From: Candidatus Bathyarchaeia archaeon | GTDB lineage: Archaea > Thermoproteota > CALKCG01 > B24 | Reading direction: 5' to 3' | DNA: 64,000 nucleotides | NCBI GenBank assembly: GCA_038870975.1 | Contig: JAVZJD010000002.1 | Coordinates: 320,001 to 384,000, forward strand | In this document: positions 1 to 64,000 of the stretch, in pieces | How positions within the stretch are numbered: the first letter of the stretch is position 1 | How the letters are laid out: each line of letters opens with the position of its first letter | Made by a program: the position numbers and the translations under genes | The notes under the pieces: model-generated | Database searches by the model: none | The model's input: the letters and a program-made list of their open reading frames with translations, nothing else | What the model was told of the DNA's origin: nothing

Positions 1-2
1 TC

Positions 3-2807
3 GTCACTTTAAGCGGTTATGTTCAAGAGTATAACTTGACGAAAGGATGGTATCAGAAAGTCTCCAATGCACTCGTACAACTACCCTTCTGGCCTACATT
101 AATAGTTGAAAAAACAGATGAAAACGGATATTTTCAAGTTAAAGGCCTCAGGGCAGGAGCATACTACTGGTTTAACGGTTTCATAGTCGACCAATATGGA
201 CACGTAATAGGCACAAACGAATATGGAGGCTTTGCCCCCCCACTGCCTAATCTTTTCGGAATAACACTGTACAGACCAGATGCGTTTGTAAATATCAAGG
301 TGTTCCGATGTGGAAGTATACATATATCCTACGTAGTAGACCCGAGAACCTTTTACACACCCTACGGTTCATACACTGTGTTAAACAATTTCAAAACCCA
401 CGTGACTTTAATCACCTATGGTCCCGTCTACACAGACGGATATGACTTTCAGATATTCATACCTCCAGATACTCCCGTGGAGGTATTCCTAAGGACAGGA
501 GGAACTCAAGAAAATTACGCAATTTTACTTAACATAACAGAGTCCAATAAAGATGGTACAGGATACGTAGTTAAACCCGGAGAGACCCTAAGAATAAGAA
601 ACCTAGTTTTAGAGGCTCCCAGAAGCTTCTACATTTTAAACGAAGAAAGACTGAAAACCCTCCACAGCTTCAACGCCTTCAGCATAAGACCTGAAGAATA
701 CCACAGGCAAGCCCAAGTCTTGTTGCAAGAAGCCTATGACGCGTTTAAGAGTATGCGTTATAGTGAAGGCTACTATAAAGCTATACATGCCTGGTGTTTA
801 GAAGCCCATGCTTACAGCGCCATAAAAGACTTCATTATAGACCTAGCCTATAATTCATCCCTAACATACATTTTTACGCTACCTCTGATTATAATGGTAA
901 CAATGGGGCTTTTAAAGGGGAAAAGCGGAGGGTTGAAGATTTTAACATTCCAATTGATACTCTCGTTATTCTTCATGATGCTCCTATACTTATACAGCCC
1001 TGGTTTCAACGTCGCAACAAACATCTATGTGATGCTGGGCTCCCTTTTCATAGTCACTCTGATAGTTCTTGTCTTAATAGTTCTATGGAGGGAGTTTCTG
1101 ACAACGTTAAACTTTATCAGGAGAAAGTTCATGAGAATCCCCCATGAGGAAAGCGACGCTAGATTAGGTGTTAAAGAGCTAGCGTTTAGAATAAAAAGGT
1201 TTCTTGAAGAAGATAAGGCCAGGTTTTTAACGATAATTATTATCTCCTCTCTAGCTACATGCACTTTCCTACTAACGTCATTCTGCTCAAGTTGTACTTA
1301 CGTTTTTGAAACGCCTGTGAGTTTTAAAGCTGAAGAGTGTAGAATTCTTCTTAGAAAATGGCCTTGGGATGCATTTGCCGAAAGACATGTAGATCTTTTA
1401 CGCATAGAGTTTGCAGATAATGCATTAATTTCTTGCAGAGTGTGGATGTATCCCTCCTATCAAGAACTTAGGATGGATGGAAATTGTACGGTCAAAGGGT
1501 TTCTAGGACTGTCTTATGAAGAGTTTCTAGTGACGCAGATAAACGGCACTATTGAGCAGGGTGGATGGTTTGAAAGAAACGACCTATTTGCATGCATAGT
1601 AAGCGATGAAATTGCAAAGGCTTTAAACGTTAAACCTGGTGATAGAATTGAAATCTGGGGAATCCCTCTAAAGCTCAGAGGGATATTCAACAGCTCAAAA
1701 ATGGATTCTTTAAGGGATTTAGATGGGGAACCTATAACGCCTAAAGACCTATTTGCTCCATATGGTGAAGAGAGAGCAGTACATCTACCAGCTTCCTCAG
1801 TCGTTATAGTTCCCTATGAGCTGGCTATGAAGATGGGTGGTACCATATATAGTGTAACGATAAAACCCTATGATTTAGACCTCATACACCACATCGCAAG
1901 GTCTCTAGCTTACAGATCTCTTGGAGTTTATGTGTATGCTTCCAGTTCGGAATATGTAAAGCTTTACTGGTCAAGGATGGGTTATAGAATTATATTCCTA
2001 GATGAGTCTTTAACCGTCTTTCTGAGTTTAAGCTTCATAGTGGTAGGGTTCTACACAAGCTATAGAGTAAGATCTCGATACGTAGATGTGAGGGCGAGAA
2101 CAATACTGATTAAAGCAGTTTTACTCGGGCTTACAGCATATCCAGTAGGTCTATTCTTCGGACAATTATTATCCATATTTTTCTACAGAATTGGGATTCT
2201 ACCTGGGGATGTAAAGCCTAACTTTTCCACCTTTTCACTACTAGTTGCTCTACTTCCAGCAATAGCAACTTCTCTCTCATTTTACGGAAGTTCCTTCCTC
2301 TCTTTCGTGGAGAAGGCATTGTTGGAAACGTTGAGGATGAGGGAAGTTTTGAGACATGGTAGAGAATACCGATTAAGCAAAAAGGTCCTAAGTGGTTTAG
2401 AAGAGAGGAGTGTTTTAGGAATCATGGCTTTCATAGGTGAGCAGTTCAAATTATACATGGAAGAGCGCTATGAAGGCTTTCAAACTTTAGATATAGGTTT
2501 CTTTAGCGTAGAAAATTTAAAGAGGCTTAAACTGGTTGTGCAGATGGCTCCATGGGAGTTTGGCATAATCTCAAACACAACGCTTGAAGCGATCAAAGGT
2601 GAAAATGAACTGTACGATTTAGTAATATCTGTAAGGTGTAGGGGCGGTCTTGAGGATAGACATTTAGGAGGAATTTTTAATAAAATCTTAACCATGTTGA
2701 ATCAATGGAGCCGTTTGGATAAGTCTTCACAGAAATACTACATTGAAAATGCTTTGACGATTTTAGGAGAGCATGTTATGAGGAGGGATCTGCATGAGAG
2801 GCTTTAG
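3..2807 (+). CDS. Large FtsX/MacB-like membrane protein, 5'-truncated by the window edge
   Basis: Frame is open from position 3. It has an extracytoplasmic N-region, a TM cluster, a MacB-like periplasmic segment (GGWFERNDLFACIVSDEIAKALNVKPGDRIEIWG; DLDGEPITP), further TMs and C-terminal MAPWEFGI. Overlaps the OPT-like gene. Confidence 0.7.
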   Translation, partial: VTLSGYVQEYNLTKGWYQKVSNALVQLPFWPTLIVEKTDENGYFQVKGLRAGAYYWFNGFIVDQYGHVIGTNEYGGFAPPLPNLFGITLYRPDAFVNIKVFRCGSIHISYVVDPRTFYTPYGSYTVLNNFKTHVTLITYGPVYTDGYDFQIFIPPDTPVEVFLRTGGTQENYAILLNITESNKDGTGYVVKPGETLRIRNLVLEAPRSFYILNEERLKTLHSFNAFSIRPEEYHRQAQVLLQEAYDAFKSMRYSEGYYKAIHAWCLEAHAYSAIKDFIIDLAYNSSLTYIFTLPLIIMVTMGLLKGKSGGLKILTFQLILSLFFMMLLYLYSPGFNVATNIYVMLGSLFIVTLIVLVLIVLWREFLTTLNFIRRKFMRIPHEESDARLGVKELAFRIKRFLEEDKARFLTIIIISSLATCTFLLTSFCSSCTYVFETPVSFKAEECRILLRKWPWDAFAERHVDLLRIEFADNALISCRVWMYPSYQELRMDGNCTVKGFLGLSYEEFLVTQINGTIEQGGWFERNDLFACIVSDEIAKALNVKPGDRIEIWGIPLKLRGIFNSSKMDSLRDLDGEPITPKDLFAPYGEERAVHLPASSVVIVPYELAMKMGGTIYSVTIKPYDLDLIHHIARSLAYRSLGVYVYASSSEYVKLYWSRMGYRIIFLDESLTVFLSLSFIVVGFYTSYRVRSRYVDVRARTILIKAVLLGLTAYPVGLFFGQLLSIFFYRIGILPGDVKPNFSTFSLLVALLPAIATSLSFYGSSFLSFVEKALLETLRMREVLRHGREYRLSKKVLSGLEERSVLGIMAFIGEQFKLYMEERYEGFQTLDIGFFSVENLKRLKLVVQMAPWEFGIISNTTLEAIKGENELYDLVISVRCRGGLEDRHLGGIFNKILTMLNQWSRLDKSSQKYYIENALTILGEHVMRRDLHERL

Positions 2808-4695
2808 AGGCCTCAGCCCTAGAGTATTGGTTATAATGCTTTTCACAGCCTTTGTAGTAGAGCCGATCGTAATATATAACTACCTCATAGGCGGTGCCTT
2901 TGGAGGCTTAGAGGCTTGGATTATAACGATACTTCTCGTTGAGATAACAAGTATAACTGGGAATGTTTTGACTATGCAAGAGGCGTTTATGATAAATACA
3001 GTTGTTGGGTTGATATTAGCTAGGTCTCTATTGTTTCCAACGACGCTCCTTTATGATATGTTCTATGCCTTTCACCAGGTGACGAGGGATTTCGGATATG
3101 CTAGTCAATTGCCTTACTGGTTTACAGTGCCTCCTGAATCCCTAGTTGCGAAGGGTCTTCTTAGGACATTTTTCACGATTGAATGGGCTATTCCATTAAC
3201 GGTACTGCTAACACAGATCACAATAAACTTGGTAATGGCATTATCTATGGGGATTATATGCTATGAGATATACGTGGTTGTCGAAAAATTGGAGTTCCCA
3301 CTTCAAGCAGCGGCAGCTGAAGGTATAATTACGGTTACAGGAGGAGACCCAGAGAGAAGTAGAGTTTTTGCAATATCGGCTTTCATAGGAGGGATATATG
3401 CGCTTTTAAGCTGGTTCATTCCCGTGGTCGTAAACTGGCAGATTCCATCTCTAGTCTACATATTTGACTGGGAGTTTACAAATTTAATAGAATATTGGCG
3501 TAATATACCCATTCTTCCGGGTGCGTCGCTCGCCATAAACGTAAACCTTTTAACTTTTGCATCTGGGCTTGTAATTCCTCTAGATGTATGTATCTGGATG
3601 TTTATAGGCTCTCAAATCCTATACTTCATAGGGAATGCTCTCCTAGTTAGATGGAACCTCTGGACTCAGGTTGAGGTTGGAGCATGGTACCAAGGAGCAG
3701 GAGTATACTATAACGTTAGATGGTCTCAGTTCAACTATTGGGCTGCTTTAGGCTTAGGTTTTGCATTGGCAGGTTCCATTATTCCAATCATAATGCGGCC
3801 TAGTGGAATAGCTAAGGCATTTAAATCCTTGTATAGGCTGGTTGAGTCTGAACGAACTGGAGATATCGTACCCTTATGGCTAGTCTTAACGATGTTTATT
3901 TCAGCATCTATAACCTACGTTGTTCTACTTGTATTTCTTCTTCCAAAAATCACTTACGGACAGTTACTGCTCTTAGCATTGACATTCATAGGTGGGAGCT
4001 TTTTCATAACACTTATATCTGCTACTACGACTGGTGTAACAAGTTATGGATTTAACATCCCATATTTAAGGGAGGGCATCATCTTAACTACTAGATACCC
4101 AGGACTTGAAATATGGTTTTCACCTGTTGGAATAAATATTGACGGTGCAGGCATAGCCGCCTCCATGAAGACAGCTACGATGACTGGTGTAAAATTAAAA
4201 GAGTTTTTAACGGCATATCTTATCTCCATTATTCTAGGACTTCTATCTAGTCTTATATTCACACAGGTGTTCTGGAGTTTAAATCCAATACCCTCATGGG
4301 CCTACCCAAATACAGCCTATGGATGGCACTTCTCAGTCTACGACCGAAACTTAAATCTTAAATGGTTTATGTCGGGTCAAATACTTAAACCGCCTCTAAT
4401 TCTCGGCGGCTTCATAGCCGGAGCCGGACTTTACTTGTTATTCAACTTTTTGGGTGTTACAAACTGGTTTTTTGCGATGCTCTCAGGCTTTGTTACGTAT
4501 CCCAATGTAGCATTATCAATTATGCTGAGCGCTTTCATCAGCAGGTATGTTTTTGCTAGAATTTTTGGATTAGAAACTTGGAGAAAATATGCGCCAAATG
4601 TGACAGTAGGATTATCGGCGGGATGGGGAATTGTAACTACACTAGGTGGAATAATAAATCTGATTTCAAGAAGCGCATGGATATTGCCATATTAG
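2794..4695 (+). CDS. OPT/YSL-superfamily-like multi-TM transporter
   Basis: 633 aa, highly hydrophobic; EKLEFP motif and FWSLNPIPSWAYP segment. Confidence 0.65.
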   Translation: MRGFRGLSPRVLVIMLFTAFVVEPIVIYNYLIGGAFGGLEAWIITILLVEITSITGNVLTMQEAFMINTVVGLILARSLLFPTTLLYDMFYAFHQVTRDFGYASQLPYWFTVPPESLVAKGLLRTFFTIEWAIPLTVLLTQITINLVMALSMGIICYEIYVVVEKLEFPLQAAAAEGIITVTGGDPERSRVFAISAFIGGIYALLSWFIPVVVNWQIPSLVYIFDWEFTNLIEYWRNIPILPGASLAINVNLLTFASGLVIPLDVCIWMFIGSQILYFIGNALLVRWNLWTQVEVGAWYQGAGVYYNVRWSQFNYWAALGLGFALAGSIIPIIMRPSGIAKAFKSLYRLVESERTGDIVPLWLVLTMFISASITYVVLLVFLLPKITYGQLLLLALTFIGGSFFITLISATTTGVTSYGFNIPYLREGIILTTRYPGLEIWFSPVGINIDGAGIAASMKTATMTGVKLKEFLTAYLISIILGLLSSLIFTQVFWSLNPIPSWAYPNTAYGWHFSVYDRNLNLKWFMSGQILKPPLILGGFIAGAGLYLLFNFLGVTNWFFAMLSGFVTYPNVALSIMLSAFISRYVFARIFGLETWRKYAPNVTVGLSAGWGIVTTLGGIINLISRSAWILPY

Positions 4696-4704
4696 GAGGA
4701 GGAG

Positions 4705-6639
4705 ATGTTGAAGAAAGGAGGTATTCAATTAAATACGCCGAGAATACTGTTAGCACTAACGCTAACGGCTTTTTGGAGTGTCTTTGGAGCTATTTTAACA
4801 ATAGTATTAGGAAGCTCACATGGATATACTTCTTACGATGGATTTGCTCTATCCACTACTACCACTCTACTAGCATTACATGCTGTAGGCTTATATAAGA
4901 AGGAACCTATTAGTGTTGAAACATACGCTTCGGTTTTGATAGCCCTCTCCTCCTCCACAATTGTATGTAGTTTCTGGAGTTTTAGTAGCACCTTCATAAG
5001 AAGCTTCTATATTAGGGTCATGGAGCCGTATAGAACGCTCTTTGGAATACATATGCCATACTTCTGGGCTCCAGAGACAGAAACTATAAACTATATACTT
5101 CTTGGGGGGAAAGAATTTCCGGTTTTAGAATTAACTCCCTCCATAATCTTCTGGATTTGTCTAACAGTTTTCTCCTACATATTCTTCATAGGATCTGCTT
5201 TAATATTTAGAGATGCTTTCTTAGAGGTCGAAAAACTCCCATTCCCCCATACTCAAGTTTACTTAGAATTAACTCCGTACTCTTCCATGCGGCGATTTTC
5301 GAAGGGAACATTTAAGGCAGGGCTAATATTCGTATTAATCCTTCAAGTACCCTATATAATTAGGCAGGCTATACCATGGTTTCCAGTTGTACCAATAAAT
5401 TGGGGGCAGGTTTTCCCATTTACTGTAGACTTCTCTGAGGTTAAAGAGGTCAGAGAAATATATTTACCCAATTCCGTTTTAACGTTCGGATATAATCCAT
5501 GGCATATAGCTCTGGCTTATCTAGCACCTATGGATACGACTCTATCGGTATGGCTTTCATTTTTACTTCTCCAAGTGATCTACCCCGCTCTAGCCACATG
5601 GATGGGAATAATACCTATGAATACTTCTAGGGTTACTTTTCAATCTGCTAGAAACTGGCGTTGGATTAACCTTATGTACGGACCACTTAAACCCTATATA
5701 ACTATAGGATTAGGTGGGCTTATAGGTATAGGTGTTTGGCCTATAATACTCGACTTAGCATTTAGAGGGGGACGAAGAGTTTTCTTTGAAAGAACTGGAG
5801 TGATTTCGATATTACTAGGCTTAGCTGGCTTATCATACCTAGCTTATTTGAACAATTCCCCTATACCTCAGACACTAGTTGGGTTTTTAATTCTACTGAG
5901 TATTGCTTTAGGCTTAATAAGAATCCGGGGCGAGGCGGGGCTTTTAATACCACCCATTTCAAAGCCTCTAAATACCGCGTTCTGGTATAGGCTTTATACT
6001 TGGAAAACCATGGACTCAACCTACTTTGCATACTTGCACACTTTTGGGGGAATTTATAGCTCTGAAGCTGGAATTAGCTTTATGTCAATACCATCTCTAT
6101 CGATGGAGACACTTAAGACAATGAAGAGTTGGAAGATAGAAGATATGGGTGGGTTTTACATTCTCTCTCTAGCGTCGATAATAGTAGCGTCCTCTGTATA
6201 CTTTCTATGCTCACTAGAGCTCTTCAATGCATACGGAGTTTCCGCATTCCCAGGGTCGAAAAGACTATTCTATGAAACGGTAAAAGATGAATCAGACTTC
6301 CTTATAACAGCTGTTTCAACGTACCCACCTTGGCCCTGGTGGCAAAACATAGTATCTGGCTTATTAGGCGTAGGCATAATAATGATATTGGGATTTACAT
6401 TTCCATGGTTTCCCATAACACCAGAGGGGTTGGTAATATCATCTACGGAGGTTGCAATGCAAGGATTCTGGAGTAGCTGTTTAATAGCTTGGATTCTGAA
6501 GAAACTGACTTTCGCTGTAGGAGGGGCCTATCTTTACGAGCGCGATGGAAAATCTATGGCTATAGGGATAATACTTGGCTACATTTTAACAACGGTATTA
6601 AGTATACTGGTATCTTTAATCTTAGTAGTCTACCATTAA
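4705..6639 (+). CDS. DUF6785/DUF6784-like (OPT-related) multi-TM protein
   Basis: 644 aa, hydrophobic; EVEKLPFP, IRIRGEAG, FPWFPITPEG and IAWILKKL...GG..LY motifs; RBS GGAGGAGG. Confidence 0.65.
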   Translation: MLKKGGIQLNTPRILLALTLTAFWSVFGAILTIVLGSSHGYTSYDGFALSTTTTLLALHAVGLYKKEPISVETYASVLIALSSSTIVCSFWSFSSTFIRSFYIRVMEPYRTLFGIHMPYFWAPETETINYILLGGKEFPVLELTPSIIFWICLTVFSYIFFIGSALIFRDAFLEVEKLPFPHTQVYLELTPYSSMRRFSKGTFKAGLIFVLILQVPYIIRQAIPWFPVVPINWGQVFPFTVDFSEVKEVREIYLPNSVLTFGYNPWHIALAYLAPMDTTLSVWLSFLLLQVIYPALATWMGIIPMNTSRVTFQSARNWRWINLMYGPLKPYITIGLGGLIGIGVWPIILDLAFRGGRRVFFERTGVISILLGLAGLSYLAYLNNSPIPQTLVGFLILLSIALGLIRIRGEAGLLIPPISKPLNTAFWYRLYTWKTMDSTYFAYLHTFGGIYSSEAGISFMSIPSLSMETLKTMKSWKIEDMGGFYILSLASIIVASSVYFLCSLELFNAYGVSAFPGSKRLFYETVKDESDFLITAVSTYPPWPWWQNIVSGLLGVGIIMILGFTFPWFPITPEGLVISSTEVAMQGFWSSCLIAWILKKLTFAVGGAYLYERDGKSMAIGIILGYILTTVLSILVSLILVVYH

Positions 6640-6808
6640 CCTCTTACTGCTCTCAAAAATAGGGGAATCGTCAATCGCCTATAGCTCGATTGAATATAAT
6701 TTCTGTACCTTCCATTTAAGCCATAAATATATAATCAACGTCTTTTCAAAATCAGTATGAAGATTGGGACTTTAAAGTTTTATCTAAGCTCTAAGTAGAG
6801 TTAATGGG

Positions 6809-7099
6809 ATGTCAAAAGTCGAAGGGACCTTGGTGAAACCCGAACAATTAAAAAAGATTTTTGAAGGAATTGTATTAATGGTAATTTCTACTTTGGCAGT
6901 CATATCAGCCGTAGCTTCATATGCGTCCACCACTGAAGAGAATTTTACATCGATATTTACTTATTCTCTACTATCGTCAATAGGGTTAACAGTTGTACTT
7001 CTATTTCTGAATAAAAATAGGTTAAAAGAACTATTAGATTTAAGAAAAACTGTTCTAAAAACAATATTATGGATTAAGAGAATCTTTAGAATAATTTAG
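6809..7099 (+). CDS. Small two-TM hypothetical membrane protein
   Basis: 96-aa ORF with two hydrophobic stretches. Confidence 0.55.
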   Translation: MSKVEGTLVKPEQLKKIFEGIVLMVISTLAVISAVASYASTTEENFTSIFTYSLLSSIGLTVVLLFLNKNRLKELLDLRKTVLKTILWIKRIFRII

Positions 7100-7192
7100 T
7101 AGAAGACGATGCTTTTTTAATTCTATTCAGATTAGAACGACCGAGACTAGGCTCTATAAACATACGATAGCTTACACTTTCAAGTGAAACAA

Positions 7193-7560
7193 TCATGGAA
7201 TTATCTCCGTGTTTAAATTCAGCCAACATCTATCCTTGCACTTTTTAAACCCGATCTTTACGTATACGTGTTTTGCAGGAGCATTATCGCACGGAGTCCC
7301 AAACCTACGTATTTTACATTTTTTTCATATTTAAGAGTCTCTTCTACGGCCTTTAAGACCTATGAAGCGGCGAAACCCATACCTCTGTACTTCTGACTTG
7401 TGAATACTTTTCCAATCCAGCACACCTCAGGTATATGAAACAGTAGTTTCTCCAGTTGAACCACTGAAACAAGCCGCCCATCCATGAAAGATTCCACTGG
7501 TAATATTGTTAAGTGCGTAAGCTTCGAAGTCTTATCGAGTCCTCCATCGTCAGGATAGAT
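7193..7560 (-). pseudogene. GNAT acetyltransferase pseudogene
   Basis: Motif A (WIGKVFTSQKYRGMGFA) is followed by an in-frame TAG at 7360-7362. After a frameshift comes motif B (DNAPAKHVYVKIGFKK), ending at TGA 7193-7195. The 5' limit is approximate. Confidence 0.7.
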
Positions 7561-7576
7561 TAAAGTCTGCAAATGA

Positions 7577-7815
7577 TTGCTCTGCATTCGTAAGGCAGAA
7601 GTTAAGGATGCCTTAGAAGTTTTATCTATCTATTATAATATCGAAGCAATACTGATGCTTATCGTAAAATCATTCCAGCAGAATACTTTAAAGAGAGTGA
7701 GGAAATGCAATTTTATGTTTACGATTTGGAAGGCACTATTTTGGGTGTTGCTGCTCCGTAGGTTGAGAAAGGTCATGCTAACGTTCGTTGTGTCTACGTT
7801 CTACTGGAGAGTTTT
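7577..7815 (+). pseudogene. Second GNAT acetyltransferase pseudogene, truncated
   Basis: IRKAEVKDALEVLSI, then in a shifted frame AYRKIIPAEYFKESEEMQFYVYDLEGTILGVAAP*VEKGHANVRCVYVL. Similarity stops where the PaREP1 3' end lies. Confidence 0.6.
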
Positions 7816-8279
7816 TCGCCGAGGGATGAGACCAGCTTATTCACTTCTTCCAGCGCATCTTTAACGTCTTCTTTTGTTGCAAGGTTCTCGTAGAAATTTT
7901 TATGCATTGAGTCTGCCTTCATGAAGGCTGTTCTAACCCATTCGCCAAGCTCCTTTACAACTTCATTCTTATATGTCCAGAGGTCTGCGTGGCTCTCAAT
8001 CTTTCTGCCTCCCTTGTAGAGAGCGTGGGCCTTTATTGCTAGGGCACATGCACCCCAAATCTTCTCTGAGGCTTGTTTAAGATCCTCCCTCTCAAACTCT
8101 AAGCGAGCCTGATGAATTAAGTCTGCTGCACCCTCAATATATTTTCTGAAGGATACTGAAGGATCTAAGTCGCCGACGGCTATTTCAAGTATATACTCGC
8201 ATAAACTTATCCCCCTCTCTTCAGCTTTCCTTCTTAGCTCCTTAAGCGCAACTTCAGGCACAAATACTTGGATACTCAT
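7794..8279 (-). CDS. PaREP1-family (HEPN-like) protein with N-terminal RHH-like domain
   Basis: DLKQASEKIWGACALAIKA ... ELGEWVRTAFMKADSMHKNFYE is the PaREP1 signature; N-terminus VPEVALKELRRKAEERGISLCEYI. Confidence 0.85.
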   Translation of the reverse strand: MSIQVFVPEVALKELRRKAEERGISLCEYILEIAVGDLDPSVSFRKYIEGAADLIHQARLEFEREDLKQASEKIWGACALAIKAHALYKGGRKIESHADLWTYKNEVVKELGEWVRTAFMKADSMHKNFYENLATKEDVKDALEEVNKLVSSLGEKLSSRT

Positions 8280-8928
8280 AATATTTCATCCACCTTAAAC
8301 TAATATGAATAATCCATTAATAAAGTTGTCTTTCGCCTCTCAAGTATAAAGTAATTAACAAGGCCATTAGAAGCAGTTAAATCAATCCTAGTTTGCACTA
8401 TTTGGTAAACTTTTACATGGTTGAATATTCAGAAACGTACAACTGAAATGATTAATGATAGGGCTATTTACGTTTATTTGCCGTCGCTTGAGATGAGTGA
8501 TGATTAGAAGGCGATGAGAGAGGAAAATACCGATAGATATCTTCCTTGAGGGAGAGCTGCTTGATGAGCCTGAGGAACTCGAAAGGTACGGAAAGCGCTT
8601 GTACAGCTCTATAAGAGGGGCTTCACGGTCAAGTTCATGGAGGCTTAGACTCAGCGTAGGAGGATGCCCTCCAGCAACCTTAAACGAAGCATTGTTGGGG
8701 CATTTCACGAACTGGACGTAGTACATCTCAAAACTTTGAAGTCAGGTAAAGAGAAAAGCGTTTTCAACTTTACATCTACTCTAGGGCTTTAGACGCACAA
8801 GCATGCCAATGAATTGTAAAACGCTCGAATCTAAACTGCGTCTTCTACCCATAAGCTTCAAAGAAGGGATGAAAGGTAAAATATGCTGAACTTAAATTTC
8901 TGTTAACGTCGTCAGAAATAGAGTGGAG

Positions 8929-9216
8929 TTACATTCCATGCATGAGCAGGTACAATAAGTTATATGTCAATGTCAGGTCGTTTTTGGCGCCTTCCACGCT
9001 TTTAGCACCAACACTTATCATCTCGCCAGAACCGAACAACGTAGCCCTACCCTTCATACCTTCGATTTTCACGTAAGCACACTTGTACTTGGGATATCTT
9101 CTATTGAGCTTAACGCATTCTGGGAAATCGCGGGCTAGACGTTTAAGGTCTATTTTAAACGATAAGCTACACGTAGCCACGACGCTCACTATTTTGACGT
9201 CTACTATGTTCGCTAT
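8929..9216 (-). CDS. Single-repeat TATA-binding-protein-like ORF (start uncertain; may be a remnant)
   Basis: VKIVSVVATCSLSFKIDLKRLA...RATLFGSGEMISVGAKSVEGA matches one TBP repeat. The frame is open up to 9216; the first GTG is at 9189. Confidence 0.7.
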   Translation of the reverse strand: MANIVDVKIVSVVATCSLSFKIDLKRLARDFPECVKLNRRYPKYKCAYVKIEGMKGRATLFGSGEMISVGAKSVEGAKNDLTLTYNLLYLLMHGM

Positions 9217-9324
9217 TCACAGATGCTCCCCTTGGCCTTAAATTTAAACGTTAAATCGAACTTTGCGTTATAGTAGACTTTAAGTATTCAACTCTCATCA
9301 GTATGTCTATAGTCCTAGAAGAGA

Positions 9325-9505
9325 CTAGGGTAGACAGGTCCTACAACCTTCGAGCATTTCCTCGGCAGAAGACCAGTACCGTTTCCCTTAACTCACTCAA
9401 GGTACTTGAGAAAATAGTAAACATAGTTCTTAGCGGTCTTAGGGTTTAGGTCTGAAGCCACTTTCTGACATAATCTTCACCATCTCCAAGCTCTCTCAAC
9501 TTCTG
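9325..9505 (-). pseudogene. Possible tyrosine-integrase N-terminal (SAM-like) remnant
   Basis: Across frameshifts it reads EDYVRKWLQ/LNPKTAKNYVYYFLKYLE*VK/YWSSAEEML and begins about 70 nt beyond the tRNA 3' end. Resemblance judged by eye only. Confidence 0.35.
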
Positions 9506-9572
9506 TAAGGCAAATCAAGCACCGAGAAAAGGAAAACAAGCCTTATTCAAATTCGTCTAACCCGTGGTATAG

Positions 9573-9646
9573 CGGGCCCGGGGGGAATCGAACCCCCGAC
9601 CAACAGGTTAAGAGCCTGCCGCTCTACCGTTCTGAGCTACGGGCCC
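9573..9646 (-). tRNA. tRNA-Lys(CTT), intronless, CCA not encoded
   Basis: GGGCCCGTAGCTCAGAACGGTAGAGCGGCAGGCT-CTT-AACCTGTTGGTCGGGGGTTCGATTCCCCCCGGGCCCG: 7-bp acceptor stem, GTTCGA T-loop, anticodon CTT. Confidence 0.97.
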
Positions 9647-9772
9647 TCGACTCTATTGAGAGAATGTTTCTTATTTTAAATTTTCGGTTTTAGTATTCAG
9701 TGGGAGGATTTTAGGTGGTTGATAACATTTAAATTCTTGGTCAAGCCATTAGATTAGGCTTGAGGGGACTTC

Positions 9773-11053
9773 TTGGGCACCTTGATCGATGCTACTAGAA
9801 GAGGAGTTATTACGGAAGAGGTTAGAGCCGTCGCTGAAGCTGAGCGTATCACTGCTGAAAAGATTAGAGATCGTGTTGCAAGAGGTCTTATAGTAATACC
9901 GAGAAACGTTTCTCATAGAGCTAGACCTGTAGGTATTGGACAAGGCTTAACTGTCAAAATCAATACGAATATTGGTACATCGCAGGACTTTTGTGATCCA
10001 GATCTTGAATTAAGAAAGGCGAAACTTGCAATTAAACTCGGCTCCGACACATTGATGGATCTATCCACCGGGGAAGACCTAAACATTGTAAGGAATAGAA
10101 TATTAAAAGAAGTGGATGCACCTCTAGGTACAGTCCCCATATATCAAGCATTTATAGAAGCTCTTAGAAAGAATAAGAGCATTCCAGATGTAACTGAAGA
10201 TGATATGTTTAACACAATAGAGAGACACCTTAGAGATGGTGTTGATTTCATAACTGTACACTGTGGGGTCACATTAGAGGCTGTTAAACTTTTAACTAAA
10301 AGCAGAAGAATTATGCCGATGGTTAGTAGGGGTGGATGTTTCCATAGTGCATGGGTTATGTCTAGAGGTGAGGAAAACCCACTTTATAAGAATTTTCAAT
10401 ATCTGCTTGAGCTTGCTAGGGAGTATGATGCATGCTTAAGTTTAGGTGATGCGTTGAGGCCGGGTTGTATTGCAGACTCCTTCGATAACCTAATGAATAT
10501 GGAGCTTCTAACAGTAGCTAGACTTGTGGAAGAAGCTAGGGAGAAGGGAGTTCAATGTATGGTTGAAGGGCCTGGACATATGCCTCTAGATCAAATACCA
10601 ATCAACGTGAAAATGGAGAAGTACCTGTGTAAAGGAGCCCCGTATTACGTTCTAGGGCCAATACCGACAGATACAGCAACATCTTACGACCATATAGCAG
10701 CTGCAATAGGTGGAGCCGTAGCAGCCATTGCTGGCGCAGATTTTCTATGCGTAGTAACACCTGCGGAACATTTAGCACTTCCAAAACTTGAAGACATAGA
10801 GGAAGGAGTTATCTCCGCTAAAATAGCTGGGCATGTTGCGGATATCGTTAGACTTGGTGAAAGAGCATCGAATATAGATTTGGACATGGCTCGGGCTAGG
10901 TCTAGACTAGATTGGAAAACTCAGATAAAATTGTCAGTGAATCCCGAAAAGGCTGAAGCCATCCATGAGTCTGGTAAATCCTCTTCAGGTGCATGTAGCA
11001 TGTGTGGGCCCTATTGTGCCTTAAAAATAATGAGTAGATACATGGAGCGGTGA
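9773..11053 (+). CDS. thiC: Phosphomethylpyrimidine synthase
   Basis: KINTNIGTS, DTLMDLSTG, GTVPIYQ, SLGDALRPG, VEGPGHMP and C-terminal CSMCGPYC. Confidence 0.96.
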   Translation: MGTLIDATRRGVITEEVRAVAEAERITAEKIRDRVARGLIVIPRNVSHRARPVGIGQGLTVKINTNIGTSQDFCDPDLELRKAKLAIKLGSDTLMDLSTGEDLNIVRNRILKEVDAPLGTVPIYQAFIEALRKNKSIPDVTEDDMFNTIERHLRDGVDFITVHCGVTLEAVKLLTKSRRIMPMVSRGGCFHSAWVMSRGEENPLYKNFQYLLELAREYDACLSLGDALRPGCIADSFDNLMNMELLTVARLVEEAREKGVQCMVEGPGHMPLDQIPINVKMEKYLCKGAPYYVLGPIPTDTATSYDHIAAAIGGAVAAIAGADFLCVVTPAEHLALPKLEDIEEGVISAKIAGHVADIVRLGERASNIDLDMARARSRLDWKTQIKLSVNPEKAEAIHESGKSSSGACSMCGPYCALKIMSRYMER

Positions 11054-11059
11054 AAAATA

Positions 11060-12433
11060 TTGGCTGAGCTGAAGGTAGAGCATAGGGCTTTAAGTATAGC
11101 GGGTTCTGACAGTTCAGCTGGCGCTGGGGTACAGGCTGATTTAAAGACTTTCTCAGCTTTAGGGGTTTACGGTTTAACGGTTATTACGTGTGTAACCGCT
11201 CAGAACACACAAGGCGTCTACAGAGTTTGTCCTCTACCGTCAAAATTAATTGAAGCCCAGTATAGAGCAGTATTCGAAGATATCGGTTTTGATTCTGTTA
11301 AAACAGGGCTACTACCTTCAAAGCCTATCGTGGAGAAGGTCGTTAAGCTACTTGAGAAAAACGATAAGCCTATCGTGGTAGACCCTGTATACGTGGCTGG
11401 GACGGGGTTTAAACTTACATCAGAAGACGCTTATAAGGCTATTATTGAAAAACTCATACCGATAGCCACAGTTGTAACACCGAATGTTAACGAAGCATCT
11501 AAAATAGTCGGTTTTAAAATTGAAAGTGTCGATTATGCTGAGAAAGCCGCTAAAGTGATAGCATCCTATGGTCCAAAGGCTGTGGTTGTTAAAGGTGGAC
11601 ATTTAAAAGAGGGGCCCATAGATGTAGTTTTTTGCGACGGGGAAATTATTAAACTCATCGGCTCTAGGGTTGAAGGGACATTTCACGGGGCGGGATGTTG
11701 TTTTTCAGCCGCTATAGCAGCTTGGCTTGCTAAGGGACAAAATCTTCAAGAAGCTATTAAGAAGGCTAAAAGCTTCGTAGAGAATGCTATAGTTCACCAT
11801 CATTCTATTGGTTTAGGCATTAAACCAGTCAATCCTACAGCGTTCCTGCATATGGATGCTGAAAAGTGGGATGTCATTATGAATGTTAAATCTGCTGTTA
11901 AACTTTTGGAGGAAAAACCCATTGTTTCAAAACTTATACCTGAAACTTCATCAAACTTAGTTATGGCATTAAGTTATGCGAGGAGCCTTTCCGAAGTGGC
12001 TGGAATACCTGGTAGAATAGTTAGAATCCAAGATAGAGTTAAAGCGGTTATGGAGCCCAGCTTCGGTGTTTCACGACATGTGGCCTCGACTGTTCTAACG
12101 GCTATGAGGTTTAATCCAGCTGTAAGAGCTGGTATGAACATAAGGATGGAGAGACGTATACTTGAGGTATGTCAAAAACTTGGATTCAAAATTTCAAGTT
12201 ACGATAGGAGACTTGAGCCTATTGAAATTAAAACAAGAGAAGGACTAACGACGAGTTGGGGCGCTGAGCAGGCGATCAAAGCCTTGAGTGGAAAAGTTCC
12301 AGATATTATATACCATGATGGAGATTGGGGTAAAGAGCCCATGATAACTGTCTTAGGTGTAGATGCTTTAGACGTAGCATTAAAGGTAATTAAGATTGCT
12401 GAAGCTTTAGAATCCCATTTTAGTGTAGAATAG
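11060..12433 (+). CDS. thiD: Bifunctional HMP/HMP-P kinase and thiamine-phosphate synthase (ThiDN)
   Basis: SIAGSDSSAGAGVQADLKT, VKGGH, HGAGCCFSAAI; C-terminal ThiN domain (LIPETSSN, FGVSRHVA, GDWGKEPMI). Confidence 0.93.
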   Translation: MAELKVEHRALSIAGSDSSAGAGVQADLKTFSALGVYGLTVITCVTAQNTQGVYRVCPLPSKLIEAQYRAVFEDIGFDSVKTGLLPSKPIVEKVVKLLEKNDKPIVVDPVYVAGTGFKLTSEDAYKAIIEKLIPIATVVTPNVNEASKIVGFKIESVDYAEKAAKVIASYGPKAVVVKGGHLKEGPIDVVFCDGEIIKLIGSRVEGTFHGAGCCFSAAIAAWLAKGQNLQEAIKKAKSFVENAIVHHHSIGLGIKPVNPTAFLHMDAEKWDVIMNVKSAVKLLEEKPIVSKLIPETSSNLVMALSYARSLSEVAGIPGRIVRIQDRVKAVMEPSFGVSRHVASTVLTAMRFNPAVRAGMNIRMERRILEVCQKLGFKISSYDRRLEPIEIKTREGLTTSWGAEQAIKALSGKVPDIIYHDGDWGKEPMITVLGVDALDVALKVIKIAEALESHFSVE

Positions 12434-14149
12434 ACCCACAGATTCTTCTACAAATTCACTATCTATGTAGCCTAGAGGAGAAACCGTTTCACATATTCTC
12501 TTAGCCAGTTTTAAACCGCTGATCTTAAATCCCTCTCTCATTTTAAACCTATTCTTATCTCTAAGAATATCCAACCCCAATCTTATGAGTTCAGCAGAAC
12601 TAAATCCATAGCCAACCGATTTTAACGTCTCCTCCACCAATGTCGGATTATATATTCCTCTAGCGAAAAAGCAGACTACTAGACTTGAAAGAATTTGACG
12701 CCACGATTCTTCCTCCAGCAGGTAGTCGGCAACTTCTTCCACAGATGGTTTTCTTTTCTCCTTTAGAAGCTTTTGATCCAAGCTATAGCCAGCTGAATCT
12801 AAATGACTATGTCTAGCACCAGTTAGAAATCCTATATGAGTTGCTGGACCAGTATGATAACCTGGCATTTCATTTCCACCGAATGATAGAGCGTAGTCGC
12901 TCCCGCCGTATTTATTCGAAGCATAGAATACACCCATTGAAAGATCCCTGTAGAACTCCGTCGGTTGCTCTACAATAGCCCTCATTAATCTGAGGTATGT
13001 TCCCCAATCACCCCATTTAGGCTTTAAACCTGCTGTTTCAGTTTCAGAAATCAAATTTTTCTCAAATGCCTCAGTCATCCATGCTAAAACTACGCCGGTG
13101 GATATCGCGTCGATTCCTAAAACCTCAACCTCATGGAAGAGTTTGAGCATACCCTTCGTGTCGGATATACCGAGCATAGAGCCTAGAGCATAAATTAATT
13201 CGTAATCGTAGGATATCATGGTAGTCTTGTAGAAGTACGGCTCATCTTCATATGGTTCTCTCAAAGCTGCTAAATGTATACAAGCAACAGGGCAGTGACT
13301 ACATGCAACTCTACGCCCCAGATAGTTCTCAGCAAGAAATTCACCTGAGATTTTTTCAGCGCCTTCGAACTTAGCCTCTTTAAGGTTTCTAGTTGGGAGT
13401 CCTCCTATTTCATTTAATGGAGAAACATTCATAGAGGTTCCAATATCGTGGTACTTACGCATAATCGCAGTTTTAGTAGCTGCATTGAATATTTCGTCGT
13501 ATAGAGTTCTATAAAGTTTAGCGTCTTTAACCAGTATTACGCCTCTTCCTGATACTACCAACGCTTTTAACTTCTTACTACCGAAGACTGCGCCAAGACC
13601 CAATCTACCGAAGTGTCTATAAGTTTCTGTTGTCACACATGCATATCTAACCAATTTTTCGCCAGCAACTCCTATACGCATTATAGATCTAATACCAGCA
13701 TCAGGTTCTCTCTCCCGTATAACTCTTCCAACCGTAAGACTACTTCCAACACCCCACAAACCTGAGGCATCTCTGAAGAAGACCCTTTCACCGTGAACTG
13801 CTACGTAGATCGGAGTTTCACTAGCCCCTTTAATAACTATAGCATCGTATCCTGCTGACCTTATCGCGATAGCGCTTCTACCGCCTGCATGACTTTCGCC
13901 GAGATTTCCGGTTAAAGGCGACTTAAATAACGCAATTGTCTTAGAAGCCATAGGGTATAAACCTGTGAGAGGACCAACAGCGAAAATTATGACGTTTTCA
14001 GGTCCAAGAGGGTCTGCACCCTTTGGCAACTCTTCCTCTAAGAGTTTTATACCAACGCCGACCCCTCCAATTCTATCGGCGAATAGTTCACATTTATCAA
14101 TCCAGCTTCGTTTTCTAGATAGGTCTATGTAGAGAATCCTTCCATTCAT
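12407..14149 (-). CDS. Tungsten aldehyde:ferredoxin oxidoreductase family, large subunit
   Basis: KSPLTGNLGESHAGG, GLGAVFGSKKLKA, CSHCPVAC, DYELIYALG, GIDAISTG, EMPGYH. Confidence 0.9.
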   Translation of the reverse strand: MNGRILYIDLSRKRSWIDKCELFADRIGGVGVGIKLLEEELPKGADPLGPENVIIFAVGPLTGLYPMASKTIALFKSPLTGNLGESHAGGRSAIAIRSAGYDAIVIKGASETPIYVAVHGERVFFRDASGLWGVGSSLTVGRVIREREPDAGIRSIMRIGVAGEKLVRYACVTTETYRHFGRLGLGAVFGSKKLKALVVSGRGVILVKDAKLYRTLYDEIFNAATKTAIMRKYHDIGTSMNVSPLNEIGGLPTRNLKEAKFEGAEKISGEFLAENYLGRRVACSHCPVACIHLAALREPYEDEPYFYKTTMISYDYELIYALGSMLGISDTKGMLKLFHEVEVLGIDAISTGVVLAWMTEAFEKNLISETETAGLKPKWGDWGTYLRLMRAIVEQPTEFYRDLSMGVFYASNKYGGSDYALSFGGNEMPGYHTGPATHIGFLTGARHSHLDSAGYSLDQKLLKEKRKPSVEEVADYLLEEESWRQILSSLVVCFFARGIYNPTLVEETLKSVGYGFSSAELIRLGLDILRDKNRFKMREGFKISGLKLAKRICETVSPLGYIDSEFVEESVGLFYTKMGF

Positions 14150-14559
14150 TATTTTCCCACCTCTTCGAACGCAAGAATCCTATAGGGGCAGTAGTTCACA
14201 CAATAGCCACAATATAGACATACTATAGGCTTATTAAGCTCATAGTTCCAGAATATTGCTCCAAATGGACATGCATCTCTGCAGTGTCCACATCCGATAC
14301 ATTTATCTGTGTTTAGTCTAACTCCACCCCCCTCCCGAACGATTAAAGCGCCAGTAGGACAGACCTTCTGACAGGGTGGGTCTGGACAGGCTCTACATAC
14401 GATGACAGTAAAGCCCCTTTCGATCCCACCAGTCGATTTAACGAGTATTGCTGAAAAACCTAAGCCTCCATATCCAAGCCTCCTAGTACATGCAAACATA
14501 CAAAGCTGACAACCTACGCAACGCTCACTATCGATTACGGATATTCTTTTAGCACACAT
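14149..14559 (-). CDS. 4x[4Fe-4S] ferredoxin-like AOR small subunit
   Basis: Four Cys groups (CVGCQLCMFAC, CRACPDPPCQKVC, CIGCGHCRDAC, CLYCGYCVNYC); likely ATG at 14559; stop overlaps the AOR start. Confidence 0.88.
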   Translation of the reverse strand: MCAKRISVIDSERCVGCQLCMFACTRRLGYGGLGFSAILVKSTGGIERGFTVIVCRACPDPPCQKVCPTGALIVREGGGVRLNTDKCIGCGHCRDACPFGAIFWNYELNKPIVCLYCGYCVNYCPYRILAFEEVGK

Positions 14560-14671
14560 ACTGCAGATTTTCCTGAGGAACGTATTATTAAGCCTTTGCA
14601 TGGTTTATTGAAAAAACAGGTGGAGGATAAAATTCATAAACTTCCTTCTATGTAGCATATATTCGAGTCCC

Positions 14672-14902
14672 ATGAATATTGCTTTCGTACTTATAAATAC
14701 TGAAATCGGTCTCGAAGAAACTACTCTTAAAAGATTGAGGAAAATAAAGAATGTAAAAGAGGCGTTTATTGTGTACGGCGTATACGACATAATTGCAAAA
14801 GTAGAGGCGAAGGATTTAGAGGAATTGAGGGAGATAGTATCCACCCATATAAGGCGAGTTGAAGGCATAAGGTCAACTGTAACGCTTATAGTTATCTCTT
14901 AA
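14672..14902 (+). CDS. Stand-alone Lrp/AsnC ligand-binding (RAM) domain protein
   Basis: AFVLINTEIG...VYGVYDIIAKVEA...IRRVEGIRSTVTLIV; no HTH. Confidence 0.88.
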   Translation: MNIAFVLINTEIGLEETTLKRLRKIKNVKEAFIVYGVYDIIAKVEAKDLEELREIVSTHIRRVEGIRSTVTLIVIS

Positions 14903-14929
14903 AGTCTTTTCTTATAGACTGGTGTTTAA

Positions 14930-16192
14930 ATGGCAAAGCGAATTATAAGTACCTACTACGGTGATAAAAGGAGAAGTTTTAAAGTAGATGAAGGTAGAAT
15001 TCTGGATATCATAGAACCACGTCGCATAAAACCTAGTAAATCTCTAGATGCCATGATTATTGAGTCTCTAAAGAAGGCCAGAGGAGGAATGAGGATCAAA
15101 GACTACGTTAAACCAGATACAACTGTCACCATAATTTCCGAGGACAATACAAGGGTATGTCCCGTAAGTAGAATACTTCCCTATGTATTAGCCGAATTGA
15201 AAGAAGCGGGTGTAAAAGCTGAAAACATTAAGATAGTAATGGCTTTGGGGACTCATAGACCTATGACCAAGGAAGAACTTGAGAATAAACTTGGAAAAGA
15301 AATAGTGGAAGAATATGAGGTGATAAACCATATTTGGAAGAATGAAGATGATCTTATCGAGATAGGTCTATCAAATTCAGGAACACCCGTGAAAGTCAAT
15401 AAGCACGTACTAAACGCAGAGTTTAAGATAGGTATTGGCAATGTTATTCCACATAGAGTTTCCGGATACTCTGGTGGCGCTAAGATTATTCAACCAGGTA
15501 TATGTGGAGCTGAGATCACTGGAGAAACACATTGGAAGGCCGCTTTGACACCCATAGAAAAGATGCTGGGGGTTGTTGAAAACCCCGTGCGATGGGAAAT
15601 GGAAAACATTGCCGCTAAAGTTGGTTTAAATGCTATAGTAAACACGGTATTGAATGGAAATAAAGAAGTCGTCTCCGTTGTATTCGGAAATTATGTTAAA
15701 GCCCACAGGGAGGCAGTCAATATTGCAGATTCGATTTACAAATTTAAATCAATGGAGGCCGATATAGTCGTAGTAGATAGCCATCCGGCAGATTTGGATA
15801 TGTGGCAAGCTGTTAAAGCTCTCTTCCCAGCGGCTTTAGCCGTCAAAAGAGGAGGAATCATAATCTTTCTAACACCATGCCCTGAAGGTGTTGCAAAGGA
15901 ACATCCTGAAGTTGAAAAGCTCGGTTATATACCCATATCCACTATGAAGAAGATGGTTGAAGATGGAACGATGGACGACCTTATAGCTGCCGCGCACATT
16001 GTTATGGTTAGAGAGGTCTTAGATAAAGCTAAGTGCATATTAGTTTCAGATGGTATAAGTAGAAGTTTAGCATATGGGCTTGGTTTCGATTATGCTGATG
16101 ATCTGCAAGAAGCAGTGGATGAAGCTTTGAGGGAAAAACCAGATGGCAAAATGCTAATCATGCGTATGGGCGCTGAACTCACCCTAGGTTAA
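14930..16192 (+). CDS. larA: LarA-family nickel-pincer racemase/epimerase
   Basis: EDNTR, ALGTHRPMT, IPHRVSGYSGGAKIIQPG, ETH, WQAVKA, CPEG. Confidence 0.88.
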   Translation: MAKRIISTYYGDKRRSFKVDEGRILDIIEPRRIKPSKSLDAMIIESLKKARGGMRIKDYVKPDTTVTIISEDNTRVCPVSRILPYVLAELKEAGVKAENIKIVMALGTHRPMTKEELENKLGKEIVEEYEVINHIWKNEDDLIEIGLSNSGTPVKVNKHVLNAEFKIGIGNVIPHRVSGYSGGAKIIQPGICGAEITGETHWKAALTPIEKMLGVVENPVRWEMENIAAKVGLNAIVNTVLNGNKEVVSVVFGNYVKAHREAVNIADSIYKFKSMEADIVVVDSHPADLDMWQAVKALFPAALAVKRGGIIIFLTPCPEGVAKEHPEVEKLGYIPISTMKKMVEDGTMDDLIAAAHIVMVREVLDKAKCILVSDGISRSLAYGLGFDYADDLQEAVDEALREKPDGKMLIMRMGAELTLG

Positions 16193-16213
16193 ATCAAACT
16201 TTATGCTTTTATT

Positions 16214-17374
16214 TCACTTACTGTGGATTTCAACAACATAGCCATCTTCAACTGAGTAGTTTAAACCTACTTTTAAGCCCTTAATACTTTCACTCCAAAT
16301 TCTAGCGTATTTAAACTTATCAAATAATTCTCTATGGATGCTTTTAGCAACATCGCCGACCGTAGCACCCTTTCTTAAAACTATGGGCTTGGGATCTGGT
16401 TTAGCACGTCCAGGAGGCTTGGTGTATATTCTTATTAGACCCAGCGTTTCAATTAACGCGGGTCCAATATTATCCAATCCAATCCCTGAAACGCATGAAA
16501 CTGGTACGACTTTAAATCCGTCCACGTGTTTTAGGAGAGTATTAAGGTTTTCTTGAGACCCTGAAACGTCCATCTTGTTAACTACTATGATGGTAGGCTT
16601 GTAAATGGTAGCGCCGAAAATAGCATCTTCAATATCTTCTATTGATACCTCACCATTGAGTTTTACGAAGACGGATTTAAAACCATAATCTGTTAGAAGC
16701 AGTTTAACGTCTTCAAATGAGCAATCGATGAGTTTTCCTCCCCCGCCTATAGTTATGACTCCAGTGGATTTGCGTACAATTTCTACACGTCCTTTGGGCT
16801 TTCTTAACGATATTTTCGAATTTTCAAGCTCTCTGGTGAGAGCTTGTAACTGCTCAATTGGGTTTCTAGATGCATCTATTACTAACATTAAACCATCGGC
16901 ATTTCTGATGATATTCATCGTCTTTAAACCGTAACGTTTTCCCTCGAATCCACCCTCCGGTAAAGCTGGTAGTTCTACTAGTTGAAAATCTACTCCCTCG
17001 TAATGGAAAGTCCCTACCAGTGGAAAAGTAGTTGTGTATGGAATATCGCTGATAAGAGGTTTGGCATTCGTTAAAACGGATAATAGGCTACTTTTACCTA
17101 CATTAGTTAAACCGAAAATCCCGATTTGTACATCACCAGTCTTTTCAACGGTAAACATGTCTTTAACGGTCTTCTTCCTTCTCTTCTTAGCTTCAAGCTC
17201 CTCTTCTAAAGACAGAATTTTTCTTTTAACATTGACTATGAGTTTAGCTGTACCCTTATGCTTAGGACAAATCGATAAAAACTCCTTCATAAGTCTGATC
17301 TTATCTTCGATGCTTCTAGCAGCTACGACTTCAGCCCACTTGCTCTTAGCTTTGTCCGGGAGGTTAGTAACCAT
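16214..17374 (-). CDS. DRG/OBG-family GTPase with TGS domain
   Basis: PKHKGT, GLTNVGKSSL, YTT, NKMD, IRIYTKPPG and TGS tail. Confidence 0.9.
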   Translation of the reverse strand: MVTNLPDKAKSKWAEVVAARSIEDKIRLMKEFLSICPKHKGTAKLIVNVKRKILSLEEELEAKKRRKKTVKDMFTVEKTGDVQIGIFGLTNVGKSSLLSVLTNAKPLISDIPYTTTFPLVGTFHYEGVDFQLVELPALPEGGFEGKRYGLKTMNIIRNADGLMLVIDASRNPIEQLQALTRELENSKISLRKPKGRVEIVRKSTGVITIGGGGKLIDCSFEDVKLLLTDYGFKSVFVKLNGEVSIEDIEDAIFGATIYKPTIIVVNKMDVSGSQENLNTLLKHVDGFKVVPVSCVSGIGLDNIGPALIETLGLIRIYTKPPGRAKPDPKPIVLRKGATVGDVAKSIHRELFDKFKYARIWSESIKGLKVGLNYSVEDGYVVEIHSK

Positions 17375-17524
17375 CTAATTATCAAAGGAAGATAGCATCT
17401 ATAAAAGTTTCAAAAGCTAAACTTGGCTTAAAAATCCATTAATTAATAGATGAGCGGAGTAAAATTTTGGAAAAACTTAAATGTTGCACACTTCTGAAAT
17501 TAACCTCGAATTCAGTGACCGTCA

Positions 17525-18718
17525 ATGGACAAAAGAGCTTTCCACATAGCATTACCGCAGGAGATTAAGAAGGGGCTTACCACCGACGTGTACTTTATAC
17601 GTACGAAGAAGATTCTAGATGCACTTAAAATGGATAAAATAAGGGTGGTAATGGAAGTTACAACCGGAAAGCTACCGAAAGATTGGCCTTGGGCAGTGTT
17701 CTGCGGTTTAGACGACGTTTTAACACTTTTAGAAGGTCTTCCAGTAAACCTCTTCTCTTTTCCAGAGGGAACAATATTCAAACCATTTGACGCCGACGGT
17801 TTAAGAATACCTGTTATGGTTGTTGAAGGACCATATGGGGATTTTTGCATATATGAGACGCCTCTACTCGGCCTCGTATGTCAAGCCTCTGGTATAGCTA
17901 CTATGGCTGCGAGAATCAGAAAGGTGGCTAAAGATAAAATCGTGATGGGGTTTGGTATACGTAGAATGCATCCAGCTTTAGCCCCAATGATAGATAGAGC
18001 AAGCTACATAGGTGGTGTAGACGGCGTATCGAGTGTAATAGGGGCTGAGACCATAGGCAAGAGACCAATGGGAACTATGCCTCATGCACTTATAATAGTT
18101 TTAGGAGATCAAGTAAGGGCTTGGAAGAGCTTCGATGAACTTATTGAAGAAGACGTCCCTAGAATAGCTTTAGTAGATACTTTTTACGATGAAAAAGCAG
18201 AAGCTGTTATGGCTGCGGAGGCGTTAGGCAATAAGCTTTACGGTGTAAGGCTAGATACTCCTGGGTCTAGGAAGGGAGATTTCGCAGCAATAGTTAGAGA
18301 AGTAAAATGGGAGCTAAAGACAAGGGGATATGGTCATGTTAAAGTCATAGTATCGGGAGGACTTGATGATGAAAATATCCCTGGTCTCGTGGAGGCTGGA
18401 GCTGATGGTTTCGGAGTTGGTACATCTATAAGTAATGCACCCACCATAGACTTTGCAATGGACATAGTATGCGTTGAAGATAAACCAATTGCTAAAAGGG
18501 GGAAACTCTCTGGTAGAAAACAAGTTTGGAGATGTGAAAATTGCCTAATAGATTACGTTAGACTTGTAGGGGAAGAAGAACCCAAGTGTAGATTTTGCGG
18601 TGGAGAAACCGTGCCTATGCTTAGAAAGTACATAGATAATGGTAGCGTATTGATTAGGGAGGATGTTGAGGATATACGTAGACGGACGCTATCCCAGCTT
18701 GAGAAGGTTCAAGTTTAG
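17525..18718 (+). CDS. pncB: Nicotinate phosphoribosyltransferase
   Basis: TTDVYFIRT, FGIRRMHP, GTMPHA, VRLDTPGSR, SGGLD, FGVGT, KRGKLSG. Confidence 0.92.
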   Translation: MDKRAFHIALPQEIKKGLTTDVYFIRTKKILDALKMDKIRVVMEVTTGKLPKDWPWAVFCGLDDVLTLLEGLPVNLFSFPEGTIFKPFDADGLRIPVMVVEGPYGDFCIYETPLLGLVCQASGIATMAARIRKVAKDKIVMGFGIRRMHPALAPMIDRASYIGGVDGVSSVIGAETIGKRPMGTMPHALIIVLGDQVRAWKSFDELIEEDVPRIALVDTFYDEKAEAVMAAEALGNKLYGVRLDTPGSRKGDFAAIVREVKWELKTRGYGHVKVIVSGGLDDENIPGLVEAGADGFGVGTSISNAPTIDFAMDIVCVEDKPIAKRGKLSGRKQVWRCENCLIDYVRLVGEEEPKCRFCGGETVPMLRKYIDNGSVLIREDVEDIRRRTLSQLEKVQV

Positions 18719-18989
18719 GCTCGTTAAATATGTCTACTAATAAATAGAGGTTTCTCCTACAAATCCTCCATTTTTATTGAATCACTACGAATTAATTTCC
18801 CCCTCATAGTGGGGTATTTTTATATTTTTGTATTTATCCGTAAGTGCCTGAAAGACGACTCCATACACTGGACTACTCAAGCTAAGTTAGATGACTATAC
18901 ATCCAAATTTTGGAGGCCGTTTTCTCTTCTCACGAAAGATTGAAAGAAACATTTAAACAACACATCAGCGAAGAACACTATACACACAG

Positions 18990-19700
18990 CCCACTTTCAC
19001 ACTCTTTCCGACAATCCTATCGAGTGGCATGGTCTACAGCAAGATAATCTACTCAAGCGACTCAGACACCGTATACGTCTTCTACGCCGATGAGCCTTAG
19101 CGGAAGAGGATAACCCGTTTGTCCTCATGCATGATGGAGGACTGGACATTCGATACGAGGAAGGAGTGCCGGACATAATGATAGTAGTACACAAGCTAGA
19201 CCCCGAAGCCATGGCCAGCTATGTGAACACAGAGGAAGTTGCTAGAAGTTACGCTGAAAAACACAATCTTACCCTTCGGATGGTCGACGATATAGCTGTA
19301 TTCAGCTACGGCTCCATGGAGTGCATACTTTGGAACGAGTCGATAGGCACGGTCTTCTACGTAGATGACCTGATCTACGATATCATGCGCATCGTCATTT
19401 GTGCCATTGGTTTCTGGTATAACTCTGTCAACCTCAACAACCAGATGCTAGGGGTATATGGAAGAATCACAGTCTACTATAACAAGATAAAGGGTACTGG
19501 AATCTAAGTATTGGGGCCTGTGCAAACACTGTTCTACGACGAGCCCGTGGCTACAAATAGGGTATCTAAAGAAGAGCTGTACTGGTGAGTTAAAGTATTA
19601 CTGGGAATACCGCATCTATGTGTAGTCAGATCCCTATGACGAAGACCTTTTCGAAAATGCAACAGTCAGTTTCGTTCCGGATTCTAAAGTATAGAACTAC
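18990..19700 (+). pseudogene. Fragmented hypothetical gene (longest piece 19127-19507)
   Basis: Coding-like sequence continues on both sides of the 126-aa ORF through stops and frameshifts (e.g. *VLGPVQTLFYDEPVATNRVSKEELYW*). Limits approximate. Confidence 0.4.
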
Positions 19701-19870
19701 TACGTGTGAGAGAACTATACCTCAAACCCCTAGAGAATTTAAATCCAATCAACTCATTCGATTATGTGGCAACCTCAACTATATGATACTCTTCAGAAGA
19801 CGTGGGTAAAAAGTTAAAGGTTTCTGTAAAATTTTAAATGTCTCTACTAGAACCGTTTATAATGATTTAT

Positions 19871-20917
19871 ATGAAGACCGTGGGAGTTGGAATTATAGGT
19901 TGCGGTTCCATAGGGAAATACCATATAGATAGATGTCTTAAACTTAGCGAGGCTAAAGTTGTAGCCGTCTGTGACATAGATAAACAGGCTTTAAAAGAAG
20001 TGAAAGAGAAGTTTAAGATAGAGAATCTCTACGTTGACTACCATGATCTATTAGATAGGAAGGATGTTGAGGCTGTTATCGTAAGTCTACCGAATTATCT
20101 TCATGCACCTGTGACCATTGACGCTTTAAAGTCTGGGAAGCATGTTCTCTGTGAGAAGCCTCCGGCCTTAAACGCTAGGCAAGTTGAAGAAATGTTTGCA
20201 ACATCTAGAAAAGCTGGTAGGAAGTTGGTTATAGGATTGACTAGGAGATTCTCTAATACGACAAGAGTTTTAAAGAAGTATGTTGGAGATGGGGTATTAG
20301 GTGAAGTGTATCTAGCTAAATGCGGATACCTCAGGAGAACAGGCATACCAGGTATGGGAAGCTGGTTTACTACTAAATCTCTAGCTGGATCAGGGGCTGT
20401 ATTCGATATAGGGGTCCACGCATTGGATATGACTTTTTGGATTATGGATGATTTTAAAGTCAAATCCGTATACGCTTCAACATATGCCAAATTTGGGCCT
20501 AAAGGTAAAGCCGCTGGAGATTGGGGTAAGCCAGTCCCAGGAGGCCCATTTGATGTAGAAGACCTCGGAGTAAGCCTCATAAAAATGGAAAGTGGGGCTA
20601 CAATCTACTTAGAAGCAGCATGGGCTAGTTTTGCGCCTAAAGCCGAATTTTACGTCCACCTCTTAGGCGATGCTGGTGGATTAGAGTACCCAGCTATGAA
20701 CTTGATAACGGAAGAAGAGGGGAAGATCGTCACTAAGAAGATTGAGTGTGAAGAAAGAGAAGATCCATACTTGGTAGAGATGAGACATTTCATTGTAGAT
20801 TGTATATTAAAAGATGAAGAGCCCATCACTAAACCTGAAGAGATGATACTGTTACAGAAGACGCTCGACGCAATCTTAGAATCGGCTGAAGAAGGAGAAG
20901 AAGTTAAAGTCTGTTGA
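19871..20917 (+). CDS. Gfo/Idh/MocA family NAD(P)-dependent oxidoreductase
   Basis: GIIGCGSIG, HVLCEKP, DIGVHALD, FDVED; likely start ATG 19871. Confidence 0.92.
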   Translation: MKTVGVGIIGCGSIGKYHIDRCLKLSEAKVVAVCDIDKQALKEVKEKFKIENLYVDYHDLLDRKDVEAVIVSLPNYLHAPVTIDALKSGKHVLCEKPPALNARQVEEMFATSRKAGRKLVIGLTRRFSNTTRVLKKYVGDGVLGEVYLAKCGYLRRTGIPGMGSWFTTKSLAGSGAVFDIGVHALDMTFWIMDDFKVKSVYASTYAKFGPKGKAAGDWGKPVPGGPFDVEDLGVSLIKMESGATIYLEAAWASFAPKAEFYVHLLGDAGGLEYPAMNLITEEEGKIVTKKIECEEREDPYLVEMRHFIVDCILKDEEPITKPEEMILLQKTLDAILESAEEGEEVKVC

Positions 20918-21039
20918 AGCATCTGGACTCGGCCGTCTCTAGCTTTTACCTATTAAAAGTCTCCCCCTTCTTTTCATCCATTTAAATTTTCATACTATCG
21001 AAGGATTTATTAATTGTGTCTAGTTTTTGAATTTAAAAC

Positions 21040-21261
21040 TTAACGTTTTAGTTCTTTAAGTATTGTAACTGCCGCGACGTGAGAACATACATGTCTTCTC
21101 TGGAAGCCTTCACAAGTACAGGTCAATCTCCCGTCTGGGAGTTGTTGGACGACGTAAGTTCCGTGGTTTCCAATAACGTTGAATCTTCCTCCTCCGAGAT
21201 ACACCACTCTTCTCTGTCTTACGAGTTTTTCTGCTTTCTCAACCATCTTCTCTAAACCCAT
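21040..21261 (-). CDS. SWIM zinc-finger protein
   Basis: CTCEGFQRRHVCSH. Confidence 0.82.
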   Translation of the reverse strand: MGLEKMVEKAEKLVRQRRVVYLGGGRFNVIGNHGTYVVQQLPDGRLTCTCEGFQRRHVCSHVAAVTILKELKR

Positions 21262-21318
21262 CTGAAAAATTTGATAGAAAGGAACTAGGTAAATATTTCC
21301 CTTTAATACAGAGCATTT

Positions 21319-22569
21319 CTAGAAATACCTATAGGCTTTAGCATCGTCGTTAAAACAGTAGTATATTTTTTGATAGCCCTCCATGAACTCTGAAATTCGT
21401 CTACGGGTCTCTTCTACTGTTTCCTTATCGAGAAGTACGTTCGCTATCCTATCGGCTATGAATTCCATTTCAGGTTCACACATACCTAGCCTAGTGACTT
21501 CTTGAACACCCAGTCTAATACCAGAGCATTTGTCTTCCTGCGGGTCCCAGGGTAAAGGCATTGGATTTACTATTATATTTGCCTCCTCGAGTTTGAGACT
21601 AGCATCAACTCCACGGTTACTGCCCACATCCACTATGACCTGGTGGGATTCAGTAAAGCCTTTATCGATGCATAGAGGCTTTAGTCCTTTATCATAGAGA
21701 CTCTCAGCTAGAGACTTTGCATTTTTAACAACCTGATCTGCATATTTTTCACCAAATGCTAGAAATTCGCATAGAGTTATAGCTAGACCTGCAACTCTAT
21801 GAATGTGATGGTTATTAACCATCTGCCAAGCTGAAAAATCTATAGCTGAGCTGTGTTTCCTACGGCACAATATAATGCCGCCCTGAGGCCCAAAGAAGGT
21901 CTTATGCGTACTACCTGTAACTACTTCTGCACCTTCCCTTAAAGGGTCTTGGAATCTTCCACCCGCGATCAATCCCAAAACGTGAGCCGCGTCATATGCT
22001 AAGATCCCTCCATATTCATCAACCACTTCTTTAAGCTCTTTAACAGGATGTGGAAATAGTATGTCTGATGCACCTAGAAGGACTATTTTAGGTCTGACTC
22101 TCCTTATGAGTTTCTCAGATTCTGCAACGTCTACATTGTACTCCTTCTGGTTAAACGGTAGGGGGATCATAGCCACACCTCTTACGCGACTACACTCTTT
22201 AAAACTACTATGCCCACCGTCTAGAACCGTTAAAGCCATCACAGAGTCACCAGGGTTTGTTAATGCATTAAACATAACCAAATTTGCTACCGTTCCACTT
22301 ATTGGAATGTAGTTAACATGCTCTACTTTGAAAAGTTTCTGAGCTAGATAACTAGTTAACTCCTCGATCGAATCTATAAACTTGCATCCTCTATACATTC
22401 GCATGTATAGGAAGCCTATGGCATATCTATGCCCTAGGTCCGAACTCATGACTAGTCTTACTTGTGGACTTGTGATGTTTTCACTCGCTATCAAATTTAT
22501 GCATTTAGACCTATAGTCATGGTGTTTCCTAACATATTCTATCAAATCGTTGATTATCTTATCATACAA
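21319..22569 (-). CDS. glyA: Serine hydroxymethyltransferase-family PLP enzyme (atypical active site)
   Basis: INLIASEN, YDAAHVLGLIAGG, STHKTFFGPQGG and SGIRLG are present, but YAEG reads YAIG and NKN reads NPM. Confidence 0.85.
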   Translation of the reverse strand: MYDKIINDLIEYVRKHHDYRSKCINLIASENITSPQVRLVMSSDLGHRYAIGFLYMRMYRGCKFIDSIEELTSYLAQKLFKVEHVNYIPISGTVANLVMFNALTNPGDSVMALTVLDGGHSSFKECSRVRGVAMIPLPFNQKEYNVDVAESEKLIRRVRPKIVLLGASDILFPHPVKELKEVVDEYGGILAYDAAHVLGLIAGGRFQDPLREGAEVVTGSTHKTFFGPQGGIILCRRKHSSAIDFSAWQMVNNHHIHRVAGLAITLCEFLAFGEKYADQVVKNAKSLAESLYDKGLKPLCIDKGFTESHQVIVDVGSNRGVDASLKLEEANIIVNPMPLPWDPQEDKCSGIRLGVQEVTRLGMCEPEMEFIADRIANVLLDKETVEETRRRISEFMEGYQKIYYCFNDDAKAYRYF

Positions 22570-22601
22570 TACTAAACCTCCTCAAACCAGACAGAAGGAA
22601 A

Positions 22602-22613
22602 AGATAATTATCT
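22602..22613. promoter_or_regulatory. Perfect 12-bp palindrome AGATAATTATCT in the divergent glyA/thrB spacer
   Basis: Seen directly; function inferred. Confidence 0.3.
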
Positions 22614-22654
22614 ACCTTAAATAAATCTTACGTAAACTTCAGGGAGGCATTTGC

Positions 22655-23566
22655 ATGAACCTAGTAAGGTTAAAATGCCCTGCAACAGTCGCCAACTTAG
22701 GAGCTGGATTTGACGTATTCGGTTTAGCCTTAAAAGAACCCTACGATATAGTCGTTGTGGAAAAATCCGATAGGGGAGTTGAAGTTGAAGTTGAGGGCTA
22801 CAACGTCCCTAAAAACCCAGAAGAGAATTCTGGAGGTTATGTAGCTTTAAAGATGATGAGAGATTTTGCAATAGATTCTGGCATAAGGCTCAAAATAATC
22901 AAGCGCATAAAACCAGGCAGTGGACTTGGCAGTTCAGCCGCTACAGCCGCTGGAGTTGCGTATGCCCTCAACGAGATTTTCAACTTGAACTTAGGTTTAG
23001 AAGCTTTAGTGGAATATGCCTCTCTTGGTGAGACCGTTTCAGCTGGCACTGCACACGCAGATAATGTTGCACCAGCACTATATGGGGGATTTACAATAAT
23101 AGCTTCTCATAATCCCTTGAAAGTTTTAAATTTTAAACCACCAGAAGTTGGAATTGTAGTAGCTTTACCGCACATCGAAAAAGGTTCCACCCGGGTGGCT
23201 AGAGAGGTTCTTCCAAAGTATGTTCCGCTTGAATATATGGTCAGAAACATTGCTTACGCTTCTACACTCGTTGCTGGGTTTGTCACTGGAAACACCGACC
23301 TTATAAAAATGGGTATGAATGATTGCGTAGTTGAACCAGCTAGAGCTAATGCCGGGATACTGAGAGGATTTATACAGTTTAAAGAAGCGGGTGTTAGAAT
23401 CGGAGCAGGTGTTGCAGCAAGTGGGGCAGGGCCCGCAGTAATTGGACTGATTGAGAAACATTTAGTCGACACGTTATATAACGCTTTTGAAAGAGTGTGT
23501 AAAGCTCTAGGTGTGAGCTATACGATTTATAAGACTGAGCCCGGAGATGGTATATGCATGTTTTAG
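22655..23566 (+). CDS. thrB: Homoserine kinase
   Basis: PATVANLGAGFDVFGLA, PGSGLGSSAA, HADNVAP, SGAGP. Confidence 0.95.
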   Translation: MNLVRLKCPATVANLGAGFDVFGLALKEPYDIVVVEKSDRGVEVEVEGYNVPKNPEENSGGYVALKMMRDFAIDSGIRLKIIKRIKPGSGLGSSAATAAGVAYALNEIFNLNLGLEALVEYASLGETVSAGTAHADNVAPALYGGFTIIASHNPLKVLNFKPPEVGIVVALPHIEKGSTRVAREVLPKYVPLEYMVRNIAYASTLVAGFVTGNTDLIKMGMNDCVVEPARANAGILRGFIQFKEAGVRIGAGVAASGAGPAVIGLIEKHLVDTLYNAFERVCKALGVSYTIYKTEPGDGICMF

Positions 23567-23578
23567 GGGGATGCTCAT

Positions 23579-24796
23579 ATGAGGATACATTGTATAGAGT
23601 GCGGTAGCTCTATAGGTATTATGGATAAAGCTTACGCTTGTCCAAAGTGTGGTGGTCTACTGGATGTAGAGTATGACTACGATACTTTGACCGAAATCGC
23701 TCCGAAGGCATGGCCCAATAGACCCATAGGCGTTTGGAGGTACGGGGAACTCCTACCCATTTTAAATAAATCGCTCAGAGTATCGATGAATGAGGGCGGT
23801 ACAAGACTCATACACTGTAGAAGACTAGGTGAAAAACTCAAACTTAAAAACCTATATGTCAAAGATGAGGGGAGCAATCCAACAGGCTCCTTCAAAGATA
23901 GAGGGATGACTATTGGTGTTACTAAGGCTCTTGAGTTTGGAGTTAAGAACCTCATATGTGCTTCAACAGGGAATACCGCTAGCTCTCTAGCAGCTTATGC
24001 TGCTAGAGCTGGGTTAAACTGTATAGTATTGATACCATCGGGTAAGATTGCACTCGGCAAACTCGCTCAGGCCATAGTATATGGCGCTAAAGTATTAGCA
24101 GTTAAAGGGAATTTCGATGATGCCCTCAGAATAGTCGTAGAGCTCAGCAGTAGGCCAGACTTCTACCTCTTGAATTCATTAAACCCTTATAGGCTTGAGG
24201 GGCAGAAAACAGCCGCATTTGAAATATATGAGCAACTGGGGAATCGAGTACCTGACTGGCTGATAATCCCAGTTGGAAACGCTGGCAACATTTCGGCTTA
24301 TTGGAAGGGGTTTGAAGAACTCTCACTAATAGGCTTATCAAATCTTAAGCCTAAGATGATTGGTGTTCAATCTAAAGGAGCTAACCCTCTCGTCAGAGCT
24401 TTCAGAGAAAATAGAGACTTAGTCCCTCTAACGGAAATAGAAACTATTGCGACGGCCATTAGAATAGGTAATCCTGTCAATTGGAGGAAGGCCATGAGAG
24501 CTGTTAAAACCTCTAACGGCTTATTCGAAGATGTAAGTGACGAAGATATATTGGAAGCTCAGAAAAACTTAGCTAAGATGGAGGGTATATTCACAGAGCC
24601 CGCCGGAGCTACGCCTATCGCATACCTTATGAGACACCGCGACGATGGCTTAATCGATAAAGATGATACCGTAGTATGTGTGGCTACTGGCAGTGGTTTG
24701 AAAGACCCAGATAGTGTTATAAAGTTCTCTGACAAGCCAGTAGAGATCGAAGCCGATGCTAAAAGTGTTCTCAGCTACATTAGGAGTTTGAGCTGA
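23579..24796 (+). CDS. thrC: Threonine synthase
   Basis: N-terminal Zn ribbon; NPTGSFKDRG, CASTGNT, PVGNAGN, TGSGLKD. Confidence 0.95.
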   Translation: MRIHCIECGSSIGIMDKAYACPKCGGLLDVEYDYDTLTEIAPKAWPNRPIGVWRYGELLPILNKSLRVSMNEGGTRLIHCRRLGEKLKLKNLYVKDEGSNPTGSFKDRGMTIGVTKALEFGVKNLICASTGNTASSLAAYAARAGLNCIVLIPSGKIALGKLAQAIVYGAKVLAVKGNFDDALRIVVELSSRPDFYLLNSLNPYRLEGQKTAAFEIYEQLGNRVPDWLIIPVGNAGNISAYWKGFEELSLIGLSNLKPKMIGVQSKGANPLVRAFRENRDLVPLTEIETIATAIRIGNPVNWRKAMRAVKTSNGLFEDVSDEDILEAQKNLAKMEGIFTEPAGATPIAYLMRHRDDGLIDKDDTVVCVATGSGLKDPDSVIKFSDKPVEIEADAKSVLSYIRSLS

Positions 24797-24797
24797 T

Positions 24798-25829
24798 ATG
24801 AGGATTTTCATGATAGGCTTTGGTGTAGTTGGCAGAGCCTTAGCAGAGAGAATAATAAGCGAAAGAGATAGGTTGGCCTCGAAATTTGGACTTAAACCCA
24901 GAGTAGTAGTTGTAGCCGACAGTTCAGGAGCTTTAGTTGACGAGAGGGGCATTAATATTAGAGAGGTACTTGAAGCTAAGAAGAAGAGCGGATATCTAGC
25001 TAGAGCCATGCCAGATAACGTTGTAAAGATACCGTTAGAAGATTTGCTCGAAAAATTCGATTACGATGTTTTAGTAGAAACTACTCCCACCAACATAATT
25101 GATGGAGAACCTGGGCTAACATACATAAGGAAAGCCTTATCTATGGGCAAAAGCGTCGTAACTACGAATAAAGGGCCCTTGGCATTAGCCCTACCTGCTC
25201 TCACTGAAATAGCCGATAGAAGTGGAGCCATTTTAAGATTTAGTGGAGCAGTCGGTGGGGGAACACCAGTACTCGATTTTGGAAGAATGTGTCAGTCTGG
25301 AGATGATATTATTAAAGTGGAGGGAATCTTAAACGGAACCACGAACTACATTCTAACTAGAATGTATAAAGAAGGATTAGATTTTAATGGGGCGTTAACT
25401 GAGGCTCAAAGAGCTGGATATGCTGAAAAAGATCCATCCATGGACATAGATGGGTTTGATACAGCGTGTAAACTCGTAATTATAGCCAACTATGTTATGA
25501 ATTTGAGGGTTACACTTAAAGATGTTAACATCAGAGGGATAAGGGGAGTAACCTGCAGTCAAATTAAAAAGCTCGCAAAATCCGGTAAAACGATTAAACT
25601 TCTGGGCGTTATCGATAAAGAAAATGGTCTTCTAGAGGTTCAACCTAGGGAAGTTGAATTAACGAATCCTCTATGTGTCTGGGGCACGTTAAATGCCGTA
25701 ACATTTCACATGGAGAAATTAGGGCCGGAGACAATAGTTGGTAAAGGTGCTGGAGGAGTGGAAACAGCTGTGGCTGTAGTAAGAGATTTAATATCCGTCA
25801 AGAGATTTTTAATGGATAGATTGGGGTGA
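24798..25829 (+). CDS. hom: Homoserine dehydrogenase
   Basis: GFGVVG, TTNKGP, GILNGTTNYIL, GYAEKDPSMDIDGFD. Confidence 0.95.
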   Translation: MRIFMIGFGVVGRALAERIISERDRLASKFGLKPRVVVVADSSGALVDERGINIREVLEAKKKSGYLARAMPDNVVKIPLEDLLEKFDYDVLVETTPTNIIDGEPGLTYIRKALSMGKSVVTTNKGPLALALPALTEIADRSGAILRFSGAVGGGTPVLDFGRMCQSGDDIIKVEGILNGTTNYILTRMYKEGLDFNGALTEAQRAGYAEKDPSMDIDGFDTACKLVIIANYVMNLRVTLKDVNIRGIRGVTCSQIKKLAKSGKTIKLLGVIDKENGLLEVQPREVELTNPLCVWGTLNAVTFHMEKLGPETIVGKGAGGVETAVAVVRDLISVKRFLMDRLG

Positions 25830-27241
25830 TTGCCTTTAAAATCGTTATGAAGTTTGGAGGGACATCACTAGGCGATGCTTCTAGTGTTAGACATGTAGCA
25901 GATTTAATTTGTAGATACTTTCAAATGGGCTACAAAGTGGTTGTAGTATCTTCAGCCTCCTCAGGTGTTACTGACGAGCTTTTAAACATGTGTGAAGAGT
26001 CTCTTAAAGACGAGACACTTATAGCTGATAGAGTGGGTGAGCTGTTTGAGAGACATATACGTATGGCTGAGAAGTCTATTGAAAACGGCGAATATCTAAA
26101 TAGCGTACTTAAAATTCTTAATTCCTTCAAGGGACAATTGGAGAAGCTTTTACATGGAATACATTACGTTAAAGAAGTTACACCGAGGGTCAGAGACCAT
26201 GTGGCATCCTTCGGAGAAGTTATCTCTACACCAATACTATGGGGTTGTCTAAACAGCATTGGCGTTAAAGCCGAGTGGCTCACTGGTTGGGATGCAGGGA
26301 TAGTCACAGATTCAAATTATGGAGAAGCTAGACCCTTCATCGAATTAAGTAAACTTCAACTTAGGAATAAACTTCTACCGATGATTGATAAAGGGGTTGT
26401 CCCATTGGTTACTGGCTACATAGCCAAAAGCCAAGATGGTTCAATTACAACGTTAGGAAGAGGGGGTTCGGATTACACAGCTACTTTAATTGCCGCAGCT
26501 TTAAAAGCAGATGAAGTTTGGCTTTGGACAGATGTGGACGGTCTTATGACAGCAGACCCGAAGATAGAGCCATCTGCTAAAACCATAGAAGAACTCAGTT
26601 TTGAAGAGGCAGTTGAAATGGCTATTTTGGGAGCTAAGAGGATGCACCCGAGGGCTCTAGAGCCAGCTATTGCAGAAAATATACCAGTTAGAATTAGGAA
26701 TACATTTAATCCTGAGAACCCAGGGACTCTTATAACGTCAAAACCGTCTAAAAGTAAAGATGTTGTTAGAGCTATTACAGTAGCTAGAGACGTAGGCTTA
26801 ATAAACGTGCAGGGCTTCGGTATGGTTGGGACTCCTGGAACCGCTGCTAGAATCTTTCAGATCCTTGGAAGAGCAAATATAAATGTAATGATGATTGCTC
26901 AGACTGTTAGTGAAAGTAATATATCAATAGTTATTCCAAGGAAAATGCTTATGAAAGCCGTTTCCCTTCTTGAGACAGCGCTACTCGGTACAGACTTAGT
27001 GAGAAGTGTGAGTTATGAGTCGGATGTAGCAGTCGTAGCGGCTATTGGAAGTGGAATGAGAGGTAAACCAGGGACAGCTGCTAGAATATTCAAAGCAGTA
27101 GCAAACGAAGGAGTTAACATTATAATGATAGCTCAGGGTTCATCCGAATTAAACATATCGATTGTAGTTAAGAATAGTGAATGCGAAAAAGCTGTAAGGG
27201 CAATACATAGAGAATTCGACCTGGGAAGACAAGTTATTTAA
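25826..27241 (+). CDS. lysC: Aspartate kinase with two ACT domains
   Basis: VMKFGGTS, TTLGRGGSDYTA, WTDVDG..TADP; GTGA overlap with hom. Confidence 0.95.
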   Translation: MIAFKIVMKFGGTSLGDASSVRHVADLICRYFQMGYKVVVVSSASSGVTDELLNMCEESLKDETLIADRVGELFERHIRMAEKSIENGEYLNSVLKILNSFKGQLEKLLHGIHYVKEVTPRVRDHVASFGEVISTPILWGCLNSIGVKAEWLTGWDAGIVTDSNYGEARPFIELSKLQLRNKLLPMIDKGVVPLVTGYIAKSQDGSITTLGRGGSDYTATLIAAALKADEVWLWTDVDGLMTADPKIEPSAKTIEELSFEEAVEMAILGAKRMHPRALEPAIAENIPVRIRNTFNPENPGTLITSKPSKSKDVVRAITVARDVGLINVQGFGMVGTPGTAARIFQILGRANINVMMIAQTVSESNISIVIPRKMLMKAVSLLETALLGTDLVRSVSYESDVAVVAAIGSGMRGKPGTAARIFKAVANEGVNIIMIAQGSSELNISIVVKNSECEKAVRAIHREFDLGRQVI

Positions 27242-27776
27242 AGAGAAGCTTATAAGCGGTTAGAATCATTTCAGCTACATCTTCCATTTTCTTAAAGCTT
27301 GTATTAACCACCAGATGGTAGTTTTTGGGGTTCAACCAGTTTAAACCGTAAAATCTTTTGACGAGATTACCTCTTTCATCATCACTATGTTTAATTTCCT
27401 CTTCTGCTTTCTCAAGCGATATCTTTCGCCTCTCTGCAATCCTAGATATCCTAAACTTATCATCAGCAACTAGAAGAACCTTGAAAATATCCCACCTCTT
27501 CAATAAGAAGAGAGCGGACCTACCTTCAATTATCGCTCTATCTTCTAGATTGACGACATCTAAAACTAAGCTTTCAAAAATACGGTCTATTCGCACTTCT
27601 CCAGATGATATATACTCTTCGAAATTGCTGAATTTCATAGCAGTTTCCGCTAAAAACTTTCTCATCAAGCTTTCACTATTGAACATCTTAATACCAGTTT
27701 TTCTGGATATAATTTCTGCTACCTCAGTACATCCAGCCCCGAGTTGACCTGCAAGAGCTATCTTCAGAAGAACCAC
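27234..27776 (-). CDS. Cytidylate kinase-like family protein
   Basis: GQLGAG P-loop-like, IIEGR, RISRIAER, SDDER, YHLVVNTS. Confidence 0.75.
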   Translation of the reverse strand: MVLLKIALAGQLGAGCTEVAEIISRKTGIKMFNSESLMRKFLAETAMKFSNFEEYISSGEVRIDRIFESLVLDVVNLEDRAIIEGRSALFLLKRWDIFKVLLVADDKFRISRIAERRKISLEKAEEEIKHSDDERGNLVKRFYGLNWLNPKNYHLVVNTSFKKMEDVAEMILTAYKLLFK

Positions 27777-27793
27777 CTACAGTTTAGTTAAAA

Positions 27794-29053
27794 TTACCCC
27801 CTTATTTTAAGTTTCGCAAGTTCATCCGCAAGAATAGGCAAGAATGTTCCAATATCAGAAACAACGCCCAGAGCTTGAGCCGAACCTCTATCTAAAAGTT
27901 TAATTAAAGTAGCTGGGTTAATGTCCACACAGACAACTTTAACAGTCGAAGGTAGCATATTGCCCACGGCTATTGAATGTAGCATAGTTGCAAGCATAAG
28001 AACCATATTAGCATCTTTAAGGTAGGCCCTGTAAAGCTTCTGAGCCTCGACTACATCTGTGATTACGTCTGGTAATGGACCGTCGTCTCTTATGGACCCA
28101 GCTAATACATATGGAACATTATTTACGATACACTCGTAGAAGATTCCGGATTTTATGACACCTTTAGCGACGGCATCTCTTATGGACCCGGCTTTCATAA
28201 CTTCGTTTATAGCGGCGAGGTGATTCCTATTGCTTCCAACAATGGTTTTACCGTTTTTCACAGACACCCCAAGGGATGTACCGAAAAGATTATACTCAAT
28301 GTCATGAACTGCTAGGGCGTTGCCAGATAAAAGAACGTCTACAAACCCCATTCGTATGATTTTAGCCAAAGCTTCATCGGAACCTGTATGCACAACAGCT
28401 GGGCCGGCCACTACGACTATTTTACCACCAGACTTCTTGATTTTCACCATATCTTCTGCTATTACTTTGATTATCGACGTTGAGGGTTTCTCAGGTGAAC
28501 TTCTACTACTCATAAACTCAAATATTCCAGAACCCTCTCTAGGGTACTCTGGAGGTTTAACTCTAACTCCCTTCTCACCTACCACTATTAAATCTCCGGC
28601 TTTTACATCTCTTATAGACTTGCAGTATGCTCTATTTGATGAAGGGTCTATTGAGATTACTTTATCCATACATATTCCTTCGACTTCAAGCCAATTGCCT
28701 CTATAGTATACGTAGGTAGGATGGTTGGTAGTTACGTAGAACCCGTCCGGTAATACCATATCGGTTGGGGCTTTTTCAAGTTTAACTTCTTCTGGGATAG
28801 GCGTGATTGCACCCAGACGATAGACTTCTTTCAAAATCATTTCAAGATGACGCCTGCTTCTACCTTTAATTAACAGTTTCGCGTAACTTGTCTCCGTTTT
28901 ACGCCTACCTATTCGAAATTCCAATACTTCAAAATCGCCGCCGAGGTCCATTATTATGTCAAAGACTTTTGGAAGAATTAGAGAATCTATGAGATGACCT
29001 TCTAGTTCAACTTCTTGAGAAACTTCTTCATTATTATTCTGGAAAACGGTCAC
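27794..29053 (-). CDS. TIGR00300-family protein (ornithine cyclodeaminase-like, LOR/SDH-related)
   Basis: LEGHLIDS, PDGFYVTTNHPT, FEFMSS, GNALAVHDIE, LAGSIRDDGPLP, MLHSIAVGNMLP. Confidence 0.88.
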   Translation of the reverse strand: MTVFQNNNEEVSQEVELEGHLIDSLILPKVFDIIMDLGGDFEVLEFRIGRRKTETSYAKLLIKGRSRRHLEMILKEVYRLGAITPIPEEVKLEKAPTDMVLPDGFYVTTNHPTYVYYRGNWLEVEGICMDKVISIDPSSNRAYCKSIRDVKAGDLIVVGEKGVRVKPPEYPREGSGIFEFMSSRSSPEKPSTSIIKVIAEDMVKIKKSGGKIVVVAGPAVVHTGSDEALAKIIRMGFVDVLLSGNALAVHDIEYNLFGTSLGVSVKNGKTIVGSNRNHLAAINEVMKAGSIRDAVAKGVIKSGIFYECIVNNVPYVLAGSIRDDGPLPDVITDVVEAQKLYRAYLKDANMVLMLATMLHSIAVGNMLPSTVKVVCVDINPATLIKLLDRGSAQALGVVSDIGTFLPILADELAKLKIRG

Positions 29054-29143
29054 CTCTCACTATCGACCACCATGAAACATCATATGAATAGCATCGAGGG
29101 ATATTTAACTTTTACAATTTCGTAGTTGGAAAAAAATGAGGGT

Positions 29144-29893
29144 TTAACTTACGTAGAATACCACATAAATGGTGACTGTAATTTCTACCTCACCCGGATA
29201 TATGGGAGTTGTCTGAAGTAGCATATCTGAAGTTTCATATCGTGCTATTGCCCACCTTGATGTGTCTAACACTTCTATGCTCTTAACTCCGATAATTGAC
29301 ATATTTAGTGGTTTTAAAGCGGCCTCAGCTTTACGTCTAGCGTCTTCAACCGCCAAAGATATGAGGAACAGCTTAGTACTATTCATAAGTTCGTCTGAGA
29401 CAGAAAACCATATACCATCAATACGGTTGATCCCGTTTGCTACGGCTACATCTATCAATAGTCCTATTATTTCAAGCTTTTTAGTTGTAACAGTAACTGT
29501 ATTGACAGCTCTGTATCCTCTTAAAACAGGCGGTTCATCCTTTGGATAATAGTATTGAGGATATATGGCTAGAGTTGTCGTTTTGAGTTCTCTATCATCT
29601 AAACCGAGTTGCTTCATTGCCTCTATGACTCTATTCATAAGTTCGGTGTTTTTAGATAAGGCTTCGGAGGCAGTTTCAGCCTCCGTTTCAATCGTAAGAC
29701 TTACTGAGACTTGATCTGGTCTGACTGTTATAAGACTAATACCGCTGACGGACAATGTGGATTTATTTTCCTCTACAACTCCAGTAGCTGTCTTCAAATT
29801 TTTAGGAGGAGAGAGTGTTAAGAATGCTAATGCCACTAAAAGCACCAATGTCGCCGACGATAGAAAGGCTATTTTAAATTCTCTATCTTTCAT
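29144..29893 (-). CDS. SIMPL (DUF541) domain protein with N-terminal anchor
   Basis: LSVSG...PD, IYPQY, GYRAVN, GINRIDGIWF, AVEDARRKA; likely ATG at 29893. Confidence 0.85.
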   Translation of the reverse strand: MKDREFKIAFLSSATLVLLVALAFLTLSPPKNLKTATGVVEENKSTLSVSGISLITVRPDQVSVSLTIETEAETASEALSKNTELMNRVIEAMKQLGLDDRELKTTTLAIYPQYYYPKDEPPVLRGYRAVNTVTVTTKKLEIIGLLIDVAVANGINRIDGIWFSVSDELMNSTKLFLISLAVEDARRKAEAALKPLNMSIIGVKSIEVLDTSRWAIARYETSDMLLQTTPIYPGEVEITVTIYVVFYVS

Positions 29894-30096
29894 TTCCAAA
29901 AACCAACATCTATAGAGAAAGATTCGAAATAAAGAATCTATCTTTTGAAACAGGTCGTTTAAGGAAGTAGAACGTTCTAGTATGGAACTATACAAGTTAA
30001 AATAAGTAAAAAGATTCCATCATCGAATCTTGAAAAGTGTTAGAAGATAGAACCTCTTATATATTGACTATTTCTTTTCTTAAAGTTGGTGTTTCT

Positions 30097-31089
30097 ATGC
30101 CGTGTACGGTTGTAGTCGGAGGCTTCTTCGGAGACGAAGGTAAGGGTAAGATAGTAGCCTATTTGGCTTTAAAGGATGAAGTAGATGCTTGTGCTAGAAC
30201 AGGCTCTGTTAATGCTGGACACACCGTGGTGTGGAAGAATGTAAAGTATGGGCTAAGAATGGTTCCCTCGGCGTTTGTTTACGAGAACTGTAAACTGTAT
30301 ATTGCTCCAGGTGCAAATGTAAATGTAGACATATTCCTTAAGGAGGCGGCTGAAACAAACGTTAAAGGTAGAATATGGGTTGATAGACGTAGCTCGATAA
30401 TAGAAGCTAAACATATCGAACTAGATCGAGCTACAGGCGGACAGATAGGGACGACAGGTCAAGGTGTTGGACCAGCCATAGCAGATAGAGTTAGACGTGT
30501 AGCTAAACTCGCTGAAGAGGTTGAAGAACTAAAAGAGTATTTAACAGATGTCCCCCTAGAGTTAAACGAAATACTTGATAGGAATGGTAAGGTTATCTTG
30601 GAAGGCACTCAAGGGACCTTTTTATCACTCATTCACGGGACATATCCATACGTTACAAGTAGGGACACGACGGCCTCAGCTATATGTAGTGAAGCTGGCA
30701 TAGGACCTAAGAGGGTCGATGAGGTCTTACTAGTCTTCAAAGCCTACGTTACAAGAGTCGGTAAAGGTCCTCTTGAGGGGGAGGTTGATCGTGAAGAAGC
30801 CCTGAGAAAAGGATGGTTGGAGAAGGCCACAGTAACTGGTAGAGAACGTAGAGCGGCACCATTTAATTTTAATCTAGCCCAAAGAGCGGTTATGCTCAAT
30901 GCACCTACACAACTCGCAATAACGAAGTTAGATGTTCTATACCCCGAGTGCGCAGGTGCTCGCTCTTTTAGCGAGTTGTCCTTGGAAGCTAAACAGTTTA
31001 TAAGAGGGATAGAGGAGAAACTTAAAGTTCCAGTAATGTTGATCGGTACTGGTCCTGGCGTCGAAGACGTAGTCGATAGGAGGTTTTAA
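30097..31089 (+). CDS. purA: Adenylosuccinate synthetase (short archaeal form)
   Basis: GGFFGDEGKGK, NAGHT, EGTQG, YPYVTSRD, TVTGRERR, TKLD. Confidence 0.95.
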   Translation: MPCTVVVGGFFGDEGKGKIVAYLALKDEVDACARTGSVNAGHTVVWKNVKYGLRMVPSAFVYENCKLYIAPGANVNVDIFLKEAAETNVKGRIWVDRRSSIIEAKHIELDRATGGQIGTTGQGVGPAIADRVRRVAKLAEEVEELKEYLTDVPLELNEILDRNGKVILEGTQGTFLSLIHGTYPYVTSRDTTASAICSEAGIGPKRVDEVLLVFKAYVTRVGKGPLEGEVDREEALRKGWLEKATVTGRERRAAPFNFNLAQRAVMLNAPTQLAITKLDVLYPECAGARSFSELSLEAKQFIRGIEEKLKVPVMLIGTGPGVEDVVDRRF

Positions 31090-31094
31090 AAACG

Positions 31095-32201
31095 TTAGAT
31101 TTCAACCATAAGCTCCCTTTCAATACCCTTTTCTGGATATGGATATACGAGAACCGATTCGGGGTTTAAACGTATTCTAACCTTTTCACCTATTTTTTTA
31201 ACATTTTTATCTATCGGATAATTTACAACTATTGTCTCATCCGTTTCGGTTTTTATGTCGTAGCGGTAGTATTCACCCATGAATCTAGCTCTTATTACTG
31301 TCCCGGTTAGAGAGTCGCTTTGCTCAATATTGCTGTCCATGGAAAACTCGAAATTTTCAGGTCTTACTGCTAAAACTACACTATCTCCCTCTGAAAAACC
31401 TTTAGCGTGTAATTCGATCGACTTTCCACTAGTTAGGGTGATTAAGATCTTCTCTCCCATTACTTTTCTAACGACTCCTTTAATTATGTTGACTTTCCCT
31501 ATGAAGTCTGCTATAAAGAGGTTTTTTGGACGCCAATAGAGATTTTCCGGCGTATCAAAGTCTTCAACGATACCACTTCGCATAACGACTATCCTGTCAG
31601 CGACTGTTAATGCTTCTTCCTGGTTATGCGTTACGTGTATCGCAGTCAAATTCAAGCCTTTGACTATTCTTCTAAGCTCGTACCTAAGGTTTACTCTTAT
31701 TCTAGGGTCTAAAGCTCCCAAAGGTTCATCCAAAAGGAGGAGTTTAGCTCCAGCGGCTAAAGCCCTGGCTATGGCAACCATTTGAGCGACTCCTCCACTC
31801 AACTCATACGGGTAAAGTCCTCCATATTTGGCGATATTGAGAATATTCATTAGCTCTTTAACTACTTTATCCGATGTACTCCTATCCATACATTTAACTA
31901 TTGGACCATACATAATGTTACCACAACTATCCATGTGAGGAAATAGAGCAATATTTTGAAAAACAAAGCCAACTCGTCTTTCTTCAGGAGGTTCATATGT
32001 GACATCTTTTCCGTCAATGTAGACGCGCCCACTATCTGGCTGTAAAAGCCCTGCTATTATCCTCAGAAGTGTAGATTTTCCACAACCGCTTGGCCCCAAT
32101 ATGCATACATACTCACCATCTTTAACTGTTAACGTTATACCCCTGAGGGCATGGATTTCCCCAAACTTCTTATTTACATTTATAAGTTTCACTTCAGGCA
32201 T
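31095..32201 (-). CDS. ABC importer ATP-binding subunit (PotA/CysA-like, TOBE domain)
   Basis: GPSGCGKST, LSGG, LLLDEP, HVTHNQEEA. Confidence 0.92.
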   Translation of the reverse strand: MPEVKLINVNKKFGEIHALRGITLTVKDGEYVCILGPSGCGKSTLLRIIAGLLQPDSGRVYIDGKDVTYEPPEERRVGFVFQNIALFPHMDSCGNIMYGPIVKCMDRSTSDKVVKELMNILNIAKYGGLYPYELSGGVAQMVAIARALAAGAKLLLLDEPLGALDPRIRVNLRYELRRIVKGLNLTAIHVTHNQEEALTVADRIVVMRSGIVEDFDTPENLYWRPKNLFIADFIGKVNIIKGVVRKVMGEKILITLTSGKSIELHAKGFSEGDSVVLAVRPENFEFSMDSNIEQSDSLTGTVIRARFMGEYYRYDIKTETDETIVVNYPIDKNVKKIGEKVRIRLNPESVLVYPYPEKGIERELMVEI

Positions 32202-33295
32202 TATGAGACACCCATTATCTCAGCTATAGCTGCTCTTAAACCACCTTTTGGACATGAGAAGAGATGGATGGCATTTGGGTCTACTACCAGAGATACATGT
32301 GCGCCCTTCTCAAAACCGCTTTTATCCGTTTTAACTTGCACTTTCAACCCGTTGTTTAGACATACTATAAGCTTTCTATGCTTAAATGAGAAAATGGAGT
32401 CTTCAATCTTACCAATAAGTTCTCCGTCAGATTCCTGAATTTTGAAATCTTTCGGTTTAATGCCGATTATGACCATTTCTCCCCTCTTGAACGGGCCTCT
32501 TGCAGAAGATTTTAGCCTAATACCACCTATATCGATGATTGTACCATCAACAGAGACTTCTTCAACAATACCCTCCATCAGATTCATATCACTCATAAAT
32601 CCCGCGACGAAAACATTCTTAGGTTCTTCAACTATTTCAAACGGTGTTCCAATTTGAACCACCTCACCTCTATTTATAATAGCTATTCTATCGGCTAATG
32701 CCAAGGCCTCTTCTACATCATTAGTCACGTGTAAAGTAGTCAAACCCAAACTTTTAACAAAGTCCCTAAGCTCATACTGTAGCTCTGCTTTTATTTTGGC
32801 ATCAAGTTGACTCAGGGGTTCATCTAAAAGCAGTATACTTGCACCTGTCACTATAGTTCTAGCTAAGGCTACCCTCTGTTGCATTCCTCCACTCAACTCT
32901 CTAGGATACGAATAAGCTCGATTATCTAGGTGCATTAATCTCAATACTTCTAAAGCCCTTTTTTCAGCCTCTCTCGAATCGTAGCCTCTGACTTTTAAGC
33001 CGAAAGCTACATTCTCTAAGATGGTCATATGGGGGAAGAGCGCAAAATTTTGAAAGAATAATGAGACGTTTCTTTCCTCAGGAGGATAGTCGTCAACTCT
33101 AACACCATCTATGTAGATTTCACCAGCATCCTGTTTTAAAAGACCAGCTATTATCCTTAGAAGCGTAGTCTTACCAGCTCCTGTCGGACCGAGTACAACT
33201 ACATATTCACCGTCCGAAATTTCTAAGTTTACATTTTTAAGAGCAAGAAGCCTCCCAAATTTCTTTGAAATATTAGACAGCCTTAAACTTCCCAT
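32201..33295 (-). CDS. ABC importer ATP-binding subunit (PotA/CysA-like)
   Basis: GPTGAGKTT, LSGGMQQR, LLLDEP; H-loop reads HVTND. Confidence 0.92.
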   Translation of the reverse strand: MGSLRLSNISKKFGRLLALKNVNLEISDGEYVVVLGPTGAGKTTLLRIIAGLLKQDAGEIYIDGVRVDDYPPEERNVSLFFQNFALFPHMTILENVAFGLKVRGYDSREAEKRALEVLRLMHLDNRAYSYPRELSGGMQQRVALARTIVTGASILLLDEPLSQLDAKIKAELQYELRDFVKSLGLTTLHVTNDVEEALALADRIAIINRGEVVQIGTPFEIVEEPKNVFVAGFMSDMNLMEGIVEEVSVDGTIIDIGGIRLKSSARGPFKRGEMVIIGIKPKDFKIQESDGELIGKIEDSIFSFKHRKLIVCLNNGLKVQVKTDKSGFEKGAHVSLVVDPNAIHLFSCPKGGLRAAIAEIMGVS

Positions 33296-33324
33296 TTACA
33301 GCTAAAGTAAGTACATAAAAAATA

Positions 33325-35037
33325 TTAAATTCTTCTCCTTCTACTGACAATTCTAAACACTATCATCATGACCATGGATATAAGGATCAGATAAGCTGAA
33401 GTGAATAGAGCTGCTGGTATAGCTAGTGATTCTACCATGTTTACGACTAAAACCGATATTGGTGTATCTGCTCCCATCACTATCATAGCTGCGCCAGTTT
33501 CCCCAAGAGAATGTGTGAAGGACAAAATAGCTCCAGTAATTATGCCTTCTTTAAGAATAGGTAGGCTTATCTTCTCAATAACATGATATGGATTTGCTCC
33601 TAAAGTTTTTGCAGCATCTTCATATAGCTTTATATTCGACCCTTCGTAAACAGCCATAGTAGTTTCGACTATTACGGGAACCGAAAAAACTATCTGGGTT
33701 AAAATTATGAGCCAGATGCCTGGGGTTAAAAACCCAAGGAACTTTGGACCCCAGAGGAGAAGCATGGATAAGCCTAGAGCAGAAGACGGTATTACAAGCG
33801 GGATTTTAAGTATGGCCCTTAAAACCTTGCCAAACTTATATTTATCGATAATGTACACAAGGGGGATAGACAGGAAGACTGATATGTATGTTGATGAAAA
33901 AGCCGAAACAAAAGATACAGCTGTTGATTTAAGTATCACAGGGAAGTAATTTGCGGGACCAAACAGCTGGTAGATAATGCTCCCCTCAGTCTTCCCAGTA
34001 TACGGGTCTTTAAACATGTGGTTAAAGACCGACTCTATGACCACTATAATTGGAGTGACTGTTAAAACAAGCAAGATGACAGTGCAAAGACCGTAAAAAG
34101 TATTCTTGAGGCTTCTCTTGGACAGTTTAACCTCAAGTCTTATAAGGAGACTTTCAATAGCAGACCCAGAAACTATCGATGGGGGTTTAATAACACCCCC
34201 CTTAGCACCCATTAAAAACAATTCAACAGGGAGGATTATTAACCATGTTATAGCAACCAATATTAACCCAAGAAACGCTGCGGTTCCAAGCTTAAACTCA
34301 AACTCCCACTTAACAACAGCGACAGCTGCAGTAAGTCTCACGCCAGCTACGATAAGCGTTGCACCTGTCTCACCAAGGGATCTGGCAAATGCAAGTACCG
34401 AGCCTGAGAAAATTGCCGGAAATAACTCAGGTATTAGAATCTTCCTAAATGTAGTTAGAGAGGTGGCTCCGAGCGTTCTAGATGCATCTTCGTAGACTAC
34501 ATCAATTTCTCCAAGTTTTGCTTGGACAGTTCTAACTACGTATGGCAGAGTTAGAGTCACATGAACTATGAATACTATAATCGGTACATCTATAAATGGT
34601 AAACTTGATGCAATACTTAAAACTCCCCTACTTAGTCCAAACCACTTACCTATCCCGGAGGCAGTTGTCCATGTCAACAACGATGCGAAACCGAATCCAG
34701 AGGTTGGTATGACAAGCGGTAGTGTGACTAGCGTTTCTAAGAATAGTTTACCTGGAAAATTAGCCCTAGCCAGCATGAATGCAAGAGGTATGCCTAAAAT
34801 AATATCTACGAAAACCGTTAAAGCAGAGAGTTTAAAGGAGAATATGAGGACTTCCGCTATTAATTTCAAGTTTTCGTTTCCTATAAGTGGGTTTTCGAAA
34901 ACCTCATACACGATGTCGTTTATATAGATGATTGGAAAAGAGGCCAAGAAAACTGTTGGAAGGAGCACCAACATTGTAAATGCTAAAAATGTGGAAGCCA
35001 ATACAATAATTCTTAAGATCCTCCAAGAATTCCACAT
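33325..35037 (-). CDS. ABC importer permease with two fused BPD_transp_1 domains
   Basis: Two EAA loops (YEDASRTLGA, YEDAAKTLGA) and two SLGETGA motifs. Confidence 0.9.
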   Translation of the reverse strand: MWNSWRILRIIVLASTFLAFTMLVLLPTVFLASFPIIYINDIVYEVFENPLIGNENLKLIAEVLIFSFKLSALTVFVDIILGIPLAFMLARANFPGKLFLETLVTLPLVIPTSGFGFASLLTWTTASGIGKWFGLSRGVLSIASSLPFIDVPIIVFIVHVTLTLPYVVRTVQAKLGEIDVVYEDASRTLGATSLTTFRKILIPELFPAIFSGSVLAFARSLGETGATLIVAGVRLTAAVAVVKWEFEFKLGTAAFLGLILVAITWLIILPVELFLMGAKGGVIKPPSIVSGSAIESLLIRLEVKLSKRSLKNTFYGLCTVILLVLTVTPIIVVIESVFNHMFKDPYTGKTEGSIIYQLFGPANYFPVILKSTAVSFVSAFSSTYISVFLSIPLVYIIDKYKFGKVLRAILKIPLVIPSSALGLSMLLLWGPKFLGFLTPGIWLIILTQIVFSVPVIVETTMAVYEGSNIKLYEDAAKTLGANPYHVIEKISLPILKEGIITGAILSFTHSLGETGAAMIVMGADTPISVLVVNMVESLAIPAALFTSAYLILISMVMMIVFRIVSRRRRI

Positions 35038-35042
35038 GGTAT

Positions 35043-36182
35043 CTAGCCTCTACTCCTAATTTTAACCCAAATCGTGAAAAGACCCTCAAGTATTTCCCCA
35101 CTAGGGGGGTTATGAATAGTTACATTTAATTCATAGCATACACCATTCTCAGGATTGAAGACTTCACGATCAAGTTCAATGTCGCTTCTAACTGGTCTAA
35201 AGCCGTGCTTAATAGCCTTCTCCTGAGAATCCTTTCTAAGTAAAAATTCAATGAATTTCTCAGCCACCAGCTTTTCCTCATCATCAATCCAGGGGGCATT
35301 TAATATTGCAAACGGGTGGTCGTTGAGAATAGTCCCGAAGCTCGGATACACAGCAACAAGTTGATCCCCCCATCTCTTCAAAGCTTCAACAGAATTGTCA
35401 ATCACAATGTTTTCATAAGCCGAGAATACCGTAAGAGTCGACGGTCCGTTTTCAACAGCCCATTTTCCAAAGAAGCCAGTACTTTTACCGTAGTAAATGA
35501 CTTTAGATTCTATTGTACGCACGATTTCTTGAACAGTTGTATTGACTAAGTCGCTTAACGTCAACTCTTCAACAGGTTTACCAGCGGCTTCAGCAATTTC
35601 AAGCAGTACTGTTGTGACGCCTCCATTGCTTAACATTGGATCTGGATGACCATAGGTAAATTCAACACCTTCTTTAACCAGCCTATAGAGGCTCAGAAAA
35701 CTAGTTAAATTGTATTTATCTAGGAAAGACTTCCAAGTAATTATGACAGTTGGCGTTATTAACACTGGATACCATTCATTAACGATGTCGTAATTGTAGC
35801 CGATTTTCCTCCACTTATAGTTTAAATAGGGAATCCATATGCTAGATGCCGGACTCCAAACGACTGGTTTCGATGAACCGTGCAGTATGAGGTTTACAGT
35901 TTCATGTGAACCTGCGACTGTAAACTCCAACTTGACGGCATGTCCATAATTATCCTTAAAGTACTTTTCAAATAGAGGTGCAATCTCTTCCATCCAACTC
36001 TGTTTTTCACTCGTATAAAGCACCTTAAGAGTAAGCGTTTTCTGAGTTGGAATTAGATTCTTTAAGGCTCTAACAGAGAATACTGCTGCTATCAATGTGA
36101 AGAGTAAGAAGCCTATTAAAATACCCACTAGAAGTAGAAGATATCCCTCTGATGGGACTACTCTACGGCTCTTTTTAGACAT
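35043..36182 (-). CDS. Membrane-anchored solute-binding protein (type usually fused to vWA)
   Basis: N-terminal TM; SEKQ, PVVWSPASSIW, GHPDPMLSNGG, STGFFG, YENIVI, VYPSFGTILNDHP. Confidence 0.8.
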   Translation of the reverse strand: MSKKSRRVVPSEGYLLLLVGILIGFLLFTLIAAVFSVRALKNLIPTQKTLTLKVLYTSEKQSWMEEIAPLFEKYFKDNYGHAVKLEFTVAGSHETVNLILHGSSKPVVWSPASSIWIPYLNYKWRKIGYNYDIVNEWYPVLITPTVIITWKSFLDKYNLTSFLSLYRLVKEGVEFTYGHPDPMLSNGGVTTVLLEIAEAAGKPVEELTLSDLVNTTVQEIVRTIESKVIYYGKSTGFFGKWAVENGPSTLTVFSAYENIVIDNSVEALKRWGDQLVAVYPSFGTILNDHPFAILNAPWIDDEEKLVAEKFIEFLLRKDSQEKAIKHGFRPVRSDIELDREVFNPENGVCYELNVTIHNPPSGEILEGLFTIWVKIRSRG

Positions 36183-36319
36183 CGTTTCACTTTACCGATA
36201 TAGAAAAGTATTAAATTACCTTTAGCTTTTTCTCTGCAGGTTTATAAGCGCATTTCTCAGACTTAAGAGACTATGAATAAGCTTTTTTAGAACCTTAACG
36301 ATCATAACTATGATTATTA

Positions 36320-37021
36320 TTGAGTGAAGAACTTTTAGAGTGGCTCCGTAGAAGACGTAGGGTTTCGGCTATAGAGCATATGGAAGACCATCTTGAGTTA
36401 ACCGTAGACTGCGTAGAGGCGTTGTATAACGCTATAAAAATGTCTTTAAGTGGTTTAGAAGACCCCTCACAGAAGCTTAAAGAGCTATCCTATAAGGAGA
36501 TGGAGGCAGATTACATAAGGAGGTCCATTTTAAATGAACTTTCAGCTAGTGAACTAATGCCAGATGATAAGGCTTCTTTAATGGATCTCGTTCGGAGAAT
36601 AGATTGGATAGCAGATTGGGCTAGAGAAGCCGGTAGGTTAATGACCATCATACGTATCGAGAAGCTTAATGAAGATTTGAAAAATTCTCTTCTCAAAATG
36701 GTGGAGCGAGTTAGGGAATGCGCATATAATGTGAAGAATACTATTTCGCTGTTAATTTCGGATGTGGAGAAATCTCTTGTAAGTGCCGATAGAGTTGAGA
36801 GATTGGAAGAAGAAGTGGATGATATTTACGAGGAGTGTCGTAAAATCTTTGTAAAAGAGAGCTCCTGTGGAGATGCTACGCTTGGTGAGGCCATAATGAT
36901 TGCTCAGTTTCTAGATGCCCTTGAAAACGTAGCAGATTGGTGTGAAAACACCGTAGACCAAGTTAGAGTTATAGCTGTTAGAGTTTCTATGCCCAGGGGA
37001 TTAAAAACTACCAGGTCTTAG
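36320..37021 (+). CDS. DUF47/TIGR00153 PhoU-like phosphate transport regulator
   Basis: EMEADYIRR, IDWIAD, LEEEVDD, LENVADWCE. Confidence 0.88.
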   Translation: MSEELLEWLRRRRRVSAIEHMEDHLELTVDCVEALYNAIKMSLSGLEDPSQKLKELSYKEMEADYIRRSILNELSASELMPDDKASLMDLVRRIDWIADWAREAGRLMTIIRIEKLNEDLKNSLLKMVERVRECAYNVKNTISLLISDVEKSLVSADRVERLEEEVDDIYEECRKIFVKESSCGDATLGEAIMIAQFLDALENVADWCENTVDQVRVIAVRVSMPRGLKTTRS

Positions 37022-37133
37022 TTAAGCGCTAAAACAATGTAATGAAACTAAAATAATAGCTCAACTATTTAAAGAGAGAGTATTTAGATTAAGCTGTTGA
37101 ATATGAACCTAGTATTCAACTGGAGGATCTGAT

Positions 37134-37388
37134 ATGAGCGAGAGAAGCATGGGTTTCCTCTTATGTTTGTTAAGTATAGTAATCATAGTGGTTTATACGT
37201 GGATTTTATTCCTATCGCCAACGGACTGGGAGATTATGGATAAGCAACTTAGCTGGTGGGCTTTGGCGATACCCGTATACATTATCGTTTTAATTTTCTG
37301 GGCCATCCTGATATGGATTGGATGGGCTATGGCGACTACTAAAGCACCTCCAACACCTATGTCTGAAGAAAAGAAGGAAAAAGGCTAA
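37134..37388 (+). CDS. Small two-TM protein, PIG-P/DPM2-like
   Basis: RBS GGAGG; GFLLCLLS...YTW...WALAIPVY...WIGWAMATT. Confidence 0.7.
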
Positions 37389-37561
37389 CTACTGAGACTC
37401 GTTATCCAATTTTGACCCGGTTTTCTATTCAATACTAACCGTTTGATATAGTTGCTCTTGTTTTTAACTCTAGGCGATGGGGAAGTTTTAGGCTTAGCTG
37501 GTATCTTAGGAGTTTGACTTCTAACCTTACCAGCTTTTGTAAGGCTTCCGTGAGTTGGCAT
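37385..37561 (-). CDS. rps30e: 30S ribosomal protein S30e (58 aa, not in ORF track)
   Basis: [41 protein letters not shown]. Confidence 0.95.
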
Positions 37562-37734
37562 AATCTACACCTGAGTAGATAACCTTCAGAGATGTTTAAA
37601 AACTTAACTTTTACAGACCCTTTTTATTCAAATATTCTCCAATAAATCTTCCGCTTAAGAATATCCCAATTTTTCCTAAATATGGAGTACACCTAGGGAA
37701 TACTTTATTTTTTAAGATCTACTCTATAAAGCTG

Positions 37735-38667
37735 ATGAATAGTCAAGAGCAGAGAGCACTCTTAGAGGTTAAAATTTTAAATTTGAGTTTTCCAAATCCG
37801 CTTATTCTGGCTGCTGGAGTACTTGGTTTAACCTCGCCAATTCTCAAAAGAGTTGAACTGTCAGGTGCAGGAGGCATAGTTACAAAATCTATAGGTCTTT
37901 TACCAAGGGAGGGATATCCAAATCCTACGATCGTTGATTTAGGGTTTGGACTCTTAAATTCAATGGGTCTACCAAATCCAGGGTTAAAAGCGTTCATAGA
38001 GGAGCTTGAATACCTTGAAGAGTTAAAGGTCCCCCTCATATTGAGTATTTATGCGTTTTCTAAAGATGAATTAGTAGAAATGGGAAACATTATTTCAGAA
38101 CTTAAAACCGTTTCGGCGGTGGAACTTAATGTTTCCTGTCCCCACGTGGGAGAGGTTTCAGAAGTAGGTAGAGACCCTGAACTTGTAAAATCCTACGTTA
38201 AAACGCTTAAAGATAGTTTAAACAATAAACCGATCATAGTGAAACTTACACCAAACGTTTCAGATGTAGTGTCAATAGCTACAGCAGCCGTCAACGGAGG
38301 AGCTGATGCATTAACAGCGATAAACACTGTAAAGGCCATGGCTATAGACGTAGAAACTGGTAGACCGGTATTGGCTGGAAGGTTTGGCGGATTATCGGGG
38401 CCAGCTATTAAACCAATAGCTTTGAGATGTGTTTACGAAATAACTGAGTCGCTAGATGTTCCAGTATTTGGATGTGGAGGTATAGAAACAGCCCGAGACG
38501 TTATCGAATTCATCATGGCTGGAGCCGTTGCAGTTCAAGTAGGGTCTGCTATAGCTAAACGGGGGTTGAGAGTTTTTAGAGAAATTTCAAAAGAACTGAG
38601 GGAATTTTTGAAGATTAAGGGCTTTAAATCCTTGGAAGAAATCAGGGGGCTAGCCCATAAAAGGTGA
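37735..38667 (+). CDS. pyrD: Dihydroorotate dehydrogenase 1B, catalytic subunit
   Basis: LLNSMGLPNPG, ELNVSCPH, KLTPN, INT, GGLSGPAIKP. Confidence 0.95.
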   Translation: MNSQEQRALLEVKILNLSFPNPLILAAGVLGLTSPILKRVELSGAGGIVTKSIGLLPREGYPNPTIVDLGFGLLNSMGLPNPGLKAFIEELEYLEELKVPLILSIYAFSKDELVEMGNIISELKTVSAVELNVSCPHVGEVSEVGRDPELVKSYVKTLKDSLNNKPIIVKLTPNVSDVVSIATAAVNGGADALTAINTVKAMAIDVETGRPVLAGRFGGLSGPAIKPIALRCVYEITESLDVPVFGCGGIETARDVIEFIMAGAVAVQVGSAIAKRGLRVFREISKELREFLKIKGFKSLEEIRGLAHKR

Positions 38668-38674
38668 AGTCTAA

Positions 38675-39475
38675 ATGAAGAACATTAGAAGGCCCGTAGA
38701 AATTTGTTCAGTTATAGAGGAAAACTTCAAAGTTAAAACACTATTGTTTAAAGATAGGCTCTGTTCGAAGAGCAGGCCCGGTCAATTTCTAATGGTTTGG
38801 ATAGTCGGTGTAGATGAGATACCGTTGAGCATTTCAAGAATTGGAGACATATGTGGGATAACCGTTGCTAAGGTTGGTGAGGCTACAGAAGCCTTACACA
38901 GATTAAAAGTTGGAGATAAGTTCTATATTCGGGGACCCTATGGCAACGGATTTAAAGAAATAGGGCAGTATACGGCAGTTGTAGCTGGAGGGATTGGATT
39001 AGCCGCATTAATGCCATTAATTGAAAGGCTTAAGACTTCCAACCGTAAAATTGACATCTTCCTGGGCTTTAGAAGTAAATCTGATGCCTTCTGGATAGAC
39101 TTACTTGCAAAAAACGTCAACGGTGAGTTTATAATTTCCACGGATGACGGAAGCTTAGGGGTTAAAGGCTTGATCAGTGAAATCTTTCAAAGATTTGTTG
39201 AAGATTTTAAACCACAGTACGATACCGTCTACACATGTGGACCGCCAAGTATGATACGTCAAATATTCAGAGTTTGCGAGAGAATGAGGTATAGAGTCCA
39301 AGCGAGTCTAGAAGCATATATGAAGTGCGCGATGGGAATATGTGGAAGCTGTTGCCTAGGACCCTATAGGGTCTGTAGTGATGGACCTGTCTTTTCAAAT
39401 CGTCAACTGGCAAAAATGCCTGAACTCGGCATATATACACGTGGCTCAGATGGAATGAAGAAGCTCATTCAATGA
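38675..39475 (+). CDS. pyrK: Dihydroorotate dehydrogenase electron-transfer subunit
   Basis: PGQFLMVW, RGPYGNGF, GGIG, CGP, MKCAMGICGSC, VCSDGPVF. Confidence 0.93.
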   Translation: MKNIRRPVEICSVIEENFKVKTLLFKDRLCSKSRPGQFLMVWIVGVDEIPLSISRIGDICGITVAKVGEATEALHRLKVGDKFYIRGPYGNGFKEIGQYTAVVAGGIGLAALMPLIERLKTSNRKIDIFLGFRSKSDAFWIDLLAKNVNGEFIISTDDGSLGVKGLISEIFQRFVEDFKPQYDTVYTCGPPSMIRQIFRVCERMRYRVQASLEAYMKCAMGICGSCCLGPYRVCSDGPVFSNRQLAKMPELGIYTRGSDGMKKLIQ

Positions 39476-39593
39476 CTTATGTGTTTTAGACGCTACAATG
39501 GCATCTCATCATACCTTACGTCATAAATCTTAAAGGATGTTAAATAAACTGTACGATAAAGTTGGGGGTGTTCACTTAGGGAGGGATTGATAT

Positions 39594-40196
39594 ATGTTTA
39601 ACCATGAGGAAAATCCCAAAGCCAGATATTTTAACGGTGAAGTCTATTCAAACTATTTAGTTGTTGTAGCTCACTGTGTGCTCAACCAAGCAACTAGATG
39701 GTTTTGGAACAACGAGTCTGGTGCTTGGACTGAAGGATTCATTTCAGACTTTCTTGAGAAGCTCAAAATGATGGGGGTTGGATTATATCAACTTCCATGT
39801 CCAGAGTTCAGTTTGTTAGGAAACCCTAGGAGGCCTATGACCCGGGACGAGTATGAAGTTCTGCCTGGATTCGTAGATCACTGTAGAACTTTAGCTAAAA
39901 ATACTCTTCGAGACTTGAAAGCGTTTAAAGAACTTTCAACAAAACCTAAAATAGTGATTTTAGCCATCATAGGTATCGAGGGAAGTCCATCGTGTGGAGT
40001 AGAATTCACCTCACGTAAAATCACAAACACCAGTGTAAGACTCACTGGAAGAGGGATTTTCATGGAAATACTAGAAGAGTTGATGAGTATTGAGGGAATG
40101 AATATACCCTTCTTCGGTTTAGACGGTAGGAGGCTGACAGAGTCCATTTCAAATATTTCCCATCTGTTAGAGAAGCGTATTAAAGAGCTAGTCTAA
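39594..40196 (+). CDS. DUF523/TudS-related putative desulfidase
   Basis: VAHCVLNQ, QLPCPE, IGIEGSPSCG, GIFME. Confidence 0.75.
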   Translation: MFNHEENPKARYFNGEVYSNYLVVVAHCVLNQATRWFWNNESGAWTEGFISDFLEKLKMMGVGLYQLPCPEFSLLGNPRRPMTRDEYEVLPGFVDHCRTLAKNTLRDLKAFKELSTKPKIVILAIIGIEGSPSCGVEFTSRKITNTSVRLTGRGIFMEILEELMSIEGMNIPFFGLDGRRLTESISNISHLLEKRIKELV

Positions 40197-40580
40197 AATC
40201 TCTATGAAGCCTCTATCAGCATAAACTTTTACAAAGACTCCATTTTTAAACACGTTTTTCTCAGGCTTGTCGACCAAAGGTATGCCTGCAATTATAGCTC
40301 CAACTGCAACTATAGGCTCGGCCTCCATACATATCATCGCCGAAGGAGCCTTCCCTTTCTTAGCTAAACCGTAGATAACGTAAGAGCCTACTGTTGAACC
40401 TCTACCAGCTTGAAAAACTAAGACTCTACCAGTTATAGACTTCCCATAGAGAGAGTGTTTTTCATCACATACCACTCCAGTTGTTCTATCGATTTGACCG
40501 AAGAAGCTTAGAGGCTCAGGAGATACTAGAGCATAACCTTCTCCATATCCTTTAGATATGCTTCTACATCTTATAATCAA
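40188..40580 (-). CDS. Aconitase X swivel subunit (phosphomevalonate dehydratase small subunit)
   Basis: LSFFGQID..TG, GRGSTVGSY, EPIVAVGAI. Confidence 0.9.
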   Translation of the reverse strand: MIIRCRSISKGYGEGYALVSPEPLSFFGQIDRTTGVVCDEKHSLYGKSITGRVLVFQAGRGSTVGSYVIYGLAKKGKAPSAMICMEAEPIVAVGAIIAGIPLVDKPEKNVFKNGVFVKVYADRGFIEILD

Positions 40581-40585
40581 TTATA

Positions 40586-41782
40586 TCATCCCTCTGTGAC
40601 GGATTCTATGCAGTTTTTAAGATTCCCATAAAAAACGTTTACCTTCGTTAGAAGGCTTGTATAGAATGCAGCTTTAGCACTATCTACGGCAACGTTTTTA
40701 AAACCTAGATCCTTAAGGGGGGCCAAAGCCATACAACAGTCTGTATAGACTTCTCCACCAGCGTTTTTTATGATTCTAAGGAGACCGCATTTTTCAGCTA
40801 GTTTTTTAACACCGATAGATGTGAAAAACCAGATCTTGCAACCCTTCTTTACATGCCTATTCTTTAATATTTTAACAGCATCTTCGAGCTCTGAGAGAGA
40901 CATATGTGGACAGCCTATAGCAACTAGCTCTACAGACCCATTTACCGGTTTAAAATATTCATCGTAGGTCTCTGTTAGGTCTCTACTTGAGAAGTTTAGC
41001 CTTTCTACCTGATCTATCAAGGCATCCTTATACTCAGGTGTAGCCTCTTCAACGTGATATAAAGCAATACTACCTGCAGCTCCTAAACCAGCTCCCAATG
41101 CCTTAAGCTCCTCACTGCGATTGGGTTTTAAACCTCGAAAATATGGAACACCTGAAGTTATGGTCTTACCGACCCAATAGCCGAGAGCACTATAGTCACT
41201 TAAAGTTTCAAGTTTAACATCCACGTTAATCAATACTGTAGCCTTACGGTTCTCATCTAAGTGAAACCCATAATTGGGTGTTTTACCTACTATGGCTGAT
41301 GCTAAAGCTGAAGGCCCTCCTTCTCGATTTGTTCTAGCACCTAAAACTGAGTTTGCAAAGCATACAGCTGAAGATTCAGACCAAGCTATGTGCTCACCAA
41401 ACCTAGGGATTATACCCGCAAGGTAGGGAGTGCAGGAACATATTGGTTTAACTCCCAACCTCGTATATGCTTGTATTATCCTAAATTGCTTAGAAGCATA
41501 CTCCTGAGATACACCCATGTCCATCCAACTTTCAAGGTCTATGCTCGCTGGATTCAGCGTAGCCAACACTGCGACATGACAATTCCCTAGAGATTCAAGC
41601 CACTCTATACCTTCATCTCCCAGAGAAGTGTAGCTTACACCAGCTATTTGAGCTGAGGATATCCGTATTAGTCTGTCCGCACCATAGATGTCGCCTAATG
41701 CTACAACAATTTCCATAGCTTTCTGTTTAGCGTAACCCTCCTCCCCCTTGAGGATACGTTCCTCCTCTTTTGTCAAGTACAA
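40586..41782 (-). CDS. Aconitase X catalytic subunit (phosphomevalonate dehydratase large subunit)
   Basis: MYLTKEEE, GVSY, CSCTPY, AWSESSA, ANSVLGARTNREG, GCPH. Confidence 0.92.
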   Translation of the reverse strand: MYLTKEEERILKGEEGYAKQKAMEIVVALGDIYGADRLIRISSAQIAGVSYTSLGDEGIEWLESLGNCHVAVLATLNPASIDLESWMDMGVSQEYASKQFRIIQAYTRLGVKPICSCTPYLAGIIPRFGEHIAWSESSAVCFANSVLGARTNREGGPSALASAIVGKTPNYGFHLDENRKATVLINVDVKLETLSDYSALGYWVGKTITSGVPYFRGLKPNRSEELKALGAGLGAAGSIALYHVEEATPEYKDALIDQVERLNFSSRDLTETYDEYFKPVNGSVELVAIGCPHMSLSELEDAVKILKNRHVKKGCKIWFFTSIGVKKLAEKCGLLRIIKNAGGEVYTDCCMALAPLKDLGFKNVAVDSAKAAFYTSLLTKVNVFYGNLKNCIESVTEG

Positions 41783-41785
41783 AGT

Positions 41786-43045
41786 CTAGACAAGCCTCCT
41801 GAAAGAATTTATATCAGCTCCTAGTGGAATGGTAGCATCTACAATCCACTTAGACGTTAGGCCTGTCTTCCCCTGCGATGGATCTAGACTTGAACCCCTA
41901 ACACCTGAAATTATCACAACACCCTTATCTGGTTGCAACCTTGTCGCCAGAGCCCATTCAACATCATTTGGACTCTCGACATCTATATCATCGTCAACTA
42001 CAATAACCATTTTAAGGCTTGGATGGGCCGCTAAGGCTGCTAAACCAGCGTTCTTCCCATCACCTTCGTGCATCTTCTTAATCGCAACAACAGCGTGAAG
42101 CCAACAACAACCACCAGATGTAAGGTGGACACTTTTGACAGTGGGTACAGTGTTTTTAATGATTTTAAGCATTCTAGCCTCTTGTGGAACACCCATTAAG
42201 TGTTTATGCTCTAAACCACCAGGTAAGATCAAATGCCAGATCGGTTCACGTTTCATATAGAGCTTCTCAACTTCTAGGATGGGTTGTTTTCTAACAGCAT
42301 CGATTGTCCCAGTAAGGTCTACAAAGGGTCCTTCGTCAGCCTCTTCATCTTTGAGGATCTTGCCCACCATAACAATTTCTGCCTCAGCTGGTACATCAAG
42401 TCCATCCATGTTTATGCACTGGAATTCATGGAAGACCCTTGCAAGTTGCAACTCATTTAATTCGGGATATGAAGTTGCTGCGGCCATACATATAGTTGGA
42501 TGGACACCTGATACTATAGCGACTTTCGTATCTCTACCCAACTTACGATTGAGAGTATAAAACCTGTATAAATCTCTTGGAACTATCCTTATCGCAAGTT
42601 TGTTTTTCTCCAATAGCATAAGCCTATGGAACGACGCATTCATCCTACCAGTCTCTGGATCCCTTGCTAAGACTATCGTTCCAGTTGCATACCGTCGTCC
42701 AAGACCTCTGTAGAATATCGGAAACGGTAGATGTTTTATGAGATCTGGTTTCTCGTAGACATTTTCCATGAATTCGGCAGAGTCTGTATATTCATAGGAT
42801 TTAGGATGCTCTAGAGCATCAGACCAAGCTTCGTGAAGTTTTTCATATGGTATCTTTATGGCCTTAGATATCATCCTTCTAGAGCTACATAAATTTCCGA
42901 CGACTTTTAAACCTGGATACCCTCTCACTCTTCGAAATACGACTGGGATGTCAGTCTTCGTAAGATATTCTGCAAACCCGTAGTCTGGGTCTACTTCGTC
43001 GTCTATATATACCGCCCCAACTTCTTCCAAAAACTTTCTAAGCAC
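41786..43045 (-). CDS. UbiD-family decarboxylase (likely anhydromevalonate phosphate decarboxylase)
   Basis: NASFHRL, EGPFVDLTG, GGCCWLH, VVDDDID, GSSLDPS; next to the AcnX pair. Confidence 0.88.
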   Translation of the reverse strand: MLRKFLEEVGAVYIDDEVDPDYGFAEYLTKTDIPVVFRRVRGYPGLKVVGNLCSSRRMISKAIKIPYEKLHEAWSDALEHPKSYEYTDSAEFMENVYEKPDLIKHLPFPIFYRGLGRRYATGTIVLARDPETGRMNASFHRLMLLEKNKLAIRIVPRDLYRFYTLNRKLGRDTKVAIVSGVHPTICMAAATSYPELNELQLARVFHEFQCINMDGLDVPAEAEIVMVGKILKDEEADEGPFVDLTGTIDAVRKQPILEVEKLYMKREPIWHLILPGGLEHKHLMGVPQEARMLKIIKNTVPTVKSVHLTSGGCCWLHAVVAIKKMHEGDGKNAGLAALAAHPSLKMVIVVDDDIDVESPNDVEWALATRLQPDKGVVIISGVRGSSLDPSQGKTGLTSKWIVDATIPLGADINSFRRLV

Positions 43046-44141
43046 TTTCAGACATCCTCCTTGCCATTGGATAACTCCCCAAAACTTTTAGAAAACTAGC
43101 TCTAACCTCAAGTTCACTTATAGCTTCACGTACATGTGTGTCGTTCCTATGCCCCTCCATATCCATGTAGAATACGTAGTCCCAGGGTTTACCTCTAGTA
43201 GGCCTAGACTCTATCTTAGTCAGATTTACGCCTTTTAAAGCAAACGGCTCTAACGCCTTGTAAAGTGCTCCTGGTTTATTTGGAACGGAAAATATGAGTG
43301 AAGTTTTATCAAAACCAGTAGGAGGGTGCTCTTTTAAACTCAAAATGATGAACCTCGTGTAATTGTCATGGTAGTCTTGTATGGACCTAGCCAAAATATC
43401 CAACCCATATATGGAAGCTGTATACTCTGATGCTATAGCAGCAGCCCCACGCAAGTTCTTTACTATTTCAGCCGCTCTAGAAGTACTGTTCACTTCTACT
43501 ACTTCAGCTTGGGGCACTACTGTTTCAAGAAATGATCTACACTGAGCTATAGCTTGAGGATGTGAAAAGACAACCCTTATATCTTCTATTGTAGAACCTG
43601 CCCCGGCTAGTAAACAGTGATCTATTCTAAGCTCCACCTCACCGTAGATCTTTAGAGGTGTATCCAAGAGAATATCAAGTGTAGTATTCACAGAGCCTTC
43701 GATAGAATTTTCAATAGGGACAATTCCCATGTCTACCTCGCCAGCTTCAACGCTTCGGAAGACTTCACGTATAGTTGATTTAGCTACATACTGTACGTTA
43801 GCTTCATTCATAAACTTTCTAGCAGCCAGTTCTGTAAATGAGCCTTTAGGACCTAAATACGCTATACTGATGTCGCGATAAGAAGACGTTGATAAACCTA
43901 TTATCCTCTTGAAAATCTCCTCAGTAAGAATTGGATCTAGTTCGAGATTTATAGCTTTGGTTCTTACTGTTTCTAGGATTTCCCTCTCGCGTTTAGCATC
44001 CTTAAATGGTAAACTCAATTTCTTCTTAGTTTCCAGAATTCTTTTAACCAGTTCAGACCGTTCCTTTAGAAGCTTAAGCAATTCAAAATCTACTTGATCT
44101 ATACGTTTTCTCAATTCTTCTATTTCCAAGAGAAGTTTCAC
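43038..44141 (-). CDS. pheA: Chorismate mutase/prephenate dehydratase
   Basis: LRKRIDQVD CM domain; AYLGPKGSFT, PIENSIEGSV, SHPQAIAQC, NYTRF, NLTKIESRP. Confidence 0.95.
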   Translation of the reverse strand: MKLLLEIEELRKRIDQVDFELLKLLKERSELVKRILETKKKLSLPFKDAKREREILETVRTKAINLELDPILTEEIFKRIIGLSTSSYRDISIAYLGPKGSFTELAARKFMNEANVQYVAKSTIREVFRSVEAGEVDMGIVPIENSIEGSVNTTLDILLDTPLKIYGEVELRIDHCLLAGAGSTIEDIRVVFSHPQAIAQCRSFLETVVPQAEVVEVNSTSRAAEIVKNLRGAAAIASEYTASIYGLDILARSIQDYHDNYTRFIILSLKEHPPTGFDKTSLIFSVPNKPGALYKALEPFALKGVNLTKIESRPTRGKPWDYVFYMDMEGHRNDTHVREAISELEVRASFLKVLGSYPMARRMSESA

Positions 44142-44154
44142 CTAAGCAAGTGGC

Positions 44155-45276
44155 TTATACATTTTCTCTTAAAGCATTCTCAAAAACTTTTGGTATAAGT
44201 CCTAATGTCAAGCAGTGGTCTGCTATTACAAATGCTAGACAGGCTTCAACAATCGGCACTGCACGGGGTACTATACAGGGGTCATGTCTACCCTTAATCT
44301 CTATATATGTATCCTCTTTCCTAATAAGGTCGACAGTCTTTTGTCTCTTAGGTATTGAAGGGGTTGGTTTGAAAGTTACCCTAACTACTATGGGCATCCC
44401 GTTGGACAAACCTCCTAGAATACCACCTGAATTATTTGTTATAGTCTCCACTCTACCATTTCTATAGACATACTGGTCGTTGAATTCAGAGCCCATCATA
44501 TATGCAGCTCTAACACCAGCTCCAAATTCCACAGCTTTAACTGCTGGAATATTGAACAATAATTGGGCGATATCTCCATCAAGGCTTCCGAATAATGGAT
44601 CTCCTAATCCAACTGGAACGTTAAACGCTAAGCCTTCAACAACACCTCCAATACTGTCCGATTTTGCAGCAACCTCTAGTATAACCTGCTCCATTTCTTT
44701 AGACACCTCCTGATCTACGCATCTGACGCGGCTTGTATAGACTTTGGTTTTAAGCTCTTCTAGACTTACTTCTCTCTCAAGCTTAACATGCCCTATCTGG
44801 ACTGTATGCGCGTAAACTTGGATGCCTATCATTGAGAGTAGTTTTTTAGCCACAGCTCCAGCCATGACATATGCTACGGTCATGCGTCCTGAGAACATCC
44901 CCCCACCCCTATAGTCATTAAAGCCCCCGTATCTTATGAAAGCCGGATAATCAGCGTGACTAGGTCTAGGTTTAAACTTGAATTCTTCATAGACAGCTGG
45001 GTCTACATCTAAATTCCTCACGATCATACACAATGGCGCTCCAGTTGTACGTCCCCTGAATACTCCAGATTTAAACTCGACTTTATCTACTTCTGCTCTA
45101 AGAGTAGACAATTCACTAATAGGCCTCCTCTTATCAACTTCTCTTTGAACATCCTCAAGGCTTAGAGGTAGCCCAGCTGGACAGCCATCTAAGACAACTC
45201 CCACAACTTCACCGTGACTTTCTCCAAAAACCGTCATTACAAGACTACGTCCTATGGAATTCAAACAGTGCACCAT
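44155..45276 (-). CDS. aroC: Chorismate synthase
   Basis: FGESHG, RPSHADY, SGRMT, NNSGGILGG, GRHDPC. Confidence 0.96.
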   Translation of the reverse strand: MVHCLNSIGRSLVMTVFGESHGEVVGVVLDGCPAGLPLSLEDVQREVDKRRPISELSTLRAEVDKVEFKSGVFRGRTTGAPLCMIVRNLDVDPAVYEEFKFKPRPSHADYPAFIRYGGFNDYRGGGMFSGRMTVAYVMAGAVAKKLLSMIGIQVYAHTVQIGHVKLEREVSLEELKTKVYTSRVRCVDQEVSKEMEQVILEVAAKSDSIGGVVEGLAFNVPVGLGDPLFGSLDGDIAQLLFNIPAVKAVEFGAGVRAAYMMGSEFNDQYVYRNGRVETITNNSGGILGGLSNGMPIVVRVTFKPTPSIPKRQKTVDLIRKEDTYIEIKGRHDPCIVPRAVPIVEACLAFVIADHCLTLGLIPKVFENALRENV

Positions 45277-45358
45277 AATTTCTACGAGGTGGGAGATATT
45301 TAGACTCTTCTGTGAGGAAGATAAATATCTCAGTCTAGCTCTACAATATTTAGAGGTG

Positions 45359-46220
45359 ATGGCCTTTCAAAATCAGATATCCCGCTCAAGCTGGAGCATT
45401 TTACAGTGGGAGCCGTGACGGACTGATTAAGCAAATAGAAGAGTGTTTTAAGCATAAGCTTGGACCTGGATACCTGCCTAAAGTCAGATCTATTGGTGAA
45501 GGAGAGAGAAAGATCTGTGGATTAGTATCGCCTCACGCAGGGTATATGTATTCTGGACCTGTTGCAGCACATGGATATTGTAAACTTGCTGAGGATGGCA
45601 CCCCCAATGTCTTTGTAATACTGGGCCCCAACCATACTGGATTGGGGAGTGGTATTTCCATATACCCATTTGAGGGAATTTGGAGGACACCGCTTGGAAA
45701 CGTTGAAGTAGATTCTCAAACATGTAAGAAAATAGTTGAAGCTTCAGATTTAATAGATATCGATGAAAGAGCGCATTCATATGAGCATTCAATTGAAGTG
45801 CAGATTCCATTTCTCCAATACCTCTATGGATCTCCCAGAATAGTACCAATATGTATGCTCATGCAAGACCTTGAGACTTCTAGGGAGCTTGGAGAAGCTT
45901 TAGCCACAGCTCTTAAAAATATTGATGCTGTCATAATAGCTTCTACAGATTTAAACCACTACGAGCCTCACGAAAGAACTATTAGGAAAGATAGGCTCGT
46001 CATAGATGCCATTCTTAAAATGGATGAAGAGGCTTTATTTAAAGCCGTAGATGAAGGTGTCAGTATGTGTGGACCTGGCCCTGTAGCCACGATGATCGTA
46101 GCGTTAAAAACACTCGGAAATATTAAAACGACACTTCTAAGCCATAGGACGAGCGGAGATATAACTGGAGACTACTCGGCTGTTGTAGGATATGCTTCCA
46201 TAGTCTTTGAGCGTGTTTAA
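45359..46220 (+). CDS. MEMO1/AmmeMemoRadiSam protein B (start anomaly)
   Basis: In-frame KIRYPAQAGAFY from 45369, SPHAGYMYSG, GPNHTG, EHSIEVQIPF, ASTDLNHY, MCGPG. The ATG at 45359 is one base out of frame. Confidence 0.88.
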
Positions 46221-46221
46221 A

Positions 46222-47130
46222 ATGAAAAGCTACTGTAAAGCCTCTGCACCTGGTAAAGTAATACTTTTCGGAGAACACTTCGTGGTGTATGGGGAGCCGG
46301 CTATAGCTGTAGCGATTGACCTTAGAGTTAAAGTAACGGCATATAAGTCTCAAACCACTTTCATTGAAGGCTTTAGAACTACTCTAGTCGATAAGGCACT
46401 AGCCGTCGCCCTAAAAGCTGTAAGCTCGAAGAGAGAGGATGTCCACGTGAAAATAGAGTCTAACTTGCCAATATCGGTTGGGTTAGGTTCTTCAGCAGCT
46501 ACCGCCTCAGCCATCATAGCCGCGATAGCTGGTCTATTCGAAGTTAAACTATCTAAAGATGAACTTTTCAAAATGACCCTAGAATGTGAAAAAACTGTGC
46601 ATGTAAATCCTTCAGGCATAGATCCAGCTGTAGCGGTAAACGGTGGAGCCATACTATATCAACGTGGAGTAGGAGCTAAACCAGTGAAACTATTGGAAGA
46701 TTTTACGCTCGTCGTGGGGAATACTGGAGAAAGGAGATCTACAGGGGTTATGGTTGAAAAGGTTAGAGCTTTTGCTGAGAAGAGGACGGATGTAATGGAG
46801 CGCCTTAGGAAGACCTACTTATCCACTGTTTTAAGAGCATTAAAGGCACTTGAAGAGGGGGATCTTGAAGAATTGGGGTTGCTTATGAATGTAAACCACG
46901 GCCTACTCGAAGCCCTGGGTGTTTCAAATTTCAAACTTAATAAACTCGTGTATGCATCTAGGGAGGCTGGAGCTTTAGGGGCTAAAATGACTGGGGGTGG
47001 AGGAGGAGGATGTATGGTAGCCCTAGTGCCTAAGGAGAGATTAAAATTCGTTGTAGAAGGTATAAAACAGGCTGGAGGAGAACCCATAGTTGCTCCAGTG
47101 TCTAGAATTGGTGTGACTTATGAAGATTGA
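46222..47130 (+). CDS. mvk: Mevalonate kinase
   Basis: APGKVILFGEHFVVYG, GLGSSA, HVNPSGID, KMTGGGGGG. Confidence 0.95.
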   Translation: MKSYCKASAPGKVILFGEHFVVYGEPAIAVAIDLRVKVTAYKSQTTFIEGFRTTLVDKALAVALKAVSSKREDVHVKIESNLPISVGLGSSAATASAIIAAIAGLFEVKLSKDELFKMTLECEKTVHVNPSGIDPAVAVNGGAILYQRGVGAKPVKLLEDFTLVVGNTGERRSTGVMVEKVRAFAEKRTDVMERLRKTYLSTVLRALKALEEGDLEELGLLMNVNHGLLEALGVSNFKLNKLVYASREAGALGAKMTGGGGGGCMVALVPKERLKFVVEGIKQAGGEPIVAPVSRIGVTYED

Positions 47131-47917
47131 GGCTATAATTAAACTCGGCGGTAGTGTTATAACAGTTAAAGACAGGTTTATGGCTGTTAACCGTAAAGCT
47201 TTAAACAGGCTTGCACATGAAATTTCAGCCTCAAGCTTGGAAAGAGTCGTTATAGTGCATGGAGGGGGGTCTTTCGGACATCCCCTAGCTTTAAAATACG
47301 GGTTGAACAAAGAGTTTACAGGGTTGGAAGAACAGATCGCAGGTTTCTCTATAACGCATAGAGCTATGCTTAAACTTAACGAAAAAGTTCTGGAGGCATT
47401 AGAACGTAGGGGTTTAAAAGTTGTTCCCTTACCGCCCATAGCTTTCGCAACACTTGCATTGGGCAATTTAAAAAGTCTCTTCTACGAACCTTTTATCAAT
47501 GCTTTAAAAATGGGTTTAATACCGGTAACATTTGGTGATGTTGCATTCGACCTTTATAGGGGTTTCTCAATAATCTCTGGAGATTTGCTTATGTCTAAGC
47601 TCTCATGTAAACTTAAACCTTTAAAAGCCGTCTTTACAATCGACGTCGATGGATTATATACGGATAACCCTAAGTACAACCCCGAAGCGCAACTTGTAAC
47701 TGAGGCTACGGTTGATGAAGTAGATGCCCTTATAAGGCGATTGAGCTTTAAATCGTCTGATGCTACTGGTGGAATGTGGTTCAAACTCGAACGTGCATGT
47801 GAAATAGCTCGCATGGGTGTGGATGTCTATATAATCAGTGGATTAAAACCCGGGAGGCTTTTTAAAGTTCTTAAGGGTGAGAAAGTTATGGGTACAGTGA
47901 TAAAAGGTGTTCAATAG
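47120..47917 (+). CDS. Isopentenyl phosphate kinase
   Basis: KLGGSVIT, HGGGSFGH, SGD, DVDG, DATGGM; mevalonate context. Confidence 0.92.
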   Translation: MKIEAIIKLGGSVITVKDRFMAVNRKALNRLAHEISASSLERVVIVHGGGSFGHPLALKYGLNKEFTGLEEQIAGFSITHRAMLKLNEKVLEALERRGLKVVPLPPIAFATLALGNLKSLFYEPFINALKMGLIPVTFGDVAFDLYRGFSIISGDLLMSKLSCKLKPLKAVFTIDVDGLYTDNPKYNPEAQLVTEATVDEVDALIRRLSFKSSDATGGMWFKLERACEIARMGVDVYIISGLKPGRLFKVLKGEKVMGTVIKGVQ

Positions 47918-49011
47918 TGGATTCCATAGGTAGAAGGAAGAACGACCATATACGCATCTGTTCCGAGAAAGAAGTTGAGGCGAAAACAATTACTCCTGGC
48001 TTTGAAAACGTGCACTTAATACATAGATGTATACCAGAAATAGACTTTGAAAAAATAGACCTTTCCGTTAAATTTCTAGGCTTCAATTTTAAAGCTCCAA
48101 TAATGATTTCAGCTATGACTGGCGGAACAGCTGAAGCTACTAAGATAAACGCCAACTTAGCTAAAGCCGCTGGAGAACTTGGGATAGGTATGTGTCTTGG
48201 GAGTGGAAGAGTATGTCTTAAAAATCCAAGTTCCATACAATCTTTTAAGATAGCAAGAGAGAATGCAGAAAAGGCATTTATTTCAGCTAATATAGGTTTT
48301 CAGGAGCTTTTAACACATTCATATGGTGAATTGAAAAAATTGGTTGAAATACTTGATGCAAATGCTCTAACTGTCCATTTAAATCCTCTTCATGAACTCC
48401 TCCAACATGAAGGTTCAGGAATTTTTAAGGGAATTTTGAATAGACTCAGGGAATTGAAATTGAACCTTGAATGCCCTTTGATAGTTAAAGAGGTCGGGTC
48501 CGGTATATGTAGAGAAGACGCTAAACTTTTAGCATCTACGGGTATCGACGCACTTGAAACCTCTGGAGCGGGTGGGACAAGTTGGGCTGGTGTAGAGTAC
48601 TATAGAAACATAGAGGCTGGTGAAGAAGAGAAAGCTGAACTTTCTAAAACCTTCTGGGATTGGGGTATTCCAACGGCTATATCCATACTCGAAGTGAAAT
48701 CTGTTGTAAAATTACCTTTGGTAGCTTCAGGAGGCATTCGGAGCGGTTTAGATGTTGCTAAAGCCTTAGTTTTAGGTGCAGATTTAGCTGGTTTAGCACT
48801 CCCACTACTTAAACCTGCGATAGAAAGTTGGGAGAGTGTTCTGAAAGTCTTAAGAAGAATTCGTGAGGAATTAAAGTTGGCTATGGTTTTAACAGGCTCT
48901 GAGACTATAGAAGAGCTTAAAAGCAGGCCATATGTTTTAACTGGTCTCGTTAGAGACTGGGCTGTATTTAGGAAACTGAAAATTAGGTGTGAAGAATGGC
49001 AAACCTCATGA
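47917..49011 (+). CDS. fni: Type 2 isopentenyl-diphosphate isomerase
   Basis: RRKNDHI, SAMTGG, HLNPLHE, KEVGSG, GAGGTSW, WGIPT, SGGIR. Confidence 0.94.
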   Translation: MDSIGRRKNDHIRICSEKEVEAKTITPGFENVHLIHRCIPEIDFEKIDLSVKFLGFNFKAPIMISAMTGGTAEATKINANLAKAAGELGIGMCLGSGRVCLKNPSSIQSFKIARENAEKAFISANIGFQELLTHSYGELKKLVEILDANALTVHLNPLHELLQHEGSGIFKGILNRLRELKLNLECPLIVKEVGSGICREDAKLLASTGIDALETSGAGGTSWAGVEYYRNIEAGEEEKAELSKTFWDWGIPTAISILEVKSVVKLPLVASGGIRSGLDVAKALVLGADLAGLALPLLKPAIESWESVLKVLRRIREELKLAMVLTGSETIEELKSRPYVLTGLVRDWAVFRKLKIRCEEWQTS

Positions 49012-50003
49012 ATGAATTATCCATAATTTCAGAGAAGGTTTCCAGGGAAATCTGTAAGGTTATCGGGGAACTTAACATTCCAGATGCCTTACGCGAATCT
49101 AGTTATCATCTTCTAAAAGCTGGTGGTAAAAGACTTAGACCGTTTGTAATTGTAAAGTCTTATGAAGCATGTGGTGGAACCGGCTCCAAGCCATATCCAG
49201 CCGCTGTGGCAGTTGAAATTCTACACACGTTCACGTTGATTCACGATGATATAATCGACCGTGATGAAACCAGAAGGGGAGTCCCGACTGTTCACATACT
49301 CTGGGGGATTCCACAAGCCATAATATCAGGCGATATGCTCTTCGCATTGGTTTATAAAATTCTTTCTAGAAATATGAGAGCTGAAGGCATTAGAGACTCC
49401 ATTATAGTGGAAGTTATCGAGAGATTTTCCGAAGCTCTGATAGACATCTGTGCGGGACAAACTATGGATATGAAACTGGCTGAGAAGCCAATACGCGGTG
49501 TAACAATTGAGGAGTATATGAGAATGATTAACCTTAAGACGGCTAGACTCTACATGGTTTCCGCAGAAATAGGCGCACTCATAGCTGAGGCTTCTCCAAA
49601 GGAGGTTGAGGCGTTGAGAAACTACGGACTGTATTCTGGTATGGCTTTCCAAATGGTCGACGATATACTTGGGGTTTCAGGCGTCGAAAAAGAGCTTGGC
49701 AAACCTGTCGGAAGCGATATAAGAGAGGGGAAAAAGACCATAGTCGTTCTCGAGGCTTTAAGTAGACTTGATGATTGGGGGAGGCGAAGACTTATGGAGG
49801 TTTTAGGTAGCCGAACTGCTTCTAAAGAGCAGATACTAGAAGCCATAAGACTCATAGAGTCTTCAGGCGCTATAGAGCATGCCAAAAAACTCGCCCATGA
49901 GTATTCTCTAAAGGCAAAAAAAGCCTTAAGTTTACTTCCCAAGACAGAAGCTAGAGACCTTCTAGAAGCTTTAACGGACTTCATAGTTGAACGGAGATAC
50001 TAG
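48996..50003 (+). CDS. Geranylgeranyl diphosphate synthase (polyprenyl synthetase)
   Basis: GGKRLRP, FTLIHDDIIDRDETRRG, KT, FQMVDDILG, GKPVGSDIREGK. Confidence 0.93.
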   Translation: MANLMNELSIISEKVSREICKVIGELNIPDALRESSYHLLKAGGKRLRPFVIVKSYEACGGTGSKPYPAAVAVEILHTFTLIHDDIIDRDETRRGVPTVHILWGIPQAIISGDMLFALVYKILSRNMRAEGIRDSIIVEVIERFSEALIDICAGQTMDMKLAEKPIRGVTIEEYMRMINLKTARLYMVSAEIGALIAEASPKEVEALRNYGLYSGMAFQMVDDILGVSGVEKELGKPVGSDIREGKKTIVVLEALSRLDDWGRRRLMEVLGSRTASKEQILEAIRLIESSGAIEHAKKLAHEYSLKAKKALSLLPKTEARDLLEALTDFIVERRY

Positions 50004-50067
50004 GACCTTCAATTGGATTAAGTTAGAGGTAAAAATTTAGAGAGCCTAATGAGGTATAGTAACTAGT

Positions 50068-51351
50068 ATGAGCCTAACACTTAAAAACGGTTTAATAGTT
50101 ACGCCAAGAGGTGTTTTGAAGGGAGACTTAGTTGTTAAAAATGGATATATTAGTAAGATAGGCGGCTCTACTGAGACTGTAGGAGACGTTTTAAATTGCA
50201 ATGGTTGCTATATAGTCCCGGGTTTTAGAGAGCAACACATGCATGACGTCAACGGTTTAACTAAATTTTTGACGGATCCGGGTAGAATAGGATGGGTTTC
50301 TAGGTCATTAGTAGCTCAAGGAGTCACAGCGTTTCACCTAGCTACCATAGCTATGCCGATTGAAGACCTTCTGGAGTACTTAGAGACTTGTAGGCTCTAC
50401 ATGGAGTCCGGTGAGAATGGTGTTGAAGGAGCTAGGTTTGAAGGTGCTTACGTAGAGGGTACCTTCATAAATGTAGAATGTGCAGGTGCTCAACCCAAGG
50501 AATACATAGTTTCCCCGGGTTCTACCGAAGCTAGGGCTATAGTTGATAGTCTTTTGAAGACTGGAGTTGTCAAATTCATGAATATAGTTCCTGATTTCGG
50601 AGTAGACCTTATCAAGTATACGGCTTCTAAAGGTATTATAGTTGGGTGTGGACATACGAAAGCTCCAGCAAAAAAGTTGGAGGAGGCCTTCAATTCTGGT
50701 TTGAAATTCATAGTCCATATAACTAATGGCGCGATGGGGCAATCTTTCAAACCTTTCAACGGTGGTGGAGCATATGAGGCAGCATTAACTCTGCCTGTAT
50801 ATGTGGAGATTATCGTAGACGGCTATCACGTAGATTTTCGCTATGTCTCAGACATTATTGAGAGGAGGATTTCTAAAAATAGATTAAATGAAATTATAGC
50901 TATAACGGATTCTGCTTTTCCGATTAGAGAAGAAGTACCTACAGGAGAATTCAAATTGTTTTCGACGATATGCTGTAAACATCCTATTGAAGATGTTCTA
51001 GTAGTAAAGGGCTATTTTGATAGAGGAGAAGTAAAACCAGCACCTCCAAATACACTTTGTTCAAGTCTACTAACTATGAATAAGGCTTTCAGAAACCTCT
51101 TAAATATGTTTACAGTTAAACATTCAGGCTTCATGATAGACGCCGATTCCAGAAGCCTAGACGAATCCGTGAGACTTACGTCAATGTTTACATCATCCAA
51201 TCAAGCTGAATTAGAGGGGTCGAAAGATAGAGGAATTATTGAAAAGGGAAAAGTTGCTGATTTAACCGTTATAAGGATTGAGGGTGAACCTGGATATTTT
51301 GATGTCGAAATTGAAGCTACAATTGTCGGTGGGAGAATTTTCGAAATATAG
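50068..51351 (+). CDS. Divergent NagA-like amidohydrolase (N-acetyl amino-sugar deacetylase family)
   Basis: PGFREQHMH, YVEGTFIN, GAQ, GHT, HITN, IVDGYHV, ITDS, SLLTM, GKVADL. Confidence 0.75.
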   Translation: MSLTLKNGLIVTPRGVLKGDLVVKNGYISKIGGSTETVGDVLNCNGCYIVPGFREQHMHDVNGLTKFLTDPGRIGWVSRSLVAQGVTAFHLATIAMPIEDLLEYLETCRLYMESGENGVEGARFEGAYVEGTFINVECAGAQPKEYIVSPGSTEARAIVDSLLKTGVVKFMNIVPDFGVDLIKYTASKGIIVGCGHTKAPAKKLEEAFNSGLKFIVHITNGAMGQSFKPFNGGGAYEAALTLPVYVEIIVDGYHVDFRYVSDIIERRISKNRLNEIIAITDSAFPIREEVPTGEFKLFSTICCKHPIEDVLVVKGYFDRGEVKPAPPNTLCSSLLTMNKAFRNLLNMFTVKHSGFMIDADSRSLDESVRLTSMFTSSNQAELEGSKDRGIIEKGKVADLTVIRIEGEPGYFDVEIEATIVGGRIFEI

Positions 51352-51408
51352 TTAAAAAAAGAGTTTTATTTTAAGTAGTTTAAATAGATAATCACTTGGC
51401 TGAAAATA

Positions 51409-52170
51409 TTGTCTGCCATTCGTATCAGTCGAATCGTAAGACCAACTGATTTAAGATGCATTTTAGTTGACTGTAGCTACGACATTACTCTTCAGAATTT
51501 AACGTCTCGAGTAAGCATGGATATTATCAAGAAACTAGACGGTTTAATAGTAGCAGATGCAGATGCAGTGGTCAAAAACCTACATATATTTCTGGGTAAA
51601 ACCTCGCCAACTTACATTTTAAGAGTTGAACCTGAAGTTTTAAGGTCTTCAGATCCAAAGGCTAATGTTGAAGAGACTGTTATAAAGGCATTGCAAATGA
51701 ATTTTTCAGCGATTATTTCCACGTTTACAATAGGCTTTGAAGATGAAAGTATAGACTCCAACAACATGAAGCTCATAACGATGCTTTCTGATGTTTGCTA
51801 CGACTATGGATTACCCCTCATAGTCGAATCGATGCCTTTCGGCGAAAGAGTGAGTAGCGAAAACTATGGAGAGAGCGTGGGATTGGCCGCAAGAATGGCT
51901 GAGGAGGTGGGAGCATCCATAGTAGTAGTGCCACCTCTGAAGACGCTTGAAGATTTAAAAAAGGTTAGAGAATCTATTAAAGCTCATATGCTTCTCATAG
52001 ACCCTTCATCTAAGCTCGTAGTTGAAAGAAGTCTTCGAAGTCTTCCAGAGATTTTATCCGATGCCTTTAACATTGGATTAAACGGCATAGTTCTAAGTAG
52101 CTCTCTCGCCCTTAATGAGCCAGCCAAAATTCTATTGGACATACTGTCGACTGTTCACAGTGGAGGTTGA
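51409..52170 (+). CDS. Degenerate DhnA/LsrF-type class I aldolase paralog
   Basis: YGLPLIVESMP and AARMAEEVGASIVVVP, with Val at the Schiff-base Lys position. Confidence 0.7.
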   Translation: MSAIRISRIVRPTDLRCILVDCSYDITLQNLTSRVSMDIIKKLDGLIVADADAVVKNLHIFLGKTSPTYILRVEPEVLRSSDPKANVEETVIKALQMNFSAIISTFTIGFEDESIDSNNMKLITMLSDVCYDYGLPLIVESMPFGERVSSENYGESVGLAARMAEEVGASIVVVPPLKTLEDLKKVRESIKAHMLLIDPSSKLVVERSLRSLPEILSDAFNIGLNGIVLSSSLALNEPAKILLDILSTVHSGG

Positions 52171-52176
52171 TTTGAA

Positions 52177-53403
52177 TTGGGCTTTGGAAAAATAATCAGG
52201 TTAAATCAGATAATAGATCCATCAGATGGTAGGAGCTTGGTCGTAGCGGCAGACCACGGTTTAATGCTTGGACCTATAAAAGGCGTTATTGATTTAGAGG
52301 CGACTCTTCGAAAAGTCATAGCTGGTGGACCAGACGCCATCCTTTTAAGTCCAGGTCAGGCTAGAAGGTTACACCACCTTTTCACTGGTAAGGGTGCGCC
52401 AGCTATGCTTGTTAGAATAGATTGGACTAATGCGTTTAGAGATAAAACGTATACACTACCGGCTAGAAGCATACAATTCAATAGGGTTACCACTGTTAAA
52501 GATGCTGTTAAAATCGGGGCTTCAGGTGTTGTGACATATCTTTTTCTCGGTTTTGATAGAGAGAAAGATCATATGGCGATGGTTGAAGAATTTTCGGCTG
52601 AATGTGAGTATTGGGATATGCCTTTAATTGTAGAGCCACTACCCATGGGTCCTAGAGTCACTAAGGCAAATTATGTTGATATGGTTAAGATGGCTGTTGA
52701 AAAAGCCGTAGAGCTTGGAGCCGATGCGTTAAAGGTTCCGTATACAGGTGACCCATATTCATTCAGGGACATAGTCAAGGTTTCTTCGGGTGTACCAGTC
52801 TTAGTTTTAGGAGGCTATAAGGCGTTGAGTATAAGAGATTCATTAGAGGTTATATCTGAGGTTTTAGAATCAGGCGCCGCTGGAGTAGTTTTCGGTAGGA
52901 ATATTGTTCAAGACCAGAATCCAGATGAGGCCGTTAGACTTATGAAGAGGATAATACATGGAAAGGAGACGGTTACAGACATTCTGAGAGAGAGGATTAA
53001 GCCTCCAGTTAGAATAATAGTCGATGCTGAAAAATGCAGCGGTTGTCGTGTATGTGAAATTGCATGCAGTTTTACTCATGAGAAGGTTTTTGATCCATCG
53101 ATGGCGAGGTTGCGAATTGAAAACTCCAGTACTGGAGTATTATTCACTCCATATGTTTGTACACTATGCTATTCTTGTGTAAACGTCTGTCCGCAGAAGG
53201 CTCTTAAAGTAAACAGCAAAACTGGGGCTGTAGAAGTTTCACCCGAGCTATGTCAAGGTTGCGGAATCTGCGTTGAAACATGTCCGGCTGGAGTTTTAAA
53301 ACTTGTAAATGGAAGGCTCTTCTTATGCGATCTGTGTAACGGTTTACCAGAGTGTGTGAAATGGTGTTCTAGGAATGCTTTAAGGGTAGAAGGAGGCTGG
53401 TAA
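52177..53403 (+). CDS. Class I (DhnA-type) aldolase fused to a 4x[4Fe-4S] ferredoxin domain
   Basis: AADHG, PLIVEP, ELGADALKVPYTG, VLGG, FGRNI; C-terminal CSGCRVCEIAC, CTLCYSCVNVC, CQGCGICVETC, CDLCNGLPECVKWC. Confidence 0.88.
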   Translation: MGFGKIIRLNQIIDPSDGRSLVVAADHGLMLGPIKGVIDLEATLRKVIAGGPDAILLSPGQARRLHHLFTGKGAPAMLVRIDWTNAFRDKTYTLPARSIQFNRVTTVKDAVKIGASGVVTYLFLGFDREKDHMAMVEEFSAECEYWDMPLIVEPLPMGPRVTKANYVDMVKMAVEKAVELGADALKVPYTGDPYSFRDIVKVSSGVPVLVLGGYKALSIRDSLEVISEVLESGAAGVVFGRNIVQDQNPDEAVRLMKRIIHGKETVTDILRERIKPPVRIIVDAEKCSGCRVCEIACSFTHEKVFDPSMARLRIENSSTGVLFTPYVCTLCYSCVNVCPQKALKVNSKTGAVEVSPELCQGCGICVETCPAGVLKLVNGRLFLCDLCNGLPECVKWCSRNALRVEGGW

Positions 53404-53404
53404 T

Positions 53405-55231
53405 TTGAGCCTTTCAGGCAAGGGTTATGCAGGAGGCGTAGTTAAGATAGACCTTTCATCTGAGAGAGTGGAGAAAGCAGAATTATCCCAAAGAGACGCA
53501 TTAATGGTTCTGGGAGGGAAGGGTTTAGGTGCTCTCCTACTGTACAATTCTACACCTAAGTATGTAGACCCTTTAAGCCCTGAAAACCCATTAATATTGG
53601 CAACTGGCCCTTTAACTGGGACACTAGCACCTTCAAGCTGTCGTTTCAGCGTTGTAACTAAAAGCCCTCATACGGGTCTCTTCTTAGACTCCAACTGCGG
53701 AGGTTTCTTCGGCGTTGAGCTTAAAAAGGCTGGTTTTGATGTGGTTATAATCACTGGGAAGGCAAGTCAACTATCAATGGTCATTATAGATGATGGAAGG
53801 GTTCGCATAGAGGAAGCTACCGAACTCCGAGGTGCTAAAACCATGGATGCTGAGAAAAAGGTGAAGAAGAGGCTTAATGAGGAGTTTAGAGTTTTAACTA
53901 TAGGCCCAGCTGGTGAAGAATTAGCCCCTATAGCTGGAATTTTCACAGACCTACGTTGTGCCGGTAGAGGTGGAGCTGGAGCCGTCATGGGCTCTAAAAA
54001 CCTTAAAGCTATCGCAGTCAGAGGAAGTAGGCCAATATCCGTCTACGACCCTGAGGGTTTTGAAAAAGCGTGTTGGAGGGCCCATAGAAGGCTTAGAATG
54101 CATGAAGTCACAGCAAGAAGTCTACCGACCTACGGTACAGTCAACATAATTGAGACGATAAATGAGACGGGGGCGTTGCCGACTAGAAACTTTGAAACAG
54201 GTGTATTCTCAGATACTTGGAAAATATCCGGTTACGAGTGGCGTAAACAACTTTGGAAGAGGGATAAAGCCTGTTTCGGATGCCCTATAGCGTGCAGTAA
54301 ACTGGCATATATATCTGATTACGTAGTAGATGGCCCAGACTATGAAACATTATGGGCATTAGGACCATTATGTGGAGTTTCAGACAGAGAAGCTGTAGTT
54401 TACGCTAATTGGCTGTGTGATGCCTATGGTGTAGATACGATAAGCACAGGTGTTATTGTAAGCTTTGTCATGGAGCTGTATGAGAAGAAGTGCATCGGGA
54501 GTGAAGATATAGATGGAATACATGCCGAGTGGGGTAGTAGCGAAGCTCTATTGAAGCTCGTTGAGAAGATTTGTAAAGGTGATGGAGTTGGAAGGGAACT
54601 CAGACTCGGTGTTAGGAAGCTTAGCATTAAATATGGTTGTGAAGATATAGCTATGCACGTTAAAGGTTTGGAAATGCCAGGTTATGAGCCTAGAGCCGCT
54701 AAAGGCATGGGTCTAGGATACGCCACCTCAGATAGAGGCGCGTGCCATTTAAGGGCGTATACAGCCGATAAAGAGCTCTTAGCCTATGGGGGGGCCGTAG
54801 ACCCAGTTAAAATTGATGGAAAAGCGAGGCTCGTAGTAGACTATCAGAATGAAAAGGCTCTCATAGATTCCACAGGTATATGTTTCTTCGCATCTTTTGC
54901 CTTAACATTTAGGGAAATAGGGGATATGTTAACTACGGCTACGGGTTTACCGCTCGAAGACGCTACCACGTTGAAAACTATTGGAGAAAGAGTGTACAAC
55001 CTTACACGTCTTTTCAATGTGAGGGAGGGTATTAAACGGAAAGACGATTCTTTGCCACGTAGGTTTTTAGAAGAGCCTATGCCAGAGGGGCCTGCTAAAG
55101 GCTCTGTAGTAGAATTAAGTAAAATGTTGGATGAATACTACACCTTGCGAGGGTGGGATGAAAATGGCGTGCCAAAAGTTGAAACATTGAGACGGTTAAA
55201 CTTAGATTTAATACTTAACATAGGGAATTAG
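53405..55231 (+). CDS. Tungsten aldehyde:ferredoxin oxidoreductase
   Basis: KSPHTG, GRGGAGAVMGSKNLKA, CFGCPIAC, GPDYET, DTISTG, EMPGYEPR, RGACH, YYTLRGWD. Confidence 0.92.
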   Translation: MSLSGKGYAGGVVKIDLSSERVEKAELSQRDALMVLGGKGLGALLLYNSTPKYVDPLSPENPLILATGPLTGTLAPSSCRFSVVTKSPHTGLFLDSNCGGFFGVELKKAGFDVVIITGKASQLSMVIIDDGRVRIEEATELRGAKTMDAEKKVKKRLNEEFRVLTIGPAGEELAPIAGIFTDLRCAGRGGAGAVMGSKNLKAIAVRGSRPISVYDPEGFEKACWRAHRRLRMHEVTARSLPTYGTVNIIETINETGALPTRNFETGVFSDTWKISGYEWRKQLWKRDKACFGCPIACSKLAYISDYVVDGPDYETLWALGPLCGVSDREAVVYANWLCDAYGVDTISTGVIVSFVMELYEKKCIGSEDIDGIHAEWGSSEALLKLVEKICKGDGVGRELRLGVRKLSIKYGCEDIAMHVKGLEMPGYEPRAAKGMGLGYATSDRGACHLRAYTADKELLAYGGAVDPVKIDGKARLVVDYQNEKALIDSTGICFFASFALTFREIGDMLTTATGLPLEDATTLKTIGERVYNLTRLFNVREGIKRKDDSLPRRFLEEPMPEGPAKGSVVELSKMLDEYYTLRGWDENGVPKVETLRRLNLDLILNIGN

Positions 55232-55332
55232 GTAGTCTATTTAGTCTCTGTAAATCTGGTGGAGCGCAGAAGAAGATGAAGTCGGGCTGAATTGCCTTTA
55301 AAATTTAAAGTCAGCTTGAGGAATACTGTTCC

Positions 55333-56847
55333 TTGAAAGATTTGACAAGCTATATAGTTAGCGTAGACATAGGTACGACTAATGTTAAAGCGGTAGCCTT
55401 TGATTTAGAAGGGAGGCAGAAGTCTAAAAGAAGTGTTCGATGTAGAGTGTATTCACCTTTTGAAGGATGGGCTGAACAGAGGGCCGATGAGATTTTAAAC
55501 TCCGTGATCGAGGCTGTGAAGTCATGCGTTAAAGATATCGATGGTATAGTGGAGGCTTTAGCATTTAGCTCCCAATTGTACAGTGTCGCATTCATAGACA
55601 AGGATGGAAATATTTTAAGTCCCATACTGAATTGGATGGATTCCAGAAGCAAAATAGAGGCTTTCGAGCTCTCAGAAGCAATAGGGGGGTATGAAATCTA
55701 CCGTAGGACTGGTTGCCATATCAGCCCCATTATGCCAGCCTCTAAAATCTTATGGTTTAGAAAAAATAACCCTGAAATGTTCAGTAGAGTTTACAAGGTT
55801 CTTTCGATAAAAGACTATGTTCTATACAGGCTTTTAAACGTATATGTTATGGATAAAATACTGGCTTCAGCTACTGCGCTATTCAACATACATAGGGGTA
55901 GATGGGACTCAGAAATAGTTGAAACAATAGGTTTAGACATGGATAAGCTTCCAGAGGTCGTTGAGCCAGAATCCATAGTGGGTCAATTGAAGGGGTTCTA
56001 TGCGGAGAAGATCGGACTTCCCAACGGAACTCCAGTAGTCTGTGGGGGTGGAGACGGTATGCTTCAGAATTTAGGATTGGGGGTTCTGAAAAGTGGTATA
56101 GCGGCTTTAAACATAGGGACAAGTGGTGCAGTTAGAGTATCTTCTAACCGTATAACTCTTGACAAATCGAGAAAAGCAAGGTTTTTCTGCCACAGTTTGG
56201 CTGAGGGATATTGGTGCATAGGTGGTGCTATTAACTCAGCTGGATTATCCTTTGAATGGTTTGCTGAAAACTTCCTCGGTGGAGATTTCAATCGTATTGA
56301 AGTTGAAGCTTCTAAAGCCAAGCCCGGTTCTAATGGTTTAATATTTCTACCGTATCTTTTAGACGAGAGAGCACCGCTTTGGTGCACTGCAGCTAAAGCC
56401 GTTCTATACGGTTTAAGTTTAAAACATAGTCTTTCAGATGTCACTAGAGCCGTCTTAGAAGGTGTTGTATTCGCATTAAACCATATCAGGATTGTTCTTG
56501 AGAAGTATGTCCCTCCAGTAAGGGAAATTAGAGCTGGTGGTGGAGGAGCTAAAATAGACCTTCTAAATCAAATTCAAGCAGACGTTTTTCAAACTCCTGT
56601 CTTCTTAACATCTACTGAAGAAAGCTCTTCTCTAGGTGCAGCTATTCTAGCGGCTAAGACTCTAGGCTATTACGGGAGTTTAAACGATGCATGCAACTCT
56701 ACTGTTAAAATAACTAAAGTATTCAAGCCAATTCCTGAGAACAGTATAGAATACTACAAGCTATTTGAAAAATACTGTAAGATTTCAAACCATTTATACA
56801 AATACTTCTTCAAGCCCTCTGAGAATCTCTACAGTTCTCAGGTTTAA
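55333..56847 (+). CDS. FGGY-family carbohydrate kinase (gluconokinase/xylulokinase-like)
   Basis: DIGTTNVK, WMDSRS, GGGDG, IGTSG, FLPYLLDERAP, GGGA. Confidence 0.9.
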   Translation: MKDLTSYIVSVDIGTTNVKAVAFDLEGRQKSKRSVRCRVYSPFEGWAEQRADEILNSVIEAVKSCVKDIDGIVEALAFSSQLYSVAFIDKDGNILSPILNWMDSRSKIEAFELSEAIGGYEIYRRTGCHISPIMPASKILWFRKNNPEMFSRVYKVLSIKDYVLYRLLNVYVMDKILASATALFNIHRGRWDSEIVETIGLDMDKLPEVVEPESIVGQLKGFYAEKIGLPNGTPVVCGGGDGMLQNLGLGVLKSGIAALNIGTSGAVRVSSNRITLDKSRKARFFCHSLAEGYWCIGGAINSAGLSFEWFAENFLGGDFNRIEVEASKAKPGSNGLIFLPYLLDERAPLWCTAAKAVLYGLSLKHSLSDVTRAVLEGVVFALNHIRIVLEKYVPPVREIRAGGGGAKIDLLNQIQADVFQTPVFLTSTEESSSLGAAILAAKTLGYYGSLNDACNSTVKITKVFKPIPENSIEYYKLFEKYCKISNHLYKYFFKPSENLYSSQV

Positions 56848-57458
56848 ACCGACATCTCTGGAGGAGGTGTTTTCAACGCTTCCCCTATGGATAAAACTTT
56901 CGATTTCCTAAACCCCACATGTCTCAAAGGAGTGATACGCTTAGCCTCGTTATATATATCGGAGGCTATTTTACCTAAGATCATTTCCTGGACAAACTGG
57001 TCGAAGTTTAAATTCTTAGCCTTTTCTTCAATTATCTTGAACATAAGCATTCTTATGGCCTTCTTCTGAGAGGAGTTTATTCTATGTGCCGTACAAGCTA
57101 TCGGGTAGACTCTTATAAGCGCACCATCTTTAGTTTTGACGTCTATTATAGCGTCTATTTTAGAGCTACCCCTACGTACAAGGCTTCTCAAGAAGTCTCT
57201 AGCGTACTCATGTCCACTGAAGAACGTATCGGCTCTAAGTTCTTTAGTTTCATTTATTCTAAAACGCATTATAATCGTCTGGTGGGCCGGGTCTTGAGTT
57301 AAATCGAAAAGTGTAGCCTCCACTGTTCTACCTACAGGATTCTGGCCCTCCGTAACCGGTATGGATGGTAATTCAACTTCGCCGAAGTATTTAGGCGAAT
57401 AGACTCTATACCAGATTTTAGCTTTCCACTTATCTCTAGCTCGCCGCGTCTTAGACAT
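56844..57458 (-). CDS. rps3ae: 30S ribosomal protein S3Ae (eS1)
   Basis: RDKWKAKIWY, GRTVE, LRSLVRRGSSKID, PLRHVGFRKSK. Confidence 0.95.
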   Translation of the reverse strand: MSKTRRARDKWKAKIWYRVYSPKYFGEVELPSIPVTEGQNPVGRTVEATLFDLTQDPAHQTIIMRFRINETKELRADTFFSGHEYARDFLRSLVRRGSSKIDAIIDVKTKDGALIRVYPIACTAHRINSSQKKAIRMLMFKIIEEKAKNLNFDQFVQEMILGKIASDIYNEAKRITPLRHVGFRKSKVLSIGEALKTPPPEMSV

Positions 57459-57511
57459 AGTGTTCAGCTTTCCAAAGAAAGAAAACTCTTTTAATTAAAT
57501 ATTTCCCTCAA

Positions 57512-57570
57512 GATGACTTTATATCCATTAATAAAAGTCCATCGGATGACCATAGGAGGAGGCAGTCCAT
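57512..57570. repeat. Tandem GATGAC-N18/N13-AGTCCAT units, each hairpin-capable
   Basis: GATGAC at 57512 and 57545; AGTCCAT at 57536 and 57564. Confidence 0.35.
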
Positions 57571-57629
57571 AAGTAACATGGGAATACGCGGTGAAATTCC
57601 ACGTTTAAGTTGAACACGTTTCAAAGAAT

Positions 57630-57884
57630 TTACTTCACCTCAACATATTTGAGGCATTTTTCAGCCGTGGAGAAACACGTCAATAAGTCATCCAGAGTAT
57701 TTAGAAGAGTTTCCACTCTAACGTTAGATTCTATCTTTACAGTTATCGTTGAATCCGACAATTCGGCTTTTATAGTGAGCCCCGATGGGGGGTTTTTATT
57801 GTCTGGTTCCAAGGCTTTGAAAAGAGCCAAGGCTTTAACCCTATCTCCTAAATGTATCTTTAGTTCAACTACATCCGGTTCCAT
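57630..57884 (-). CDS. pcc1: KEOPS complex subunit Pcc1
   Basis: LFKALEPDN...LLNTLDDLL; conserved position between the DHH gene and rps3ae. Confidence 0.8.
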   Translation of the reverse strand: MEPDVVELKIHLGDRVKALALFKALEPDNKNPPSGLTIKAELSDSTITVKIESNVRVETLLNTLDDLLTCFSTAEKCLKYVEVK

Positions 57885-57972
57885 ACCCTATTTACAGTAT
57901 AACTGCCTTACTCATAAAAGTCTTAAGTAGGATACTTAAATGTTTGAGCTTAATCCATATAGGGTTTCAAAT

Positions 57973-59427
57973 TTATGGTACAGCCTGTTGTTTCCTTAAA
58001 AGACTGGAGATTATTCTTAAGAAGTCGTTTCTCTTTTCAAATGGTATTAATGCTCCAGCTGCTACGTCATGCCCACCTCCAGACCCGCCAACGGATAGAG
58101 CCGCTTCCGCTACTATGTGTGCTATGTTGACGCCAGTATTTACAAGGGATCTAGGAGCCCTTGCGGACACTTTAACCATGCCTTCTGGCGTATCTGTGAA
58201 GGCTATTAAAGGCTTCACATAATTGGATGACAGTATGCTTGCTACTGTACTCAGGAGAGAGTCTGGAATTAAACCCGAACCGTTTACTATGATAAGTTCA
58301 TCGGTGTTTATAAGCCTAGATGGGTTTTGAACCACGCTCTCTATGAGCGTGGCTAAGCTTTTCCTATAGGTATTGAGCACGGCATACGCTTCTTCAAGGG
58401 TGTTTTTACTCCTATCGCCCATAGCGATTGCTATTCCAAGTCCATATTTGCCGAGCCTACCACATGCATTTAACAGGGCGGAGTATTCTCTACAATCACG
58501 TAATGGCGTAAATCTCTGCTCATTGGTAAGTATGTAGGATTCTCCGACTAGTTGCACAATCTCTTCTTGAGTTACACCTTTAGAAGCCATGTATGCAGTT
58601 AAATTGTCCAACAGTTTCATTTCTTCGTCTTCAGCTAAATCTGCAGGTGTCCTCCAGAAGTGGCCAGTTTTAACAGGTATATCTATGCTCGCTAAGAAGG
58701 CTAAGGCTTTATCCTCCTCTCCAGATATACCCGGTATGAAAGGTGTTAAGGTTAACGCTAAAGATTCGTGTAGACGCTTGGTTTCACTACCAGCTAATGT
58801 AAGACCTTTTTCGACCTTCAACAGTCCCGATTCGACGGCATCTTTGACGATGATTTCATTAAACCCCACGAGCCTTCTCTCCTCATTTCTATTCTGCATA
58901 TCTCCAACTGCTCCTACGACGGCTAAAGGTGAAAGGTCGATGTTTGAAGGGTTAAGCGATTTAGCCGTTATATAGGCTACTCCTGAACTACTAATGTCTA
59001 TAGCCCCATTTAATTTGAAGAGGTGGGGGTTAACGTGAACACCTTTAAATCCTTCAACGGATTCTGACACAGGCTGATGGTGGTCGAGGACGATTATTCT
59101 TTCACATCCGTCAAGCTTTGAAATAGCATCTAGATTGCTAGACCCCATGTCGGTTAACACCGCTACACGAGCCTCTCCAAGACACTCTTTTAAGGCGGAT
59201 TCTTCAAACTGTTTAATTGCCCTGATTTGAAAGGGCACATTCAACCTCGTTAAAGCCTTCCCTATTATCGCTCCAGAGGCTAATCCGTCACAGTCTATAT
59301 GACATAGAATGACGAAAGAGAAGCCCTCTGAAGCCTTCTCCACTATAAATTTAGCGGCTTCTTCAGAGGCTTTGATAAGCCTTTGGAAACTCCACTCTCT
59401 AGTGGCATTAGGTGAACCCCGGCTCAA
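57973..59427 (-). CDS. DHH/DHHA1 phosphoesterase (archaeal RecJ/GAN-like)
   Basis: HIDCDG, TDMGS, LDHH, GAVGDMQ, LNACGR, SAR, GGGHDVAAGA. Confidence 0.9.
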   Translation of the reverse strand: MSRGSPNATREWSFQRLIKASEEAAKFIVEKASEGFSFVILCHIDCDGLASGAIIGKALTRLNVPFQIRAIKQFEESALKECLGEARVAVLTDMGSSNLDAISKLDGCERIIVLDHHQPVSESVEGFKGVHVNPHLFKLNGAIDISSSGVAYITAKSLNPSNIDLSPLAVVGAVGDMQNRNEERRLVGFNEIIVKDAVESGLLKVEKGLTLAGSETKRLHESLALTLTPFIPGISGEEDKALAFLASIDIPVKTGHFWRTPADLAEDEEMKLLDNLTAYMASKGVTQEEIVQLVGESYILTNEQRFTPLRDCREYSALLNACGRLGKYGLGIAIAMGDRSKNTLEEAYAVLNTYRKSLATLIESVVQNPSRLINTDELIIVNGSGLIPDSLLSTVASILSSNYVKPLIAFTDTPEGMVKVSARAPRSLVNTGVNIAHIVAEAALSVGGSGGGHDVAAGALIPFEKRNDFLRIISSLLRKQQAVP

Positions 59428-59606
59428 AAATCCCCCTCGCTATAGTTACTAGGAGTCGTCTTACATATGCTTTATTAATTCATACAGTAAAATACCATTT
59501 TCCAAAGAACCGCTCAACTCAAACCATTTTTAAACGTCTGACGTAAGCAAGTTTCAGCTTCTAGTCTCCAAATTTCTTCTCGCTGTTTGAATTCGCATTT
59601 GCCCTT

Positions 59607-60143
59607 TTAAATAATGGGCATTCTCTCTATGATGCTTTTAGCCCACTGTTTGACTTTATCGTCTACTTCAACTACGACAACCCCTTCATTAGGTTGGCCG
59701 TATAGCACTATAGCTTTTAAAGGCGCCTCTGCGATTGCAATTAAAGTTAAAAGGTCTTCCTCACCTTCAACTCTAATCCAAGATGTACATCCATCAATTA
59801 GAGCTCTTTTAACGGTGTTTTCAGCTTCAGACGATATGTGGCCTGGTGGGTTGCGAACCGTGTAGATTTTTTCAACAATACCTGCAAGACCAGGTTCTTC
59901 TGTAGACGCCCTTAGACTTCTTGAGTCTGTTACGTATATATCTGCTTTTAAACCCATTTCTATCATGGTTTTAGAAACTATATCTCCAACTGTGATAAGC
60001 TTGACCCATCCCTTGGATTTTAGAAGCTCTTTAAGTTCAGAGGTGGTTTCACTAATAGTCCCTCTTATTAAGATTCCAGCTGGCTTTTTAAGAAGCTGTC
60101 TTAAGTCCTCTGTTAAGACCCTAAGGAAGTTACTTCTCATCAC
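59607..60143 (-). CDS. GTP-dependent dephospho-CoA kinase (DUF359)
   Basis: TVGDIVS, NPPGHI, VEGEEDL, YGQPNEG. Confidence 0.9.
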   Translation of the reverse strand: MMRSNFLRVLTEDLRQLLKKPAGILIRGTISETTSELKELLKSKGWVKLITVGDIVSKTMIEMGLKADIYVTDSRSLRASTEEPGLAGIVEKIYTVRNPPGHISSEAENTVKRALIDGCTSWIRVEGEEDLLTLIAIAEAPLKAIVLYGQPNEGVVVVEVDDKVKQWAKSIIERMPII

Positions 60144-60224
60144 GATTTTCGCCTCAATACAAATATTCAGAGTATAATAGAAAAATTTAAGTTAATAATT
60201 GGTTTTCTTAATTTGTGGTACTTC

Positions 60225-60953
60225 ATGTCGATAGTCGTTGAAACTAAAGGACTAAAAAAGCAGTATATCCTTCGAGGTGAAGTAGTTCACGCTTTAAGAG
60301 GTGTAGATTTAACGGTTGAGAGAGGCGAATACTTGTCTGTGATGGGCCCCTCGGGAAGTGGTAAAACTACGCTCTTCAACATGATAGGTGGACTTGACGA
60401 TCCCTCGGGTGGGTCTGTATTAATTGACGGAATAGAGATAGCTAGGATGAGTAAGAAGGAGAAGGCTTGGCTTAGAGCTCACAAGATAGGCTACATCTTC
60501 CAGACCTTTAATCTAATACCTGTTTTGACGGCTTTAGATAACGTAGCGCTACCTATGGTTTTCACGGGTAAGAAGAAGGAAGATAGGCTTAAAAAAGCGG
60601 AGGAGCTTTTAAAGACTGTCGGCCTTGGGGAAAGACTCTACCATAGACCTACTGAACTATCTGGAGGACAGCAGCAGAGAGTTGCAATAGCTAGAGCGTT
60701 GGCAAACGACCCTTCGATTGTTTTAGCCGATGAACCTACAGGAAACTTAGACTTAAACACAGGCTTTGCCATTGTAAACTTACTCTACAGGCTTAAAGTT
60801 GAGAGGAATACTACGGTTATATGCGCTACCCACGACTTGAAGATGATAGATGTTTCAGACCGCATTGCTTGGATTAGAGACGGCATGATTGAACGTATAG
60901 AGAAGAGGCAGTCCGTTGCTTTAACTTCGGAAGACCTTAAGATAGAACTCTAG
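60225..60953 (+). CDS. LolD/MacB-type ABC ATPase (orphan)
   Basis: GPSGSGKTT, IGYIFQTFNL, LSGGQQQR, LADEPTGNLD, CATHDLKM; likely ATG at 60225. Confidence 0.92.
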   Translation: MSIVVETKGLKKQYILRGEVVHALRGVDLTVERGEYLSVMGPSGSGKTTLFNMIGGLDDPSGGSVLIDGIEIARMSKKEKAWLRAHKIGYIFQTFNLIPVLTALDNVALPMVFTGKKKEDRLKKAEELLKTVGLGERLYHRPTELSGGQQQRVAIARALANDPSIVLADEPTGNLDLNTGFAIVNLLYRLKVERNTTVICATHDLKMIDVSDRIAWIRDGMIERIEKRQSVALTSEDLKIEL

Positions 60954-61100
60954 CGTTTAAAATATCATGGAACTACTTTCACATTCCAATGAATTTCCTA
61001 GCTGGTTTTATACAGTTTAAGATTCTCCTACAACAATTAAATTTAAATACTCCTTAACGACATTTCAAGCCTCTTGAAGAGAATAGGAGTGTGAATTCTC

Positions 61101-61253
61101 TTGGCTAAGAGAAGTTGGGACATAGAGGAAGAAGAGGAAGAAGAACCAGAGGAGGAAGAGTGGGAGGAAGAGGAGTGGGGAGAGGAAGAAGAGTGGGAAT
61201 GGGAAGAGGAAGAGCCTGAAGAAGAATGGGAGGAAGAGGAGGAAGAGTGGTAG
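61101..61253 (+). CDS. 50-aa Glu/Trp-rich acidic microprotein (not in ORF track)
   Basis: TTG start after AGGAGTG; MAKRSWDIEEEEEEEPEEEEWEEEEWGEEEEWEWEEEEPEEEWEEEEEEW; mixed GAA/GAG codons; TTTAAATA at about 61042. Confidence 0.7.
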   Translation: MAKRSWDIEEEEEEEPEEEEWEEEEWGEEEEWEWEEEEPEEEWEEEEEEW

Positions 61254-61342
61254 CTTTCTTAATTTAAAATCCCCCTTATTTTTATGAGCCTCTGTGAATG
61301 GACATAGTCTCAGTTTCTATTGAGATTTTCTAGGGTGGTTTA

Positions 61343-63148
61343 ATGGTTAGAGTAGCCGTCTTGGATAAAGAGAAGTGTAAACCGAAAGATTGCGGCTTAG
61401 TTTGCATAAGGTTCTGCCCTCCTGTTAGGAATGAATTAGACGCTATTAAGATGGAGGGAGACGGCTATCCGATTGTGAATGAAAAGTTGTGTGTGGGATG
61501 TGGATTATGTGTTAGGAAGTGTCCTTTTAAAGCATTATCCATAGTGAACCTTCCGGAGGAGTTGGAAAGAGATTGCTCACACAGGTTTGGTGTAAATGCT
61601 TTTAAACTCTACAGGCTTCCAATTCCAATAGCTGGTAGAGTCACGGGGCTTGTTGGTAAAAACGGTGTAGGTAAATCCACCTCTTTAATGATACTTGCTG
61701 GAGTCGTAAAGCCAAATCTTGGCAAGTTAACAGATCCCCCTGACTGGGATGAGATAATCCGCTATTATGGAGGGTCTCCGCTTCAAGATTACTTTAAAGG
61801 CTTAAGTTCAGGCTCTCTCAGGGTTGCGTATAAGCCTCAGTATGTCGATAAGATACCTATTGTTCATAGAGGAGTTGTAGGAGAGCTTCTATCTAGAGTT
61901 GACGATAGGGGGCTTATGAAGTCTGTATGTGGTGAGCTTGAGCTCGATGAAGTTTTGGATAGAGAGTTGTCTGTTTTAAGCGGCGGTGAACTTCAGAGAG
62001 TAGCTATAGCTGCCTGCTGTCTTAGAGATGTAGATGTGTATATTTTTGATGAGCCTTCAAGTTACTTGGATGTGAAGCAGAGGCTTTCCGTAGCTAGGCT
62101 CATAAGGAGGCTATGTGAATCCGGTAAAACAGTAATCGTAAGCGAGCATGATTTAGCCGTTTTAGACTATCTCTCAGATCAGGTTTGCATTCTATATGGT
62201 GAGCCTGGTGTTTACGGTATTGTTTCCCATCCTCACTCAGTTAGAGATGGGATAAACATATTTCTTAAAGGGTATATACCCGATGAAAACGTACGTTTCA
62301 GAGGGAATGAGATAAAATTCCACGTTAGACCCCCCATGGAAAGATATGCTTCTGATATGCCTATCATGGTTAAATGGGGCAACCTCATCAAAACGCTTGG
62401 AGAGTTTACTCTAAAAGTTGAACCGGGTGAAATAAGATTTGGAGAAGTCGTAGGGATACTGGGCCCAAACGGTATAGGTAAGACGACGTTCGTCAAAATC
62501 CTCGCTGGCATTTTAAAACCAGACGAAGGAAGTCCTCCGTCTGAGTCTTTAAAGGTAAGCTACAAGCCTCAATACTTATCGGCTGAAAACTACAGTGGTA
62601 CTGTTGAAGAACTTTTTAGAAAGGTTTTGGGGGATAGGTTTGGTTCGAGCTTTCTAGATGAAGAACTCCTCCAACCAATGGGTATCTACAAATTGTTTGA
62701 AAGAGAAGTGTCAAACCTAAGCGGTGGTGAACTTCAAAAGGTCGCTGTAGCTTTATGCTTATCTAGAGATGCAGATTTATACCTGTTAGATGAGCCGAGC
62801 GCCTACTTAGACGTTGAAGAGAGGTTTACAATAACCAAAGTCGTGAGGAGGATAGTGGAAAACCTTAGGAAGGCTGCGTTCATAGTGGAGCATGACCTAT
62901 CGGTGGCAGACTTCGTGGCAGACAAGCTCATGGTATTCACGGGTAAACCAGGCGTAGAAGGCGTCGCGTCTACACCCATGCCTTTGAGAGACGGAATGAA
63001 CAGGTTCCTATCGGAGCTTGAAGTGACTTTTAGAAGAGACCCTGATACTGGTAGACCGAGGGTCAATAAGTACGGGTCTAGGTTGGATAGATACCAGAAG
63101 TCCATAGGGGAATACTACTATATCCCCTTGAAGGAAGATACCTCTTAG
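61343..63148 (+). CDS. rli1: Ribosome recycling ATPase ABCE1/Rli1
   Basis: N-terminal Fe-S domain (CKPKDCGLVCIRFCP, CVGCGLCVRKCPF), two NBDs, YKPQY, FRRD..TGRPRVNK. Confidence 0.96.
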   Translation: MVRVAVLDKEKCKPKDCGLVCIRFCPPVRNELDAIKMEGDGYPIVNEKLCVGCGLCVRKCPFKALSIVNLPEELERDCSHRFGVNAFKLYRLPIPIAGRVTGLVGKNGVGKSTSLMILAGVVKPNLGKLTDPPDWDEIIRYYGGSPLQDYFKGLSSGSLRVAYKPQYVDKIPIVHRGVVGELLSRVDDRGLMKSVCGELELDEVLDRELSVLSGGELQRVAIAACCLRDVDVYIFDEPSSYLDVKQRLSVARLIRRLCESGKTVIVSEHDLAVLDYLSDQVCILYGEPGVYGIVSHPHSVRDGINIFLKGYIPDENVRFRGNEIKFHVRPPMERYASDMPIMVKWGNLIKTLGEFTLKVEPGEIRFGEVVGILGPNGIGKTTFVKILAGILKPDEGSPPSESLKVSYKPQYLSAENYSGTVEELFRKVLGDRFGSSFLDEELLQPMGIYKLFEREVSNLSGGELQKVAVALCLSRDADLYLLDEPSAYLDVEERFTITKVVRRIVENLRKAAFIVEHDLSVADFVADKLMVFTGKPGVEGVASTPMPLRDGMNRFLSELEVTFRRDPDTGRPRVNKYGSRLDRYQKSIGEYYYIPLKEDTS

Positions 63149-63150
63149 AA

Positions 63151-63168
63151 CCCTTAAATCATTAAGGG
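63151..63168. terminator. 7-bp inverted repeat just after ABCE1 (terminator or operator candidate)
   Basis: CCCTTAA-ATCA-TTAAGGG followed by T-rich sequence. Confidence 0.3.
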
Positions 63169-63265
63169 GTTTATGAGTAAAGTTTTTATTGAGTTTTAAA
63201 TTTTCCTCTTTTCTGTCGAATTTTAAGGTCTTTTCAACTATTCCAGCTCTACGGGGTGGGCTGGA

Positions 63266-64000
63266 ATGCCCGCTAAACCTGATTTTACAGTATGGCTTGT
63301 GACTTCCCGTTGTAATTTTCGCTGTAGCCACTGTTACAGCTACGATATAGTTGGTGAGTTGAGTGAAGATGAGGCTTTAAAGATCGCTGAGGAACTGGCG
63401 GATTTTTCAACACCAGTGGATATAACCGGTGGAGAGCCGTTGCTTTGGAAGCCTCTACGTAGCGTAGTAAGATTGCTTAGAGAGTGTGACGTAGATTTAT
63501 CCATACAGTCGAACCTCTCAATATTGGATAGTGACTATGCTAAGTTTCTCAGCGACTTAGGAGTCTTCATATTTACGAGCTTGGATGGTCCGTCTAGGGA
63601 AGTTCATGATAAGTTGAGGGGTTTTGGAAGCTGGGACTCCTTAATACGTAGTCTTAAGCTACTCAAAGGATTTGGATTAGACTTTGCAACGGTTACAACG
63701 ATTACTAGGGTAAATTTACACGTATTAACAGATGTACTTAAGCTTTCTAGGGAGCTGGGGGCTTCATATGCGGCGTTCATACCGATAATACCTATTGGAA
63801 GAGCCAGGTATAACGATCAACTCAATATTGAGCCTGTTGAACTTCTCAACGCTGTTATATCCATCCGAGATTCTACCGATGCTCTAGGCTTTAAAGCAGC
63901 AATCTGGTGTGCGCCATTCCTATCTTCAGTAGGGTCTACAAAGTACTTCTACGTCGGAGACTGCCCGATCTATAGGGCTTGGGATATTCTCCCAGATGGT
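63266..64000 (+). CDS. Radical SAM protein (SPASM/Twitch-type), 3'-truncated by the window edge
   Basis: ATG at 63266 after GGGGTGG; CNFRCSHCY, TGGEP, SLDG...HDKLRG, PIGRA, ends C..YRAWDILPDG. Confidence 0.88.
   Translation, partial: MPAKPDFTVWLVTSRCNFRCSHCYSYDIVGELSEDEALKIAEELADFSTPVDITGGEPLLWKPLRSVVRLLRECDVDLSIQSNLSILDSDYAKFLSDLGVFIFTSLDGPSREVHDKLRGFGSWDSLIRSLKLLKGFGLDFATVTTITRVNLHVLTDVLKLSRELGASYAAFIPIIPIGRARYNDQLNIEPVELLNAVISIRDSTDALGFKAAIWCAPFLSSVGSTKYFYVGDCPIYRAWDILPDG

Follow-up and report, generated by a model that had tools for sequence, protein, structure and literature searches.

On balance, the functional unit of this locus appears to be a module of three genes (51409-55231) that would encode one enzyme complex, and not the full run of five genes in which the module lies. 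The trio, found in the window (the whole stretch of 64,000 nucleotides that was analysed), consists of a pseudo-aldolase, an aldolase fused to an iron-sulfur cluster domain, and an aldehyde:ferredoxin oxidoreductase (AOR), and it occurs in about 43 dereplicated lineages of both archaea and bacteria. The first-pass annotation had described five co-oriented ORFs with gaps of 57, 6, 1 and 101 nt, and the ORF listing confirms them on the + strand. Its family calls (NagA-like amidohydrolase, degenerate aldolase, aldolase fusion, AOR and FGGY kinase) agree with the profile scores; the ‘degenerate aldolase’ has indeed lost the Schiff-base Lys and the AADHG and GG/GR phosphate motifs, and the ‘polyferredoxin’ part of the fusion does carry 16 conserved Cys. 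The features of the locus are as follows.

50030-50039, TATA-like box upstream of the amidohydrolase, similar to that at 51379..51386 (read from the sequence)
50068..51351, + strand, NagA-family amidohydrolase (427 aa ORF)
51379..51386, + strand, A/T-rich TATA-like box about 23-30 nt upstream of the pseudo-aldolase start (read from the sequence)
51409..52170, + strand, pseudo-aldolase, a DhnA-fold paralogue, trio gene 1 (253 aa ORF)
52177..53403, + strand, aldolase and cluster-domain fusion, trio gene 2 (408 aa ORF)
52177..52992, + strand, DhnA-type class I aldolase domain of the fusion, residues 1-272 (DeoC, 118 bits)
52993..53403, + strand, 16-Cys domain of AOR small-subunit type at the C-terminus of the fusion (Cys pattern, PDB matches)
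53405..55231, + strand, tungsten-type AOR, trio gene 3 (608 aa ORF; AFOR_N and AFOR_C)
55297-55309, TATA-like box upstream of the FGGY kinase, similar to that at 51379..51386 (read from the sequence)
55333..56847, + strand, FGGY carbohydrate kinase (504 aa ORF; FGGY_N and FGGY_C)

The start codons of the five ORFs are the earliest possible ones, TTG in four of them. Shine-Dalgarno boxes (GGAGGT and AGGAGG) are placed about 9-10 nt upstream of the fusion and AOR starts and lie inside the preceding genes, the intergenic gaps being 6 and 1 nt. The TATA-like boxes ahead of the amidohydrolase, the pseudo-aldolase and the kinase suggest three separately promoted units.

Clustering of the trio loci at 85% identity gives 43 groups, and adjacency was counted over the 66 trio loci with sufficient flank. 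The AOR gene adjoins the fusion in 65 of these loci and the pseudo-aldolase gene in 61, at least four of the remaining five being ORF-calling artefacts. The three genes are adjacent and co-oriented in archaeal loci of Bathyarchaeia, Hadarchaeota and Asgard lineages, and likewise in Chloroflexota, Ignavibacteriales, Bacteroidota, Zhuqueibacterota and Phycisphaerae; many of the hosts are uncultured archaea and bacteria. The genes around the trio differ entirely from lineage to lineage, and most loci are without a dedicated transporter or kinase. A search of the literature and of solved structures for an aldolase-AOR trio found no description, a look-up in a protein atlas returned only automatically named aldolase/Fer4 clusters, and the word ‘aldolase’ is absent from a 2025 review of tungsten enzymes (PMC12096430).

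The aldolase part of the fusion retains the core of its family. Besides the DeoC match, Fer4 domains also match in the fusion, and the closest solved relative of the aldolase domain is the ADH synthase MJ0400 (148.7 bits; Foldseek TM 0.89). D26, H27, G212-G213 and G240-R241 do not vary among 82 fusion sequences, at least 90% of which have K186; all of these residues are found in 22/22 fused locus copies and are missing from the aligned pseudo-aldolases. K186, D26, G212-G213 and G240-R241 align with the MJ0400 motifs for the Schiff-base Lys, the Asp and P1 phosphate binding. The catalytic Tyr of the MJ0400 YPRG motif, presumably the counterpart of the proton-shuttle Tyr146 of T. tenax FBP aldolase, is replaced by Leu155 inside a conserved E153-P154-x-P motif, and hence the chemistry of the fused aldolase may differ from that of its closest characterised relatives. 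A literature search for structural detail on MJ0400 yielded no list of the residues that form the distal phosphate site. The fusion falls below the cut-offs for both ADH synthase (TIGR01949, 177 against 299.45) and archaeal FBP aldolase (NF040816, 155.7 against 430), and a genuine ADH synthase (TIGR01949, 349.8 bits) is encoded elsewhere in the genome; by these scores the fusion does not look like the plain FBP aldolase or ADH synthase that the first-pass annotation had considered as an alternative.

The partner encoded upstream is an aldolase in fold only. It matches the DeoC/DhnA profile weakly (26.7 bits), and in the 21-22 aligned paralogues the Schiff-base position holds V, T, I, A, M or S (V in the window) and never Lys, while the AADHG, GG and GR motifs are missing from all. 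R80, D82 and R88 (fusion numbering) are mostly retained together with the fold glycines, and the fold itself is predicted to be kept, given the DeoC match and a pLDDT of 89 in the complex model. When used alone as a query, the pseudo-aldolase finds 11 matches, only among close relatives, because the family diverges quickly. Complex prediction for the pseudo-aldolase with the fused aldolase domain gives an ipSAE of 0.60 against 0.00 for the best control, with at least 95% of contacts in agreement between runs and a partner pLDDT of at least 88. The pass mark is attained by 58/80 solved complexes and by 2/110 mismatched pairs, and an ipSAE of 0.60 or less is seen in only 7/80 solved complexes and in both of the passing mismatched pairs. 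The prediction lends weak support to the pairing, and the pass may echo memorised structures of homo-oligomeric DhnA aldolases.

The C-terminal domain of the fusion links the aldolase to the AOR. In the 82 sequences 15 of its 16 Cys never change and the remaining one, C362, is retained by at least 90% (16/16 invariant in a 14-sequence set), and its best PDB matches are the Fe-S subunit of WOR5 (6x6u_B, E 6e-28; 6x1o_B) and the AorA-type 8c0z_C (E 1e-21). By this pattern the 16 Cys are assigned to four [4Fe-4S] clusters of the WOR5-S/AorA small-subunit type. The AF2 model has a pLDDT of 92.7 and a pTM of 0.85. Homology and the strict adjacency of the genes point to a domain that would bind the AOR large subunit and relay electrons.

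The AOR itself scores 239 bits for AFOR_N and 454 bits for AFOR_C, and matches P. furiosus AOR (1aor) with 517 bits over residues 9-598, as against 237 bits for WOR5. Its T245, E314, Y427 and H448 align with the second-shell residues Thr243, Glu313, Tyr427 and His448 of P. furiosus AOR, and C290, C293, C297 and C493 with the [4Fe-4S] cluster ligands Cys288/291/295/494 (residue list in PMC12096430). The protein is AOR-sensu-stricto-like by these residues, and ‘tungsten-type’ describes its family, as a sequence cannot tell W from Mo. Conservation of four basic residues, K39, R228, R231 and R280, is specific to the trio AORs. The genome contains seven AOR paralogues; a tungstate/molybdate-type ABC transporter adjoins another of them, CdhD genes are found near one, and a second operon combines FGGY, MBL, ferredoxin and AOR genes.

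These features lean, slightly more than not, toward a heteromeric aldolase seated on an AOR, which cleaves a phosphorylated ketose, oxidises the aldehyde and sends the electrons out through the fused clusters. The active DhnA-type aldolase and its dead paralogue would form a hetero-oligomer, and the fused four-cluster domain would act as the AOR small subunit (cf. WOR5-S, AorA) and dock the AOR. The candidate substrate, a phosphorylated ketose, would be bound via its phosphate-proximal keto group, form a Schiff base on K186 and be cleaved. The phosphorylated three-carbon half (DHAP-like) would remain in central metabolism, the released aldehyde, perhaps channelled, would be turned into the acid at once by the AOR, and two electrons would leave the AOR cluster by way of the four fused ones for ferredoxin or a different low-potential acceptor. 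The direction is assumed, because AORs are reversible in vitro and non-activated acids are reduced with low-potential donors (PMC9295118).

One possible ketose is fructose 1,6-bisphosphate (FBP). If the aldolase cleaves FBP and the AOR takes glyceraldehyde 3-phosphate to 3-phosphoglycerate, as GAPOR and GOR do, the trio would be a glycolytic short cut. In most loci the trio stands by itself with no transporter or kinase dedicated to it, as would suit a substrate from central metabolism; by fold the aldolase is nearest to MJ0400 and the T. tenax FBP aldolase, and it retains the P1 phosphate motifs; a search of this genome for a GAPOR orthologue found none; the four trio-specific basic residues of the AOR could bind an anionic group; and a multi-subunit AOR-family enzyme that oxidises glyceraldehyde 3-phosphate (GOR) is known (PMC12096430). 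The AOR is, however, nearest to the broad-specificity AOR sensu stricto and reaches only 43 bits on the GAPOR model, at the N-terminus only, so that its identity as a GAPOR is rejected. The archaeal FBP aldolase score is likewise far below its cut-off and the catalytic Tyr is missing, and this short cut is considered unlikely.

A little less probable still is a module that runs in reverse, with reduced ferredoxin driving an acid to the aldehyde on the AOR and the aldolase condensing the aldehyde with DHAP into a sugar phosphate. The acid reduction noted above (PMC9295118) would permit it, an aldol condensation beside the AOR would pull the unfavourable reduction step, the hosts are anaerobes with low-potential metabolism (e.g., the CdhD genes near an AOR paralogue), and the electron-wire fusion is compatible with either direction. 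Yet the neighbours of the trio, where they are informative, encode glycoside hydrolases, sugar kinases and one sulfatase, all of them catabolic, and an FBP aldolase/phosphatase for gluconeogenesis is already present in the genome. A similarly slim chance is given to a ring-shaped hetero-oligomer of active and dead aldolases that holds AORs on Fe-S wires, channels the aldehyde and may run reductively from organic acids to sugar phosphates; such an assembly, if true, would be a previously unknown type of metabolic machine.

Sugar kinases (PfkB or FGGY) occur within 10 kb of the trio in 13/43 groups, and the counts among the 43 groups are 14 for AP_endonuc_2, seven each for FGGY and PfkB, and six for LarA-like genes. 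This genome of 1.85 Mb has 27 AP_endonuc_2 and seven FGGY matches over the cut-off, from which about 27% and about 8% of 20-kb windows, respectively, are estimated to contain one by chance. Sugar genes around the trio thus reach at most about twice the background, and their enrichment was rejected as strong evidence, AP_endonuc_2 and FGGY being common in the genome.

Two further genes flank the trio in the window. The first-pass annotation had joined all five genes into one pathway in which a modified or N-acylated sugar is phosphorylated, deacylated and cleaved, and the resulting aldehyde is oxidised. The genes are close and co-oriented, five genomes of the genus and four metagenome loci (at least 79% identity) preserve the gene order, and the same genome has the second FGGY-MBL-ferredoxin-AOR operon. 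The amidohydrolase scores 123.1 bits for NagA (TIGR00221, GlcNAc-6-phosphate deacetylase), under the equivalog cut-off of 225.65, but it retains all NagA catalytic residues. H57, H59, E130, the AGAQP loop, H196, H217, H254 and D281 are kept in its orthologues from three genera, and the metal and catalytic residues (HxH, Glu, His, His, Asp) together with AGAQP and DGYH in nine orthologues, and it looks catalytically intact. A search of the neighbourhood in other genomes, however, found only the trio co-conserved. Of 76 trio loci only four, all of the same genus (at least 79% identity), have a NagA-like gene no more than 10 kb from the fusion, and the other 72 lack one. Within the class, three genera have an orthologue of the amidohydrolase, which adjoins the trio in g1 alone; the sister genus carries the trio on a contig other than that of the amidohydrolase and the kinase, and in family f4 the orthologue belongs to another operon, with AP_endonuc_2, DHDPS-like and DHODH-like genes. 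An opposite-strand ORF of 317-338 aa separates the AOR and FGGY genes in three congeners (G001, G003 and G005), and a TATA-like box precedes each of the three units.

The kinase matches both FGGY_N and FGGY_C and reaches no subfamily cut-off (GntK 372 against 648; XylB 357 against 380). Its gene is syntenic with that of ribosomal protein S3Ae, and the sister genus has this pair as well, there with no trio beside it. At 25-32% identity to the window kinase, the FGGY kinases found near other trios are too distant to be its orthologues. The five-gene pathway is accordingly rated very unlikely, and the amidohydrolase and FGGY kinase would rather, by a somewhat favoured reading, be intact sugar-metabolism genes that flank the module by chance in one genus. 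The sequence aldolase, aldehyde, ferredoxin-linked AOR remains the best reading of the middle three genes. Two of the five genes fail the co-conservation check that the first-pass annotation had set for its own model, and nothing ties amino-sugar deacetylation to the aldolase. For annotation, such genus-level synteny of NagA-like and FGGY genes should not be taken as a pathway. It is hardly credible that the fused aldolase is an ADH-synthase isoenzyme that makes aromatic amino acids while the AOR provides or consumes an aldehyde of that pathway. ADH synthase does give the best NCBIfam and PDB matches, and the opposite strand carries aroC and pheA 5 kb upstream. This identity is nevertheless rejected by the sub-cut-off TIGR01949 score and the separate true ADH synthase, the catalytic Tyr is missing, and the trio is also present in bacteria such as Chloroflexota and Bacteroidota, which would be expected to use the DAHP route to aromatics.

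Few AOR-family tungsten enzymes have a known physiological substrate, and the trio is a rare genomic pointer to the aldehyde that one AOR clade oxidises in vivo. In both archaea and bacteria it ties an aldolase covalently to an AOR electron-transfer subunit. It also provides a naturally occurring example of a pseudoenzyme retained as a subunit, and with three genes it is compact enough for expression and cryo-EM.

Among known systems, the trio resembles WOR5/ASOR of P. furiosus (6x6u, 6x1o) and AorAB(C) of A. aromaticum (8c0z) in having a large AFOR_N/AFOR_C subunit beside a 16-Cys small subunit. It differs from both in that a putatively active aldolase carries the small subunit as its C-terminal domain, and in that a dead aldolase is the third constant partner. 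The FAD subunit (AorC) of AorABC is absent from the trio, and the large subunit is nearer to P. furiosus AOR than to WOR5. The aldolase shares the TIM barrel of MJ0400 (2qjg), T. tenax FBP aldolase (1ojx) and E. coli LsrF (TM 0.88-0.89), and has the Schiff-base Lys, the Asp and the P1 phosphate-binding GG/GR of DhnA-type (class IA) aldolases. Unlike these, it is under every equivalog cut-off, has the Tyr replaced within the conserved E-P motif, bears a cluster domain, is predicted to be heteromeric, and shares a family-specific R-x-D-W-T-N-x-F-R loop with its dead paralogue.

GAPOR in archaea and GOR in bacteria are AOR-family enzymes that oxidise an aldolase product with ferredoxin, as is proposed for the trio. 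The likeness to GAPOR is slight in score, as given above, and GOR, a multi-subunit glyceraldehyde-3-phosphate:ferredoxin oxidoreductase, is compared by its description (PMC12096430); no aldolase fusion or co-encoding was found for either, as far as the literature covered.

Couples of an aldolase and an aldehyde dehydrogenase that hand over the aldehyde include DmpFG/BphIJ and the RhaEW fusion of an aldolase and a lactaldehyde dehydrogenase. In these and in the KD(P)G aldolase couple the aldolases are of class II or DHDPS type and the dehydrogenases depend on NAD(P) or CoA. None of them is known to join its aldolase to a tungsten enzyme's electron-transfer subunit or to use a pseudo-aldolase. 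In the non-phosphorylative Entner-Doudoroff branch, KD(P)G aldolase operates with an AOR-type glyceraldehyde oxidoreductase (context in PMC2063504). The trio, as proposed, and all of these couples have a common logic, in which C-C cleavage is followed by the immediate oxidation of a reactive aldehyde.

Five co-oriented ORFs, separated by gaps of 57, 6, 1 and 101 nt, follow a mevalonate-pathway operon in the window. Their positions are those given in the first-pass annotation, and the family names used there agree with the Pfam and NCBIfam profile matches.

45546-50003, + strand, mevalonate-pathway operon (MEMO-like AmmeMemoRadiSam B, mevalonate kinase, isopentenyl phosphate kinase, IDI2, GGPP synthase)
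50068-51351, + strand, NagA-like amidohydrolase (TIGR00221 at 123 bits, cut-off 225.65)
51409-52170, + strand, aldolase paralogue, a very weak DeoC/DhnA match (26.7 bits)
52177-53403, + strand, fusion of a strong DeoC aldolase match with C-terminal Fer4 domains (Pfam)
53405-55231, + strand, AOR, an AFOR_N/AFOR_C protein (Pfam)
55333-56847, + strand, FGGY kinase (GntK 372 bits and XylB 357 bits, neither reaching its cut-off)

The mevalonate-pathway operon is compact and ends 64 nt 5' of the amidohydrolase gene, an order that is the same throughout the window's genus, and a ribosomal protein S3Ae gene lies downstream of the five genes on the opposite strand. A/T-rich TATA-like boxes are found in the window sequence 5' of the amidohydrolase, paralogue and kinase genes, while a GGAGGT box precedes the fusion start and an AGGAGG box the AOR start, each within the preceding gene. 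Read from the sequence, these boxes would fit three transcription units.

The same annotation had proposed all five genes as one sugar-catabolic system and named co-conservation as a test, which fails for the two outer genes, the amidohydrolase and the FGGY kinase. On two long contigs from other lineages just the paralogue, the fusion and the AOR (hereafter the trio) recur. When the five window proteins were searched by tblastn in 19 genome loci whose fusion is full-length, the paralogue and the AOR turned up at nearly all of them, a distant FGGY kinase at two and the amidohydrolase at none; clustering of all trio neighbours gave no further family common to several phyla. Amidohydrolase orthologues (at least 55% identity) occur in three genera among 41 related genomes, with no additional cases elsewhere in the class. 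With 20 kb fetched per orthologue, the order of mevalonate operon, amidohydrolase, trio, FGGY kinase and S3Ae was seen only in the window's genus. The sister genus has the amidohydrolase and the FGGY-S3Ae pair no more than about 8 kb apart, with the trio on a separate contig (G007:C8:47093-49064). Three congeners (G001, G003, G005) carry an opposite-strand ORF of 317-338 aa between the AOR and FGGY genes. In family f4, the amidohydrolase orthologue belongs to another operon, with xylose-isomerase-like TIM-barrel (AP_endonuc_2), DHDPS-family and DHODH-like Fe-S flavoprotein genes.

L107:7837-14470, f4 NagA-like orthologue operon (G010)
L115:11227-13260, Bathyarchaeota B24 locus

This f4 operon is divergent from a DUF6785/DUF6784 membrane protein gene, and a gene of the same family lies directly 3' of the trio in Bathyarchaeota B24. 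A second sample comprised 80 metagenome loci, in 76 of which the amidohydrolase was sought within 10 kb of the fusion; it was present in four, all at least 79% identical and therefore from the window's own genus. The amidohydrolase-trio association is thus confined to that genus in all samples examined. The five-gene pathway has no support as one unit.

The three-gene aldolase/pseudo-aldolase/AOR module itself is real and widely conserved. In the 66 loci with enough flanking DNA to score adjacency, the AOR is adjacent to and co-oriented with the fusion in 65 and the paralogue is adjacent in 61, mostly upstream and after the AOR in two or three. Of the five loci that seem to be exceptions, at least four reflect ORF-calling artefacts, since gene calls show the missing genes; at L185 the paralogue gene overlaps the 3' end of the AOR gene. 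The trio loci form 43 groups at 85% identity. Going by the titles of the records, archaeal hosts include Bathyarchaeia, Hadarchaeota, Brockarchaeota and Asgard lineages (Loki-, Sigyn- and Promethearchaeota), and bacterial hosts Chloroflexota/Anaerolineales, Ignavibacteriales, Bacteroidota, Zhuqueibacterota, Calditrichota and Phycisphaerae. A second copy of the trio, at 44% identity, is present in two congeners. Its pseudo-aldolase and fusion pair (G002:C19:70028-72009 and G005:C144:1955-3930) is only 43-44% identical to the first, which suggests that one genome holds two modules, either isofunctional or of different specificity.

In database searches the fusion protein is most closely related to Bathyarchaeota/Bathyarchaeia MAG proteins, which places the window in a Bathyarchaeia genome. 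The AlphaFold model of the fusion shows two domains with confidence (pLDDT 92.7, pTM 0.85). The aldolase domain is nearest to the ADH synthase MJ0400 of M. jannaschii (148.7 bits; Foldseek TM 0.89), followed by the FBP aldolase of T. tenax and LsrF. D26-H27, the Schiff-base K186 and the phosphate-binding G212-G213 and G240-R241 are kept in all 22 fused copies; unlike in MJ0400, the Tyr of the YPRG motif is replaced by Leu, within a conserved E153-P154 motif. Every NCBIfam equivalog score falls under its cut-off and the genome separately encodes a true ADH synthase, a DERA and an FBP aldolase/phosphatase; hence the fusion represents a DhnA subfamily of its own rather than a housekeeping enzyme. 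An ADH-synthase role for the fused aldolase is accordingly barely credible. The C-terminal domain, comprising the final 137 residues with 16 conserved Cys, resembles the four-cluster small subunits of WOR5 (6x6u_B, E 6e-28) and of the AorA type (8c0z_C), which outscore all other solved proteins.

The upstream paralogue has the Schiff-base Lys in none of 22 copies (V/T/I/A/M/S are found there), and AADHG, GG and GR are absent from all 22. It largely retains R80, D82 and R88 (fusion numbering) and the fold glycines, which also define a family-specific loop of the active aldolase. As the catalytic motifs are gone while fold residues are largely kept, the paralogue is, by its residues, a conserved pseudoenzyme and presumably a structural partner. 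Its predicted complex with the aldolase domain reached an ipSAE of 0.60 against 0.00 for the best control, passing a mark met by 58/80 solved complexes and 2/110 mismatched pairs; scores of 0.60 or less occur in only 7/80 solved complexes and in both passing mismatched pairs. The runs share at least 95% of contacts, with partner pLDDT of at least 88. The model lends weak support to binding of the aldolase domain by the paralogue, and the pass may reflect memory, because homo-oligomeric DhnA aldolases have already been solved.

The trio AOR scores 517 bits against the P. furiosus AOR and retains the four cluster Cys and four second-shell residues listed in a 2025 review (PMC12096430). When the genome's six other AOR paralogues are compared, K39, R228, R231, N247 and R280 stand out as conserved specifically in trio AORs, N247 being two residues past the active-site Thr; the basic ones among them may face the substrate channel or an interface. 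Three of the genome's other AOR paralogues have neighbours of their own outside the window.

G000:C1:828093-832881 (L198:4093-8881), minus strand, operon of FGGY kinase, metallo-beta-lactamase-fold protein (302 aa), 135-aa multi-cluster ferredoxin and AOR paralogue (581 aa), adjoined by two CdhD-type genes
G000:C1:785530-790254 (L199:5530-10254), two SBP_bac_11 solute-binding proteins and an ABC permease directly 5' of an AOR paralogue
G000:C2:251835-257231, bona fide ADH synthase (TIGR01949, 349.8 bits) about 4 kb from an AOR paralogue (642-aa open frame)

The SBP_bac_11 proteins, which we take to be of the molybdate/tungstate type, and the permease are likely a tungstate uptake system beside its client AOR.

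Near the trio, AP_endonuc_2 genes occur in 14 of the 43 groups, PfkB and FGGY genes in seven each and LarA-like genes in six, along with glycoside hydrolases, a sulfatase and an alpha-galactosidase. Such sugar genes carry little weight because they are abundant, the window's genome having 27 AP_endonuc_2 and 7 FGGY matches over cut-off, and their estimated excess near the trio is at most about twofold over background. Some neighbourhoods are lineage-specific. For example, Hadarchaeota-type loci (L019:6610-9081, also L162 and L172) have an FGGY kinase, a Cgl0159-like DhnA aldolase and a hexapeptide-repeat transferase divergent from the trio and KaiC/GvpD-like ATPases after the AOR. Likewise, four Anaerolineales loci (L009, L012, L014, L018) have a LarA-like (lactate racemase family) gene directly 5' and a TauE/SafE-type permease directly 3' of the trio, with UPF0261, FAD-linked oxidase, PfkB and several AP_endonuc_2 genes nearby. 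In one bacterial lineage, the gene of a 491-aa NTPase_1 protein (L110:7741-9216, L111:2404-3879) overlaps the pseudo-aldolase start by 4 nt and is possibly a fourth operon gene restricted to that lineage.

The best-supported reading of the trio, which we hold at somewhat better than an even chance, is a complex of aldolase and AOR in which a phosphorylated ketose would be cleaved via K186 of the fused aldolase, the aldehyde half would then be oxidised by the AOR, and the electrons would exit along the fused cluster chain. The sequences show which genes are present, their conservation, the residue patterns and the homology of the cluster domain; complex formation, this reaction direction and channelling are what we infer. 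A short cut from FBP to 3-phosphoglycerate has a small but real chance: GAPOR was not found in the window's genome, but the trio AOR is of the broad-specificity type. That the trio runs reductively and assimilates an acid is unlikely, although AORs reduce acids (PMC9295118). The chance of the five-gene pathway is slim.

Literature searches found no description of an obligatory dead aldolase alongside a fusion of an active aldolase with the electron-transfer subunit of an AOR; the 2025 tungsten-enzyme review (PMC12096430) never mentions aldolase. Among solved structures no chain is an aldolase-cluster fusion. The parts of the trio belong to known families, namely AOR/WOR, WOR5-S/AorA-type small subunits and DhnA-type aldolases. 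Functional analogues of the trio are DmpFG/BphIJ, RhaEW, and the pairing of KD(P)G aldolase with a glyceraldehyde oxidoreductase of the AOR type.

Follow-up and report, generated by a model that had tools for sequence, protein, structure and literature searches.

Class II WORs consist of a large subunit (WorL) and a small subunit with four [4Fe-4S] clusters, encoded by side-by-side genes, and ferredoxin is their presumed electron carrier (PMC13328260). P. furiosus WOR5/ASOR (PDB 6x1o, 6x6u) and C. bescii GOR have this layout of a WorL beside a four-cluster WorS. In AorABC of Aromatoleum aromaticum (PDB 8c0z), a helix of the four-cluster subunit AorA drives filament formation, and AorA-type subunits build multimeric wires (PMC10413684). 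Covalent joining of an aldolase to the enzyme that oxidizes its aldehyde also has a precedent in RhaEW (YuxG), a bifunctional L-rhamnulose-1-P aldolase/L-lactaldehyde dehydrogenase in which turnover by the aldolase relies on the dehydrogenase half (PMC3870299). DhnA-type aldolases, such as T. tenax FBPA (PDB 1ojx) and MJ0400 ADH synthase (PDB 2qjg), are decamers (PMC4881948).

The window analyzed here, a stretch of 64,000 nucleotides from a Candidatus Bathyarchaeia archaeon, encodes at 51409–55231 a pseudo-aldolase, an aldolase–Fe-S fusion, and an AOR-family large subunit, together termed the trio. The gene features of class II WORs are present, namely an AFOR_N/AFOR_C WorL with the expected residues and an adjacent four-cluster subunit, here a domain of a larger protein, and from homology and synteny a tungsten-containing WorL–WorS heterodimer with ferredoxin as carrier would be expected. 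In contrast to WOR5 and GOR, however, the WorS of the trio bears an N-terminal class I aldolase of 270 residues, a pseudo-aldolase is a fixed third gene, and WorL belongs to a separate clade near AorB and PfAOR. AorABC is matched by an AorB-like large subunit and an AorA-like four-cluster subunit, but the trio lacks an adjacent AorC-like gene (no gene for such an FAD/NAD flavoprotein was found within 50000–58000) and adds the aldolase and pseudo-aldolase. The arrangement is reminiscent of RhaEW, although the Pfam families of the trio (DeoC, Fer4, and AFOR) differ from those described for RhaEW; whereas RhaEW is NAD-dependent, the trio aldolase is fused to an electron-transfer subunit whose electrons are predicted to pass to ferredoxin. 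No description of the three-gene unit was found in the literature on aldolases, tungsten and AOR enzymes, polyferredoxins, fusions, and Bathyarchaeota. The WOR classification published in 2026 (PMC13328260) does not use the word "aldolase" in its main text, and two passages, among at least 21 occurrences of the word in the supplements of that work, name unrelated aldolases only. As argued below, the trio is probably a three-subunit variant of class II WORs in which a ketose phosphate would be cleaved to DHAP and a neutral aldehyde, and the aldehyde oxidized.

Architecture of the aldolase–Fe-S fusion

The fusion is encoded by one uninterrupted frame of 408 residues (52177–53403, + strand), in which a DeoC/DhnA domain (Pfam PF01791, residues 22–245, E 4.9e-34) is followed by a Fer4-type domain (residues ~280–404); the single frame reported in the preliminary description is thereby confirmed. 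That the frame reflects an assembly artifact or a one-off lost stop codon is vanishingly improbable. No evidence in favor of such an origin was found, and it is excluded by the breadth of homologues: the same DeoC plus Fer4 build, in proteins of 403–440 residues, was seen in 120 of the 120 best matches, each a 90%-identity cluster (a count of the best matches listed, i.e., at least 120 clusters, drawn from NCBI, JGI, ENA, and Logan assemblies). The architecture spans archaea (Bathyarchaeia, Hadarchaeota, Asgard) and bacteria (Chloroflexota, Ignavibacteriota, and others) and occurs in all eight genomes of the family to which the window belongs; a 99%-identical protein of 408 residues is present on three contigs. 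The AF2 model of the fusion (pLDDT 90.4, pTM 0.82) likewise argues against an artifact in that the linker is modeled as a confident helix. Both halves of the model are matched by solved structures in Foldseek. The best solved relatives are ADH synthase/FBPA for residues 1–272 and WOR5-S, AorA, and 9mqx_E for residues 272–404.

The C-terminal polyferredoxin domain (residues ~272–408; 52990–53403, + strand) is by its sequence and predicted fold an AOR small subunit of the WorS/AorA type. Its 16 cysteines fall into four CxxCxxCxxxC-type groups that show little or no variation among 40 relatives, and would be enough for four [4Fe-4S] clusters. PDB matches were obtained to 6x6u_B (E 6e-28), 8c0z_C (E 1e-21), and 9mqx_E; superposition by Foldseek gave an rmsd of 1.8 Å to both 8c0z_C and 6x6u_B, with 41% identity to WOR5-S. 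A resemblance of the cysteine clusters to those of the separate AOR small subunit in the window (14149–14598, − strand), noted at the outset, was borne out by 32% identity (E 7e-13). Standalone homologues of the domain adjoin AOR genes almost always. The fusion ends 11 residues past its last cysteine, and its model terminates in a strand at residues 402–405; in contrast to AorA, neither the sequence nor the AF2 model of the fusion contains the C-terminal filament helix.

Operon layout and the AOR large subunit

A TATA-like box (TTTAAATA, 51379–51386, + strand) was read from the sequence ∼27 nt before the TTG start of the pseudo-aldolase gene, which has no Shine-Dalgarno sequence. Judging from the general layout of archaeal promoters, this box is the likely promoter of a three-gene operon with a leaderless first gene. 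The trio genes, which have internal GGAGG sites, are separated by gaps of 6 nt and 1 nt; the fusion stop codon (TAA, 53401–53403) is followed 1 nt later, as originally described, by the TTG start of the AOR gene at 53405, and a GGAGG lies inside the 3′ end of the fusion. By this layout, translation of the AOR reads as coupled to that of the fusion. Among 24 loci surveyed in archaea and bacteria, the AOR directly follows the fusion in all 21 with a continuing contig, and three further loci (L100–L102) hold the same trio with the AOR again directly after the fusion. Tethering of the aldolase to the AOR, proposed in the preliminary description, is strongly supported on a comparative basis, with the fused small subunit as the putative tether: homology, the 21 plus three loci, and the single AOR clade described below all point to it. 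Unfused aldolases near other AOR and Fe-S gene pairs (L040, L042) were considered and found to be unrelated, one being of the YPRG type and one of another type.

The AOR large subunit (WorL, 608 residues; 53405–55231, + strand) contains AFOR_N and AFOR_C domains and matches PDB 1aor with 517 bits and AorB with 473 bits. Equivalents of the PfAOR residues T243, E313, Y427, and H448 are all present, as are [4Fe-4S] ligands equivalent to PfAOR Cys288, Cys291, Cys295, and Cys494 (residues and ligands as listed in PMC13328260). The aromatic pocket residues C-x-F-x-x-F and CH..Y, whose roles are described in PMC10413684, are also conserved in this protein and therefore speak for a neutral aldehyde over a phosphorylated one. 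The Tyr that follows the CH motif is substituted in trio AORs from bacteria, so that the aldehyde pocket is not uniform in the clade. Phylogenetically, the AORs of the 21 trios group as a single clade (SH-aLRT 100) that lies close to AorB and PfAOR, separate from the WOR5 and GOR clades, and adjoins a group of proteobacterial AORs whose genes come after standalone Fe-S subunit genes and which we take to be AorB-like. A supercomplex of glycolytic FBP aldolase with GAPOR was rejected, as the AOR scored 57 bits against an archaeal GAPOR cut-off of 1300 and keeps the PfAOR-type aromatic pocket, and the aldolase is without the Arg next to Tyr.

The aldolase active site and the pseudo-aldolase

The aldolase domain (residues 1–272; 52177–52992, + strand), assigned from PF01791, a match to PDB 2qjg (E 2e-42), and conservation, is a (β/α)8 barrel of the DeoC/DhnA type, with Foldseek TM-scores of 0.88 to 0.89 to 2qji/2qjg and 0.87 to 1ojx. 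Like T. tenax FBPA and MJ0400, it retains the Schiff-base Lys (K186), the Asp (D26), and the GG and GRN phosphate loops (G212-G213 and G240-R241), as well as H27. K186 aligns with T. tenax Lys177 and D26 with Asp24, the roles of which are described in PMC4881948. In an alignment of 40 fusions with 37 to 85% identity, D26, H27, G212-G213, and G240-R241 are invariant and K186 is kept in 38. Unlike DhnA-type aldolases, the family has lost the catalytic Tyr (T. tenax Tyr146, in a motif that reads VVWSYPRG in wild-type 1ojx), since it is LPMG (L155–G158), and not IVEP, that lies under YPRG in HMMER alignments to MJ0400 and T. tenax FBPA. Leu155 occupies the Tyr position here, and Leu, Ile, Met, or Val does so in 40 of 40 fusions; the Arg148 position is Met in the query and variable among relatives. 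The claim that IVEP, with its Glu, replaces YPRG was thus off in register by two residues, but the Glu itself is real and specific to this family. Glu153 is near-invariant in the 40-relative alignment and aligns with Trp144 of T. tenax FBPA or a Met of MJ0400; Glu at that position in PDB 1w8s belongs to an engineered W144E/Y146F variant. Glu153 is a candidate acid/base in a site that has no usual Tyr. Given the conserved Lys, Asp, and phosphate loops, it is plausible that the aldolase half produces the aldehyde; the loss of the Tyr throughout the family, and of the Lys in one sub-lineage, speaks against this. A further difference from DhnA-type aldolases, besides the attached redox domain, is that none of the NCBIfam equivalog cut-offs is reached by the domain: against the curated models (ADH_synth, Fbpase1_Arch) it scored 177 against 299 for TIGR01949, 156 against 430 for NF040816, and 209 against 241 for PRK07226. 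ADH synthase proper was rejected on this ground, and a canonical YPRG-type ADH-synthase/FBPA homologue is encoded elsewhere in the genome (G000:C2:256464-257246).

Directly upstream of the fusion lies a gene for a Lys-less pseudo-aldolase, which the preliminary description had omitted. This 253-residue paralog of DhnA fold (51409–52170, + strand; weak DeoC match, E 5e-6) is without the Schiff-base Lys, the Asp/His of the DHG motif, and the GG phosphate loop, and the catalytic residues are missing in 19 of 19 orthologues. It is present at every locus with flanking sequence available; of the 21 surveyed loci that contain it, 20 have it beside the fusion, the exception being L020, where it comes after the AOR. 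In an unrooted aldolase-domain tree, the pseudo-aldolases sit on long branches outside the clade of Lys-bearing domains (SH-aLRT 98). Judged by its residues, the protein is a catalytically dead paralog retained in fold and synteny as a fixed partner, and it is a probable structural partner of the aldolase domain. Complex prediction for the pair scored 0.58, compared with 0.00 for the best of three controls, and lends weak support to binding; the mark passed was attained by 58 of 80 complexes of solved structure and by 2 of 110 mismatched pairs, and passing scores of 0.60 or below comprise just 7 of those 80 solved complexes plus both passing mismatches. Contacts agreed between runs to at least 97%, and the pLDDT of the pseudo-aldolase was 87 to 89 (at least 86). 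The pass may merely reflect likeness, because DhnA-type aldolases have been solved as homodecamers.

These observations bear on an unlikely alternative, in which the aldolase domain and pseudo-aldolase form a ring-like hub that gathers several WorS–WorL modules and so stabilizes them or lets them exchange electrons, aldol chemistry being irrelevant or unconnected to the AOR substrate. Such a scaffold would be consistent with the invariable inactivity of one of the two aldolase-fold proteins, the family-wide lack of the canonical Tyr, the decameric state of DhnA-type aldolases and the wires of AorA-type subunits, and the weak prediction result above. It would also suit the P0064/P0066 sub-lineage of fusions, which has lost both K186 and E153. 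The pseudo-aldolase at the P0064 locus (L019) is Lys-less as well, so the full trio kept there is without any Schiff-base aldolase. However, the genomes with this Lys-less trio carry it as an additional copy beside a Lys-bearing one. Moreover, Lys186 in 38 of 40 fusions and an invariant Asp-His pair and phosphate loops, at as little as 37% identity and across two domains of life, are difficult to account for unless the domain catalyzes a reaction or at least binds a ligand.

Sugar context and proposed reaction

Downstream of the trio, and with its own TATA-like box, lies a gene for an FGGY-family sugar kinase (55333–56847, + strand; FGGY_N and FGGY_C) that falls below the xylulokinase and gluconokinase equivalog cut-offs; it is a lineage-specific accessory that may supply the phosphorylated substrate. 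Upstream, a NagA-like amidohydrolase (50068–51351, + strand; TIGR00221, 123 bits against a cut-off of 225) occupies the same position in an 84%-identical relative (L100) and is absent from most other trio loci; it is a genus-level accessory neighbor. FGGY kinases also occur near the trio in L033, L037, and L100, and various other trios lie near xylose-isomerase-like TIM barrels, a sulfatase, a GH42 glycosidase, or ribose-5-P isomerase; in Anaerolineales the neighbors are LarA-like, TauE, TIM-barrel isomerase, and UPF0261 genes. Among unfused aldolases, the closest one (47% identity, L103) sits beside an FGGY kinase in a cluster with ABC-transporter and polyol-dehydrogenase genes. Clustering of neighbors across 24 loci yielded lineage-specific groups, the FGGY kinase occurring in three loci, and no kinase or isomerase emerged as a constant partner from which the substrate could be named.

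Schiff-base chemistry of another kind, such as acyl transfer as in LsrF or a transaldol reaction as in ADH synthase, with the AOR acting on another product or co-substrate, is quite unlikely. LsrF is a thiolase rather than an aldolase and is Tyr-less like the fusion family; in the alignment it has no residue at the Tyr position. The adjoining FGGY kinase recalls the way LsrK accompanies LsrF, and the nearest solved relative, ADH synthase, is of the transaldolase type. The LsrF scores are nonetheless low (59.7 bits by alignment; 95.6 against a cut-off of 297 for NCBIfam model NF006081), and the kinase reaches 163 bits against 528 for the LsrK (autoinducer-2 kinase) model NF008187, so that neither protein attains equivalog-level similarity to LsrF or LsrK. 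An LsrF-type reaction yields acetyl-CoA and no aldehyde, which would leave the obligatory AOR unexplained; the separate YPRG homologue in the genome and the inconstancy of the kinase as a neighbor likewise argue against this chemistry.

The favored interpretation remains the three-subunit class II WOR variant, in which WorL and WorS would form the oxidoreductase, WorS would carry the DhnA-type aldolase at its N terminus, and the pseudo-aldolase would be a third, structural subunit. Lys186 would first form a Schiff base with a phosphorylated ketose of the ketose-1-phosphate type, bearing one phosphate rather than two, to release DHAP and a neutral short-chain (hydroxy)aldehyde, e.g., lactaldehyde, glycolaldehyde, or acetaldehyde. 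The aldehyde would then be oxidized to the acid at the tungstopterin of the tethered AOR, with two electrons reaching ferredoxin via the [4Fe-4S] cluster of the AOR and then the four in the fused domain. This model builds on observed domain identities, conserved cofactor and catalytic residues, the fixed synteny of three genes, and a dedicated AOR clade. It further supposes that the three proteins assemble, that the Tyr-less aldolase is active on a substrate of this nature, and that the reaction runs oxidatively; any kinetic or physical channeling, as put forward in the preliminary description, is likewise hypothetical.

The same components could in principle run in reverse, with reduced ferredoxin driving reduction of an acid to the aldehyde and the aldolase condensing it with DHAP to a ketose phosphate; favorable C–C bond formation would pull the unfavorable acid reduction while free aldehyde stayed very low. 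Little probability is assigned to this assimilatory mode. Aldolases are freely reversible, and the AOR family is reversible too: acid reduction is documented both for the Aromatoleum aromaticum AOR and for ethanol formation in Clostridium autoethanogenum (PMC10413684, PMC12727526). Tight tethering would be most useful for an intermediate that must stay very dilute, and the trio is self-contained in that its kinase and isomerase neighbors are not constant. Yet the neighbors that do recur are catabolic in flavor (sugar kinases, isomerases, a glycosidase, a sulfatase, and, for the closest unfused relative, ABC sugar uptake), and the trio has neither a phosphatase nor a downstream biosynthetic gene linked to it. 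The hosts, in addition, look like fermentative heterotrophs, to which aldehyde oxidation gives reduced ferredoxin.

A physiological role has been defined for just five of 92 WOR/AOR clades (PMC13328260). In the trio, the upstream enzyme can be read from the genes themselves, since a dedicated AOR clade has an aldolase as part of its electron-transfer subunit. This offers a rare clue to the in vivo substrate of one such clade and turns on which ketose phosphate the fused aldolase cleaves. Members of the clade occur in Bathyarchaeia, Hadarchaeota, Asgard archaea, and several phyla of anaerobic bacteria. The proposed reaction would add a ferredoxin-linked disposal of reactive aldehydes to sugar fermentation by abundant uncultured microbes of sediments and hot springs. 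The trio also offers a conserved enzyme/pseudo-enzyme pair and a natural variant of the DhnA active site in which the Tyr is missing and a Glu is present. More speculatively, and with a small chance of being correct, a hetero-oligomeric ring of aldolase and pseudo-aldolase might carry WorS–WorL modules as a megadalton "aldol-redox" particle from which free aldehyde is never released. Similarly conjectural is the coupling by such a particle of sugar-phosphate cleavage, or in reverse of ferredoxin-driven acid reduction, to tungsten chemistry. If true, the particle would represent a new principle by which AOR-family enzymes are organized and perhaps a new step in carbon assimilation.

The three-gene unit and its fused iron-sulfur domain

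Three genes lie in close array on the forward strand at 51409–55231, separated by intergenic gaps of 6 nt and 1 nt. The first (51409–52170, +) encodes a 253-aa pseudo-aldolase with a weak DeoC match (E 5e-6), the second (52177–53403, +) a 408-aa protein with a DeoC/DhnA domain at residues 22–245 (E 4.9e-34) and Fer4-type matches at ∼280–404, and the third (53405–55231, +) a 608-aa AOR-family protein with AFOR_N and AFOR_C. GGAGGT at 52163–52168 (+), within the pseudo-aldolase gene, precedes the fusion gene, and GGAGG at 53391–53395 (+), within the fusion gene, precedes the AOR gene. The pseudo-aldolase gene has no GGAGG-type site of the kind preceding the other two, and a TTTAAATA box lies ∼27 nt upstream of it, an arrangement that would suit an archaeal operon whose first gene is leaderless. 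An FGGY kinase gene with its own TATA-like box (55333–56847, +) lies downstream of the trio.

The preliminary description had proposed a single-frame fusion of an aldolase to an iron-sulfur domain with four cysteine groups, ending 1 nt before the AOR gene and resembling the separate small subunit of the window; all of these features were borne out, the last at 32% identity (E 7e-13) to the subunit at 14149–14598 (−). Sixteen cysteines are invariant or nearly so among 40 aligned fusions (37–85% identity). The AlphaFold2 model of the fusion has a pLDDT of 90.4 and a pTM of 0.82; by Foldseek, the N-terminal half matches ADH synthase and FBPA, and the C-terminal half matches AorA and WOR5-S (rmsd 1.8 Å). 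Standalone homologues of the iron-sulfur domain (about 135–250 aa as called, mostly 150–195 aa; 31–48% identity) are nearly all adjoined by an AOR gene, a pairing that agrees with the WorS/AorA subunits of class II WORs and AorABC (PMC13328260, PMC10413684). Class II in the 2026 WOR classification comprises WorL and WorS, and the text of that classification does not mention aldolases (PMC13328260). No description of the aldolase-WorS fusion or of the trio was found in the literature.

The source organism is a Bathyarchaeia archaeon, judging from the nearest relatives that bear a name (85% identity), and its genome (1.85 Mb, two contigs) contains seven AOR-family genes. A second such gene in the window (12407–14149, −) has its own standalone four-cluster Fe-S subunit (about 14149–14601, −), and a LarA-like (lactate-racemase family) gene (14930–16192, +) is divergent from this pair; the LarA-AOR association may be recurrent.

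Distribution of the fusion and its partners

In a 90%-identity cluster database, the best 120 matches were all DeoC plus Fer4 proteins of 403–440 aa; clustering at 50% identity leaves about five to seven full-length representatives. Named sources among these 120 include Bathyarchaeia, Thermoprotei, Brockarchaeota, Loki-, Sigyn-, and Promethearchaeota, and Calditrichaeota; scanning species-representative genomes extended the range to Hadarchaeota, Anaerolineales/Chloroflexia, Ignavibacteriales, Bacteroidota, Zhuqueibacterota, and Phycisphaerae. The aldolase/Fe-S fusion is a family rather than an accident, and independent assemblies agree on it. It is present in 8/8 genomes of the window's taxonomic family and is patchy in sister families (0/4, 0/2, and 1/3 genomes), and its members are labeled in databases as “4Fe-4S binding protein” or “fructose-bisphosphate aldolase.” The sole broken copy seen, on a Phycisphaerae contig (L034:1588–3233), is split between two reading frames, perhaps through a frameshift or an error of assembly.

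Loci were examined on nine contigs retrieved through exact protein matches and on seventeen that came from the genome scan. An AOR gene directly follows the fusion wherever the contig continues (21/21 in the systematic survey), and a DeoC-like gene of ∼255–295 aa lies directly upstream of the fusion or, in an Asgard-like contig, after the AOR gene. This DeoC-like paralog is a conserved pseudo-enzyme judging from its sequence, the Schiff-base Lys, Asp-His, and GG loop being missing in all 19 aligned copies. Its probable partner is the aldolase domain, in a pairing like that of DhnA-type enzymes within their decamers. Complex prediction lent this pairing weak support, with a score of 0.58 (best of three controls, 0.00), contact agreement between runs of at least 97%, and partner pLDDT of at least 86. 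Of 80 solved complexes, 58 attained the mark passed here, as did 2 of 110 mismatched pairs; at scores of 0.60 or below, the passes were only 7 of those 80 plus both of these mismatches. The pass may be an echo of solved homo-oligomers. Outside the window (G000:C2:549876–550418), a DhnA-type aldolase gene survives as a remnant interrupted by an in-frame TGA; it resembles an intact paralog in the same genome (G000:C1:430221–431066).

Active-site residues of the aldolase domain and the AOR

The catalytic residues of T. tenax FBPA are Tyr146, Asp24, and Lys177 (PMC4881948). The fusion retains the Asp (D26) and Lys (K186) and lacks the Tyr, the position being Leu, Ile, Met, or Val in 40/40 fusions; the Arg beside this Tyr is also absent. 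D26, H27, G212-G213, and G240-R241 are invariant in the same alignment, and K186 is found in 38/40. The preliminary description had IVEP replacing YPRG, a register off by two residues: HMMER sets L155-P-M-G158 under the YPRG of MJ0400 (ADH synthase) and wild-type T. tenax FBPA, and aligns Glu153 with Trp144 of the latter. The Glu itself stands, in 38/40 fusions; the Glu at the equivalent site in PDB 1w8s comes from an engineered protein, not wild type. E153 and K186 are lost together in the sole lineage without either (relatives P0064/P0066). This lineage belongs to a second, diverged trio (43–44% identity; L019:6231–10071, also genomes G003 and G005), in which the fusion has Glu at the Schiff-base Lys position and the pseudo-aldolase also lacks Lys; it occurs alongside the Lys-bearing trio in two same-genus genomes and is absent from that of the window. 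The missing Tyr, the sub-threshold family-model scores, and this Lys-less lineage leave room for three less probable readings: the aldolase-fold parts may serve as a scaffold, may perform Schiff-base chemistry other than that of an aldolase, or may belong to a complex running in the reductive, C–C-bond-forming direction.

All 21 AORs linked to trios fall in a single clade (SH-aLRT 100), apart from the six other AORs of the window's genome and neighbored by a Desulfofundulus AOR and by proteobacterial AORs encoded after standalone Fe-S subunit genes, a group we read as AorB-like. The window's AOR retains equivalents of Pyrococcus furiosus AOR Thr243, Glu313, Tyr427, and His448 (residue list from PMC13328260) and the four cluster cysteines. 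It also contains C-x-F-x-x-F and CH..Y motifs, whose aromatic residues appear to map onto Phe511, Phe514, and Tyr468 of AorB, residues that accommodate neutral or aromatic substrates and that GAP-oxidizing clades lack (PMC10413684). The pocket is not uniform, as the Tyr after CH is substituted in bacterial trio AORs. Together with the absent Arg in the aldolase, the aromatic pocket points to a non-phosphorylated aldehyde as the probable aldolase product, and hence to a ketose with one phosphate as the putative substrate.

Genomic context and proposed reaction

Neighbors outside the trio are lineage-specific, the recurring ones being sugar-related. FGGY kinases occur near the trio in the window and three other loci (L033, L037, and L100), and xylose-isomerase-like TIM barrels at L035, L101, L102, and four Anaerolineales loci. 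L101 also has a sulfatase, a ribose-5-P isomerase, and a Zn-dependent alcohol dehydrogenase by the trio, L019 a GH42 glycosidase, and Anaerolineales LarA-like and TauE genes, with the LarA-like gene directly upstream in four loci. The gene cluster around the closest unfused Lys-bearing aldolase (P0124, 47% identity) includes a LarA-like gene and encodes an ABC sugar transporter, an FGGY kinase, and a polyol-type dehydrogenase. A NagA-like amidohydrolase gene directly upstream of the window's trio (50068–51351, +; under the nagA equivalog cut-off) holds the same place in L100, from an 84%-identical relative, and is missing at most trio loci. The sugar-related genes favor a catabolic role and name no particular sugar. 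Also observed were URO-D-family genes (uroporphyrinogen decarboxylase/methyltransferase-like) within a few kilobases of the trio in the archaeal contigs L001, L003, L019, and L102 (two copies in two of them), DUF6785 proteins at L001 and L102, and, divergent upstream of a Hadarchaeota trio (L037:5610–8081), a 291-aa Cgl0159-like/DeoC aldolase with the Lys kept and an “IIEPL” motif, together with the FGGY kinase.

In the proposed mechanism, Lys186 would mediate cleavage of a phosphorylated ketose into DHAP and a neutral aldehyde, with Glu153 as candidate acid/base; the fused WorS domain would hold the AOR, which would oxidize the aldehyde, and electrons would reach ferredoxin by way of five [4Fe-4S] clusters. 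Assembly, metal content, activity, and channeling of the complex are predictions. The arrangement is reminiscent of RhaEW, a prior natural case of an aldolase fused to the oxidizer of its aldehyde, in which aldolase turnover relies on the dehydrogenase half (PMC3870299). We classify the trio as a class II WOR whose small subunit carries a fused aldolase and whose third subunit is a pseudo-aldolase.
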